Below are positions 1 through 32,000 of a stretch of DNA of 32,000 bases, piece by piece. Source of the stretch: Massilicoli timonensis (GTDB lineage: Bacteria; Bacillota_I; Bacilli_A; Erysipelotrichales; Erysipelotrichaceae); assembly GCF_900199515.1 (NCBI RefSeq), contig NZ_LT963434.1, positions 633,272 to 665,271 on the forward strand, read 5' to 3'. The number at the start of each line of letters is the position of its first letter. Within the stretch, counting starts at the first letter, position 1. Below the pieces are notes generated by a model that saw nothing but the letters and a program-made list of their open reading frames with translations, was not told the DNA's origin and made no database searches. The translations under genes and the position numbers were made by a program.

Positions 1-616
1 AGCGTTCTTTCAGTTCCCGGATCCGTACTTCATCATAAAGTGCCGGATCAAAACGCTTTAACGAAAGACCGGTCGGGATCACATAGATCGGTGCATGAAT
101 GCCATAGCGAAGCAATGCTTCCTTCGTCTTATCGCTCGGTGCGATCACGCCCTGACAGCTGTCCGAGAGCATTCTTGAATAATTGCTCGCAAAACGCTTG
201 GTTAATTTATCCACTTCTTCGATTTCAAACTTATTGATGTAGTGGGTATAGTCCTCATACATCGTATGATAGGTCGATACCATCGGCAGATCTAAGCTGT
301 GCGCCACGATCCGCGCAAACAAACCAACACCGAATTCCGTATGCACATGAATGATATCCAGATTCATTTTTCTGATTTCTTCCTTGGCAGAAAAATGATA
401 AGGCGTTGATAGCTTATACCCATACAGCCACTTTAATTCTAATCCCGGCAAACGCAGCACATTGCCCTCTCTTTGCGTCGAAAGAAAGGCTTTATGATTG
501 GTGATCACAAACACAGTATGCCCATGCGCTTCCAGTTCTTTTTGCAGCGTAACGATCGAAGATACGACGCCGTTTACATCCGGAGTATAGGTATCCGTAA
601 ATAATCCGATTCGCAT
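1..616 (-). CDS. GT4-family glycosyltransferase, N-terminal 205 aa only (C-terminus lies beyond the window edge); probable diacylglycerol glycolipid synthase
   Basis: Absent from the ORF track because it runs off the edge. Minus-strand ATG at 616 follows an AAAGGAG RBS. My hand translation reads MRIGLFTDTYTPDVNGVVSSIVTLQKELEAHGHTVFVITNH...HVHTEFGVG...IPTGL with no stop down to position 1. This is a typical N-terminal GT-B/GT4 signature of MGlcDAG/DGlcDAG-type synthases. Confidence 0.8.
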   Translation of the reverse strand, partial: MRIGLFTDTYTPDVNGVVSSIVTLQKELEAHGHTVFVITNHKAFLSTQREGNVLRLPGLELKWLYGYKLSTPYHFSAKEEIRKMNLDIIHVHTEFGVGLFARIVAHSLDLPMVSTYHTMYEDYTHYINKFEIEEVDKLTKRFASNYSRMLSDSCQGVIAPSDKTKEALLRYGIHAPIYVIPTGLSLKRFDPALYDEVRIRELKER

Positions 617-636
617 AAATGCTCCTTTCTTTCATC

Positions 637-1686
637 TCATAGATGAATCACTGTTTTTTCTAAATCATACTTTCGTTTTAAGTAAACAAAGATCAGTCCG
701 CCTACCAGCATGACAAAATGGTAGGTGGAGAAACGCCATAAGATCATGACGCTGCTCGCATTTGCGCCGCCGCCGACGATCGGAATAAACAAACGGGTAA
801 AGACCAGCTCGGTTCCCCCGCTTGCCCCGGGAATCGGAATAAACGCATTTGCCATTGAAACAAAGCTGGAAATGGCTATGACGTCAATAAGCAGATCGAA
901 GCTGATCGCAATGCCAAGCGCCCTTGCCGTAACAAAGGGCAGTACATATAACACCGTCAAGCGCAGCACATTGATCGCGGCTGCCTTTAAGATCATCTTC
1001 TTTTCATGCTTCATCGCTTTGATCTGCAAGGTAAACGCCTCCAGCTGCAAGGTCCATGACTGCATCAGTTTCTCCGGATCCTTTACCAGCTTGATGCGGC
1101 ATAACAAACGAATCAAAAAACGAGACAGCTTTACATATAATTTCGGAAACAGCGCCAGTGTCCATAGTGCGCCGATCACACAGATATTGACAAAATAGCC
1201 GAATAAGATCAGCACGAAGAATACGCCCATCATATCTGTATAATGCGTAAAACGCAAGATGTAAAGAATCGTTACATAGATCATCAGCGTCGTTTGATAG
1301 ACGATAAAGTCCGTCCATAATAAGCTTGCGCCGTCACTGACCTTGATGCCCTGTTTTTTCAAAATATAAGCCTGCGCAAACTGTCCGCCGGTCGCGCTTG
1401 GCGTAATGCCGCTGAAAAAGGAACCGACAAACCCATTCAAGATCCCATCGATCAAACGATAGTCTTTTTTATAATGCTTGCCGAATATAGCGATGATCCA
1501 GCCTGCGATCACATTATAGACAATGCCCCAAAGCAAAATGATCAAAAGCCAGTACCATTTCATTCCGGCAATCAGATCCAATACTTCCCGATAATTGTCT
1601 TTCATCGCAAACCACAGCGCCAGCAGGGTCAAAGCGATGATGACCATAAAATTGATCGCGTATTTATTTTTTGCGTCCTTCATCAC
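637..1686 (-). CDS. Polytopic membrane protein, UPF0104/MprF-transmembrane-domain-like (flippase-like)
   Basis: 349 aa, about 8 hydrophobic helices, with a GxxPxPGxxGG(T)E-like motif (IPIPGASGGTELVF) typical of the lysyl-PG synthase TM/flippase-like family. Sits between two GT4 genes with 19-20 nt gaps. Confidence 0.7.
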   Translation of the reverse strand: MMKDAKNKYAINFMVIIALTLLALWFAMKDNYREVLDLIAGMKWYWLLIILLWGIVYNVIAGWIIAIFGKHYKKDYRLIDGILNGFVGSFFSGITPSATGGQFAQAYILKKQGIKVSDGASLLWTDFIVYQTTLMIYVTILYILRFTHYTDMMGVFFVLILFGYFVNICVIGALWTLALFPKLYVKLSRFLIRLLCRIKLVKDPEKLMQSWTLQLEAFTLQIKAMKHEKKMILKAAAINVLRLTVLYVLPFVTARALGIAISFDLLIDVIAISSFVSMANAFIPIPGASGGTELVFTRLFIPIVGGGANASSVMILWRFSTYHFVMLVGGLIFVYLKRKYDLEKTVIHL

Positions 1687-1705
1687 TCCACCTGCCTTTC
1701 CCTAT

Positions 1706-2710
1706 CTACTTTGCCAATACTTCCTCATATATTTTTTTCAAGCCTTGTCCGACTGCTTCAATGCTTCGCTCTTGCGCTGTCTGATGCCCTGCTTCGCTCA
1801 CATCCGGCAGCGTTTTTTCCACCACGCCCTGCACCAGTTCACAAAACTCATCGACATTTCTTCCCTTATAGCAGTTCACGGCAGACTTCATCCACGGCTC
1901 AAACACGCCGATGTCGCGTAAAACGATATTCTGTCTGGCTGCCAATCCCTCTAATACGACAATGCCCTCGGTTTCTTCTTTGCTTGGAAAAAAGAAGCAG
2001 TCGGCTCCCGCATAAGCGCCCTCGATCATATCGCCCTTGATATAACCGGGAAACAGCACATTGCTTGGATGATCGTGCGTGATCACCTGGCGGATATGCT
2101 TAGGAATGCTGTAAAGCTGCGTATAGCCAAACCAGATAAATTGATACTGCGGCAAGCGCTTCGCCACCTCCACAAAGTCCAATATGCCTTTACGATCAAA
2201 ATAAAGACCTACGGAAATCACGACCTTATCTTCCGGCGTCAAAGAAAAATAATTGCGAAAAGCACGAATCTTTCCCGCATCCGGTTCAAAGCGTTTGAGA
2301 TCGATCCCATTAGACAAAGCGGCAATCGGCAGCGTGATGCCATAGCCTTCCAACAGTTTCTTAGAATAAGGAGTCGGCGTAATGATATAATCCGCTTTGC
2401 TGTAAAGCGACACCAGATGCTTTTTGAACAACGGTGCGATCTGATTGGAAAGCACGAACGAGTTGCGAAAATCCTCTTCAGTGCTGTGCGCATGATAGAT
2501 GACCTTCTTGCCCAGCTTGCGCGCTTTTTTGATCATGCCATAGCTGCTTGGCCCAACGGTATTGATATGCAGAATATCATAATCTTCGCACGGCTCGATC
2601 GAAAAGTCAATTCCCGCGGAGGTAAGCGCCGCCATCTGGTGCTTCATCGCTCTGCCGATCCCGGAAGTCTGAATGATTTTTTCACCTTCAAAATATAAAT
2701 AGATCTTCAT
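1706..2710 (-). CDS. GT4-family glycosyltransferase (CpoA/BgsA-like glycolipid glycosyltransferase)
   Basis: 334 aa. N-terminus MKIYLY...SGIGRAMKHQ and C-terminal EETEGIVVLEGLA (the E-x7-E GT4 motif region). GGGAGG RBS upstream of the ATG at 2710. First gene of a three-gene operon. Confidence 0.85.
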   Translation of the reverse strand: MKIYLYFEGEKIIQTSGIGRAMKHQMAALTSAGIDFSIEPCEDYDILHINTVGPSSYGMIKKARKLGKKVIYHAHSTEEDFRNSFVLSNQIAPLFKKHLVSLYSKADYIITPTPYSKKLLEGYGITLPIAALSNGIDLKRFEPDAGKIRAFRNYFSLTPEDKVVISVGLYFDRKGILDFVEVAKRLPQYQFIWFGYTQLYSIPKHIRQVITHDHPSNVLFPGYIKGDMIEGAYAGADCFFFPSKEETEGIVVLEGLAARQNIVLRDIGVFEPWMKSAVNCYKGRNVDEFCELVQGVVEKTLPDVSEAGHQTAQERSIEAVGQGLKKIYEEVLAK

Positions 2711-2748
2711 AACTGCCTCCCAAGCACATAAACCTTTTTAACACAGGC

Positions 2749-2777
2749 ATTATATCATATTTCCTATCAATAGGAAA
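2749..2777 (-). promoter_or_regulatory. Candidate promoter of the glycolipid operon (extended -10 TGaTATAAT) overlapped by a perfect 8-2-8 palindrome
   Basis: Minus strand reads TTTCCTATtgATAGGAAAtatgaTATAATgcc. TATAAT is at 2754-2749 and is preceded by TGa. The palindrome TTTCCTAT/ATAGGAAA is at 2760-2777, where a -35 would lie. Confidence 0.4.
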
Positions 2778-2825
2778 TAAAAGCAGACGCGAGCGCCTAA
2801 CATTTCTGTAAGATAATCTGCTCGA

Positions 2826-2857
2826 TAAAAAAAACAAGACGGCATCGGCTATCTTGT
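2826..2857 (-). terminator. Rho-independent terminator of the helicase gene
   Basis: Minus strand ACAAGA-tagccgatgccg-TCTTGT followed by T8. The hairpin overlaps the TAG stop codon. Confidence 0.7.
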
Positions 2858-4555
2858 TCTTTGTTTTCGCATCGTTTTTTTCTTACCGCGCATCGTTTGA
2901 CGACGCTGCTTTCGATCGGGGAAAACGGCTTTCTTCTGCCCTTTTGAAGAGGCTTTTTTCTTTATGTGTTTTGTCTGCTTCTTGCTTTTTGCTAATAAAC
3001 GCACGGTAACGCTTTTACCGCCGATCTTAGCATTTTGCATGCGTTCTAACAGCATCTTAGCACTGTCGGCAGCGACTGCTACCAGCGTGTCGCTTGAGCG
3101 CACATCGATGCGTCCGATCATGTCAGTCCCACTTTCGCCGTATTCCGCAATCGCGCATACCAGATTGCCCGCCTGAATGCGGTCTTTTCTGCCGATGTCA
3201 AACTGAAGGGTCAGCGTTTCATAGTCATGCAGACGACGTTTTTGATTCAATGCCGCCGTTTCAATGATCTGCGGTTTGAAATTCATCGCGATAAGTGCGC
3301 TGATCAGATTTTCGATCGCAATGCCCTCCGCCATCAGCCGATTGGCGATCTCTATGCTCTCTGCGGTAATTTCCTCTCCACATGCCGTTTTCAAGCGTTC
3401 GATAAACGCTTCTTTTTCCTGCTTTAACAGCTGGGCAGAGCTAGGCAGGGCGCACTTGCGGATATTGGTTTTCGTAAAGTGCATGATATCACGCAGCGCT
3501 CGTTCTTGTCTTTTCCCGCTAATCAAAGTAATCGCCTTCCCGCTTTTCCCAGCCCGTCCGGTTCGGCCAATGCGATGAATGTAGTATTCATTATCCTGTG
3601 GAATATCATAGTTGCATACCAGTTCCACATCATCGACGTCAATGCCGCGCGCCGCCACATCGGTGGCGATCAGGATCGGATAAGCGCCGCTGCGGTACTG
3701 CTTCATCACATTGGTGCGATGCTCCTGCTTCATATCGCCGTGCAGCGATAACACATTCATGCCCTCTGCGCTCAATTCCACCGACAGTTCATCCACCTGT
3801 TTTTTCGTATTGCAGAAGATGATCGACAAACGCGGTGCATAATGACGAAGCAAGATCTTTAACGCCGTGCCTTTTTGTCCTCTCGGCACTTCATAGTAAA
3901 GCTGCTCCACAGTGTGAATGGTTTTCTGGGCAGATGCGATTTCGACCGTAATGGGATCTTTTTGAAACTGCCCTGCGATTGCCATGATCGCTTCCGGCAT
4001 CGTTGCGGAAAACAGGATCGTCTGATGCGCATGCGGAAAGGCATGCAGGATCTCTTCAATGTCTTCCTTAAATCCCATGTTCAGCATTTCATCTGCCTCA
4101 TCTAATACTACCATATCGCAATGATGCAATTTCAGCGTATGCCGGCGCAAATGATCCATTAGCCTTCCCGGTGTTCCCACCACGATCCCACATCCCCTTG
4201 CCAAAAGCCGGATCTGATGCTGGATCGGTTCACCGCCATAGATCGGAATGATCTTTACACCCTCTTTATATTTACAAAAACGCCGCAGTTCCATTGCAAC
4301 CTGAATGACCAATTCTCTGGTCGGGCATAAGATCAGTACCTGCGGATTCTTTTGTCCTGCCTGCACATGCTCCAATGCCGGGATCCCGAAAGCGGCCGTC
4401 TTGCCGGTACCGGTCTGTGATTTTCCTAAAACATCATGACCCGCTATAATAAGCGGGATCGCCTGCTGCTGGATCGCCGTAGCTTCCTGATATCCGATTT
4501 CCAGCACCGCCTGCTTGATTGGCGCGCTGATTGCTAATTCCTGAAATGTCGTCAT
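2849..4555 (-). CDS. DEAD-box ATP-dependent RNA helicase with DbpA-type C-terminal RNA-binding domain and a Lys/Arg-rich tail
   Basis: 568 aa. Q motif (FQEL...ATAIQ), motif I SQTGTGKT, motif II VLDEADEML, SAT, ARGIDV and HRIGRTGRAG. C-terminal FDIGRKDRIQAGNLVCAIAE... matches the DbpA/YxiN RRM-like domain. Tail is KKQTKHIKKKASSKGQKK... Confidence 0.95.
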   Translation of the reverse strand: MTTFQELAISAPIKQAVLEIGYQEATAIQQQAIPLIIAGHDVLGKSQTGTGKTAAFGIPALEHVQAGQKNPQVLILCPTRELVIQVAMELRRFCKYKEGVKIIPIYGGEPIQHQIRLLARGCGIVVGTPGRLMDHLRRHTLKLHHCDMVVLDEADEMLNMGFKEDIEEILHAFPHAHQTILFSATMPEAIMAIAGQFQKDPITVEIASAQKTIHTVEQLYYEVPRGQKGTALKILLRHYAPRLSIIFCNTKKQVDELSVELSAEGMNVLSLHGDMKQEHRTNVMKQYRSGAYPILIATDVAARGIDVDDVELVCNYDIPQDNEYYIHRIGRTGRAGKSGKAITLISGKRQERALRDIMHFTKTNIRKCALPSSAQLLKQEKEAFIERLKTACGEEITAESIEIANRLMAEGIAIENLISALIAMNFKPQIIETAALNQKRRLHDYETLTLQFDIGRKDRIQAGNLVCAIAEYGESGTDMIGRIDVRSSDTLVAVAADSAKMLLERMQNAKIGGKSVTVRLLAKSKKQTKHIKKKASSKGQKKAVFPDRKQRRQTMRGKKKTMRKQRTR

Positions 4556-4605
4556 AATTACCTGCTTTCTTGATTGGTTTCATCGCTTAAAAACATAACC
4601 GCCAT

Positions 4606-4634
4606 ATCATAGCATAGTCTGTGCGATTACACAA
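4606..4634 (-). promoter_or_regulatory. Candidate sigma-A promoter of the helicase gene
   Basis: Minus strand TTGTGT (4634-4629), 17-nt spacer, TATGAT (4611-4606), with TGc immediately upstream of the -10. Confidence 0.5.
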
Positions 4635-4655
4635 ATACTATTTTCCTATATATAA

Positions 4656-4678
4656 CAAAAAAGTGGATCGCTCCACTT
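4656..4678 (-). terminator. Rho-independent terminator of the surface-protein gene
   Basis: Minus strand AAGTGGA-gcga-TCCACTT followed by a T run, 24 nt after the stop at 4702. Confidence 0.7.
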
Positions 4679-4701
4679 CTTCGTTATCATTTAACATCTG
4701 T

Positions 4702-6810
4702 TTAGTTTAATTTCTTTTTCAGTGTCAATGCTCCTGCAAGTGCAAGGCTCAGCATCAGCAGTGCCGCATATGCTTCTGTCTGGCTCGCATCACCGGTATT
4801 TGGCGTACTTCCGTTCTCTGATGGTTTTGTATCATCCAAAATGATCGAAGGATTGACTACTTCTTCCTTATCCAGCGTCGTTTTCGCGCCGTCTGTATAA
4901 ACCAGTGCATAGGTCGAGAAACGATCGCTCTGGAAAGATACGGTGCCGTCCGCATTTTTCACGACCGGAATTCTGGTTACTTCATTTCCGTGGATCCGCA
5001 CGATGTAGAAGTCATAGTTTTCTTTTTGCAGCTGCTGTGGAATCGCTACGGTAAAAGTTACTTTTTCACTTAACTGATTCAGTTTGCCAAGCGCGCTTCC
5101 CTGTGCTTCTACCAAAATGCTCAGATCCAGATACTGTGCCACTTTGGCTTCTTTTGCTTCGGTTTTTGTGATCAGATCGCGTAATACCGCCTCTACTGCC
5201 TTGACATCGGACGCACTTACTTCTTCTGCTGTTTTCTTTTCCACGGTAAGTGTCGTTTCTATATCATCTCCGGCTTCCATCGCCGCCTTGATCGCAGCGA
5301 CAACCTTTTCATCATTGCCCTTTACACTTTCGATCTGCTCGATCGTGTCCTTCAGCGTTTCGGTAAATGCCGCGCTGTCTTTTTGTGATACGCCTGCTTC
5401 CACTTCATTGCTGTTTTGATCAACGGAAGGCAGATCGACAACCACTTCATTTTCCGCTTCCGCTACGCTGACCTCACAAGTTGCTTTTGCACTTCCCACA
5501 GTCGCACTGATGATCGCTGTGCCTGCTTTTTTCGCTGTTACGGTGCCATCCTGTGCAACGGTCGCAACTGATGGATCACTGCTGCTGTAAGAGATCGCTT
5601 CCGTAGCATAAGACGGAGTGACAGTCGCTTTGATCTGTGCGCTTTCTCCTACCTGAAGCGACAGGCTAAGCGGATCGATGCTAATCGTGTTTGCTTTCCA
5701 ATTTGTCGTTACATAGGCTGCGGACGCATCCACAAGTGAATGAGCATCAAGCGGATCGGCGCTTGGACGCTGTCCTAAATTTAATGTAACCGGCGCCGTT
5801 TCATTCAGCCCTTCGATCGCCCATAAACGATCAGCGTATAATGCTTTGAACTTGGCTACATCGTCGCTGCGATACTGGAATCCGGATACGATGTCTTGGT
5901 AAGCAGCACCTGCTTCCACGTTGATTTCAATTGCGTTCGCATAGCCATAATCAACATTGCCGAAATTTGTCGTCCACCAAGAACCGGCGCCGCCGGCTCC
6001 TTCATAGCTTTCTTCATCAGGATAATAAGAGCCCGCATAGATCACACCGCTCTTACCGCCATAAAGATGGTAAGTCAGTTTCCCTTCGATGATCGCACGA
6101 TATAAGCTGCTGAGCGTCTTGACCTCTCCGTCATATAAAGAAAGCGTTACGTTGCCCAGTTTGCCGTTTGTTCCTGCGATAAAATTGTTTAATACAGCGG
6201 CTTGCTCCTCACCGATGCGAACATCCATCTCACCGATATAAGTATAAGAGGTAGCGCCTCTTAGATCATTGATCTCAGCGCCGTCGATCGTCATCGTCAG
6301 TTTATCGATCGCATAATTTTTATAAGAATAGCCGTTTTCTTCTTTGATCACAGCTTGGCCAAACGCTGCGTTCTGATTATCAGTACCCCATAATCCAAGC
6401 GTGATCTTACCGCCGTTGATATCTACTTCGGCATTCGTCACTTTGCTGGTTTTGCAGCTTTTCTCGTTTTTCATCTTGTTTCCGGCAACGATGCCTCTTA
6501 CCGTACCGCCATTCATCGTAATCTTGGTGCTAGGCAGATTGACAGCACTCTCAGTTGAATCACTGCCGCCGTAAACGATGTCATCGGCATCGATCAGCTG
6601 TTTTCCGCCATCCCATGTGATAAGCGCTGATTTCCCCGCTTCATCACTTTCTTCAATGGTAATCGGTGTACCGTTGGCAAAAAATTCATTTCCTGAGTAA
6701 GTCGGAGCAGAACCGCTGTTGCCTTCCGCATAAACCGTTGTCGGTACAACGCTCATGCCAAAAAGCAGTGCAGCTGATGCCAACACACCAAAAACACTTG
6801 TTTTTTTCAT
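4702..6810 (-). CDS. Sortase-anchored cell-surface protein (signal peptide, beta-helix-like Gly-rich repeats, Big_2 Ig-like domain, acidic Ala/Glu/Lys-rich stalk, C-terminal sorting signal TPNTG)
   Basis: I place the start at MKKTSVFGVLASAALLFGMSVVPTTVYA|EGN (ATG 6810) because AAGGAGAGGAGA lies 6 nt upstream. The ORF-track ATG at 6855 has no RBS and would lie about 12 nt from the predicted TSS. Big_2-like segment is ISIDPLSLSLQVGESAQIKATVTP...SSDPSVATVAQDGTVTAKKAGTAIISATV. The C-terminus is TPNTG, a hydrophobic helix, then KKKLN. Confidence 0.8.
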   Translation of the reverse strand: MKKTSVFGVLASAALLFGMSVVPTTVYAEGNSGSAPTYSGNEFFANGTPITIEESDEAGKSALITWDGGKQLIDADDIVYGGSDSTESAVNLPSTKITMNGGTVRGIVAGNKMKNEKSCKTSKVTNAEVDINGGKITLGLWGTDNQNAAFGQAVIKEENGYSYKNYAIDKLTMTIDGAEINDLRGATSYTYIGEMDVRIGEEQAAVLNNFIAGTNGKLGNVTLSLYDGEVKTLSSLYRAIIEGKLTYHLYGGKSGVIYAGSYYPDEESYEGAGGAGSWWTTNFGNVDYGYANAIEINVEAGAAYQDIVSGFQYRSDDVAKFKALYADRLWAIEGLNETAPVTLNLGQRPSADPLDAHSLVDASAAYVTTNWKANTISIDPLSLSLQVGESAQIKATVTPSYATEAISYSSSDPSVATVAQDGTVTAKKAGTAIISATVGSAKATCEVSVAEAENEVVVDLPSVDQNSNEVEAGVSQKDSAAFTETLKDTIEQIESVKGNDEKVVAAIKAAMEAGDDIETTLTVEKKTAEEVSASDVKAVEAVLRDLITKTEAKEAKVAQYLDLSILVEAQGSALGKLNQLSEKVTFTVAIPQQLQKENYDFYIVRIHGNEVTRIPVVKNADGTVSFQSDRFSTYALVYTDGAKTTLDKEEVVNPSIILDDTKPSENGSTPNTGDASQTEAYAALLMLSLALAGALTLKKKLN

Positions 6811-6873
6811 TTCGTTTCTCCTCTCCTTGTATTCTGTTGAATCCGGACATATCATTCTGATATATTCAGCTAT

Positions 6874-6904
6874 ATTATACCCCCCCCCCAGTCATATTTG
6901 TCAA
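6874..6904 (-). promoter_or_regulatory. Consensus sigma-A promoter with a G10 homopolymer in the spacer (predicted phase-variable)
   Basis: Minus strand TTGACA (6904-6899), aatatgact, GGGGGGGGGG (6889-6880), TATAAT (6879-6874). The spacer is 19 bp as sequenced. Confidence 0.65.
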
Positions 6905-7071
6905 TAGCAATCGTTACCTTTTTCTCGTATTATGATCATTATTTTTACATTTTCTGTAACCGCTTTACCAATCCTTGTGCACATATACCACTTTCTCATC
7001 TTTTCATCATTTTTATTTTTGCCTGCCACGCTTCGACAAACTTCTGCTTTCACACTTGCTATACTGTAAGC

Positions 7072-7176
7072 GGCAAGAGGAACTTGCCATACGGAAAATC
7101 CCCTAATCTATCCCAATTCCGTATATCATTCTATCCCCTAAAACAAGGAAAAAGCCGGTCTTGCTGCCGGTTTTTT
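7072..7176 (+). ncRNA. C-rich sibling small RNA, copy A (putative; ends approximate)
   Basis: Extended -10 TGcTATACT (7057-7065). SL1 is GGCAAG-aggaa-CTTGCC (7072-7088). SL2 is ATACGGAA/TTCCGTAT (7089-7124) with a 20-nt loop carrying CCCC and CCC. Invariant 17-mer ATATCATTCTATCCCCT is at 7123-7139. Terminator is CCGG-tcttgctg-CCGG plus T6 (7155-7176). No + strand gene lies downstream. Confidence 0.55.
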
Positions 7177-7305
7177 CCTATCTTTGACAAAATTCACGCA
7201 AATTCTCCTTCATCATCATACAATCTAACACAATTATCTCGATAATCACATCATTTACCAAAAATGAAACATCTTTTTAACATTGCCATTCGCTATACTA
7301 TAGCC

Positions 7306-7431
7306 AACAGGAGATGAGAACTCCTGTTGAAGTAATCCCCTTAAATAAATTTTCTCATAACTTTTCTCCCTTAATTTTGTATTGATAATTTGTTAATGAA
7401 AAAATACCGTTTCCCCAAGACGGTATTTTTT
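7306..7431 (+). ncRNA. C-rich sibling small RNA, copy B (divergent paralog; putative)
   Basis: -10 box TATACTATAG (7294-7303). Perfect 9-bp SL1 CAACAGGAG-atgagaa-CTCCTGTTG (7305-7329). AATCCCCTTA and TTCTCCCTTA motifs are present. Terminator is ATACCGT-ttccccaag-ACGGTAT plus T6 (7404-7431), with CCCC in the loop. Same order of elements as A, C and D, but the middle is diverged. Confidence 0.4.
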
Positions 7432-7711
7432 CTGTATAAGTGCATAACAATCAACTATTTTGATGTTTATTGCAACTGAAAAAAAAGTAAAAAAATCATC
7501 TTTTGTTCGTTTATTGTTAGTTACAGCCATCTATCCCTATTACATTCTCATCTTAGAACAAAACTCATATTTTCGCATGACAAAGTACTGTCATTTTCCC
7601 AACTTTCATTGTTTGTTCACTTGCTCATCCATTGAGAAGATCAACAAGACTTTGTACGTTTATGAAAAACAAGCAAAAGAAAATAAGAACGATCCGGTGA
7701 ACGGCAGATTT

Positions 7712-8512
7712 CTATAAGGCGTGAAAAAGCGGCTGCCCTTTCTCAAACGTACAAAACGAAGAAAACCCACATGCCCTTAACACCTGTTTGCCCTCCTCGA
7801 TATAAGCGCCGACCTGTGCGGCATCGTGAGAATCAGAACCGATCGTAACGATCACGCCGCCCAGTTCCCGATAACGCTTCAAAATCATATGGGAAGGCGT
7901 GCTGTCCGCAAGACCATAGCGATGATAAGAAGTGTTTAATTCAATGCCTTTGCCTTTTTCGATCGCCAGCTTTAAGATCGCATCGATCACGTCCATACAC
8001 GCTTCATCCGGATAAACGCCCTGCTCATCATAGCGCTTGATCATATCCAAATGTCCCAGCACCTGATAATCATCAAAGCGTTTCATGACCGCCAAGATCG
8101 CTTCGTAATACTGTCTGTTGTATTCCGCCTGCGTTTTGCCTTTTTGAAAACCCTGATCCCAAAACTCCAGATCATCGATCTGATGGTTTGATAAAATGAT
8201 AAAGTCAAAGGGATAAGCCGCATATACTTCCTGATAGCGCTTGATACACGCCTCCTGCACGCCGAACTCACAGCCAAAGCGAATCGTGATCTGATCCTGA
8301 TAGCGTTTCTTTAATGCCAGATAGTGCTCATAATAACGAGGAAAATCCAATTCCCAAAGTCCATGCCCTGCACCCTTGACGCTGTAATCACAATGATCCG
8401 TGATGCAGATCTCATCAAGACCTTTTCGGATCGCGGTTTCGATCAGTTCCTCTAAAGGAAGCGCGCTGTCCGGGGAAAAAGCACTGTGCATATGATAATC
8501 AGCCAACATCAT
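7712..8512 (-). CDS. PHP-domain histidinol-phosphatase, HisJ family
   Basis: 266 aa. Metal-binding motifs DYHMHSAFSPDS, ICITDHCDY, LGHLD and IGSDSH. AAGGAGA RBS upstream. Confidence 0.85.
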   Translation of the reverse strand: MMLADYHMHSAFSPDSALPLEELIETAIRKGLDEICITDHCDYSVKGAGHGLWELDFPRYYEHYLALKKRYQDQITIRFGCEFGVQEACIKRYQEVYAAYPFDFIILSNHQIDDLEFWDQGFQKGKTQAEYNRQYYEAILAVMKRFDDYQVLGHLDMIKRYDEQGVYPDEACMDVIDAILKLAIEKGKGIELNTSYHRYGLADSTPSHMILKRYRELGGVIVTIGSDSHDAAQVGAYIEEGKQVLRACGFSSFCTFEKGQPLFHAL

Positions 8513-8561
8513 TCATTTCTCCTTTCTATATCGCAAAATCATTGTACCAGAAGTAAGCAAA

Positions 8562-8600
8562 AATGCAAAAGAAAAAGGATGCAACACATCGTCATCCTTT
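8562..8600 (-). terminator. Terminator downstream of trxA
   Basis: Minus strand AAAGGATG-acgatgtgttg-CATCCTTT followed by the T-rich TTCTTTTGCATTTTT. A TTTGCA-17-TACAAT candidate promoter for the downstream phosphatase gene (8569-8541) overlaps its tail. Confidence 0.55.
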
Positions 8601-8614
8601 CTCACCACAGCAGA

Positions 8615-8926
8615 CTATAAATAAGCTTCGATCATCGCTTTCAGCTGTTCTTTCGGCTGGAATCCGGCACTCATCTTCACTGCCTCTCCATCCTTGAAAA
8701 CGATCAGCGTCGGCACCGACATGATGCCATAAGAGGAAGCCAATTCTCCTGATTCATCGACATCTACTTTTACGATCGCAGCCTTTCCCGCTAATTCTTC
8801 TGCCACTTCTTCCAAAACCGGTGACAACATTTTACAAGGTCCGCACCATGTCGCAAAGAAATCTACGACCAGTACGCCCGGCTGTTTTTTCAATTCTTCA
8901 AATTCCGCTTGCTTGATTACTTTCAT
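8615..8926 (-). CDS. trxA: Thioredoxin
   Basis: 103 aa with a WCGPC active site and the thioredoxin fold pattern (VVDFFATWCGPCKMLSP...VPTLIVFKDGE). Its start overlaps the upstream stop (ATGA). Confidence 0.95.
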   Translation of the reverse strand: MKVIKQAEFEELKKQPGVLVVDFFATWCGPCKMLSPVLEEVAEELAGKAAIVKVDVDESGELASSYGIMSVPTLIVFKDGEAVKMSAGFQPKEQLKAMIEAYL

Positions 8927-9819
8927 ACATTTTCCTCCGTTTCACCAATATGATATTGTTTCAATGTTTCGATAATGCCGTCATGATCATGATCGGCTAC
9001 AGTGATAGTATACGCCTTTTGCTTTACAATATCCATTGCGTTGCTCATTGCGATCGGATAAGCGCACACTTCAAACATGCTCAGATCATTTTCCCCATCG
9101 CCAAAACACATGACTTCGCTCATCGGAATGGACAAGCGCTGTGCCAGCATGCGCAATGCCTTGCCCTTGCTGAGATTGACCGGCATAATTTCCAGCCAAG
9201 TCGGCGTCGTACGGCCGATCCAGTACGTATCGCTCAGTTCACTGAGATCTTTCATCATCACTTCCAACTGCTTCGCTGTTGCGGGAATGCCGACCTTATT
9301 GATCTCTTCGACGATCTCGGAAGCGTGTTCCATATACATAATGCGCGCATAACCGTCCCGCGCATCAAAAAACACATTTGTGGCACCGGCGGTCCATGGG
9401 AAATCATCCGGGATATGATGTTCTTTACGCAGTTTCTTTTTTTCCTGCATACACACCTCGGGAATATGCACATATAAGCCGTCATCCATGATATATTGGG
9501 TTTCCACCTCATAAGGCTGAAGCAGGGCAAACAGTTCCCTGGCCTGTTGAATGGAAAGACGTTCCAGCACCTCACGCTGTTTCTTTTGCAGGTCATTGAT
9601 CGCCATTCCGTTTACTTCGATCAAATAGCCGCCGTACTTCTCTAACTGTAACTGCTCGGCATAGCGTTTCAAACGATTATAATTACGGCCGCTCACCAAC
9701 ACGATCTTAATGCCTTTTTGTTGCAGCTCGATCAGCTTCTTTGTCGTTTTCTCACTGATCGTCTGATCGCTTTGTAACAGCGTGCCGTCCATATCCATTG
9801 CAATTAACGATATTTTCAT
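8923..9819 (-). CDS. HAD-IIB (Cof-type) sugar-phosphatase family hydrolase
   Basis: Start moved to MKISLIAMDMDGTLL (ATG 9819, RBS GAGGTGG 5 nt upstream). DxDGT motif I, VSGR motif II and GDGENDLSM motif IV are present. Translationally coupled to trxA. Confidence 0.85.
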   Translation of the reverse strand: MKISLIAMDMDGTLLQSDQTISEKTTKKLIELQQKGIKIVLVSGRNYNRLKRYAEQLQLEKYGGYLIEVNGMAINDLQKKQREVLERLSIQQARELFALLQPYEVETQYIMDDGLYVHIPEVCMQEKKKLRKEHHIPDDFPWTAGATNVFFDARDGYARIMYMEHASEIVEEINKVGIPATAKQLEVMMKDLSELSDTYWIGRTTPTWLEIMPVNLSKGKALRMLAQRLSIPMSEVMCFGDGENDLSMFEVCAYPIAMSNAMDIVKQKAYTITVADHDHDGIIETLKQYHIGETEENV

Positions 9820-9951
9820 ATCTTCCACCTCATCTTCGTCAATTATACACTGATTCATTGGGAAACGCTATAACATTTCATGTAGTTGTTTCACAAAAAA
9901 GATGAATTCCGCATGCTTTTGTATTATGATTAAGCTAAGAAGGTGAAACAG

Positions 9952-10440
9952 ATGAAAAAAGAAAAGATCGAAAAGACCAACGCGATGCGTTTATTAGATC
10001 GTGCAGGCATTCCCTATCGCGTACACACTTATCCTCATGGAGACGGCCCTTCTTTGGGTGTTGATGTCGCCGCTCATTTACAAATAGATCCTGCCATGGT
10101 GTTTAAGACCTTGCTTTGCGTTTCATTGAAAAAACAATATTATGTATTTGTGGTGCCGTCAAATGCAGAACTGGATCTGAAAAAATGCGCCAAAGCGGTA
10201 AAGGCAAAAAGCGTAGAGCTGATCCCGGTCAAGGAGATCAATCAAGTCAGCGGTTATGTACGGGGCGGCTGTTCTCCGCTCGGCATGAAGAAAACGTATG
10301 TAACTGTTTTTGATATTACCTGCCTGCGTTTTGATACGATCGTGTTCAGCGCCGGCAAGATCGGCTATCAGATCGAGACGAACCCTCACGCTGTCATCAA
10401 ACTGCTCGGTGCATCTACCGCGGCGATCCAAAAAGAATAA
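9952..10440 (+). CDS. ybaK: Cys-tRNA(Pro)/Cys-tRNA(Cys) deacylase, YbaK/EbsC family
   Basis: 162 aa from ATG 9952 (AAGGTG RBS 6 nt upstream; the ORF-track start at 9943 is a GTG inside the RBS). TNAMRLLD...YxVHxY N-terminus and the GYVRGGCSPLG motif are typical of YbaK. Confidence 0.8.
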   Translation: MKKEKIEKTNAMRLLDRAGIPYRVHTYPHGDGPSLGVDVAAHLQIDPAMVFKTLLCVSLKKQYYVFVVPSNAELDLKKCAKAVKAKSVELIPVKEINQVSGYVRGGCSPLGMKKTYVTVFDITCLRFDTIVFSAGKIGYQIETNPHAVIKLLGASTAAIQKE

Positions 10441-10526
10441 GACACCTGTATTTCATAAAGATAAACTTTTTAGCACTATACTTATGGAACTTTATCGATC
10501 ACCCAAACAATATTTTCAAACAAAAC

Positions 10527-10553
10527 AAAAGGCAGGAATCATTCTGCCTTTTT
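10527..10553. terminator. Bidirectional terminator between convergent ybaK and the GNAT gene
   Basis: AAAAGGCAG-gaatcatt-CTGCCTTTTT, with an A run on one side and a T run on the other. Confidence 0.7.
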
Positions 10554-10561
10554 ACCGTTTG

Positions 10562-11155
10562 CTATGCTTCATCATCCAGTTCTTCGATAAAATGATTCTC
10601 ATATCGTTTCCAATAGCCATCATACACATCATCGCTGTCCGTAAAATGCAGCTGGTACATGCGAAAGACAACCTTTTTGTTTTTCGGCTGCCATAATTCC
10701 TCATAAGAATAACGATATATCATCCCCAGTGCCTGCATTACCCTACCGCTGCGCACATTGTTTCGATCGTGTGTCGCACTGATAAAGGGCAGTCCATCAC
10801 TTCTTACCTGTTCAATAACAGCTTTCCCCGCTTCTCTTATGATCCCCTGATGCCAATATGCTTTCAACAGTCCATAACCGAAGTCATAAGGTTCCTCCAC
10901 ATCTGCCTTTATGTAGCCTATGGGCACATTGTCGCTTTTCAAGCAGATCGCATAAGCATAGCCTGATTGCTTTGCATACTGCGCAGCATAATGCGTTTGA
11001 TAAAACGCGCTTGTTTCCTCAATGTCTTTCATTGGAAACCATGGCAAAAAGCGATTAACTTCTTCATCTTTTAGGATCAGAAACAGCGCCTCTAAATCAG
11101 CTTCTGTAAAACGCCTTAAGATCAGCCGCTTTGTTTCCAGTGTCGGTGTATTCAT
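10562..11155 (-). CDS. GNAT-family N-acetyltransferase (RimJ/RimL-like)
   Basis: 197 aa. LETKRLILRRFTEADLEALFLIL... N-terminus typical of the Acetyltransf_3 group. GGAGAGGAGA RBS. Confidence 0.85.
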   Translation of the reverse strand: MNTPTLETKRLILRRFTEADLEALFLILKDEEVNRFLPWFPMKDIEETSAFYQTHYAAQYAKQSGYAYAICLKSDNVPIGYIKADVEEPYDFGYGLLKAYWHQGIIREAGKAVIEQVRSDGLPFISATHDRNNVRSGRVMQALGMIYRYSYEELWQPKNKKVVFRMYQLHFTDSDDVYDGYWKRYENHFIEELDDEA

Positions 11156-11300
11156 ATACTGGTTTCTCCTCTCCTGTGCTGCGCTTCTTTATGCCAGTGT
11201 GCATGAGTTTCAAGCATATTTTCAGTTGAAACAAAACGTTTGCATCAACCGATTCTTCATCATGACCTGCGTCCTTTTGCGGCTGCCTGTGATGCAGCGC

Positions 11301-11981
11301 TTATTCATCAAGCAGATGGTTGCGGGAATCGGCAATCGTTTCCATATCGGTTACCAGTACGATATGATCGTCTTCCTGAAAATGATAGTCTACGTCAATA
11401 TTCATCTTCAAATCATCGCTGCTTTGATTGCGCAGACCGATGACATTGATTCCAAACCGGCTTCTGGCGTCGATTTCCTTCAAAGATTTTCCGACCCACT
11501 CCTTCGGCACTTTCAGCTCGACGATACTGTAATTGGCATCAATATCGATCATGTCGAAAATATTACGGCTCAATAGGCTTTTCCCCAACTGCTTGCCGTA
11601 TTCTTTTTCCGGCCGTACGACCCGATCTGCACCGACCTTCTGAAAGATCTGCATATACCTCTTGTTCTTCGCTTTGGCTACGACATATGGCACACCCAGT
11701 TCTTTTAAGTTGATAATGGCCATGACGCTGTCCTCCAAATGACTGCCGGTCCCGACGATCGCAACATCACAATCCGCGACGCCTACCGCACGCAGCTGTT
11801 CCTTGTTGGTAATATCGCACTGCACCGCTTGTGTCACATCATCAGCCAAGCGCTCCACACAGGTCATATCCTTGTCGATGGCAAGCACTTCACAATCATA
11901 ACTGCTCAATGTTTTGGCAACCGTTGAGCCGAATATACCAAGGCCCAGTACACAATATTGACGATCATTCATTTTACGCAT
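11301..11981 (-). CDS. ktrA: K+ uptake system peripheral NAD-binding subunit (TrkA/KtrA family)
   Basis: Start at MRKMND (ATG 11981, RBS AAGGAGA 7 nt upstream, overlapping the ktrB stop). Rossmann motif VLGLGIFG and a C-terminal TrkA_C region. Confidence 0.9.
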   Translation of the reverse strand: MRKMNDRQYCVLGLGIFGSTVAKTLSSYDCEVLAIDKDMTCVERLADDVTQAVQCDITNKEQLRAVGVADCDVAIVGTGSHLEDSVMAIINLKELGVPYVVAKAKNKRYMQIFQKVGADRVVRPEKEYGKQLGKSLLSRNIFDMIDIDANYSIVELKVPKEWVGKSLKEIDARSRFGINVIGLRNQSSDDLKMNIDVDYHFQEDDHIVLVTDMETIADSRNHLLDE

Positions 11982-11993
11982 ACACACATCTCC

Positions 11994-13382
11994 TTATCCG
12001 ATTAAAATATTTCCGTTTGGATACGCGATCGGGCGGTCATCCACCCGTTTCATTTTGATCAGCGACAACAGCAGCGTCGCAATGCCGATCCTGCCGGCAT
12101 ACATCAATAAGATGATGATCACTTTCCCTATTGCCGATAAACTTGTCGTAATACCAAGCGTCAATCCGACTGTCGCCATGGCGGAAACCGCTTCAAACGC
12201 CAGATTCACAAAACCCAGCGCGCCATCGCTGACACAAAGCAGAAAGATCCCCACAAACAGCGTGATCAGGTTAATGACCATCACATTGCTGGCACGGATG
12301 ATCGTTTCACGGGGAATCAGACGATGGAAAGCTTTGACATGCTCCTGTCCTTTTAACATCGTATAGATGAAAGCACACAGCACGAAGAAAGTCGTCGTCT
12401 TGATCCCGCCTGCCGTTCCGCCCGGCGACCCGCCGATAAACATCAAGATCATCATCAAGAACTTTGTGGCGACCGTAGTGGTGGAAAGATCCATCGTCGC
12501 AAAACCGGCTGTACGCAAAGTAACCGATTGAAACAAGGAAGCCAAGCCCATATCCAAACCACTGTAATTCTGAAAGGTCAGCGGATTTGGATATTCTAAT
12601 AAAAAGAATACCAGCGCGCCGCCGAAGATCAATATCGCCGTCATAAGCAATACCGCTTTGGTATGCGTGGAAAGCGTCCGCAGCGCTTTGCGCAGTGAAA
12701 TACGGCGATGGAACAGATCATGTAACTTATCCCTTACATCAAACCATACGGCAAACCCGATCCCGCCTAACACAATGAGCGTCATGATCACAAAATTCAA
12801 AGTGAGATCACCGCGATAACCGATGAGCGAATCGGCGCCGAACAGATCAAAACCGGCATTACAGAAAGCGCTGACCGATAAAAACAAGGCATGGAAAAAG
12901 CCCTGCCAGATCCCAAATTCCGGCATGAGACGAATCGCGAGAATGACAACGCCCAATCCTTCAAAAAACAGGGTATAGCGTAAGATATCGACCAAAAACG
13001 TACGCATGTCGAAAATATTGTTTTTGTTTAACATTTCCTGCATCGCCAGCTTTTCTTTCATGCTCAGTTTATTTTTCATCGCCAACACGAACAAAGCCAT
13101 CAAGGTCATGAGCCCCAATCCGCCAATCTGGATCAGCAGCATCATGACGATCTGACCGAACAGATTAAACTGTGTCGCAATGGGACTGGTAAATAATCCG
13201 GTTACACAGGTCGCGCTGGTGGCAGTGAAAAGCGCGTCTAAAAACGGGAAAAAACCGCCGTCTTTATTACTGATCGGCAGCCATAACAAAACTGCTCCGC
13301 TTAAGATCACCAATAAAAAGGTCAATGCGATCTTGCGGGCAGGTGATAAACGACGATACTTTTCTTTGATGAATGTGATCAT
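11994..13382 (-). CDS. ktrB: K+ transporter membrane subunit (TrkH/KtrB family)
   Basis: Start moved to MITFIKEKYRRLSPARK (ATG 13382, RBS GAGGTGG 6 nt upstream). Polytopic, with repeated selectivity-filter-like segments (TATCVTGL, CNAGFD, RTAGFAT, MATVGLT). Confidence 0.9.
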   Translation of the reverse strand: MITFIKEKYRRLSPARKIALTFLLVILSGAVLLWLPISNKDGGFFPFLDALFTATSATCVTGLFTSPIATQFNLFGQIVMMLLIQIGGLGLMTLMALFVLAMKNKLSMKEKLAMQEMLNKNNIFDMRTFLVDILRYTLFFEGLGVVILAIRLMPEFGIWQGFFHALFLSVSAFCNAGFDLFGADSLIGYRGDLTLNFVIMTLIVLGGIGFAVWFDVRDKLHDLFHRRISLRKALRTLSTHTKAVLLMTAILIFGGALVFFLLEYPNPLTFQNYSGLDMGLASLFQSVTLRTAGFATMDLSTTTVATKFLMMILMFIGGSPGGTAGGIKTTTFFVLCAFIYTMLKGQEHVKAFHRLIPRETIIRASNVMVINLITLFVGIFLLCVSDGALGFVNLAFEAVSAMATVGLTLGITTSLSAIGKVIIILLMYAGRIGIATLLLSLIKMKRVDDRPIAYPNGNILIG

Positions 13383-13404
13383 TTCAATCCACCTCTTACG
13401 CACC

Positions 13405-13432
13405 ATTTTACACACTTTTTTAATTTTTTCAA
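13405..13432 (-). promoter_or_regulatory. Candidate sigma-A promoter of ktrBA
   Basis: Minus strand TTGAAA (13432-13427), 16 nt, TAAAAT (13410-13405). It lies inside the rejected N-terminal ORF extension, which supports the shorter start. Confidence 0.5.
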
Positions 13433-13473
13433 CTATTTTACGTAGATTTAACATTTGTAAGAAACAGTCACAT

Positions 13474-13502
13474 AAAAAAAGTCAATCCGCAACAGATCGA
13501 CT
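13474..13502 (-). terminator. Rho-independent terminator of the rubrerythrin operon
   Basis: Minus strand AGTCGATC-tgttgcg-GATTGACT (one G-U pair) followed by T7. Confidence 0.75.
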
Positions 13503-13512
13503 CTTGAAAACC

Positions 13513-14049
13513 TTAATAGTTTTCACAGCACAATGCAAAATAAGAGGCTGTGTGATGACAGATCGGACAGCAGTTTGGGGCGCTGCATCCACAATGCAGA
13601 TGTCCGCAGTTCAAACATTCCCAAACCACTTCCTCTTTCCGCTCAAACACCGTACCGTCTTCTAAATTGTTCAGCAATGCCACAAAGCGCGCTTCATGGC
13701 GTTTTTCAATACAGGCAACGCCTTCCATCGCCTCCGCGATCTCGCAAAAGCCTTCTTCTCTTGCTTCTTTCGCCATGCGTGCATACATGCTCGTCCATTC
13801 CGCATTTTCCGCTCCTGCCGCCGTTTTCAGATTATCCTTCGTGCATGGGATCCCACAGCAAAGATAAGAAAACCACAGCTTGGCATGCTCCTTTTCATTG
13901 CCTGCGGTCTGTTCAAACAGCTTAGCGATCTGGACCAGCCCTTCTTCATACGCCTTGTTCGCATAAAAAGTATATTGATTGCGTGCTTCACTCTCTTTTG
14001 CAAATGCCTCTAACAAATTCGCCTCAGTCTTTGTTCCTGCTAATTCCAT
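13513..14049 (-). CDS. rbr: Rubrerythrin (diiron four-helix bundle plus C-terminal rubredoxin-like domain), unusually Cys-rich
   Basis: Start at MELAGTKTEANL (ATG 14049, RBS AGGAGGGG). Diiron ligand motifs ESEARNQY, NEKEHAKLW, GAENAEW and IEKRHEARF. C-terminal CLNC...CPIC. 14 Cys in 178 aa. Confidence 0.9.
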   Translation of the reverse strand: MELAGTKTEANLLEAFAKESEARNQYTFYANKAYEEGLVQIAKLFEQTAGNEKEHAKLWFSYLCCGIPCTKDNLKTAAGAENAEWTSMYARMAKEAREEGFCEIAEAMEGVACIEKRHEARFVALLNNLEDGTVFERKEEVVWECLNCGHLHCGCSAPNCCPICHHTASYFALCCENY

Positions 14050-14060
14050 ATATGCCCCTC

Positions 14061-14393
14061 CTAAAATTTCCCTTTCTTCTGATGTCCTGCCAATTCTGCC
14101 TTTGCCAGCTGTTTGATCTCCCAAGCGTCTTTTATGACGATTTCAAACACCTTTTTGCAGCCCGGATCTAAATTTTCTTCAATACCGATCTTTGCTGCTT
14201 CTATTAACTCTGCCGCCAAGGCGATGATCTTGATGTGCTGATCGTTGGTGCGTTCACTGTCATACAGCAGCTGTGACTGCACTTCATTCAGTTTTTGAAA
14301 ATGCTCGCTGCCTACTCCGCATTTGATACATACTGCCGGTGCTTGGATCGCTTCGCAGACATAGCCGCACACATCACATTTCCACAAGTCCAT
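14061..14393 (-). CDS. Small rubredoxin-like (CxxC-x12-CxxC) protein with a helical C-terminal domain, function unknown
   Basis: Start at MDLWKCDVCGY (ATG 14393, 7 nt after AGGAGG; an ATG at 14399 sits only 1 nt after the RBS). WKCDVCGYV...CIKCG is a rubredoxin/rubrerythrin-type knuckle pair. Stop lies 11 nt before the rbr start. Confidence 0.6.
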   Translation of the reverse strand: MDLWKCDVCGYVCEAIQAPAVCIKCGVGSEHFQKLNEVQSQLLYDSERTNDQHIKIIALAAELIEAAKIGIEENLDPGCKKVFEIVIKDAWEIKQLAKAELAGHQKKGKF

Positions 14394-14435
14394 CGACATA
14401 CCTCCTTTGCATTTAGTATATGCGCTTTCCATCGG

Positions 14436-14474
14436 ATTATGATAAACGCATGCGTCTACGTATCGTTTCATAAT
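14436..14474. promoter_or_regulatory. Dyad-symmetry region upstream of the rubredoxin-like/rubrerythrin operon (candidate operator)
   Basis: ATTATGA (14436-14442) and TCATAAT (14468-14474) form a perfect 7-bp inverted repeat. A perfect 10-bp palindrome ACGCATGCGT is at 14446-14455. The region overlaps -10-like CATAAT on the minus strand. Confidence 0.35.
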
Positions 14475-14573
14475 ACAGAAAGCTTTTATTTAGAGGTCTT
14501 ACATGAAAAAAGACATGATCGCTCATGCCTTGCCTGCTGATGGATGTTTTAACCTTTTTATCCGCCGCTGCTG

Positions 14574-15104
14574 TCATAAACATAAAACAAAGGTCAATGC
14601 GTCATAGCGTTTCCCCGCTACTTCCCGATGCTCTTTTTTGCGGGCGATCTCTTTGAATCCCAGCTTGTTCGCCAGTGCGATCATCGCTTCATTGCCTGAC
14701 CATGTCTGGGTATATAAACACGTTAGCCCTTTCGCTCGATAATAATCGATCGCCTTGCACAAAGCAAGCCTGCCATATCCTTTTCCACGATAACCGTCCT
14801 GCGCGATGCTGATGCCGATCGCTAAGCCGCTTTCAGGAGCAGTAAACCATTCCATATCCCGATAAGTGCTGATCCAGCCGACATGGACGCCGTCCACTTC
14901 TATTTCAAAGCGACAGCAAAGCGTATTGGCAGACCTTTTTTGCATTTGTTCATAATAGTTCGTCCAGTTTTCCCGCTCCTCTTGCACAGTACCGGTAAAC
15001 GGCTCCCATGGTGCATCTGTCGATCCCCACTTCGTTTCTGTGGTAAACCAGCGTACATAATCTTCAATATCTGTTTGTTTCATTTCCCGCAGCAACAACA
15101 TCAT
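14574..15104 (-). CDS. GNAT-family N-acetyltransferase
   Basis: 176 aa. Motif A region YRGKGYGRLAL. AGGAGGGTG RBS; the start may be the second ATG at 15101. Confidence 0.85.
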   Translation of the reverse strand: MMLLLREMKQTDIEDYVRWFTTETKWGSTDAPWEPFTGTVQEERENWTNYYEQMQKRSANTLCCRFEIEVDGVHVGWISTYRDMEWFTAPESGLAIGISIAQDGYRGKGYGRLALCKAIDYYRAKGLTCLYTQTWSGNEAMIALANKLGFKEIARKKEHREVAGKRYDALTFVLCL

Positions 15105-15420
15105 TCACCCTCCTATTGATACGCGCTTCCCCTTATCAACAGCTCATTTCGTCTGTTTTATTTCAGGTAATCAAAAAACGGTATGCCTCTGTCTTTATTT
15201 ATACGCTTCTATTCAGGCAAATGCAAGAAAATGACCACAAAAGCTTTCACAAAGCATATTCGTTTTTTTGAAATTATGTCGTTTTTTCGTTTTTATCACC
15301 GTTTTTATTGCTATAAAATGATAATTTACCTCTAATTTTTGTTTTTATTTCATATTTTTATAGATTTTTTTCATATTTCCTATATAATTACCAATATAGA
15401 TAAAATAAGGAGGCTTATTT

Positions 15421-17529
15421 ATGCAGACACATCCGTTTGACGCATTCGGTACCAATCTTTTTTCGCAGCAGGTCATGAAGGAACGCCTGCCGTTTCCGAT
15501 CTATCAGAAATGGAAGACGGCGACCCGCAAAGAAGACGCGCTGGATCTGCCGACCGCTGATGCGATCGCCCATGCGATGAAAACATGGGCAATGGAAAAA
15601 GGAGTTACCCACTTTACTCACTGGTTTCAGCCAATGGGCGGTTCCACAGCTGAAAAGCATGAAAGCTTTATCGAACCGGGCGACTATATGGCAATCAGCC
15701 GCTTTTCCGGGAAAAATCTGATCAAAGGCGAAGGCGACGCTTCTTCTTTTCCAAACGGCGGCTTGCGGGCAACCTTTGAAGCGCGCGGCTATACATACTG
15801 GGACTGTACTTCTCCGGCATTTATTCGAGAAAATGTGCTGTGCATCCCGACGATCTTTGTTTCTTACAACGGTGAAACCCTGGATAAAAAGGCGCCGCTG
15901 TTAAAGTCGATCGACGCCATCAGCAAACAGGCGACCCGCATCGTCAATCTGTTTAAGGATAAGGACATCAAGCAAGTGCAGCCGATGGTCGGCTTAGAGC
16001 AGGAGTATTTTCTTGTGGACCGGGAACTGTTTCATGAACGGATGGATCTGCGCAACTGCGGAAGGACATTGTTTGGGGCATTGCCGCCGCGGGCACAGGC
16101 AATGAGCGATCATTATTTCGGTGCGATCCCCGATCGGGTCAGCGCCTTTATGCGCGATGTGGACGAAGAATTATGGAAGCTTGGCATCTACGCGAAAACG
16201 GAGCACAATGAAGCAGCGCCTTGTCAATTTGAGATCGCCCCGCTTTATGCGCAGAGCAATATCGCCGTCGATCAGAATCAGATCATCATGGACGTACTGC
16301 GGCAATGCGCTGCCCGCCATCATCTGGCCTGTCTGCTGCATGAAAAGCCATTTGAACATGTAAACGGCAGCGGAAAACACAACAACTGGTCGCTTGTCAG
16401 CGATGATGGTCAAAATTTACTGGAACCGGGAGAAAAACCGCATGAAAACATCCGTTTCTTATTATTTGTCTGTGCGATCATTCAGGCTGTGGACACTTAT
16501 CCGGAATTATTGCGTATGGCGGCATCCTCTTACAGCAACGACTATCGCTTAGGCGGTCATGAAGCACCGCCGGCAATCATTTCCATTTGCATGGGCAATT
16601 ATCTGGAAGACATTTTACTGCGGCTTGAAAAAGGCGATATGGACATTAACCCGACCGCGGATGCCGGCGCTTTGTCCGTTGTCAATCTGGCTTATGTGCC
16701 AAAAGACACCAGTGATCGCAACCGAACCTCTCCCTTTGCCTTTACCGGCAATAAATTTGAATTTCGCATGGTCGGCAGCTCCCGCTCCGCCGCTACGACC
16801 AATACCGTACTGAATACGATCGTCGCCGATACTTTGAAACAGATCGCCGATGAATTACAGCAGTATAAATACATAGACGATATTCGCAAGACTTCCTTAA
16901 AGATCTGCCGCGGCATCATTCAAAAGCATCGCCGCATCTTATTTAGCGGAGACGGCTATGCACCGGCATGGCGAAAGGAAGCAAAGGAACGCGGCTTACC
17001 GCACATCCCTTATTATGTATATTCCATCGCTTCTTTGACAGAGGAAAAGGCAGTCGCTTTATTTGAACGCAATCAAGTTTATCATCGTAATGAACTGATT
17101 GCCCGCAGCGACATCTTATACACGGAATTTATCAATTCGGTGCATGTAGAAGTCAAAACGCTGCTGGATGTATCAAAAAAATCACTGCTTCCAGCACTCA
17201 TTAAAGAAATCCGCTTTTACAGCGACGCATTAAAGGCACTGCCTTCACCACACCCTTTCTATGAGAAAAAGGTCAATAAGCTGTTAGCTGTGTTAGATCG
17301 CTTCCATACGCGCTATCACAATCTGAAGCATGCTTATCTGGGCGTAAGAGGATTAAACGATCATCAGGAAATCGCCTATTATCTCAATGATCAGGTCGTG
17401 GTTTCCATGCGCTACCTGCGGGAAGTGATCGATGAATTAGAAGAATCGATCTCCTATGAAAACTATCCGATGCCAACCTATGAAGAACTGTTTGCATCGG
17501 TCGATGAAGCGGCAGCCTGCAAAAAATAA
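15421..17529 (+). CDS. glnN: Glutamine synthetase type III
   Basis: 702 aa, the GSIII length class. The N-terminal block AIAHAMKTWAMEKGVTHFTHWFQPMGGSTAEKHESFIE matches my recollection of the Bacteroides/Clostridia GSIII N-domain. Catalytic-domain motifs are EQEYFLVD, NEAAPCQFE and NGSGKHNNWS. AAGGAGG RBS. Confidence 0.9.
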   Translation: MQTHPFDAFGTNLFSQQVMKERLPFPIYQKWKTATRKEDALDLPTADAIAHAMKTWAMEKGVTHFTHWFQPMGGSTAEKHESFIEPGDYMAISRFSGKNLIKGEGDASSFPNGGLRATFEARGYTYWDCTSPAFIRENVLCIPTIFVSYNGETLDKKAPLLKSIDAISKQATRIVNLFKDKDIKQVQPMVGLEQEYFLVDRELFHERMDLRNCGRTLFGALPPRAQAMSDHYFGAIPDRVSAFMRDVDEELWKLGIYAKTEHNEAAPCQFEIAPLYAQSNIAVDQNQIIMDVLRQCAARHHLACLLHEKPFEHVNGSGKHNNWSLVSDDGQNLLEPGEKPHENIRFLLFVCAIIQAVDTYPELLRMAASSYSNDYRLGGHEAPPAIISICMGNYLEDILLRLEKGDMDINPTADAGALSVVNLAYVPKDTSDRNRTSPFAFTGNKFEFRMVGSSRSAATTNTVLNTIVADTLKQIADELQQYKYIDDIRKTSLKICRGIIQKHRRILFSGDGYAPAWRKEAKERGLPHIPYYVYSIASLTEEKAVALFERNQVYHRNELIARSDILYTEFINSVHVEVKTLLDVSKKSLLPALIKEIRFYSDALKALPSPHPFYEKKVNKLLAVLDRFHTRYHNLKHAYLGVRGLNDHQEIAYYLNDQVVVSMRYLREVIDELEESISYENYPMPTYEELFASVDEAAACKK

Positions 17530-17563
17530 AAAGCCGGCATCAAACAAGCACGGCTGTTCTTCC

Positions 17564-17617
17564 TAAAAAACGACCGCTTTGCCACGGATCATGAGCAGAA
17601 GCGGTCGTTTATTCTTT
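17564..17617. terminator. Bidirectional terminator between convergent glnN and the AI-2E transporter gene
   Basis: Perfect 10-bp stem ACGACCGCTT/AAGCGGTCGT (17570-17608), flanked by A6 upstream and TTATTCTTT downstream. Confidence 0.7.
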
Positions 17618-18766
17618 CAATTCCAATTCATGCGGCTTGATCTGTTTCTTTTCCAAACGATAATCGATCAATTCTTTGATCGCATAATACAATACCGCAA
17701 AGGTCGGTACACCGATGAACATACCGACGATCCCGAAAAGTCCGCCGCCGACACAGACCGAAAACAAAATCGCCAGACTCGGCAATCCCAATTTATCGCC
17801 TAAGATCAACGGTCCTAAAATATTGCCGTCAAACTGCTGCAAAACAAGGATGAAAAGCGCAAAATACAACGATTCCATCGGTTCGATGATCAGCAGGATC
17901 AAAATACCCGGAACAGCACCGATAAAAGGGCCGAATACCGGAATCATATTGGTAATGCCGACCACAAACGCCAGCAGCGGTGCATATGGGAAGCCAAACA
18001 CATTCAATCCGATATAACAAAGAATACCGATGATCAAAGAATCAATCGCCTTGCCGACGATGAAGTTATTGAAAATATCTTCTATGATATGAATCAGTTT
18101 GCTTAAATAATCGGCAACGCCTTTCGGTAAAAACGCATAATTGGCACGTTTGACGTTGCGGCTGAAGCGTTCTTTGTCTAATAGGATATAAAGCCCCGCC
18201 ACAATACCGATCAAGATATTCATGAGCGTCTTGCCAAACTGATAACTGGCCGCCAGCATCTGTGGCAGCAGATCGGTGAAGTATGTCGTGATCTTGCTGA
18301 AAATATCGCTTTGATCGCCAAGCAGATCTTGAATCTGCTGCAGGTCGATATTGTGTTCGGCAATCAACGCCTCTACATCTTCCTGAAATCCCTCTACATA
18401 ACCGGGTATTTTATCCGCCAGCATCATCAGTGAATCAAACAGCTGCGGAATGACGATCCATAAAAACAAAACAACGATCAGGATGCCCAATAACAGTGCG
18501 CCGATCGCGGAAATCGAGCGTTTGGTAGACTGTTTCAGCTTCGTTTTTCCAAGCAGACGACGTTCGATAAACAGCATCGGCTGATTTAGCAGGAAAGCGA
18601 TCGCAAACCCGAGGATGAAAGGAAAGGCCAATGCGGATACATAATAAAACGCTTCACGAATGATCGCAAAATGCGCAATAATGAAATACAACAGGATACA
18701 AATTCCTCCTGATGTACTGTAAACCAAGATCTGTTTTTTCATCTCTTCGGAGTATCGAACTTTCAT
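17609..18766 (-). CDS. AI-2E family transporter (PerM/UPF0118-type permease)
   Basis: Polytopic membrane protein with a conserved C-terminal pattern (ITNMIPVFGPFIGAVPGILI...GDKLGLPSLAILFS). Start is uncertain. The ORF-track start (GTG 18859) overlaps an extended -10 (TGgTAGAAT, about 18790). I prefer ATG 18766 (MKVRY, GGTGGTG upstream); ATG 18742 is also possible. Confidence 0.8.
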   Translation of the reverse strand: MKVRYSEEMKKQILVYSTSGGICILLYFIIAHFAIIREAFYYVSALAFPFILGFAIAFLLNQPMLFIERRLLGKTKLKQSTKRSISAIGALLLGILIVVLFLWIVIPQLFDSLMMLADKIPGYVEGFQEDVEALIAEHNIDLQQIQDLLGDQSDIFSKITTYFTDLLPQMLAASYQFGKTLMNILIGIVAGLYILLDKERFSRNVKRANYAFLPKGVADYLSKLIHIIEDIFNNFIVGKAIDSLIIGILCYIGLNVFGFPYAPLLAFVVGITNMIPVFGPFIGAVPGILILLIIEPMESLYFALFILVLQQFDGNILGPLILGDKLGLPSLAILFSVCVGGGLFGIVGMFIGVPTFAVLYYAIKELIDYRLEKKQIKPHELELKE

Positions 18767-18891
18767 GAACATCACCACCGCTATCATTCTACCATGTTTC
18801 CTTAAAATTGGATATAACAGATTTGAAATTTTACCATATTCTGATCCTTCGAAGATCACTTTTCAGATACGTGCTTTTTGAAAAAAAGTTA

Positions 18892-18920
18892 TTGACAATT
18901 CCATAGCGTTACAATATAAT
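18892..18920 (+). promoter_or_regulatory. Consensus sigma-A promoter of the tRNA operon
   Basis: TTGACA (18892-18897), exactly 17 nt, TATAAT (18915-18920). tRNA-Cys begins 15 nt downstream. Confidence 0.8.
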
Positions 18921-18934
18921 GTAATGGCACTCAT

Positions 18935-19008
18935 GGTTCCGTAGCCAAGTGGTAAGGCAATAGACTGCAACTCTGTGATCATCGGTTCAAATCCGATCGG
19001 AACCTCCA
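18935..19008 (+). tRNA. tRNA-Cys (anticodon GCA), CCA encoded
   Basis: Hand-folded cloverleaf. Acceptor GGTTCCG/CGGAACC. Anticodon stem ATAGA/TCTGT with loop CTGCAAC. T arm ATCGG-TTCAAAT-CCGAT. Discriminator T then CCA. Confidence 0.9.
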
Positions 19009-19013
19009 TTATT

Positions 19014-19103
19014 GGGGACATGGCGGAATAGGCAGACGCAACGGACTTAAAATCCGTTGGGAATTATACTCCCGTGCGGGTTCAAGTCCCGCTGTCCCCA
19101 CCA
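19014..19103 (+). tRNA. tRNA-Leu (anticodon TAA), long variable arm, CCA encoded
   Basis: Acceptor GGGGACA/TGTCCCC. Anticodon stem ACGGA/TCCGT with loop CTTAAAA. Variable arm GGGA...TCCC. T arm GCGGG-TTCAAGT-CCCGC. Discriminator A then CCA. Confidence 0.9.
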
Positions 19104-19110
19104 GTCATAC

Positions 19111-19138
19111 AAAAAAAACCGGTCCAAGCCGGTTTTTT
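19111..19138. terminator. Bidirectional terminator (tRNA operon and convergent GNAT gene)
   Basis: A8-ACCGG-tccaag-CCGGT-T6. Confidence 0.75.
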
Positions 19139-19154
19139 CTATATGGATCAAGCT

Positions 19155-19763
19155 TTAACAATGCTGATCCGCTGTTTCTTCCTGCATGATCCGCTTCATC
19201 TTTTGACGATACTGCCGCAGACAATCCGGCGCATAATAATAGCCGCAGCCTTGTTCATCAATCTGTTCAGGGTCAAAAGGAATCATACCGAAGCCTTTTG
19301 ACAAGATTCGTGCGCCATCCTCGCTTACCGCTTCCGCAAATACCTCCTGCATATAAGCGCCCTGTCTCTCACAGCCGTCCAGCCACATCACAAAGCCCTT
19401 AGCCAGTTCTTTCATCACCTGACCGCCGCGATAACGCGCATCACAGGCAATCGTATAAAGATATAAAATATTGCCCCCTTTGCGCAGACCGCAGTTTTTT
19501 AACTCACGATAATGCCCGCCATGCAAATAGCGATCCCGCTGTTCCTGATTCAAAAAGATCGCATTGAGATAAGCGACCACTTCTCCTTTTTCCGCATCAC
19601 AAAGCAAAAACAAACCTTCCTTGCTTTCCGCATACAGCTCATAAAAGTATTCCGGCGGCAAAGCATTTCCCTGCTCGATCGGGAATACTACGCTATCCAG
19701 TCGCAGCATCGCTTCAAACAGCGTATCATCTATTGCTTCTCCACGATATAAACAAAACCGCAT
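19155..19763 (-). CDS. GNAT-family acetyltransferase (start uncertain)
   Basis: Motif A region is ACDARYRGGQVMKELAKG. The first ATG in frame is 19763 (MRFCLYRGE), with only a weak AAAGAAA upstream. The ORF is open to a TTG at 19835, and a strong AAAGGAGA at 19817-19824 precedes an in-frame ATT. Confidence 0.7.
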   Translation of the reverse strand: MRFCLYRGEAIDDTLFEAMLRLDSVVFPIEQGNALPPEYFYELYAESKEGLFLLCDAEKGEVVAYLNAIFLNQEQRDRYLHGGHYRELKNCGLRKGGNILYLYTIACDARYRGGQVMKELAKGFVMWLDGCERQGAYMQEVFAEAVSEDGARILSKGFGMIPFDPEQIDEQGCGYYYAPDCLRQYRQKMKRIMQEETADQHC

Positions 19764-20017
19764 ATTTCTTTGGCATATCGTAATTGACGCATCTAAACAG
19801 TCATTCCTTACAATATGCTTTCTCCTTTCTTCCAATCAATTGCCACTGTGATTGGATCCAGCTGCGTTGTCGTTCCTTTTTCATTCGTCATGAATGTTTC
19901 CGTTTACTTGGTCTTCGGTCAATCAGCAAGCACACCTATTTTTAATTCCTACTAAATTCACATGATTTACCACAATCATACGATATTTTTGCGATTGCTT
20001 TCTTCTATACTATTACC

Positions 20018-20132
20018 AGACAAGGAAACTTGTCGTGGATAACGATTCCCCTATCGTATATCCATATCATTCTATCCCCTTATAAATCATAATTTTTTAG
20101 TGGAAAAGCATCCGTTCCCCACGGATGTTTTT
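20018..20132 (+). ncRNA. C-rich sibling small RNA, copy C (putative; ends approximate)
   Basis: -10 box TATACTATTA (20006-20015). SL1 is GACAAG-gaaa-CTTGTC (20019-20034). SL2 is GGATAACGAT-tcccct-ATCGTaTATCC (20037-20063). Invariant 17-mer is at 20064-20080. Terminator is GCATCCG-ttcccca-CGGATGT plus T5 (20108-20132). Confidence 0.55.
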
Positions 20133-20222
20133 CTTTGTCTGAAACAGCTGCCTTTTTTGCTTTCACATCATTTACCATAAAGGATTGATATTTTCGCGAA
20201 AGCAAATTCGTATAGTATAGAC

Positions 20223-20348
20223 AGGCAAAGGAAAACCTTTGTCAAATGGAAAACTATGAGATCCCCTCTTAGTAGTTTCCCATATCATTCTATCCCCTTA
20301 TAATTCATACTTTTATGGAAAGAACGCCATCCCCCTCGGCGTTCTTTT
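20223..20348 (+). ncRNA. C-rich sibling small RNA, copy D (putative; ends approximate)
   Basis: -10 box TATAGTATAG (20211-20220). SL1 is GGCAAAGG-aaaa-CCTTTGTC with a G-U pair possible only on the + strand (20224-20243). SL2 is GGAAAaCTA...TAGTTTCC (20248-20280) with loop ...GATCCCCTC... Invariant 17-mer is at 20282-20298. Terminator is GAACGCC-atccccctc-GGCGTTC plus T4 (20322-20348). Confidence 0.55.
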
Positions 20349-20421
20349 CCATTTTCATACACAAAAGTATAGGAAAAGAAACCCTATATGTGATTCCTTC
20401 CCCCTGCAAGCAGCGCTTGTT

Positions 20422-21177
20422 TTATACGATCTTCTCTAAGAAATAAGGCAGCTGCTTCTGCCACCAAGGCCAGTCATGATTGACATCATAGCCCCAGAAA
20501 TCGATCCACGCATGAATCCCCTTTTCTTCCAGAATGCGTTTCATCTCTTTAGAGGAAGCGATCATTTCATCCTCCCATGCCCCCTGTCCACAGCATAATA
20601 CGATGTAAGAGCGATTATACAGATCGACATACGGATGATCATTTGCCAGATTGCGCAAGTACACTTCCGGTGCATTGTTATAAATGATATCATCCATATA
20701 ATCACCGAAAAACATACGGCTGTTAAAGACCCCGCTCAGTGAAATACAGCCATCAAACAAATCCGGTCGTCTGAAAAAGAAATTCGCCGCATGCATGCCA
20801 CCCATACTGCATCCCGTCGTAAGGATACCGCTTGCGACCTTACCGCCGTTGCTCAGCGTATTGATCTCATAGATGCGCGGCACCAGTTCTTCTACCACGT
20901 AGTGATACCACGCCTCATGACGCAGTGCGCGGCCGCGGGGATCGCCATATTGATCAGACCATGTTTCCCGGTCGATGCTGTCTACACAAAAATACTGCAA
21001 GCGCCCCTCTTCCAGCAAATAATCCGTTACTTCTACCATGCGGAAGTTTTCCCAGTCATAGAAACGTCCATCCTGAGCCGGGAACACCAAACACGGCTTG
21101 CCGGCATGTCCATACACCTTAAACTCCATTTCTCTTTGTAAGAAATGACTGTATTCTTTATAATACGCAATCTTCAT
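20422..21177 (-). CDS. Alpha/beta-hydrolase esterase (putative-esterase / tributyrin-esterase-like family)
   Basis: 251 aa with nucleophile elbow GCSMGG. The N-terminal pattern Y.S..L.REMEFKVYGH.GKP.LVFP.Q.GRFYD is typical of this esterase family. The start lies 20 nt inside the end of the upstream ATP-grasp gene. Confidence 0.8.
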   Translation of the reverse strand: MKIAYYKEYSHFLQREMEFKVYGHAGKPCLVFPAQDGRFYDWENFRMVEVTDYLLEEGRLQYFCVDSIDRETWSDQYGDPRGRALRHEAWYHYVVEELVPRIYEINTLSNGGKVASGILTTGCSMGGMHAANFFFRRPDLFDGCISLSGVFNSRMFFGDYMDDIIYNNAPEVYLRNLANDHPYVDLYNRSYIVLCCGQGAWEDEMIASSKEMKRILEEKGIHAWIDFWGYDVNHDWPWWQKQLPYFLEKIV

Positions 21178-22372
21178 CTTTTTCTACCGCCTTTTCATGC
21201 ACATACGCCGCAAATTCTTCGATCTCGCTTTTCTTTTTACATACTCGCATATAAAACTCATTGCCCATTGCACCGGAAAGAATATCCGGCATACGGCCGC
21301 TCATCTTGATCTCATCTCCGTATTTTTTCATGACTTCGCTCTTGTCATAGCGATAGCTTTTGCCATCACGTCTGGAAGCAAACACACAGTACTGATCCTG
21401 CTTCGGTTTGATGTCCGTATGATCAAAGGTTACCATATCGGCGAAGATTTGATAAACATCGCAGCTTCCCGCAAAATTCATCATATCCGGAGTAAAGCCG
21501 CCGGGCGTGCGCATATTGATTTCCAGCGCCACGATATCACCCTTTTTCCCTAATCCTTTTTTTGCCTTATTCAAACGAAAAAACTCACAGTGGAAAAAGC
21601 GGCTATTGGTCGGAAATACCTTGATGACCCTTCTGCCCACCTCTTGCAGATCCGCATCGACCGTCTTTTGCGTATAGTAGTACAAATCCATCTGATCATT
21701 GACGATATCCATGATCGGTGTAGGAAAATAATGTGATACTTCAAAGAGCGGATCGCGGTTGGCATCGGCAATCCCGTCATAAGAAACGATCGTGCCGTCG
21801 ATAAACTCTTCCATGATGTACTGCGTCATCCACTCCTTCGCATAAAAGGCTTTGACATCTTCCTCGTTTTTCAGCTTATAGGTTTCAGCGGCGCCGACCC
21901 CGTTATCCGGCTTTACGATGACCGGATAGCCTACTTCTTTGATAAAGGCAAGGCCGTTTTCAAGCGTATCTACCAAATGATAGCGCGCACAAGGTACCTG
22001 TGCTTTTTCATAGAGCGCCTTCATCGCTGATTTCAGTTTGAATGATGCAAGCGCTTCTTTCTTTAGGCCGGTCGCAATATTAAAATCAGTACGTAATGCC
22101 GCATCCTGTTCCAGCCAATATTCATTATTCGACTCCAGCCAGTCGATCTTGCCATAGTGAAACGTAAAGTAGCCAAGCGCTCTTACCATTTGATCGTAAT
22201 CTTCCATATTGTCTACCCGATAATATTCACTTAACGATCCCCTTAATTCTTCCGGCAGGGTTTCATACGGCGCATCACCGATTCCGAATACCTGATGCCC
22301 CATCTTTTTCAGCCGATCGCAGAAATTCCAATAAGTCGGCGGAAAATGGGGAGAAATAAACACATAATTCAT
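21158..22372 (-). CDS. ATP-grasp domain protein (carboxylate-amine ligase type), substrate unknown
   Basis: 404 aa. The central block KSAMKALYEKAQVPCARYH...GYPVIVKPDNGVGAAETYKLKNEED...EEFIDG matches ATP-grasp B/C subdomains. AGAGGGGTG RBS. A candidate extended -10 (TGaTACAAT) is at 22414-22406. Confidence 0.8.
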   Translation of the reverse strand: MNYVFISPHFPPTYWNFCDRLKKMGHQVFGIGDAPYETLPEELRGSLSEYYRVDNMEDYDQMVRALGYFTFHYGKIDWLESNNEYWLEQDAALRTDFNIATGLKKEALASFKLKSAMKALYEKAQVPCARYHLVDTLENGLAFIKEVGYPVIVKPDNGVGAAETYKLKNEEDVKAFYAKEWMTQYIMEEFIDGTIVSYDGIADANRDPLFEVSHYFPTPIMDIVNDQMDLYYYTQKTVDADLQEVGRRVIKVFPTNSRFFHCEFFRLNKAKKGLGKKGDIVALEINMRTPGGFTPDMMNFAGSCDVYQIFADMVTFDHTDIKPKQDQYCVFASRRDGKSYRYDKSEVMKKYGDEIKMSGRMPDILSGAMGNEFYMRVCKKKSEIEEFAAYVHEKAVEKDEDCVL

Positions 22373-22519
22373 AACAACACCCCTCTTTTTTCTTTGAATA
22401 TCTTTATTGTATCATAAATTGTAAGCGTATTTCATGAAAACTTTATGAAACTTTTTGTTTCTATTTTTCCCATCATCATAATTATGCGGCTATAACTGGT
22501 AAACCAGTTTCCGGTAATT

Positions 22520-22592
22520 AAAAAATGACAGGAAGCAGACCTGTCTTTTGAGATAAAAAAAGCTATATTTGATCACCAAACCAAATATAGCT
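22520..22592 (-). terminator. Two tandem hairpin terminators downstream of the P-loop protein gene
   Basis: Hairpin 1 is AGCTATATTTG-10 nt-CAAATATAGCT (22561-22592), followed on the minus strand by T7. Hairpin 2 is GACAGG-7 nt-CCTGTC (22527-22545), flanked by a T/A run on both strands and so bidirectional. Confidence 0.65.
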
Positions 22593-22694
22593 TACTCTTG
22601 TTTAATCACCCCTGTCCGACAGATACCATAATCAGTTCGATTTTAGCTTTACCTATTTTACGGACACCTCGCCATCGACAGTATTTTTGTTTTC

Positions 22695-24374
22695 TTAATC
22701 TGCCTCAATAAAGCGCAACAGTTCTTCTGCGGCTTTCTTTAAGCCGTCCGTATTGTCATCGCGAAAACCCAGATGCGTAAAGATTTCCCCGATATAAACA
22801 TGATTTTGCTTTAATACCGCAAATACTTCATCGATCAATGGATCACAGATTTCCTGCTTCTGCATCGGCCCAAACGGATTGGCAAAGTAAGTCTTAGAGA
22901 TACCGATCTCCTGCGTCGTTCCTAACGCCATGCGTTTGCCTTCCTTGTAAATCGCCTTCGCTTCTTCCAGATCTTCGATTTCCCGCATGCCGATCTGATC
23001 GTCATAATTATTGGCATAGCAGAATAAGTCGATGCGATGATTTTGGGCAACAACATCATATGGTGCGGCCGGCGTAATGACACGGGCATTGGCAGAATCC
23101 GGATTCATGAAGATCGAACGATCCATATCGCGGTATGGGGTTCCTTTATCCAGATCATCCAGTCGGATAAAGGCACCGATCTCGGTTCCCTGTCCATAAG
23201 GGATCCCATCTTCCACATGAATGCTTCCCATGTCATCAAATACGACTTCGATCTTTCTGATCTTCTCTTTCCCTAACGCGCGCAATGCTTCAATGGACTC
23301 TGATTTCCCCGCTCCGGAATCCCCCATCAGCATGATGCCTTTCTTTAAGCCGCTGCGCAAAGTGATATTGACAAATGCACCGTGAATCGGCAGCCAGCCC
23401 TTTTGCATCATCGCCAGATTATGCAATGTCAAAGACATCTTCTTGATATAGCCGAAATAATCGATCAGCGGTCCATAGGAAACACAGCCTACCCAGATAT
23501 CGTGCTGCACATCATGATAAAACGTCGTTTGATTTTTTCCGTCCTCATTGCCAAACAAGCAGATCAAGTCCGGCTTTTTGCCGCATTCCTCAACCGTTGC
23601 TAATTCAAATAAGTTCGCCAAGGAAATACCGCTGGCAATATAATCGCGATGCAGATAAATAAAAGCAAGCAGACTGCCGATCTTGCATGGATAACACATC
23701 CATTCCTCTTGATTGCCGCTGAATTCATGGATCGGGTTGGTATCACGCTCCGTAAACATGCCGGTACGTTTATTGGATTTTGGATAGATCAATAACGGTG
23801 TACGCAGTGTAACCGTATCAATAAAAGGAATTTCATGAAGCGCCGCATACAGTTCCGGCAGCTTCGGTGCAATTTTTTTCAAGCTGACACAGGCATTGGT
23901 GCCCGCCTGCAGCTGACGATATACGCGGGTGCTTCTGCCTTGGATCTTTTCCTCCAGCAAACGATACAAAGCACGAATCTGATTGCTGAAAGTGGTATCG
24001 GCAGCCATGACCATAGCAGATGTCGCATTTTCCATGACCGCAAATCGCTGATGATGCTTCCAGAAATTATACAGTTCTTCAATAAACTGCGCCAGCTTGC
24101 CTTTGTCATTCAAATAGTCGCTTTCAATTTCTTCACATTTCAAAACGATCAGCATTCTTAATAACTTACAGATCTCAAAGCACGCTTCCCGCGGTGAACG
24201 ATGATTTAACGCATAGCGATACAGCGTTTCATCAAAATCACGCAAGTAGTCGATATAAACATGAATAAAATTATGAAAAACCGATGAGTTCATCAGTTCT
24301 GCGTTGCTTTTCGGAATATCGCCTGTATAGTTGATGATCGCCAAATCATTTTTCAAGTACAACTTCTCTTTCAT
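22695..24374 (-). CDS. Uncharacterised protein with a C-terminal HprK/PEPCK-like P-loop kinase domain
   Basis: 559 aa. LPIHGAFVNITLRSGLKKGIMLMGDSGAGKSESIEAL parallels the HPr kinase/phosphorylase core (HG..V...G.GVLI.G.SG.GKSE). The N-terminal roughly 320 aa have no motif I recognise. GAAAGGAG RBS, a TATAAT at 24423-24418 and its own terminators indicate a monocistronic unit. Confidence 0.6.
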   Translation of the reverse strand: MKEKLYLKNDLAIINYTGDIPKSNAELMNSSVFHNFIHVYIDYLRDFDETLYRYALNHRSPREACFEICKLLRMLIVLKCEEIESDYLNDKGKLAQFIEELYNFWKHHQRFAVMENATSAMVMAADTTFSNQIRALYRLLEEKIQGRSTRVYRQLQAGTNACVSLKKIAPKLPELYAALHEIPFIDTVTLRTPLLIYPKSNKRTGMFTERDTNPIHEFSGNQEEWMCYPCKIGSLLAFIYLHRDYIASGISLANLFELATVEECGKKPDLICLFGNEDGKNQTTFYHDVQHDIWVGCVSYGPLIDYFGYIKKMSLTLHNLAMMQKGWLPIHGAFVNITLRSGLKKGIMLMGDSGAGKSESIEALRALGKEKIRKIEVVFDDMGSIHVEDGIPYGQGTEIGAFIRLDDLDKGTPYRDMDRSIFMNPDSANARVITPAAPYDVVAQNHRIDLFCYANNYDDQIGMREIEDLEEAKAIYKEGKRMALGTTQEIGISKTYFANPFGPMQKQEICDPLIDEVFAVLKQNHVYIGEIFTHLGFRDDNTDGLKKAAEELLRFIEAD

Positions 24375-24554
24375 AAAAACTCCTTTCCCATGTTGCCATG
24401 TATGCTCATTCTATCCTATTATACTAACAAAGACTGAAAAATACCATAAAAGATTAGCAGGCAGTATGCGATCAGCACGGCTTTCTATCAGGAAAAGCAG
24501 AGAAAAAACATCACATGTCTTTTTTCATCACTTGTTTATCAACAGCTTTCCGAT

Positions 24555-24580
24555 AAAAAAGGACGCTTGTTAACGTCCTC
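24555..24580 (-). terminator. Rho-independent terminator of proS
   Basis: Minus strand GAGGACG-ttaacaag-CGTCCT followed by T6. Confidence 0.7.
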
Positions 24581-24635
24581 TTTCTCTTTCTATCGTTTTT
24601 TGATCAATGTTCATTGCCTCATGCATACCTGCCGT

Positions 24636-26321
24636 CTACAGCTGTTTCAAATAAGAAAGCAAGTCTGCGATCGCTACTTCGACGTTTTCCTTTCCCGTAC
24701 GTTCTCTGACTTCGACAATGCCTTCATTGATACGTTTGCCGACGGTAATGCGAAGCGGTAAGCCGATCAGTTCCATATCTTTGAATTTTACTCCGGCACG
24801 TTCCTTGCGATCATCTAACAATACATCATAGCCATGTTCTTGCAACAGATCATATAAGCGTGATCCCGCTTCCATCTGCGCTTCGTCCTTAGCATTGGCA
24901 ATCACGATCCCTAAATCAAAAGGTGCGATGGCTTTTGGCCAGATGATGCCGTTTTCATCATTGTACTGCTCTACGACTGCCGCCATGCAACGCTCTAAAC
25001 CGATGCCATAGCTTCCCATCACCACCGGCTGCAGCTGATTATTGGCGTCAAGATATTGCAAGCCCAGGCTTTGCGCATACTTGGTGCCCAGCTTAAACGT
25101 ATTGCCTACTTCAATGCCCTTATCGAAGGTAAGCGGCTGACCGCAGATCGGACATACATCCCCTTGTGCCACTGCCGCAATATCGGCAACGGTTTCTACC
25201 GTAAAATCTTTCAGATTCACATTTTTATAGTGATGATCGGTTTTGTTGGCACCGGTAATAAAATTGCGCATACCCGCCACTTCACGATCCATAATGATCG
25301 GGACTTCCAAATGGATCGGTCCCGCAAAGCCGACCTTGGCGTTCGTCGCCTGTTCCACATCTTCAAAAGAAGCCAGTTCCATTTCATTGGCATGCAACAG
25401 CTTCAATACCTTTGTTTCATTCAATTCTCGCTTGCCCTTCAATAAAAAGGCGTACAGTTTTCCATCTACGCGATAAAGTAGCGTCTTGACAAAGCGATCT
25501 GCCGGCTCATGCATGAACGCCGCCACTTCATCGATCGTTTTTGCCTGCGGCGTATGGACCAGTTCCATTTCCCGATACGCTTCTTCACTTGGTGCGGCAG
25601 TAGAAACGACTTCCGTAATTTCCAGATTAGAGGAAAAATCACAGTTGCTGCAGCCGACCACCACATCTTCGCCGATCGCGGAGATTGCCTGAAATTCCTC
25701 CGACAACATGCCGCCCATCGCACCGGTATCCGCTCTTACGATCTTATAGTGCAGTCCTAAGCGATCAAAGATATTCTGATAAGCGCGGAACATCTTGCCA
25801 TAGGAAACATCCAGCCCCGCTTCATCAATATCAAAAGAATACGCATCTTTCATGATAAATTCCCGTACGCGGATCAATCCGAAACGCGGTCTTGTTTCAT
25901 CCCGGTATTTCGTATTGATCTGATAAAGATTATAAGGAAAATCTTTATAAGAGCGTCCGTTCATCATCGCCGCCATCGTAAACAGTTCTTCATGGGTCGG
26001 TCCTAAAACATAGTTTTTCCGATAACGATCTTTTAAGGAAAACATATTAGAGCCAAAGGCATCACGTCTTCCGCTTTTTTCATAAACCTCTTCCGGGATC
26101 AAACAAGGCATCATGAGTTCCTGTGCGCCTGCCGCGTCCATTTCCTCTCTTACGATCTGTTCGATCTTTGCTAATACTCTTTTCCCCATCGGCATGATCA
26201 TATAAATGCCATTGCTTGACTTTTTGATCATTCCTGCCCGCACCAGCAGATTGCCGCTTGTGCTTTCTTCATCTTTTACATTTTCTCTTAACGTATAAAA
26301 GAAACGATTGCTTAATTTCAT
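24636..26321 (-). CDS. proS: Proline--tRNA ligase, bacterial type with INS editing domain
   Basis: 561 aa. N-terminus MKLSNRFFYTLRE..., class II motifs (FRDE-like YRDETRPRFGLIRVREFIMKDAYSF; GIGLERCMAAV), an inserted editing domain of about 180 aa, and a C-terminal anticodon-binding domain. The ATG overlaps the upstream TGA (ATGA). Confidence 0.95.
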   Translation of the reverse strand: MKLSNRFFYTLRENVKDEESTSGNLLVRAGMIKKSSNGIYMIMPMGKRVLAKIEQIVREEMDAAGAQELMMPCLIPEEVYEKSGRRDAFGSNMFSLKDRYRKNYVLGPTHEELFTMAAMMNGRSYKDFPYNLYQINTKYRDETRPRFGLIRVREFIMKDAYSFDIDEAGLDVSYGKMFRAYQNIFDRLGLHYKIVRADTGAMGGMLSEEFQAISAIGEDVVVGCSNCDFSSNLEITEVVSTAAPSEEAYREMELVHTPQAKTIDEVAAFMHEPADRFVKTLLYRVDGKLYAFLLKGKRELNETKVLKLLHANEMELASFEDVEQATNAKVGFAGPIHLEVPIIMDREVAGMRNFITGANKTDHHYKNVNLKDFTVETVADIAAVAQGDVCPICGQPLTFDKGIEVGNTFKLGTKYAQSLGLQYLDANNQLQPVVMGSYGIGLERCMAAVVEQYNDENGIIWPKAIAPFDLGIVIANAKDEAQMEAGSRLYDLLQEHGYDVLLDDRKERAGVKFKDMELIGLPLRITVGKRINEGIVEVRERTGKENVEVAIADLLSYLKQL

Positions 26322-27532
26322 ATGCTTCTTCTCCTTCTGATCATATCATGACGTTTTACCGAAAACGGTATTTTCATATAAAGCCGCTGCATCGGTGTTT
26401 TCGCTACGCTGAGCGCTTCTTTGTTTTCATCGAACAAGTCGCTTATCACAAAGGGACGATTCAAACAGTTTGGTCCAAACACTTCCGCACCTGCACCGAC
26501 CGCGAAATGATTGCGCACCTCGATATAGGCCATCTGTGTTTTTTCATCATAATCCAGTATATAGGCAATAAATTCCTGAATCAATGGATTTCTGCTTTCC
26601 TCATATAAATGCCCTGCCGCACGCGGCATACCTGCATAAAAACCTACCCCGGAGGGTCGATTTTCCGCCTTGGCAAACTCTTTTTCATAATAAGCCATAC
26701 GCTCCTCACTGATCACACCTTTTTCATAATACTCGTCGATCAGCATGCGATAGGTCTTTACTAAGGTTGCGATATAATAAACCGATTTCATCCTGCCTTC
26801 GATCTTAAAAGAGGCAACGCCCGCTTCAATGAGCTGAGGGATATAGCGGCAAGCCATCATATCTTTGGAGCTCATCGAAAAAGGATCTGCTTCATCATGG
26901 ATCGCTTCCCCGTTTTCATACAGGCGATATTTCCAGCGACAGCTCTGCGCACAGCCTCCACGGTTGGCATCACGATCGGTCATATGGTTGGAAAGCACGC
27001 AGCGTCCCGAATAAGAAATGCACATCGCGCCATGGATAAACGCTTCGATCGGAATATTGCTTGCCTTTGTCGTGGCGATGATCTCATCAAGGCTGCACTC
27101 TCTTGCCAGCACCACCCGATCCATGCCCTTCTTTTCCCAATAGGCGATCGCCGATGAATTGGTGGTAGAGTGCTGGGTGGAAACATGCACTTCCAAACGC
27201 GGCGCCACTTCTTTGGCAATCTGCATGATGGCTGCGGAAGCGACGATCACCGCAGTTACGCCGATCCTTTCCAGTTCCCGCAAATACGTTTTCAAACCTT
27301 CCAGATCCGCTTCATGAGGAAGCATATTGACCGTTACATGGATCCGTGCACCGTACTGCTTGGCAAAGCGCACCCCTTCCGCGATCTCCGTTAAACCGAA
27401 ATTGCTTGCCCGTGAACGCAGCGAAAACTGTTTTCCGCCGATATAGACCGCATCGGCACCATACATAACGGCAATTTTCAATCGTTCCAGATCTCCTGCC
27501 GGAGATAACAATTCAACTCTTTCTCTCTTCAT
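26318..27532 (-). CDS. Peptidase-U32-family protein, long paralog (YrrO/TrhP-like)
   Basis: Start moved to MKRERVELLSPAGDLERLKIAVMYGADAVYIGG (ATG 27532, AAGGA RBS). The ELLSPAG start and the Cys-rich block FIHGAMCISYSGRC...GGCAQSCRW are characteristic of U32 proteins. Confidence 0.85.
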   Translation of the reverse strand: MKRERVELLSPAGDLERLKIAVMYGADAVYIGGKQFSLRSRASNFGLTEIAEGVRFAKQYGARIHVTVNMLPHEADLEGLKTYLRELERIGVTAVIVASAAIMQIAKEVAPRLEVHVSTQHSTTNSSAIAYWEKKGMDRVVLARECSLDEIIATTKASNIPIEAFIHGAMCISYSGRCVLSNHMTDRDANRGGCAQSCRWKYRLYENGEAIHDEADPFSMSSKDMMACRYIPQLIEAGVASFKIEGRMKSVYYIATLVKTYRMLIDEYYEKGVISEERMAYYEKEFAKAENRPSGVGFYAGMPRAAGHLYEESRNPLIQEFIAYILDYDEKTQMAYIEVRNHFAVGAGAEVFGPNCLNRPFVISDLFDENKEALSVAKTPMQRLYMKIPFSVKRHDMIRRRRSI

Positions 27533-27536
27533 AGTC

Positions 27537-28436
27537 TTATCCTTTATGCAATCCTGTTTTCTTATAATAAAAGCCGCTGCCGACGTGCGCTTCACGATGT
27601 GTCTGCGCATACGATCTAAAAACCTCTCTGCCCTTGCTTTCTTTTGCTTCTACGCTTCGATACAAACGCAGTGCTTCGCATACCCAATCGATATCATAAA
27701 AGATCCCATCGATCCTAAAATGCGTATAACCGACTTCCAACAGCTCGTCTAGCTCTTCAAAAGAAGCCAACGTATAGCCGGAAAACACATGGGTACCCAG
27801 ATCATCCTCTAAAATCGGCATCGCTTCTTCCCGCTTTGTTTCAATGATCGCAAGATCTTTACGCGCATGCAGATCACATGGTTTTCCCAGATGTTCCATA
27901 TAGGCGCTTAACAGCCATCTTTTCGAGTGCATCACATTGACTCGTCCATGCACAAGCAGCTCAATGCGGGAAGGAATGCTGTGATGGGCGATCTGTTTGA
28001 TTTCTTCCAAAGTGATTTCTTTGGCAAGCACGACCCGCTGGATGCCTTCCTGTAAATAATAATTTACGTCATAGGAGTTTGTCAGCAGCGTATCGGGATG
28101 ATAAATCAGTTTATCCTGCATGCCTAAACGCATGCTTTCCCAAAGCACCCCTTCATCTCCATAATAGATCCCATCTACATCTAATTCCTTCAACAAATGC
28201 AAATGTGCACGCATCGCATCCAGCTCGGTTTCCGCAAACATGCGGTTCATCAGCACATACAGCTTCAAAGACAGGCGCTGTGCTTCCTGTTTAGCTTTGG
28301 GATAGTCGCTCAGCGCTATGCACGCCATCGCTCTTGCAGAATAAAAATCAGTACCGATCAGTACCGCATCTGCTCCTGCTTCTTTTAAGCGCGCAAAGTT
28401 TTCGATTCGATCTGCGCTGACGATCCATTCACTCAT
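27537..28436 (-). CDS. Peptidase-U32-family protein, short paralog (YrrN-like)
   Basis: Start moved to MSEWIVSADRIEN (ATG 28436, RBS CAGGGGTG). U32 TIM-barrel-like N-domain pattern (GADAVLIG..., ELLVHGRV). Stop lies 4 nt before the next U32 start. Confidence 0.8.
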   Translation of the reverse strand: MSEWIVSADRIENFARLKEAGADAVLIGTDFYSARAMACIALSDYPKAKQEAQRLSLKLYVLMNRMFAETELDAMRAHLHLLKELDVDGIYYGDEGVLWESMRLGMQDKLIYHPDTLLTNSYDVNYYLQEGIQRVVLAKEITLEEIKQIAHHSIPSRIELLVHGRVNVMHSKRWLLSAYMEHLGKPCDLHARKDLAIIETKREEAMPILEDDLGTHVFSGYTLASFEELDELLEVGYTHFRIDGIFYDIDWVCEALRLYRSVEAKESKGREVFRSYAQTHREAHVGSGFYYKKTGLHKG

Positions 28437-28498
28437 TTTCGACACCCCTGTTTTATCTATCGTGCATAAGCTTTGATGAAATCTTGCTTTACTGCACA

Positions 28499-28527
28499 AT
28501 TATAGTATATTTTTATATAATTTCCAA
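28499..28527 (-). promoter_or_regulatory. Candidate sigma-A promoter of the U32-U32-proS operon
   Basis: Minus strand TTGGAA (28527-28522), 17 nt, TATAAT (28504-28499). The implied leader is about 56 nt. Confidence 0.55.
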
Positions 28528-28600
28528 GTCATTTTATAAGGAAGCGGCATGTCTTTCAGAAAGCGATATGTTCCTATCAAAAACAGATTTCATTTTTTAT

Positions 28601-28630
28601 TTGCAAGGCGCATTCTGTTTTCGCTATAAT
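28601..28630 (+). promoter_or_regulatory. Candidate sigma-A promoter of tex
   Basis: TTGCAA (28601-28606), 18 nt, TATAAT (28625-28630), 37 nt upstream of the ATG. Confidence 0.55.
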
Positions 28631-28666
28631 GGTACAAGATCGATCAAAGCGATCGCAGGAGGTTTT

Positions 28667-30811
28667 ATGAGCATCATTGAAGCAATCGCAGAAGAATTGC
28701 ATATCCAAACAAAACAGGCAGAAGCCGTATTGTCATTACTATCAGAAGGCGCAACCGTGCCTTTTATCGCACGCTATCGTAAAGAAATGACCGGTGCATT
28801 AGATGAGGAAGCAATCCGTATCATTGCCGAAAAGCATCAGTATCAGTTACATTTAGCCAAGCGCAAGGAAGATGTGCTGCGTTTGATCGAAACGCAAGGC
28901 AAACTAAACGAAGCGTTAAAAGCGGAAGTGATGGCATGTACGAAATTATCACAGGTAGAAGATATTTATCGTCCCTTTAAGCAGAAAAAGAAGACCCGGG
29001 CAGGGATTGCGATCGCGGCAGGCTTACAGCCGGTGGCAGAGCATTTGCTCGCTTGTCCCTTAAAAATAGATCATGCTTTGCTCAAAGCGCATATATGCGA
29101 AGCATTTGCAAGTGAAGAAGCCGTTTTACAGGGAGCGATGGACATCATTGCGGAAAAGATCGCGGAAGATCAAAAAGTGCGAAATAAGATCTATGATTCC
29201 ATGATGCGCTATGGCAAGCTTGTAAGCATAAAAAAGAAACAGGCAGAGGATGAAGCTAAGATCTATCGCATGTATTATGCCTATGAGGAACGCATTTCCA
29301 CCTTGGCGCCGCATCGGATCATGGCGATCGACCGTGGCGAAAAAGAAAAGGTACTGCAGGTTTCGCTTTCCTTTGATGAAGATTATCTGCTGGATTGGAC
29401 AAAACGCAGGATATTTCGCAAACAGATGGGAGAAGCAAGCGAACTGGTCGAAAAAGCGATACAGGATGGATTGAAACGGTTGGCTTTTCCTTCCATCGAG
29501 CGCATGGTGCGAAGTGAATTAAGCGCCAAAGCACAGGAGGCAAGCATCGATGTCTTTTCAATGAATTTAGAAAAACTGCTGTTACAGCCGCCGATGAAGG
29601 AAAAGACCATCTTAGGACTTGACCCCGCTTTTCGTACCGGCTGTAAATTAGCGGTCATTGATAAAAGCGGCAAGGTGTTGGCAATCGATGTGATCTACCC
29701 ACACCAGCCAAACGCCAAGCTTGCTCAAGCCAAGCAGAAGATCATCCAGCTCTGTCAAGATCATCACGTTGATCTGATCGCGATCGGCAACGGTACTGCC
29801 AGCAGAGAAAGTGAAGCTTTTATCGCATCGCTGATCCAGGAAGCGCATCTAGATGTCGCCTATACGATCGTAAGTGAAGCAGGCGCCAGTGTCTACAGTG
29901 CGTCAAAACAGGCAATCAGTGAATTTCCCGACCTGCATGTTGAACAAAGAAGCGCAATTTCCATTGCCCGCCGTCTATTAGATCCTTTAAGTGAACTCAT
30001 CAAGATCGACCCGCGTTCGATCGGTGTCGGGCAGTACCAGCATGACTTGCCGGACGCGCGTTTGGAAGAACGTCTGGACTTTGTCGTTGATAAATGCGTC
30101 AATCTGGTCGGTGTCAATGTCAATACTGCCGGGGAAACGCTGTTAAAGCATGTAGCGGGATTAAGCGGTGCCATGGCCAAGCAGATCGTCGCTTATCGGG
30201 AGCAGCATGGTAAGATCAAAGAACGCGCCGAACTCGCCAAGGTAAAAGGCATCGGGCCAAAGGCATTTGAACAGGCAGCCGGTTTTTTGCGCATCGAAAA
30301 CGGCAGGCATCCATTTGATCGCACAGCGATCCACCCGGAAAGCTATGCGCTTGCCAACACTTTGCTGCGTAAGCTGCACTTAGAAGCAGGCGACATCGGC
30401 ACTGAACATGCCAAAGCCATACTGGAAACAGCCGATCCTGCGAAGCTTTGTGACGAACTGCACTGTGATCGCTATACCTTGCAGGATATCTTAGACGCTT
30501 GTAAAGCACCGCTGCGAGATTACCGCGATCAAAACGACGGGCCGCTTTTACGCACCGATATCCTCACGATGGAGGACCTGCAGATCGGCGATGCCTTAGA
30601 GGGCGTCGTACGCAATGTCGTGGACTTCGGCGCATTTGTCGATATCGGGCTGAAAGAAGACGGTTTGATCCATATTTCACAGCTCTCAGACAAGCGGATC
30701 CAGCATCCAAGCGAAGTCGTATCCGTCGGTGATCTGTTAAAAGTATGGGTGTATCGCATTGACGAAGAAAAGCACAAGGTACAGCTGACCCTGCGCCAGC
30801 GACCGAATTAA
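28667..30811 (+). CDS. tex: Tex-like transcription accessory protein (YqgF/RuvC-like, HHH and S1 domains)
   Basis: Start moved to MSIIEAIAEELHIQTKQAEAVLSLLSEGATVPFIARYRKEMTG (ATG 28667, AGGAGG RBS), the canonical Tex N-terminus. The C-terminal S1 domain is GDALEGVVRNVVDFGAFVDIGLKEDGLIHISQLS. Confidence 0.9.
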   Translation: MSIIEAIAEELHIQTKQAEAVLSLLSEGATVPFIARYRKEMTGALDEEAIRIIAEKHQYQLHLAKRKEDVLRLIETQGKLNEALKAEVMACTKLSQVEDIYRPFKQKKKTRAGIAIAAGLQPVAEHLLACPLKIDHALLKAHICEAFASEEAVLQGAMDIIAEKIAEDQKVRNKIYDSMMRYGKLVSIKKKQAEDEAKIYRMYYAYEERISTLAPHRIMAIDRGEKEKVLQVSLSFDEDYLLDWTKRRIFRKQMGEASELVEKAIQDGLKRLAFPSIERMVRSELSAKAQEASIDVFSMNLEKLLLQPPMKEKTILGLDPAFRTGCKLAVIDKSGKVLAIDVIYPHQPNAKLAQAKQKIIQLCQDHHVDLIAIGNGTASRESEAFIASLIQEAHLDVAYTIVSEAGASVYSASKQAISEFPDLHVEQRSAISIARRLLDPLSELIKIDPRSIGVGQYQHDLPDARLEERLDFVVDKCVNLVGVNVNTAGETLLKHVAGLSGAMAKQIVAYREQHGKIKERAELAKVKGIGPKAFEQAAGFLRIENGRHPFDRTAIHPESYALANTLLRKLHLEAGDIGTEHAKAILETADPAKLCDELHCDRYTLQDILDACKAPLRDYRDQNDGPLLRTDILTMEDLQIGDALEGVVRNVVDFGAFVDIGLKEDGLIHISQLSDKRIQHPSEVVSVGDLLKVWVYRIDEEKHKVQLTLRQRPN

Positions 30812-30813
30812 AA

Positions 30814-30841
30814 ATGCCGTATTCGCTACGGCATTTTTTTA
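30814..30841. terminator. Bidirectional terminator between convergent tex and the sigma-factor operon
   Basis: ATGCCGTA-ttcgc-TACGGCAT followed by T7, with AAAA upstream. Confidence 0.8.
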
Positions 30842-31315
30842 CGATCCTGATGCACTGAGCAGCACTTCACCGCCATTTTCTAAACGAAGCAGCAGCCACT
30901 TTGCATGTCCATCGACTTGATATAGCGCACCGTCTATTCCAAGCGATGTCTGTGCGTCTTTTTCGTATGATCCCGGCATTTCACTTGCCTGTCCGATGTA
31001 ATCGCCGATGACAAGCTGTGAGACATCTGCACCCGCCACCTGCACATATTCCTTTCCTTCATAGCGGATCCAACCCAACTGATCAGCGCCGCCTTTTTCA
31101 TACACCGGTGCTTCTTCTGCCGGTGGCGTTTGTTTTTCCTTGACCGCACTGAATGTTTCCTGCTTTTGTCCCTGTCCCTGCTGCCAGATGCCAAAACCGC
31201 CCAGCACCACTAAAAATGACAGTGCGGCGCCGATACAAAACTGTTTTTTTCTACGCTGCTCATGAGCATGGATCCGCCGCAGCGCACTGTTCGCCATTTC
31301 ATCATATGTCTTCAT
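30839..31315 (-). CDS. Single-pass membrane protein co-transcribed with the ECF sigma factor (possible anti-sigma/partner protein)
   Basis: 158 aa: a short basic cytoplasmic N-terminus, one TM helix (FCIGAALSFLVVLGGFGIW) and an extracytoplasmic domain. The start overlaps the end of the sigma gene by 14 nt. No zf-HC2 anti-sigma motif is visible, so the role is inferred from position only. Confidence 0.5.
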   Translation of the reverse strand: MKTYDEMANSALRRIHAHEQRRKKQFCIGAALSFLVVLGGFGIWQQGQGQKQETFSAVKEKQTPPAEEAPVYEKGGADQLGWIRYEGKEYVQVAGADVSQLVIGDYIGQASEMPGSYEKDAQTSLGIDGALYQVDGHAKWLLLRLENGGEVLLSASGS

Positions 31316-31859
31316 CTGAAAATCCCTCCTTTTCTAAAACTGCTCTTAGAGAAAGCCTTGCGCGATAAGCGATCGTTTCCACATTGTGCACACTTTTTTT
31401 CAAGATCTTCGCAATTTCCTTGTGTGAAAATCCTTCAAAATACAAGAGCCACAATACCTGCTGATAAATCGGTTTCAACTGATCCATCGCCTGATAAAGC
31501 AAGCGTTTGCGTGTTTCTTGCAGGTAGAGCCCTTCCGCTTCGTTTCGTTCATCGCCGATTTCCCTGTATCCCTCTAATGATTGTTCCCGGTGCTTTGCGT
31601 GCTTGCGAAGATAATCGATCGCAAGATTTCTCGCAATCGCATAAAGCCATGTTTTGAACGCCGCCTGCCCTTTGTATTTGGGCTTTTTGATGCCCAATTT
31701 CACAAATGTATCTTCCGTGAGCTCTTCCGCCGCATAAATATCGTGCACATAGCTGTTTATATAAAGCAGCAGTCCGTCTTTATACGCTTTTACGATTGCT
31801 ACGAACCCATCTTCATCACCGCTTAGAAAACGGGCATAGTTTTCTGCTCCATGGTCCAT
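31302..31859 (-). CDS. ECF-type sigma-70 family RNA polymerase sigma factor
   Basis: Start moved to MDHGAENYARFL (ATG 31859, RBS AAGGAG 7 nt upstream). Region 2 is FKTWLYAIARNLAIDYLRK. Region 4 HTH is GFSHKEIAKILKKSVHNVETIAYRARLSL. Confidence 0.85.
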   Translation of the reverse strand: MDHGAENYARFLSGDEDGFVAIVKAYKDGLLLYINSYVHDIYAAEELTEDTFVKLGIKKPKYKGQAAFKTWLYAIARNLAIDYLRKHAKHREQSLEGYREIGDERNEAEGLYLQETRKRLLYQAMDQLKPIYQQVLWLLYFEGFSHKEIAKILKKSVHNVETIAYRARLSLRAVLEKEGFSDEDI

Positions 31860-31923
31860 GCGCTCACTCCTTTCCCTTTCACCTATCATACGTAATCAAA
31901 AGGATAAACCTCACAGTAAAATC

Positions 31924-31956
31924 AAAAAAAAGCAGAAAAGATCCGCTCTCTTCTGC
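31924..31956 (-). terminator. Terminator of an upstream minus-strand gene lying beyond the window end
   Basis: Minus strand GCAGAA-12 nt-TTCTGC followed by T8. Confidence 0.5.
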
Positions 31957-32000
31957 CATTTGCGCTCCTGATCCTTTCTTTTGCGTGGATGATGCACTTG

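Follow-up and report, generated by a model that had tools for sequence, protein, structure and literature searches.

The DNA analyzed here is a stretch of 32,000 nucleotides, which we refer to as the window. On its minus strand lies a gene for a protein of 702 amino acids, preceded by a predicted promoter whose spacer is in large part a run of Gs. The features of the locus are as follows.

6904-6899, minus strand: -35 hexamer TTGACA, perfect sigma-A consensus, read from the sequence
6898-6890, minus strand: non-repetitive part of the spacer, AATATGACT, 9 nt, read from the sequence
6889-6880, minus strand: poly-G tract of ten Gs (G10), GGGGGGGGGG (C10 on the plus strand), directly adjoining the -10 hexamer
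6879-6874, minus strand: -10 hexamer TATAAT, perfect consensus, read from the sequence
6828-6818, minus strand: ribosome-binding site AAGGAGAGGAG, 7 nt before the ATG, read from the sequence
6810-6808, minus strand: ATG of MKKTSVF..., the start of the coding sequence
4702-6810, minus strand: coding sequence of 702 aa, predicted exported protein, from the list of open reading frames
4655-4678, minus strand: intrinsic terminator 3′ of the gene (AAGTGGA-GCGA-TCCACTT, then a T-run), a hairpin in the sequence
7146-7179, minus strand: terminator hairpin of the upstream unit, aaaaaaccggcagcaagaccggcttttt, from the sequence and an inverted-repeat search

The predicted promoter and its gene

A first-pass annotation of this DNA had placed a G10 tract between perfect TTGACA and TATAAT hexamers on the minus strand, and that is what one reads directly at 6904-6874. 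The spacer is 19 bp at G10, and the sequence agrees with the remark that loss of two Gs would bring it to 17 bp (G8). The tract takes up 10 of the 19 spacer positions between the two predicted perfect hexamers. By coordinates, 63 nt separate the -10 hexamer from the ATG of MKKTSVF (the annotation had about 64), and 69 nt separate the end of the tract from the start codon. The description of the tract as the longest G:C run also holds, since there is no other run of six or more Gs or Cs in the 32,000-base window. The 8-mer GGGGGGGG occurs in the window at three overlapping positions, all of them within the tract, versus 0.42 expected.

The window has two perfect TTGACA-N15-21-TATAAT sites, versus 0.05 expected from shuffles. 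The other one is at 18892-18920 on the plus strand, with a 17-bp spacer, just upstream of two tRNA genes, and its spacing suggests that the organism employs canonical geometry for strong promoters. For the 702-aa gene, the upstream hairpin at 7146-7179 marks the 5′ limit of the regulatory region, and a generic promoter scan of 16-18-bp spacers found no other minus-strand candidate matching at least 9/12 between that hairpin and the ATG (the 270-nt upstream region). Given the terminators on both sides and no other promoter candidate, the gene is a self-contained unit whose sole recognizable promoter holds the tract. The base at -14 is a G, which is a partial match to an extended -10.

Several other kinds of element were considered for this region and rejected. 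An inverton is ruled out because 6874-6904 has no inverted repeats on its flanks; the one strong inverted repeat is the hairpin of the upstream terminator. A repeat search found no repeated or palindromic operator-like motif near the promoter. Rfam matches nothing in the window but the two tRNAs, which rules out a riboswitch or another RNA element in the 5′ region, and an intragenic frameshift switch of the B. breve pilus or Campylobacter type is ruled out as well, since the tract is outside the coding sequence. We set aside a G-quadruplex, because a single G10 run should be unable to fold intramolecularly, and also reiterative transcription, because a tract upstream of the -10 would not be transcribed from that promoter.

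What does the gene encode? Pfam reports a Big_2 Ig-like domain at residues 375-446 (7e-15). An AlphaFold2 model of the 702-aa protein, with a mean pLDDT of 77, opens with a signal-peptide helix, after which comes a beta-rich N-terminal domain modeled with confidence (about residues 35-350). The Ig domain is followed by an alpha/beta domain (about 470-640), and a disordered linker leads to a C-terminal TM helix (678-701). In a Foldseek comparison of the model to the PDB, the matches are only to Big_2/Ig-like domains, LigA, and S-layer proteins, with no PDB match for the beta-rich N-terminal domain. From the sequence and the model, it is well supported that the product is an exported surface protein.

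The annotation had gone further and called it sortase-anchored. The C-terminus, ...TPNTGDASQTEAYAALLMLSLALAGALTLKKKLN, carries a TPNTGD motif (not LPXTG), a hydrophobic helix, and a KKK tail, and resembles a sortase sorting signal. The call rests on these three elements, which score 13.9 bits on the TIGR01167 model (E = 0.066), below its cutoff of 15.9 bits. A homolog that is 44-50% identical (full-length alignment; alignment over 53% of the query) bears the NCBI name LPXTG anchor protein, and no sortase-like ORF was evident by eye in the ORF list of the 32-kb window. The surface protein is the part of the claim that stands; sortase anchoring is plausible from the sequence.

Tract length and origin among relatives

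A scan with the exact flanks, CAAATATGACTG-N0-24-GTATAATATAGCTGAA, gave no match in GTDB genomes or JGI metagenomes, and so the comparison set was built from exact protein look-ups. Looking up the window protein and six members of its cluster (98-99% identity) in public assemblies gave 37 contigs, in which the protein is 98-100% identical to the 702-aa protein of the window. Records of proteins at least 90% identical are named Massilicoli timonensis or 'Candidatus Onthosoma merdavium' (Erysipelotrichaceae), which inhabit the human and chicken gut; the organism is assigned by these names. Where the neighbors are visible, all 37 contigs share a PHP-domain gene upstream and a DEAD-box helicase downstream. 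The M. timonensis isolate's own protein record is partial and comes from a 2,002-nt contig, and the type-strain tract lies outside the comparison. There are 26 tracts bounded on both sides, with the window included, and their lengths are the following.

G6, spacer 15 bp: 1 copy
G8, spacer 17 bp: 1 copy
G9, spacer 18 bp: 7 copies
G10, spacer 19 bp: 10 copies
G11, spacer 20 bp: 5 copies
G12, spacer 21 bp: 2 copies

The annotation had proposed comparing tract length among strains and assemblies. Far from being invariant, the length goes from G6 to G12 in the 26 bounded tracts. The -35 hexamer TTGACA is unchanged in 24 of the 24 contigs that reach it, the -10 hexamer TATAAT in all contigs, and the 9-nt AATATGACT in all contigs that span it. 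The tract itself is pure in all contigs, representing at least 10 haplotypes, and it is never broken by another base. Twelve of the 37 contigs end inside the tract or no more than about 35 nt downstream of it. For contigs of 2-185 kb this is many more than chance would give, and it is suggestive, since de Bruijn assemblers break in this way at a site of mixed length.

The relevant question is how fast the tract changes relative to its surroundings. In a common region of 2,254 nt, 27 loci fall into 10 haplotypes, and tract length differs within four of those, that is, among sequences with zero substitutions. The G counts are 9, 11, 9, 9, and 10 in hap0; 10, 12, and 10 in hap1; 10 and 11 in hap2; and 11 and 10 in hap7. 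An alignment of eleven loci over 5.1 kb has 80 SNP columns and six indel sites. The five indels outside the tract, among them a T7/T8 run at 7479-7486 of the window, are single-base and track the SNP lineages, and the G tract is the only indel site discordant with those lineages. Two pairs have 0 SNPs over the 5.1 kb, each pair from one study: SRR27114628 with G9 vs. SRR27114668 with G10, and SRR12730744 with G10 vs. SRR12730739 with G12. Two runs of one study with the same protein have G10 (SRR21280395) and G12 (SRR21280392). All these lengths are assembly consensus values, several of them from contigs of about 4-6x coverage, and some differences of ±1 could be technical.

Because the length differs within zero-SNP haplotypes, the tract changes repeatedly on substitution-free branches, which makes it a hypermutable site. 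Among these close relatives, there is good comparative support that the tract varies much faster than the surrounding sequence. The slipped-strand variation that the annotation had predicted is thus supported, at the level of sequence comparison, by length differences in zero-SNP haplotypes with invariant hexamers.

Is the tract old? A 48%-identical ortholog (L022) has, at the matching position, the promoter TTGTAA-AAAAAATGAGGTAGGGG-TATAAT, whose spacer is 17 bp long and contains, where M. timonensis has the pure tract, a G-rich stretch with interruptions, GAGGTAGGGG. This ortholog is the only one that keeps a recognizably homologous G-rich spacer of 17 bp. The homologs P0003 (46% identity) and P0004 (42%), both by full-length alignment, have ordinary promoters without the tract, and the gene neighborhood of P0003 is different. 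The tract-less homologs at 42-46% identity show TTGACA-17-TATACT, and also an extended -10. Since the tract is absent from distant homologs, it is not ancient. The sequence of the L022 promoter supports the promoter assignment made here, as well as 17 bp as the probable ground state. On this comparison, the position of the predicted promoter is conserved, the ancestral or ordinary spacing is apparently 17 bp, and the pure expandable tract appears as a recent, lineage-specific gain that has been kept uninterrupted since.

Poly-G spacers in other genomes

A scan for TTGACA-N7-11-GGGGGGGG-TATAAT in one genome per GTDB species finds at least 120 loci; chance matches are predicted to be on the order of ten, by a rough arithmetic that allows for promoter enrichment. 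Nearly all the taxa among the matches listed are uncultured Bacillota of the animal gut or rumen, and they include Clostridia, 'Bacilli', Christensenellaceae, Oscillospiraceae, Borkfalkia, Lachnospiraceae, and Anaeroplasmataceae. The remaining taxa among the matches listed include gut Treponema, other Spirochaetia, Saccharibacteria, Selenomonadales, Streptobacillus, and Helicobacter. The lengths of the G-runs among the matches listed peak at 9 (60 loci) and 10 (26 loci), and do not decay from 8.

Taking downstream ORFs that start within 300 nt of the promoter, and as controls the other ORFs of at least 200 aa at the same loci, starts that look like a signal peptide or an N-terminal TM segment are found among the matches listed in 86/110 (78%) downstream ORFs versus 104/419 (25%) controls, using a crude heuristic for exported starts and length thresholds that differ between the two sets. 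The Fisher p-value for that excess among the matches listed is 1.6e-24. For the 108 downstream proteins searched with Pfam among the matches listed, BspA-type LRR_5 occurs in 8 and LRR_8 in 5, others have Listeria-Bacteroides repeats, Ig-like surface domains, or N-methyl pilin motifs, and the majority are without a Pfam family. In 831 kb of the listed loci there are only ten further G runs of eight or more, and 6-7 of these ten also lie between -35-like and -10-like hexamers, adjoining the -10.

A second lineage provides a case of varying length. Identical copies of a 353-aa protein, homologous to the Avimicrobium protein at L060, are found behind varying G tracts: the promoter reads TTGACA-AAGTGC followed by G9 in two contigs, by G10 in one, and by G11 in two, and AAGTGCC followed by G8 in one more. 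G9 and G11 occur on two contigs of one assembly. A tract-less homolog in the same family has TTGACT-17 nt-TATAAT, identical in 10/10 contigs.

The spacer lengths of 108 loci among the matches listed are distributed as follows.

15 bp: 17 loci
16 bp: 18 loci
17 bp: 6 loci, the rarest class
18 bp: 29 loci
19 bp: 38 loci

For the 17-bp class among the matches listed, the binomial p-value is 2e-5 versus a uniform expectation. M. timonensis has a similar bias, with G8 in 1/26 tracts and the mode at G10, or 19 bp. The simplest reading of this deficit is that the majority state reported by an assembly is low or OFF, and that ON is one or two slips away. Alternatively, the geometry of poly(dG) may shift the optimum. 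The helical parameters of poly(dG).poly(dC) are non-canonical, and for that reason the true optimum may not be G8.

Phase variation through slipping repeats was elucidated almost exclusively in pathogens; the theme known from commensals of the gut is that of the invertible promoters of the Bacteroidales. The poly-G spacer of porA and its graded expression were reportedly described by van der Ende in 1995. In N. meningitidis, opc and fetA have poly-C promoter tracts, the one of opc differing from the tract studied here in that it overlaps the -35. A poly-A in the -35/-10 spacer of the vlp genes of Mycoplasma hyorhinis switches lipoprotein surface antigens on and off. The Mollicutes are the sister group of the Erysipelotrichia, but vlp is a multigene lipoprotein family of a wall-less pathogen, and its tract is poly-A and not poly-G.

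Among characterized systems, T. pallidum tp0126 (an OmpW homolog) has a poly-G between -35 and -10, with transcription optimal at a 17-nt spacer (PMC7864442). In T. pallidum, the promoter poly-Gs of tp0126 and of tprE/G/J/L are about 7-12 long and vary in length within and between isolates (PMC7864442). The likeness to tp0126 is that of a poly-G in the promoter spacer of a surface-protein gene, with the difference that for tp0126 the effect on expression was measured, whereas our case is read from sequence. T. pallidum is moreover a spirochaete pathogen; for its tpr genes it is not clear that the tract lies in the spacer, and there is cooperation with a CRP-like regulator. In N. meningitidis porA, the -35/-10 spacer holds a G tract, and an outer-surface protein is expressed in grades that follow spacer length, with the optimum at 17 bp (PMC7864442). 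The organism in that case is a Gram-negative pathogen and the hexamers are imperfect, whereas in M. timonensis they are perfect and the tract adjoins the -10.

The nearest cases in Gram-positive bacteria come from streptococci and from Bifidobacterium. S. pyogenes M28 has an intergenic poly-T of 8-13 nt, polymorphic among strains, between Spy1336 and R28-Spy1337, in which one-nucleotide steps lead to three transcript-level states of an LPXTG-type adhesin gene, and bca of GBS, for the alpha-C adhesin, has an upstream poly-T tract (PMC7098570). Like our locus, the R28 locus belongs to a member of the Bacillota and has a homopolymer upstream of a surface-protein gene, but it is a poly-T in a divergent region between direct repeats and not a G tract that fills a -35/-10 spacer, in a pathogen, with a co-regulated AraC-like regulator. 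In Bifidobacterium breve, G10-G12 tracts control a sortase-dependent pilus, and the mix of lengths shifts in vivo; other G-tracts in promoter spacers are mentioned by those authors only in passing (PMC9187656). B. breve is also a Gram-positive gut commensal with G-tracts that act on a surface structure. It differs in being one of the Actinomycetota, and its characterized tracts are intragenic and act by frameshift, hence at translation and not at transcription initiation.

Searches of the literature on SSR phase variation turned up nothing on point for Erysipelotrichia or gut Clostridia, and this fits the annotation's view that the theme is not established for gut Bacillota, the nearest being the streptococcal poly-T and the intragenic G-tracts of Bifidobacterium. 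A 2025 review (PMC11868660) counts among its open questions whether the restriction of multi-locus phase variation to pathogens is real or an effect of database bias. The mechanism is already known, of the porA, tp0126, or vlp type; its occurrence in gut Bacillota is apparently unreported. The poly-G spacer design appears to be both widespread and unrecorded in that group.

A proposed mechanism and its alternatives

Going through spacers of 15-21 bp, sigma-70-type promoters pass from optimal to nearly inactive. The sequence of our locus presents the features of an SSR in a promoter spacer: a repeat between predicted -35 and -10 hexamers, hypervariability, and a predicted surface or secreted product. 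We think it likely that the G tract is a contingency element in the spacer of the sole recognizable sigma-A promoter of a monocistronic surface-protein gene. We infer promoter use, spacing-dependent expression, slippage, reversibility, and a selective agent, the first two of these by analogy.

The mechanism would work as follows. Strand slippage at replication would add or remove G:C pairs, and each step would bring -35 and -10 closer together or farther apart by 1 bp and turn them by about 34 degrees relative to each other. By comparison with sigma-70-type promoters, porA, and tp0126, G8 (17 bp) would be the optimal spacing and the peak of transcription. Transcription would be weakened at G9 (18 bp) and G7 (16 bp), and poor or silent at G6 (15 bp) and at G10-G12 (19-21 bp). 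The outcome would be heritable and reversible subpopulations that make much, little, or no protein, either graded or ON/OFF. With most of the sampled populations at G9-G11, the prediction is that low or OFF is the usual state and ON the minority. Speculative candidates for the selective agent are secretory IgA, phages whose receptor is the protein, or the balance of adhesion against dispersal as a trade-off.

Some observations count against this model. The predicted ON length, G8, is present in 1/26 tracts, and the partial extended -10 (G at -14) could relax the dependence on spacing. There are also the homologs at 41-46% identity, which do without the tract.

Could the variation be a technical artifact, the G-run being fixed and homopolymer errors of Illumina sequencing or PCR, together with assembler behavior, producing the different lengths and the contig breaks? 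G-runs of nine or more are known trouble spots (PMC9187656), and the low coverage of several contigs (only 4-6x) and the frequent breaks at the tract go in the same direction. Nevertheless, we find an artifact highly improbable. The consensus lengths span 7 nt (G6-G12) and come from three assemblers (MEGAHIT, SPAdes, and Logan). Polymerase error widens the distribution of reads and is not expected to shift the mode by 2-4 nt. The T7/T8 run in the same contigs serves as an internal control, varying only along lineages, and in the second lineage the tract-less promoter is identical in 10/10 contigs, from the same type of assemblies, versus four lengths in six tract-bearing contigs. Under the artifact explanation, one would not expect either that the G-run lengths of the survey, among the matches listed, peak at 9-10 instead of decaying from 8. 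A different question is whether a tract that truly slips has any consequence. It could be a neutral hotspot, expression being unaffected thanks to the partial extended -10, which the G at -14 partly fits, or to another promoter, and it is odd, if expression matters, that most assemblies have 18-20-bp spacers. This too is quite unlikely in our assessment, since a neutral G10 in a genome of 45% GC should decay by substitution, and instead it is uninterrupted in all contigs and at least 10 haplotypes. Neutrality also leaves unexplained the same placement between perfect hexamers at 120 or more loci, strongly tied to exported proteins, and the 6-7 of ten additional unselected G runs of eight or more that also fall in promoter spacers. 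As for another promoter, the scan of 16-18-bp spacers found none in the 270-nt upstream region.

The length of the tract may also matter in some way other than spacing, by altering the binding of a regulator or the local DNA structure, an effect that has been proposed for meningococcal opc and for Bordetella fim. The rarity of the 17-bp state, 6/108 among the matches listed, is something that a simple optimum at 17 fails to predict, and that the G-tracts always adjoin the -10 hints at a positional requirement. That rarity, however, is equally explained if the majority of the population is OFF. Both hexamers being perfect consensus, no activator should be needed, and near the promoter there is no repeated or palindromic operator-like motif for a regulator; the tract-less homologs, for their part, have plain 17-bp spacers. 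We regard an effect other than spacing as very unlikely.

The locus offers a concrete case that can be put to the test in M. timonensis DSM 103513, a gut Erysipelotrichaceae species open to cultivation, and the survey suggests hundreds of similar switches for surface proteins in uncultured gut Bacillota. If so, 'identical' strain-level genomes can differ in surface phenotype, and such loci may be where members of the microbiota hedge their bets on IgA coating, phage susceptibility, and adhesion. MAG pipelines would then be systematically breaking or mis-calling poly-G regulatory sites.

How general is this? We are evenly divided on whether poly-G tracts adjoining the -10 of consensus sigma-A promoters constitute a large uncatalogued class of contingency switches, to which our locus would belong, with the population consensus seemingly parked 1-2 bp off-optimum, and, jointly with that, on whether the class reaches the surface and secreted proteomes of many uncultured animal-gut bacteria. 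Were both to hold, multi-locus SSR phase variation would be a mainstream strategy of commensals beside invertons, and not a speciality of pathogens. The proteomes in question include BspA-type LRR proteins, Ig-like adhesins, pilins, and lipoproteins, and the taxa include Clostridia, Erysipelotrichales, other 'Bacilli', Christensenellales, Oscillospiraceae, gut Treponema, and Saccharibacteria.

Poly-G promoters across GTDB genomes

We scanned the GTDB genomes for the pattern TTGACA-N7-11-G(8 or more)-TATAAT, and at least 120 promoters match it. Most of the matches listed (loci L030-L149) are from uncultured Bacillota of the gut or rumen; smaller numbers belong to Treponema, Saccharibacteria, Streptobacillus and Helicobacter. 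Among these same matches, the first downstream ORF looks exported in 78% of cases vs. 25% in control ORFs, and the top Pfam family among the proteins behind the promoters is the BspA-type LRR.

G runs of 9-10 are the most frequent in the listed loci, and the canonical 17-bp spacer is the rarest class. As assembled, the consensus states of poly-G promoters look to be sitting off-optimum in spacing.

Spacer length (bp) and number of loci, listed poly-G promoters L030-L149
15: 17
16: 18
17: 6
18: 29
19: 38

Clustered or multiple poly-G promoters per genome hint at multi-locus "phasomes". Several genomes carry poly-G promoters near one another (L121, L122, L105 and L073): L121 has three inside 8 kb, and L122 has two tandem paralogs with C-termini ...NTGD-TM-KFRKAN, each with one G8 promoter. 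Four of the listed loci (L034, L062, L107 and L118; contigs CAZSIF01) come from one Oscillospiraceae MAG. At L074 (around 5045, minus strand), C9 and G8 runs face each other over an 18-nt stretch containing TTGTCAAG, possibly as divergent tract-bearing promoters. The Treponema locus L145 (around 5097, plus strand) shows TTGACA followed by a G16 run.

An exported-protein family of chicken-gut Clostridia

In chicken-gut Clostridia, exported proteins of about 330-350 aa form a large and fast-diverging family (L150-L169), with 765 homologs at an E-value of 1e-20 or better, many of them on contigs hardly longer than the gene itself. In front of one exact 353-aa protein we find G8, G9, G10 and G11 promoters, and this identical protein occurs in three gene contexts, beside QueT, an EF-Tu-like GTPase or SecA. 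For a homolog of the family that has no tract, the 17-bp promoter is invariant. Several family members end in ...NP(D/S)TGR, with the stop codon directly after and without a hydrophobic tail.

The ortholog promoter and other features of the window locus

The 48%-identical ortholog of the 702-aa protein (L022) has, within positions 1-95, the promoter TTGTAA-AAAAAATGAGGTAGGGG-TATAAT with a 17-bp spacer. In this spacer an A8 run adjoins the -35, and the place of the window's G10 is taken by a G-rich stretch that is interrupted. The gene caller places the start of this ORF within TATAATG.

Other features of the window are:

18892-18920, plus strand: second perfect TTGACA/TATAAT promoter, with a 17-bp spacer, the only other such site in the window
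18935-19100, plus strand: two tRNA genes directly downstream of that promoter
7180-7711, about 530 nt: stretch between the terminator hairpin (7146-7179) and the PHP-domain gene, which ends at 7712

The ORF listing and the Rfam search of 7180-7711 returned no convincing ORF and no Rfam match, respectively. Positions 7479-7486 of this stretch form an A8/T8 run; one lineage has T7 there. One lineage (L006 and L008) has lost a single nucleotide close to the 3′ end of the PHP-domain gene (alignment column 541), which changes the called product from 265-266 aa to 282-283 aa.

Follow-up and report, generated by a model that had tools for sequence, protein, structure and literature searches.

A candidate multicopy family of C-rich small RNA genes in gut Erysipelotrichaceae

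Results

Two units in an intergenic gap

The window analyzed here is a 32,000-nt stretch of Massilicoli timonensis DNA (GCF_900199515.1, NZ_LT963434.1:633272-665271), and all positions are counted from its first nucleotide. An 855-bp gap in the window is bracketed by two minus-strand genes, one encoding a Big_2 surface protein (ORF 4702-6855) and the other a member of the hisJ family (7712-8512). The Big_2 ORF runs mechanically from 6855 and comprises 717 aa; metagenome gene calls and a ribosome-binding site (AAGGAGAGGAG) put the likely start at 6810, for a product of 702 aa. Its putative promoter, on the minus strand, pairs a perfect TTGACA (6904-6899) with an equally perfect TATAAT (6879-6874) across a 19-nt spacer that contains a G10 run. 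The poly-C/G tract (6880-6889) is 10, 11 or 12 nt long across six metagenomic strains of the species. By its sequence, this promoter has the classic layout for phase variation via promoter-spacer length.

The gap carries two plus-strand units, A and B. Unit A begins with a TATACT -10 box (7060-7065) directly preceded by TGC, which by sequence inspection makes it an extended -10 element (TGCTATACT, 7057-7065). Seven nt past the box is the onset of a predicted 5' hairpin (7072-7088), followed by hairpin 2 (7089-7124), whose 20-nt loop displays two C-rich motifs (CCCC at 7100-7103 and CCC at 7112-7114). The seed, AUAUCAUUCUAUCCCCU (7123-7139), is single-stranded in the fold, and its CCCC at 7135-7138 lies inside a 21-nt single-stranded stretch carrying AUCCCCU. 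An intrinsic terminator with a 14-pair stem and a T6 run (7146-7179) closes the unit, and the predicted RNA would extend approximately from 7071 to 7181. In unit B, recognized by sequence and alignment, the TATACT box (7294-7299) is followed after 6 nt by a 5' hairpin with a 9-pair stem (7305-7329). The middle of the unit is a long, weakly structured A/U-rich stretch with AUCCCCU (7335-7341, CCCC at 7337-7340) and CUCCCU (CUCCC at 7366-7370), and here the seed, CAUAACUUUUCUCCCUUAA (7356-7374), comprises an anti-AUG plus an anti-Shine-Dalgarno element. The terminator (7398-7432) has a 15-pair stem, a T6 run and CCCC in its loop (7413-7416); the predicted RNA would run from about 7304 to about 7434.

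An earlier note on this DNA had described two such units, each made of a TATACT -10 box (extended in A), a 5' hairpin 6 to 7 nt beyond it, C-rich segments in loops and single-stranded parts, and a strong intrinsic terminator with T6, and had pointed out that no plus-strand gene follows either unit, both flanking genes being on the minus strand. That observation is confirmed in each of its parts. The note had also suggested a decayed third copy at 7529-7555. We reject this candidate: the resemblance is a 12/13 match with a marginal local-alignment score that 13 of 300 shuffled sequences also reach, and a covariance-model search there returns nothing at E≤10.

The -10 region is overrepresented as a motif, with five occurrences of GCTATACTRTA at no more than one mismatch against 0.39 expected, and the count of promoter-like sites in the region is no higher than in shuffled sequences. 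Compared with shuffles, the plus strand folds far more stably (z = -5.2 for A and -6.6 for B) than the minus strand (z = -1.7 and -2.8, respectively). A simple terminator scan overlooked the terminators of both units because in each the T-run lies inside the extended stem. Both terminators (7146-7179 and 7398-7432) combine an A-run ahead of the stem with a T-run behind it and are bidirectional in form; they could also stop convergent hisJ-trx transcripts arriving from the minus strand. The gene callers placed no gene in the gaps that hold units.

Further copies and homologues

Searching the window with the motif ATCCCCTWA led to two further units. Unit C (19959-20137, plus strand) has an upstream box at 19959-19972, a -10 box at 20006-20011 and a predicted RNA at 20015-20137, with CCCC in the terminator loop. 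Unit D (20164-20352, plus strand) has the corresponding box at 20164-20177, a TATAGT -10 box at 20211-20216 and a predicted RNA at 20220-20352, with CCCCC in the terminator loop. Both carry the seed type of unit A, and they stand in tandem between two minus-strand genes. The 32-kb window therefore contains four copies arranged as two tandem pairs, A/B and C/D, in keeping with the further copies beyond A and B of which the earlier note had spoken; the covariance model and the upstream-box search described below recover them. In the window, none of the four is followed by a plus-strand gene.

A 17-mer, ATATCATTCTATCCCCT, is common to A, C and D. Exact-match scanning for it over one genome per species in 185,579 species gave 56 loci, about equal to the roughly 70 chance matches of our own estimate, a figure that no tool supplied. 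Fifteen of the 56 belong to Erysipelotrichaceae, with taxonomy checked: Merdibacter massiliensis and five other Merdibacter, Copranaerobaculum intestinale, and uncultured gut lineages. In all 15, the 17-mer is surrounded by the whole unit, that is, an upstream box, the -10 box, hairpin 1, hairpin 2, the seed and the terminator. Invariance of the 17-mer among A-type homologues is partly an artefact of ascertainment by exact match; everything around it counts as independent evidence. The sequence of the A-type terminator stem varies by lineage, and in the Merdibacter group the terminator T-run is broken (CTTTCT).

Within the species, six metagenomic strains have identical copies of A and B, setting aside an N-run that covers 7119-7136 of A in L061, and nine have identical copies of C and D; single-nucleotide polymorphisms occur in the flanks of both pairs. 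This invariance is weak support, since overall diversity is low.

A conserved small ORF was considered and rejected. Twenty-three codons are possible in the Merdibacter copies and in B, A lacks an ATG, and no frame or position is common to the copies.

Covariation and strand

We built a covariance model, R1, from A, C, D and the 15 homologues, leaving B out of the training set. MAFFT followed by RNAalifold on the raw alignment overlooked the terminator because the stems were misaligned, and the sequences were re-aligned to the model with a structure specified by hand. With filters off, R1 scores 95.7 bits on A, 68.4 on C, 59.2 on D and 24.5 on B, and these four copies, all on the plus strand, are its only matches in the window with E<0.01. 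A spurious 11-bit match overlaps the second of two adjacent plus-strand tRNA genes (18935-19100) together with its terminator. Since R1 reaches 18 to 26 bits on unrelated loci with a chance 17-mer, 24.5 bits is insufficient by itself for B; judged from sequence, the membership of B is a matter of its orthologues and of the upstream box that it has in common with C and D, not of the score.

In the model-based alignment of 21 members, which was fitted to the model and so favors the structure, 96.2% of the cells pair, compared with 74.8% in shuffles, and double changes occur at 23 of the 27 pairs, with all three helices covarying. The covariation score is 0.693, against 0.265 for shuffled alignments (none of 500 reaches 0.693) and about 0.1 with slid partners. 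The same pattern is visible in the raw sequences, where hairpin 1 is closed by GGCAAG/CTTGCC in some lineages and by GACAGAT/ATCTGTC in others, and the terminator stems differ wholly between lineages.

Several features bear on the strand. The alignment contains 39 G-U cells, and pairing is 96.2% on the given strand versus 90.9% on the opposite one. Unpaired columns are 6.9% G and 24.5% C. The distance from the -10 box to the base of the 5' hairpin, read by eye, is 6 nt in 15 of 16 class-1 (A-type) promoters. Together, the G-U pairs, the G-poor and C-rich unpaired columns and the upstream -10 box support the plus strand as the one that would be transcribed. C-rich motifs are disposed alike across the family: all A-type members, as well as C and D, have two or three CCC runs in the hairpin-2 loop and CCCC (that is, two overlapping CCC) in the linker, and CCC also occurs in the terminator loop of B, C, D and five homologues, but not of A.

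Two subtypes and two promoter classes

Upstream of the -10 boxes are two kinds of conserved box. The class-1 box, TTCGACA, lies at 7032-7038 on the plus strand and occupies about -40 to -34, with exactly 21 nt between its end and the -10 box of unit A; the composite TTCGACA-N21-TAKAMT has this single match in the window. For L001, L055 and L047 (where the heptamer reads TTCGTCA in the last), counting the spacer to the -10 box also gave 21 nt, and by eye rather than by pattern search the arrangement looks alike in the other 12 A-type homologues. The class-2 box, CACATNNTTTAMCA, covers about -59 to -46 and precedes B, C and D, in each case ending 33 nt before the -10 box; in unit B it is CACATCATTTACCA, at 7247-7260 on the plus strand, and the 33-nt spacing is exact. 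The box is matched exactly three times in the window, each time ahead of B, C or D, with 0.24 expected for the count at up to one mismatch. B-type copies in L047, L037 and L034 have the class-2 box at the identical 33-nt spacing. As 21 and 33 nt before the -10 are not canonical -35 distances, we infer that the boxes are activator sites. Compared by eye with CiaR, Rex, Fur, cre, sigma-B and MerR-type spacer promoters, the boxes fit none. A search for the CiaR repeat NTTAAG-N5-TTTAAG at up to two mismatches gave nine matches in the window, versus 10.8 expected, and none upstream of A to D.

The seeds fall into two kinds as well, AUAUCAUUCUAUCCCCU for the A-type and CAUACUUUCUCCCUU for the B-type. 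B-type copies have the common seed (U)UCAUACUUUCUCCCUUUU, of which CAUAACUUUUCUCCCUUAA in the window is a variant. R1 also matches a B-like copy downstream of the A-type one in L047 (Copranaerobaculum intestinale DONG20-135, NZ_WUUQ01000006.1; B-like copy at 3077-3197, 37 bits, A-type copy at 3446-3557) and in L037 (2205-2326, 24 bits), and the box search added another in L034. The A-then-B tandem thus recurs in at least three other lineages, L047, L037 and L034. A human gut contig (L069, OGXN01000661.1) presents three tandem B-type units at 2012-2615 with a period of about 240 nt, each preceded by the box variant (C/A)ACATNNTCTAACA, from the end of which it is 33 nt to TATACT; the contig also holds a group II intron at 4129-4408. 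In C and D of this species, the A-type seed is combined with the class-2 promoter.

These comparisons make A and B two separate subtypes, each conserved and each with a seed and an upstream box of its own. The earlier view of A and B as siblings holds insofar as they belong to one family of 21 members with covarying helices; they are not simple duplicates of each other.

Comparison with databases

We ran cmscan with all 4227 families of Rfam 15 at the gathering score over the window and 16 related loci and found only tRNAs and a group II intron. A permissive search (E≤10) of 6800-7800 and 19850-20420 gave no match to LhrC, csRNA or RsaE either, and what it returned was at noise level (for example, sau-63 at 18 bits versus a gathering score of 100). 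No known Rfam family explains the units, a different explanation that the earlier note had envisaged. A full-text literature search returned no described sRNA in Erysipelotrichaceae, the sole mention being of an unrelated riboswitch candidate. On this sequence evidence, A to D belong to an apparently undescribed sRNA gene family of gut Erysipelotrichaceae.

Genomic neighborhood

Both window loci, like 12 of the 15 homologous ones, have their downstream gene on the opposite strand; of the remaining homologous loci, two have no ORF of at least 90 aa there and one has a same-strand ORF. A gene for a CshA-like DEAD-box helicase diverges from the A-type copy in L007, L022, L034, L037 and L047. The helicase encoded in the window is 58% identical to the L037 protein, and tblastn against all five loci gave 60 to 64% identity. 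Thioredoxin and Cof-type HAD hydrolase genes form the other flank of the locus, Merdibacter included. The conserved order is helicase, sRNA(s), thioredoxin and Cof-type hydrolase (2849-4555 and 7712-9858 in the window; also L047, L034, L037, L001 and others). In the lineage of the window, this order is interrupted around the sRNAs by inserted hisJ-family and Big_2 genes, the latter standing between the helicase gene and unit A. This synteny argues for a vertically inherited chromosomal gene and against a mobile repeat.

Complementarity to ribosome-binding sites

The reverse complement of the B seed, AAAAGGGAGAAAGTATGAA, reads as a Shine-Dalgarno sequence (AAGGGAG), a 5-nt spacer and ATG. Scanning metagenomes with the B-type 19-mer yielded 70 loci, three of them family members and the others mostly genuine gene starts on the opposite strand. 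In unrelated metagenomic sequences, 54 distinct occurrences of the 19-mer were counted, and in 35 of them it is antisense to the beginning of an ORF that has 60 or more codons. The antisense of the A seed, AGGGGATAGAATGATAT, also resembles a Shine-Dalgarno sequence with ATG but falls at gene starts more rarely, in 9 of its 41 chance occurrences, so that the evidence is weaker for the A-type.

Among the 26 translation-initiation regions of the window, six pair more strongly with the B seed than does the 1% tail of a coding-region background. For the A seed, three of the 26 lie beyond that tail, one of them the Big_2 5' UTR site, which is not the true Big_2 start. When the seeds alone were paired with the window, three sites stood out: the Big_2 5' UTR, the gene for a GNAT acetyltransferase (14574-15104) and one for an MprF-like protein (637-1686). 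The Big_2 5' UTR has, at 6847-6858 on the minus strand and about 10 to 20 nt downstream of the predicted transcript start, the sequence AGAAUGAUAUGU, which is identical in six strains and complementary to the seed of A, C and D over 10 nt perfectly and over 12 nt with G-U pairs. The seed-only duplex has a predicted energy of -20.6 kcal/mol with A and -22.8 kcal/mol with C, below all 600 background segments. With full-length RNAs, pairing to the Big_2 UTR did not reach significance when shuffled UTRs served as controls (A, 65/300; C, 134/300; D, 35/300), and the site is not conserved in other species.

Two other minus-strand complements of the A seed, each of 10 to 11 nt (24406-24416 and 18782-18791), were discounted because they overlap -10-like TAGAAT boxes. 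They lie just after or within -10-like boxes (TATAAT, TGGTAGAAT), behind which are genes for a 559-aa product of unknown family and for an AI-2E transporter. As the antisense of the seed contains TAGAAT, these complements are probably compositional. In-silico duplexes established no specific target among the genes of the window.

Discussion

Taken together, the data suggest, with a probability that we put at roughly 0.7, that A and B are independently transcribed plus-strand regulatory sRNA genes of about 110 and 130 nt, belonging to one conserved Erysipelotrichaceae family whose products probably act by anti-Shine-Dalgarno pairing. Such an RNA would have its 5' end at the base of a protective hairpin and its 3' end at the intrinsic terminator, displaying between the two its G-poor, C-rich segments in loops and single-stranded linkers. 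These segments would pair with the Shine-Dalgarno regions of mRNAs, and those of the B-type also with the start codon. Pairing would then block 30S binding and translation initiation and would probably expose the mRNA to RNases. Pairing at the Shine-Dalgarno sequence is the most likely mode of action because the RNAs are G-poor and repeat their C-rich motifs in loops, linker and terminator loop. This mode has been demonstrated for LhrC (PMC4132741) and for RoxS/RsaE (PMC4409812) and proposed for the csRNAs (PMC3091779). Through putative DNA-binding activators, the sibling copies probably connect two different signals to target sets that overlap.

A bolder version would make the family a core module, vertically inherited across Erysipelotrichaceae, in which two seeds and two transcription factors damp many mRNAs as a generic ribosome-binding-site antisense, with the A-type copies acting also on the phase-variable Big_2 5' UTR and coupling the poly-G switch to sRNA control. 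As a whole, we consider this unlikely.

Four other accounts of the units deserve weighing. The RNAs might mainly titrate an RNA-binding protein that recognizes the repeated (U)AUCCC(C)U, as CsrB/RsmY are sponges for CsrA. Two to five similar C-rich motifs per RNA, placed in loops and linkers, would suit such a role, as would the multiple gene copies and the lack of a specific mRNA target in the duplex searches of the window. Against it, the B seed fits a full Shine-Dalgarno sequence, spacer and AUG rather than a short protein motif, and we know of no global Firmicutes RNA-binding regulator that recognizes a C-rich motif. Moreover, the multiple C-rich motifs of LhrC and RoxS act by base pairing (PMC4132741, PMC4409812), and we judge the sponge improbable. 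Alternatively, the A-type copies could act locally on the Big_2 mRNA through AGAAUGAUAUGU, adding an RNA layer to the phase-variable promoter. The 10- to 12-nt complement and the seed-only energies below the entire background speak for this idea, which has a parallel in LhrC, whose targets include the surface adhesin LapB (PMC4132741). It is weakened by the non-significant full-length pairing, by the distance of the site from the Shine-Dalgarno sequence and by the absence of the Big_2 gene at that position from related loci that retain the sRNAs; the other 10- to 11-nt matches in the window, overlapping -10-like TAGAAT, suggest compositional bias. Local action on Big_2 is quite doubtful to us.

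The two remaining accounts would deny that the units are stand-alone genes. If they served the convergent hisJ-trx operon and the divergent genes as bidirectional terminators or insulators, lying beside chance -10-like boxes in an AT-rich spacer, the A-runs and T-runs that work on either strand and the shuffle-level count of promoter-like sites would be as expected; left unexplained would be the covarying 5' hairpin, hairpin 2 and the conserved seed, the fixed spacing from -10 to hairpin, the two upstream boxes kept across genera and the tandem arrays of complete units. This makes an insulator very unlikely. We find it extremely unlikely that the units are cis-regulatory leaders or riboswitches, or pieces of minus-strand UTRs. 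The units of the Merdibacter group have an ORF on their own strand that stops about 38 nt before them, and an origin from a 3' UTR is conceivable there. A leader reading conflicts with the convergent downstream gene at 12 of 15 loci and the absence of any plus-strand gene after A, B, C or D, and no alternative antiterminator fold is evident. As UTR pieces of the minus strand, the units would have to be reconciled with weak folding on that strand and the loss of the G-U pairs there, and the Big_2 promoter (6874-6904) is outside them. The convergent downstream genes, the fixed -10 spacing and the covariation instead favor stand-alone sibling sRNAs, which is how the earlier note had read A and B.

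Erysipelotrichaceae are common gut commensals. For small RNA genes of the proposed kind, the two conserved promoter boxes would be concrete handles on the sensing systems behind them, and the hypothesis is open to direct test, thanks to the covariance model and to carriers available in culture, Copranaerobaculum intestinale and Merdibacter massiliensis.

Three known groups of RNAs invite comparison, and the earlier note had claimed analogy, not homology, with LhrC and RsaE; the analogy stands, in that C-rich unpaired motifs are present and the Rfam models are unmatched. LhrC1-5 of Listeria monocytogenes are, like the present family, multicopy, partly tandem, about 110 nt long and G-poor, and their promoters need an element upstream of -53, which is about the position of the class-2 box here (PMC4132741); no LisR consensus exists (PMC4132741). 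Unlike LhrC, the present RNAs are from Erysipelotrichia rather than Listeria, have an extra 5' hairpin, come as two seed subtypes with two promoter classes, and have no detectable homology with LhrC in sequence or structure. The CiaR-dependent csRNAs of Streptococcus (ccnA-E) likewise comprise several similar sRNAs (PMC3091779). As in the B-type, their 5' stem-loop and terminator flank an unpaired region complementary to Shine-Dalgarno and AUG, and a conserved box at fixed spacing from the -10 replaces the canonical -35 (PMC3091779). The present family differs in host clade, in its extra C-rich loop motifs and in having no NTTAAG-N5-TTTAAG 10 nt before the -10. RsaE/RoxS of Bacillales also has several unpaired C-rich regions, which in that RNA pair with G-rich Shine-Dalgarno sequences, and an activator site far upstream of the promoter (about -65 for ResD), the counterpart of which is putative here (PMC4409812). 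RsaE/RoxS, however, is a single-copy gene with a duplicated CCCCUUUGUU, a motif absent from the copies in the window, and we recognized no ResD-like site upstream of them.

In its predicted action, the family thus resembles LhrC, the csRNAs and RsaE, and by these comparisons it is a member of none. Judged by its sequences, it is a new sRNA family of the multicopy anti-Shine-Dalgarno kind already known in Firmicutes, with no new regulatory principle. If the proposed reading is true, it would be the counterpart in this clade of LhrC, the csRNAs and RsaE, and would bring to three or four the independent cases in Firmicutes of multicopy, C-rich RNAs directed against the Shine-Dalgarno sequence.

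Follow-up and report, generated by a model that had tools for sequence, protein, structure and literature searches.

The locus described here lies within a stretch of 32,000 nt from one contig of Massilicoli timonensis, the whole of which was analysed (hereafter the window). It consists of two copies, C and D, of a small structured element, arranged in tandem, head to tail, on the + strand. Two minus-strand genes flank the pair, a GNAT-like gene (19155-19763 or 19155-19835) and an esterase gene (20422-21177). Two further copies, A and B, are found elsewhere in the window. When the sequence was re-read, the coordinates (20006-20348, + strand) and the order of elements that the original prediction had given for the C/D pair were in agreement with what was found. 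The 586-bp gap reported between the two flanking genes applies only if the GNAT ORF is taken to start at the TTG at 19835; it widens to 658 bp with the ATG at 19763, the start codon chosen in public assemblies. The features of the four copies are as follows.

19958-19975, + strand: upstream box 1 of copy C, TTCACATGATTTACCACA; the same box is found 5' of B, D and the type-2 copies of other genomes
19979-19996, + strand: degenerate tandem boxes of copy C, TACGATA-TTT-TTGCGAT, at the position of TTCGACA in the copy-A orthologs
20006-20011, + strand: -10 box of copy C, TATACT, which is found as TATACT or TATAGT 5-7 nt 5' of SL1 throughout the family
About 20019-20134, + strand: predicted copy C RNA, ~115 nt, with the 5' end placed from the -10 box
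20019-20034, + strand: copy C hairpin SL1, GACAAG/CTTGTC
20035-20065, + strand: copy C hairpin SL2, with loop UCCCCU at 20047-20052
20066-20102, + strand: copy C single-stranded linker, opening with the 15-mer ATCATTCTATCCCCT (seed AUCAUUCUAUCCCCU) at 20066-20080
20103-20134, + strand: copy C terminator, with loop UCCCC at 20116-20120
20162-20179, + strand: upstream box 1 of copy D, TTCACATCATTTACCATA, from the promoter alignment
20211-20216, + strand: -10 box of copy D, TATAGT
About 20224-20350, + strand: predicted copy D RNA, ~125 nt, with the start placed from the -10 box
20224-20243, + strand: copy D SL1, GGCAAAGG/CCTTTGTC, with one G-U pair
20246-20283, + strand: copy D SL2, with loop UCCCC at 20262-20266
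20284-20316, + strand: copy D linker, with the seed (a 15-mer identical to that of copy C) at 20284-20298
20317-20350, + strand: copy D terminator, with loop AUCCCCCUC
7032-7038, + strand: upstream box of copy A, TTCGACA, ending 22 nt 5' of the -10 box
7060-7178, + strand: copy A (type 1), with -10 box at 7060-7065, SL1 at 7072-7088, SL2 at 7089-7124, seed at 7125-7139 and terminator at 7147-7178
7246-7432, + strand: copy B (degenerate type 2), with box 1 at 7246-7262, -10 box at 7294-7299, SL1 at 7305-7329, unpaired motifs AAUCCCCUU and UUUUCUCCCUU and the terminator reaching to 7432
7376-7397, + strand: copy B conserved block UUUGUAUUGAUAAUUUGUUAAU

In both C and D, SL1 begins 7 nt past the -10 box and the terminator is a G+C-rich hairpin followed by a T run. 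Copy C folds with a minimum free energy of -38.5 kcal/mol (z = -6.7 relative to dinucleotide shuffles) and copy D with -38.6 kcal/mol (z = -6.8); for A-D folded as RNA, the z-scores range from -3.4 to -6.8. The exact 15-mer ATCATTCTATCCCCT occurs three times in the window, in copies A, C and D. The extended block that C and D had been said to share was found to span 35 nt at 94% identity (20062-20096 and 20280-20314). The T-run lengths that had been cited for the two strands of the four copies (6/6/5/4 on the + side versus 5/6/4/3), as well as the three G-U pairs on which stem extensions depend, proved correct on re-reading. Two statements on SL2 stand only in part. Its stems had been called unrelated among the copies, which does not apply to C and D, whose stems are related (GUGGAUAAC vs AUGGAAAAC), and the C-rich SL2 loop ascribed to every copy is found in A, C and D, but not in copy B, which has no SL2 and in which UCCCCU is simply unpaired. 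The C/D observation itself is real, and the way in which it had been described was confirmed.

Related loci and conserved structure

When one genome per species was scanned for TCCCC-N(9-39)-ATCATTCTATCCCCT, 29 places were returned. Nine of these, among them loci in Copranaerobaculum intestinale and Longicatena caecimuris, have the full copy-A anatomy and all nine are from Erysipelotrichales or from records sitting with them; the other 20 are unrelated sequence, several of them plainly coding. A covariance model, R1, was built from 10 copy-A sequences (the nine loci from the scan and copy A), with B, C and D left out. On the + strand, R1 matched copy D at 20213-20349 (41.5 bits), copy C at 20012-20134 (31.9 bits) and copy B (32.6 bits), with E-values of 5e-8 to 9e-6 for these three copies; copy A scores 64.3 bits but is itself part of the R1 seed alignment. 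With filters off, no further R1 copy was found in the window, the next-best match having 8.9 bits. A-D are thus homologous, and the window contains no copies other than these four.

Three more copy-A orthologs, one of which has the variant seed UCUAUUCUAUCCCCU, were located through homologs of the neighbouring DEAD-box helicase. The nearest relative, with a helicase that is 74% identical, carries an ortholog of copy A as well as an ortholog of copy B. Beyond the window, the family is found at a minimum of 12 Erysipelotrichales loci, falls into two types and often has several copies per locus; at one locus (L033), one type-1 and four type-2 copies are found, i.e., 5 copies within 4 kb. The type-2 copies, which R1 turned up in the same loci as the copy-A orthologs, have AGCAAG/CTTGCT as SL1, GUAUGA...UCAUAC with the loop UUCCCC as SL2, and, as linker, CUUUCUCCCUUUCA. 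Copy B belongs to type 2 in degenerate form; in copy B, as in the copy-B ortholog of the nearest relative, the C-rich motifs are gone and a different 22-nt block and the hairpins have been kept.

A cmscan search of 19800-20450 and 6950-7500 against 4227 Rfam 15 families (permissive filters, E <= 10) gave no match, and this includes LhrC, which has an Rfam entry. For the whole window, nothing except two tRNAs reached the Rfam gathering score. A search of the literature gave no paper dealing with sRNAs in Erysipelotrichaceae. Judged from sequence, A-D belong to an uncatalogued multi-copy family of putative sRNAs that is conserved in Erysipelotrichaceae.

The original prediction had read the differing but pairing stems as covariation, that is, as selection on RNA structure, and this signal grew stronger as homologs were added (10 and then 21 sequences). 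MAFFT misaligns SL1 and the terminators, and a hand alignment fixed with N padding was therefore used, in addition to a model-made alignment; unguided MAFFT with RNAalifold recovered SL2 alone, with 2 covarying pairs. The hand alignment of the copy-A orthologs (n=10) shows pairing in all 275 stem cells (100%) and changes on both sides in 15 of the 28 pairs, a result reached by none of 500 shuffles (0/500); slid controls pair at 32-50%. The hand alignment of SL1 and SL2 from all types (n=21) gave 97.8% of 321 cells paired and 13/20 pairs changed on both sides (shuffles 0/500; slid controls 28-46%), and the model-made alignment (n=21) gave 97.5% of 522 cells and 24/28 pairs (shuffles 0/500; slid controls 45-51%), numbers that are to be read with the fact that the best alignments are structure-guided, that shared descent inflates the cell counts and that most SL2 changes separate subtypes and represent few events. 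SL1 is found in the compensatory variants GGCAAG/CUUGCC, AGCAAG/CUUGCU, GACAAG/CUUGUC, GACAGC/GCUGUC and AACAGG/CCUGUU, and the copy-B ortholog of the nearest relative has a G-C to A-U switch of its own in this stem. SL2 stems come in three versions (type 1, type 2 and C/D), and U-A to G-C and A-U to U-A switches are found within type 1. In the minimum-energy folds of 25 copies, runs of three or more C are almost always unpaired, and in A, C and D conservation is highest in the unpaired C-rich motifs and in a seed of 15-17 nt.

The C/D pair shows a much narrower distribution. Searches for synteny, which were carried out in contigs carrying homologs of the AI-2E transporter, found no C/D copy in the contig of the nearest relative beside this gene (83% identity) and none at the locus of the AI-2E homolog named [Clostridium] innocuum (58% identity). 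The exact C/D-specific 19-mer was found only in two metagenome contigs, both of the same species, and the seed scan by genome returned copy-A types only and did not return the window's own species. C and D adjoin two tRNA genes and a strain-variable region; base composition around the pair gave no island signal. Within the species, the C-D region shows no variation. In one strain, no SNPs were found in 19955-20421, compared to 18 in the adjacent 1.7 kb of coding sequence, and among 10 other assemblies the intergenic region showed only two variable positions, both upstream of the sRNA genes. Taken together, the C/D pair looks like a recent lineage-specific duplication.

Strand and alternative explanations

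The preference for the + strand in the original prediction is borne out by several features, as G-U asymmetry, folding z-scores, the conserved -10 box and gene neighbourhoods all agree. G-U cells in the stems number at least 23, and all of these would read C-A on the opposite strand, compared to 4 A-C cells. The folding z-score is better for the sense strand in all 25 copies (mean of -5.9 sense versus -3.1 antisense), while raw folding energy was uninformative as a test of strand, the + strand being more stable in only 14/25 copies. On the reverse strand, R1 gave terminator-sized matches only. The -10 box, the placing of which had been called correct, is found 5-7 nt 5' of SL1 in every copy, and every copy has a T run after the last hairpin; these T runs are of short length, and the terminator hairpins are made near-symmetric by 5' A tracts.

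If read on the minus strand, the elements could be structured 5' leaders, i.e., cis-regulatory RNAs, with C/D belonging to the GNAT gene and A/B to the surface-protein or helicase gene. The position of C/D upstream of the GNAT start, that of A upstream of Big_2 and, in several genomes, of the helicase, the near-symmetric terminator hairpins and the fact that minus strands beat shuffles too (mean z of -3.1) are all consistent with such leaders. However, the Big_2 gene has a strong promoter of its own between copy A and its start codon, the G-U cells would turn into C-A mismatches, and past the terminator there is no conserved sequence that might act as a minus-strand promoter, while the -10 and upstream boxes of the + strand are kept at fixed distances. 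When this alternative, which the original prediction had named, was checked against other genomes, it was ruled out by neighbourhoods such as that of L045, where the sRNA has the same orientation as the genes on either side, and that of L032, where the helicase gene lies downstream of, and on the same strand as, the sRNA. In addition, the sRNA in L044 and L045 is 2.5-5 kb away from the helicase gene, and the type-2 copies are found in unrelated gene neighbourhoods, so that a leader function for the family appears highly improbable. Even less credible is a functional G-rich minus-strand RNA presenting GGA/GGGGA in its loops as a protein sponge of the CsrB/RsmZ type. CsrA-sequestering RNAs do use a GGA-in-loop design and the reverse complement has AGGGGA in the same loops and in the linker, but the G-U asymmetry, the z-scores, the T runs and the conserved + strand promoter argue for the other strand, which is the one with a conserved promoter, and to our knowledge there is no CsrA-sponge RNA in Firmicutes.

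The multiple, partly tandem copies per genome, together with a one-species C/D pair located by two tRNA genes and a strain-variable region, could also point to repeats that act at the DNA level, such as a miniature mobile element, a REP-like element or remnants of these, with no function as RNA. Against this, A, C and D have one and the same seed but different stems that nonetheless pair, which is the opposite of what drift predicts; copy A is syntenic across genera in which the helicase proteins are only 59-74% identical; each copy has a promoter and a terminator; and neither terminal inverted repeats or target duplications nor matches in plasmid and phage collections were found. The chance of DNA-level repeats is accordingly very slight. 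The copies may, on the other hand, be + strand sRNAs that act mainly in another way, through protein binding, as an RNA sponge or by target stabilisation or activation. The leads for targets are weak, and copy B and its ortholog, which are without C-rich motifs, keep the 22-nt block and the hairpins, showing that selection can act on parts beyond the C-rich seeds. We nevertheless judge a mainly different mode of action to be unlikely, considering that the unpaired C-rich motifs and the seed are the most conserved parts of A, C and D and that LhrC and RsaE provide a precedent (PMC4132741). Our preferred reading is that C and D are + strand sRNA genes acting through their C-rich motifs.

Promoter architecture

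A sigma-70 scan did not call the promoters of A-D, which can be attributed to the absence of a standard -35 element. B, C, D and all type-2 copies have in common the sequence CCACATAATTT(A/T)CCA(T/C)A at 48-31 nt before the start of the -10 box; with promoters aligned on the -10 box, this box 1 (consensus cCACATAaTTTaCCAtA, short form CCACATAATTTWCCA) is found 48 to 31 nt 5' of the -10 start in 11/11 type-2, B, C and D copies. The same copies also share GAtAac 8 nt before the -10 box and have a weak box at the TTCGACA position. C and D match TTCGACA at 4-6 of 7 positions, and the tandem boxes of copy C match it at only 5/7, representing a weak site at best.

TTCGACA itself, with no more than one mismatch, is found upstream of all 13 copy-A orthologs and ends 22 nt before the -10 box in 12 of them. 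At L044, a good box is located at 12 nt and only a 5/7 match at 22 nt, while L034 has both boxes (TTCGTCA-N3-TTCGACA) with spacings of 22 and 12 nt; a weaker repeat is often present ~11 bp downstream of TTCGACA. On the opposite strand, TTCGACA reads TGTCGAA, the 0A box of Spo0A, and the Spo0A-activated spoIIG promoter has a 22-bp spacer. The 0A box has been defined as TGTCGAA and Spo0A sites often consist of boxes 3 bp apart (PMC3485338, PMC2731898); furthermore, many Erysipelotrichaceae species carry spo0A and are spore-forming (PMC8340488). We hypothesize a link to Spo0A for copy A alone, through this predicted box. C and D combine the type-1 (copy-A) seed with the type-2-style (copy-B) promoter architecture, and since the same seed stands behind a promoter of the copy-B type in these two copies, the copy-A seed is probably expressed under a second signal through C/D.

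Proposed function and comparison with known small RNAs

C and D, like A and B, are stand-alone units, with their own predicted promoter and terminator and with no co-oriented ORF after A/B or C/D. Because of this, and because of an unpaired C-rich design like that of LhrC and the csRNAs, we propose a trans-acting role in which ribosome-binding sites would be occluded. C and D would represent two extra, independently transcribed genes of a sibling family of trans-acting sRNAs, each giving rise to a + strand RNA of ~115-125 nt that would run from at or beside SL1 to the intrinsic terminator. Three C-rich motifs (in the SL2 loop, the linker and the terminator loop) would be exposed unpaired and could pair with the G-rich Shine-Dalgarno region of target mRNAs. 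Such pairing would keep ribosomes from binding and would often make the mRNA less stable; several copies with one seed could provide added dosage or extra regulatory inputs. Taking into consideration that expression, targets, regulator and mode of action are all read from the DNA sequence, we regard it as likely that C and D are sibling trans-acting sRNA genes with C-rich motifs that occlude ribosome-binding sites.

The seed provides one indication of how pairing might occur. Over all of its 15 nt, the linker seed AUCAUUCUAUCCCCU is exactly complementary to AGGGGAUAGAAUGAU, a sequence that can be read as a Shine-Dalgarno site followed by a spacer and AUG; only 4 nt separate the Shine-Dalgarno-like part from the AUG, which is short for a real ribosome-binding site. 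A local scan of 26 translation start regions for targets yielded weak leads only, namely two complementary sites of 11 nt. The C/D linker matches one of them, in the 5' UTR of Big_2, the surface-protein gene (near 6857-6868), and the seed matches the other, located where the mRNA of gene 22695-24374 begins (at 24405-24419). A further seed match in the window, with 3 mismatches, is at chance level (1.2 expected).

Two other candidates were considered and rejected. The helicase mRNA was considered as a conserved target of copy A, and no conserved complementarity was found beside the copy-A orthologs. A small ORF on the minus strand was considered as AGGGGATAGAATG resembles a Shine-Dalgarno sequence followed by ATG; the minus-strand frames, read by eye, run to 8 codons in A, 21 in C and 37 in D, compared to 5 in the copy-A orthologs, and no peptide is conserved.

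The features found in C and D (predicted promoter and terminator, unpaired C-rich motifs and conserved structure) are those of stand-alone C-rich anti-Shine-Dalgarno sRNAs, and three groups of these bear comparison. LhrC1-5 of Listeria monocytogenes, together with Rli22 and Rli33-1, are likewise multi-copy siblings of ~110 nt, partly in tandem, with UCCC motifs laid out as in C/D. In LhrC, the motifs that bind the lapB Shine-Dalgarno region are located at loop A, in a single-stranded stretch and in the terminator loop, LhrC targets are mRNAs for surface or envelope proteins, and C-rich motifs of LhrC, RsaE and related RNAs bind Shine-Dalgarno regions (PMC4132741). In the SL2 loop, linker and terminator loop, respectively, copy C has UCCCCU, AUCCCCU and UCCCC and copy D has UCCCC, AUCCCCU and AUCCCCCUC. 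Unlike LhrC, with which no similarity in sequence or by model was found, C/D have an extra 5' hairpin (SL1), are from the Erysipelotrichales lineage and have other promoter elements.

The CiaR-dependent csRNAs of streptococci also have several related copies per genome, an unpaired anti-Shine-Dalgarno and anti-AUG stretch and a strong -10 with repeat boxes. Their unpaired stretch, located between stem-loops, is complementary to the Shine-Dalgarno sequence and the AUG, and in their promoters repeat boxes about one helical turn upstream replace the -35 (PMC3091779). In C/D, the linker is unpaired in the folds and its complement reads as a Shine-Dalgarno-like part and AUG, with the gap of only 4 nt noted above. 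C/D differ from csRNAs in having three hairpins rather than two and in showing no sequence similarity, and the CiaR direct repeat NTTAAG-N5-TTTAAG was absent from both strands of the window in a regular-expression scan.

RsaE/RoxS (RF01820) of Bacillales shares with the present family C-rich unpaired motifs, UUUCUCCC as in the type-2 copies, a terminator and a length of ~100 nt; it differs in being single-copy as a rule, gave no match to A-D at E <= 10, and control by ResD/SrrA or Rex is not indicated for A-D. A faint RsaE match (24.5 bits versus a gathering score of 79) was found in a type-2 copy of L033 only, and consists mostly of UUUCUCCC and the terminator. By analogy, we read this family as one that would work like LhrC, csRNA and RsaE without belonging to any of them, i.e., a new family of a known kind.

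A broader scenario would tie a network of these sibling sRNAs to the choice between growth and sporulation in gut Erysipelotrichaceae. Copy A, as the ancestral copy, would be switched on by Spo0A through the perfect 0A box 22 nt from the -10 box and C/D would have been made in this species by placing the seed behind a promoter of the second type, with the result that one target set, possibly including the phase-variable Big_2 surface protein encoded beside copy A, would come under two signals. We consider this scenario possible but rather doubtful.

Multi-copy sRNAs of Firmicutes with C-rich anti-Shine-Dalgarno motifs are well known, a principle that the present finding extends without altering it. 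The human gut harbours Erysipelotrichaceae in abundance; they have been linked to health as well as to disease and are poorly characterised. For this group, the family would represent a conserved entry point into post-transcriptional control, as the RNA model retrieves members across genera, the 15-nt seed could be used for genome-wide target prediction and the promoter boxes hint at the signals that may drive expression. With one seed behind two promoter types, the window could moreover be viewed as a natural experiment in the rewiring of paralogs.

Boxes upstream of the sRNA copies

Among the sequences upstream of the four predicted sRNA genes, copy A carries a TTCGACA box, and copies B, C and D share a different element:

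7032-7038: TTCGACA box of copy A, a perfect match, ending 22 nt before the -10 box
7246-7262 (B), 19958-19975 (C), 20162-20179 (D): box CACAT(C/G)ATTTACCA, upstream of each copy

TTCGACA corresponds to the Spo0A 0A box read on the opposite strand, and it also occurs at the equivalent position upstream of the copy A orthologs (L012, L015, L019, L025, L032-L034, L036, L038 and L043-L045). In L034 and L044 a good box of this type lies one helical turn nearer the -10 element (12 nt), and L034 has another at 22 nt. This arrangement suggests that Spo0A may control copy A. The box of copies B, C and D fits the consensus CCACATAATTTWCCA, which is present upstream of every type-2 copy in other genera, and is a putative factor-binding site.

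The Big_2 promoter and possible targets in the window

The true start of the Big_2 surface-protein gene, which adjoins copy A, is the minus-strand ATG at 6810, from which the signal peptide MKKTSVFGVLASAALLF is encoded. Its promoter has the following parts:

6873-6903, minus strand: Big_2 promoter, TTGACA, 9 nt plus G10, TATAAT
6884-6893, minus strand: poly-G tract within the -35/-10 spacer

Metagenome assemblies of the same species carry G8, G9, G10 or G11 here, and three of five contigs end at or close to the tract. Since this poly-G tract in the spacer differs in length among assemblies, the promoter is a candidate for phase variation, with a spacer of 17-20 nt, although homopolymer sequencing errors could also account for the length differences.

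Two 11-nt stretches complementary to the C-rich seed of type 1 and of copies C and D were found in the window, a number near chance expectation:

24405-24419, minus strand: predicted mRNA 5' end, gene 22695-24374 (559-aa P-loop protein)
about 6857-6868, minus strand: 5' UTR of the Big_2 gene

The mRNAs of these two genes are possible sRNA targets.

Surroundings of copies C and D

18935-19100, + strand: two tRNA genes (Rfam tRNA model, 66.7 and 62.9 bits)

Only 55 bp separate these tRNA genes from the GNAT gene's end, and they border the segment bearing C and D; one of the two tRNAs has a long variable arm. In some strains (L001, L004 and L006, at 1-1400) a relaxase gene and small ORFs adjoin the ATP-grasp gene; the 559-aa gene takes that place in the window (compared stretch 22373-24374) and in other strains. 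The segment beside the ATP-grasp gene, near the C/D locus, is strain-variable and probably mobile.

Relatives of copies A and B in other genomes

L043, about 3030-3180, minus strand: copy B ortholog in the nearest relative
L045, 532-667, + strand: type-1 sRNA
L045, 755-5830: FtsX/ABC transporter operon, including an OmpR-type response regulator and a histidine kinase

The copy B ortholog has lost both C-rich motifs and retains SL1, with one compensatory change, and the terminator; a 22-nt block, UUUGUAUUGAUAAUUUGUUAAU, is identical to that of copy B (7376-7397). Copy B may act through a region other than the C-rich motifs. The L045 operon lies directly downstream of the type-1 sRNA and has a BceAB-RS-like gene layout, and a tie between this sRNA and envelope stress is possible.
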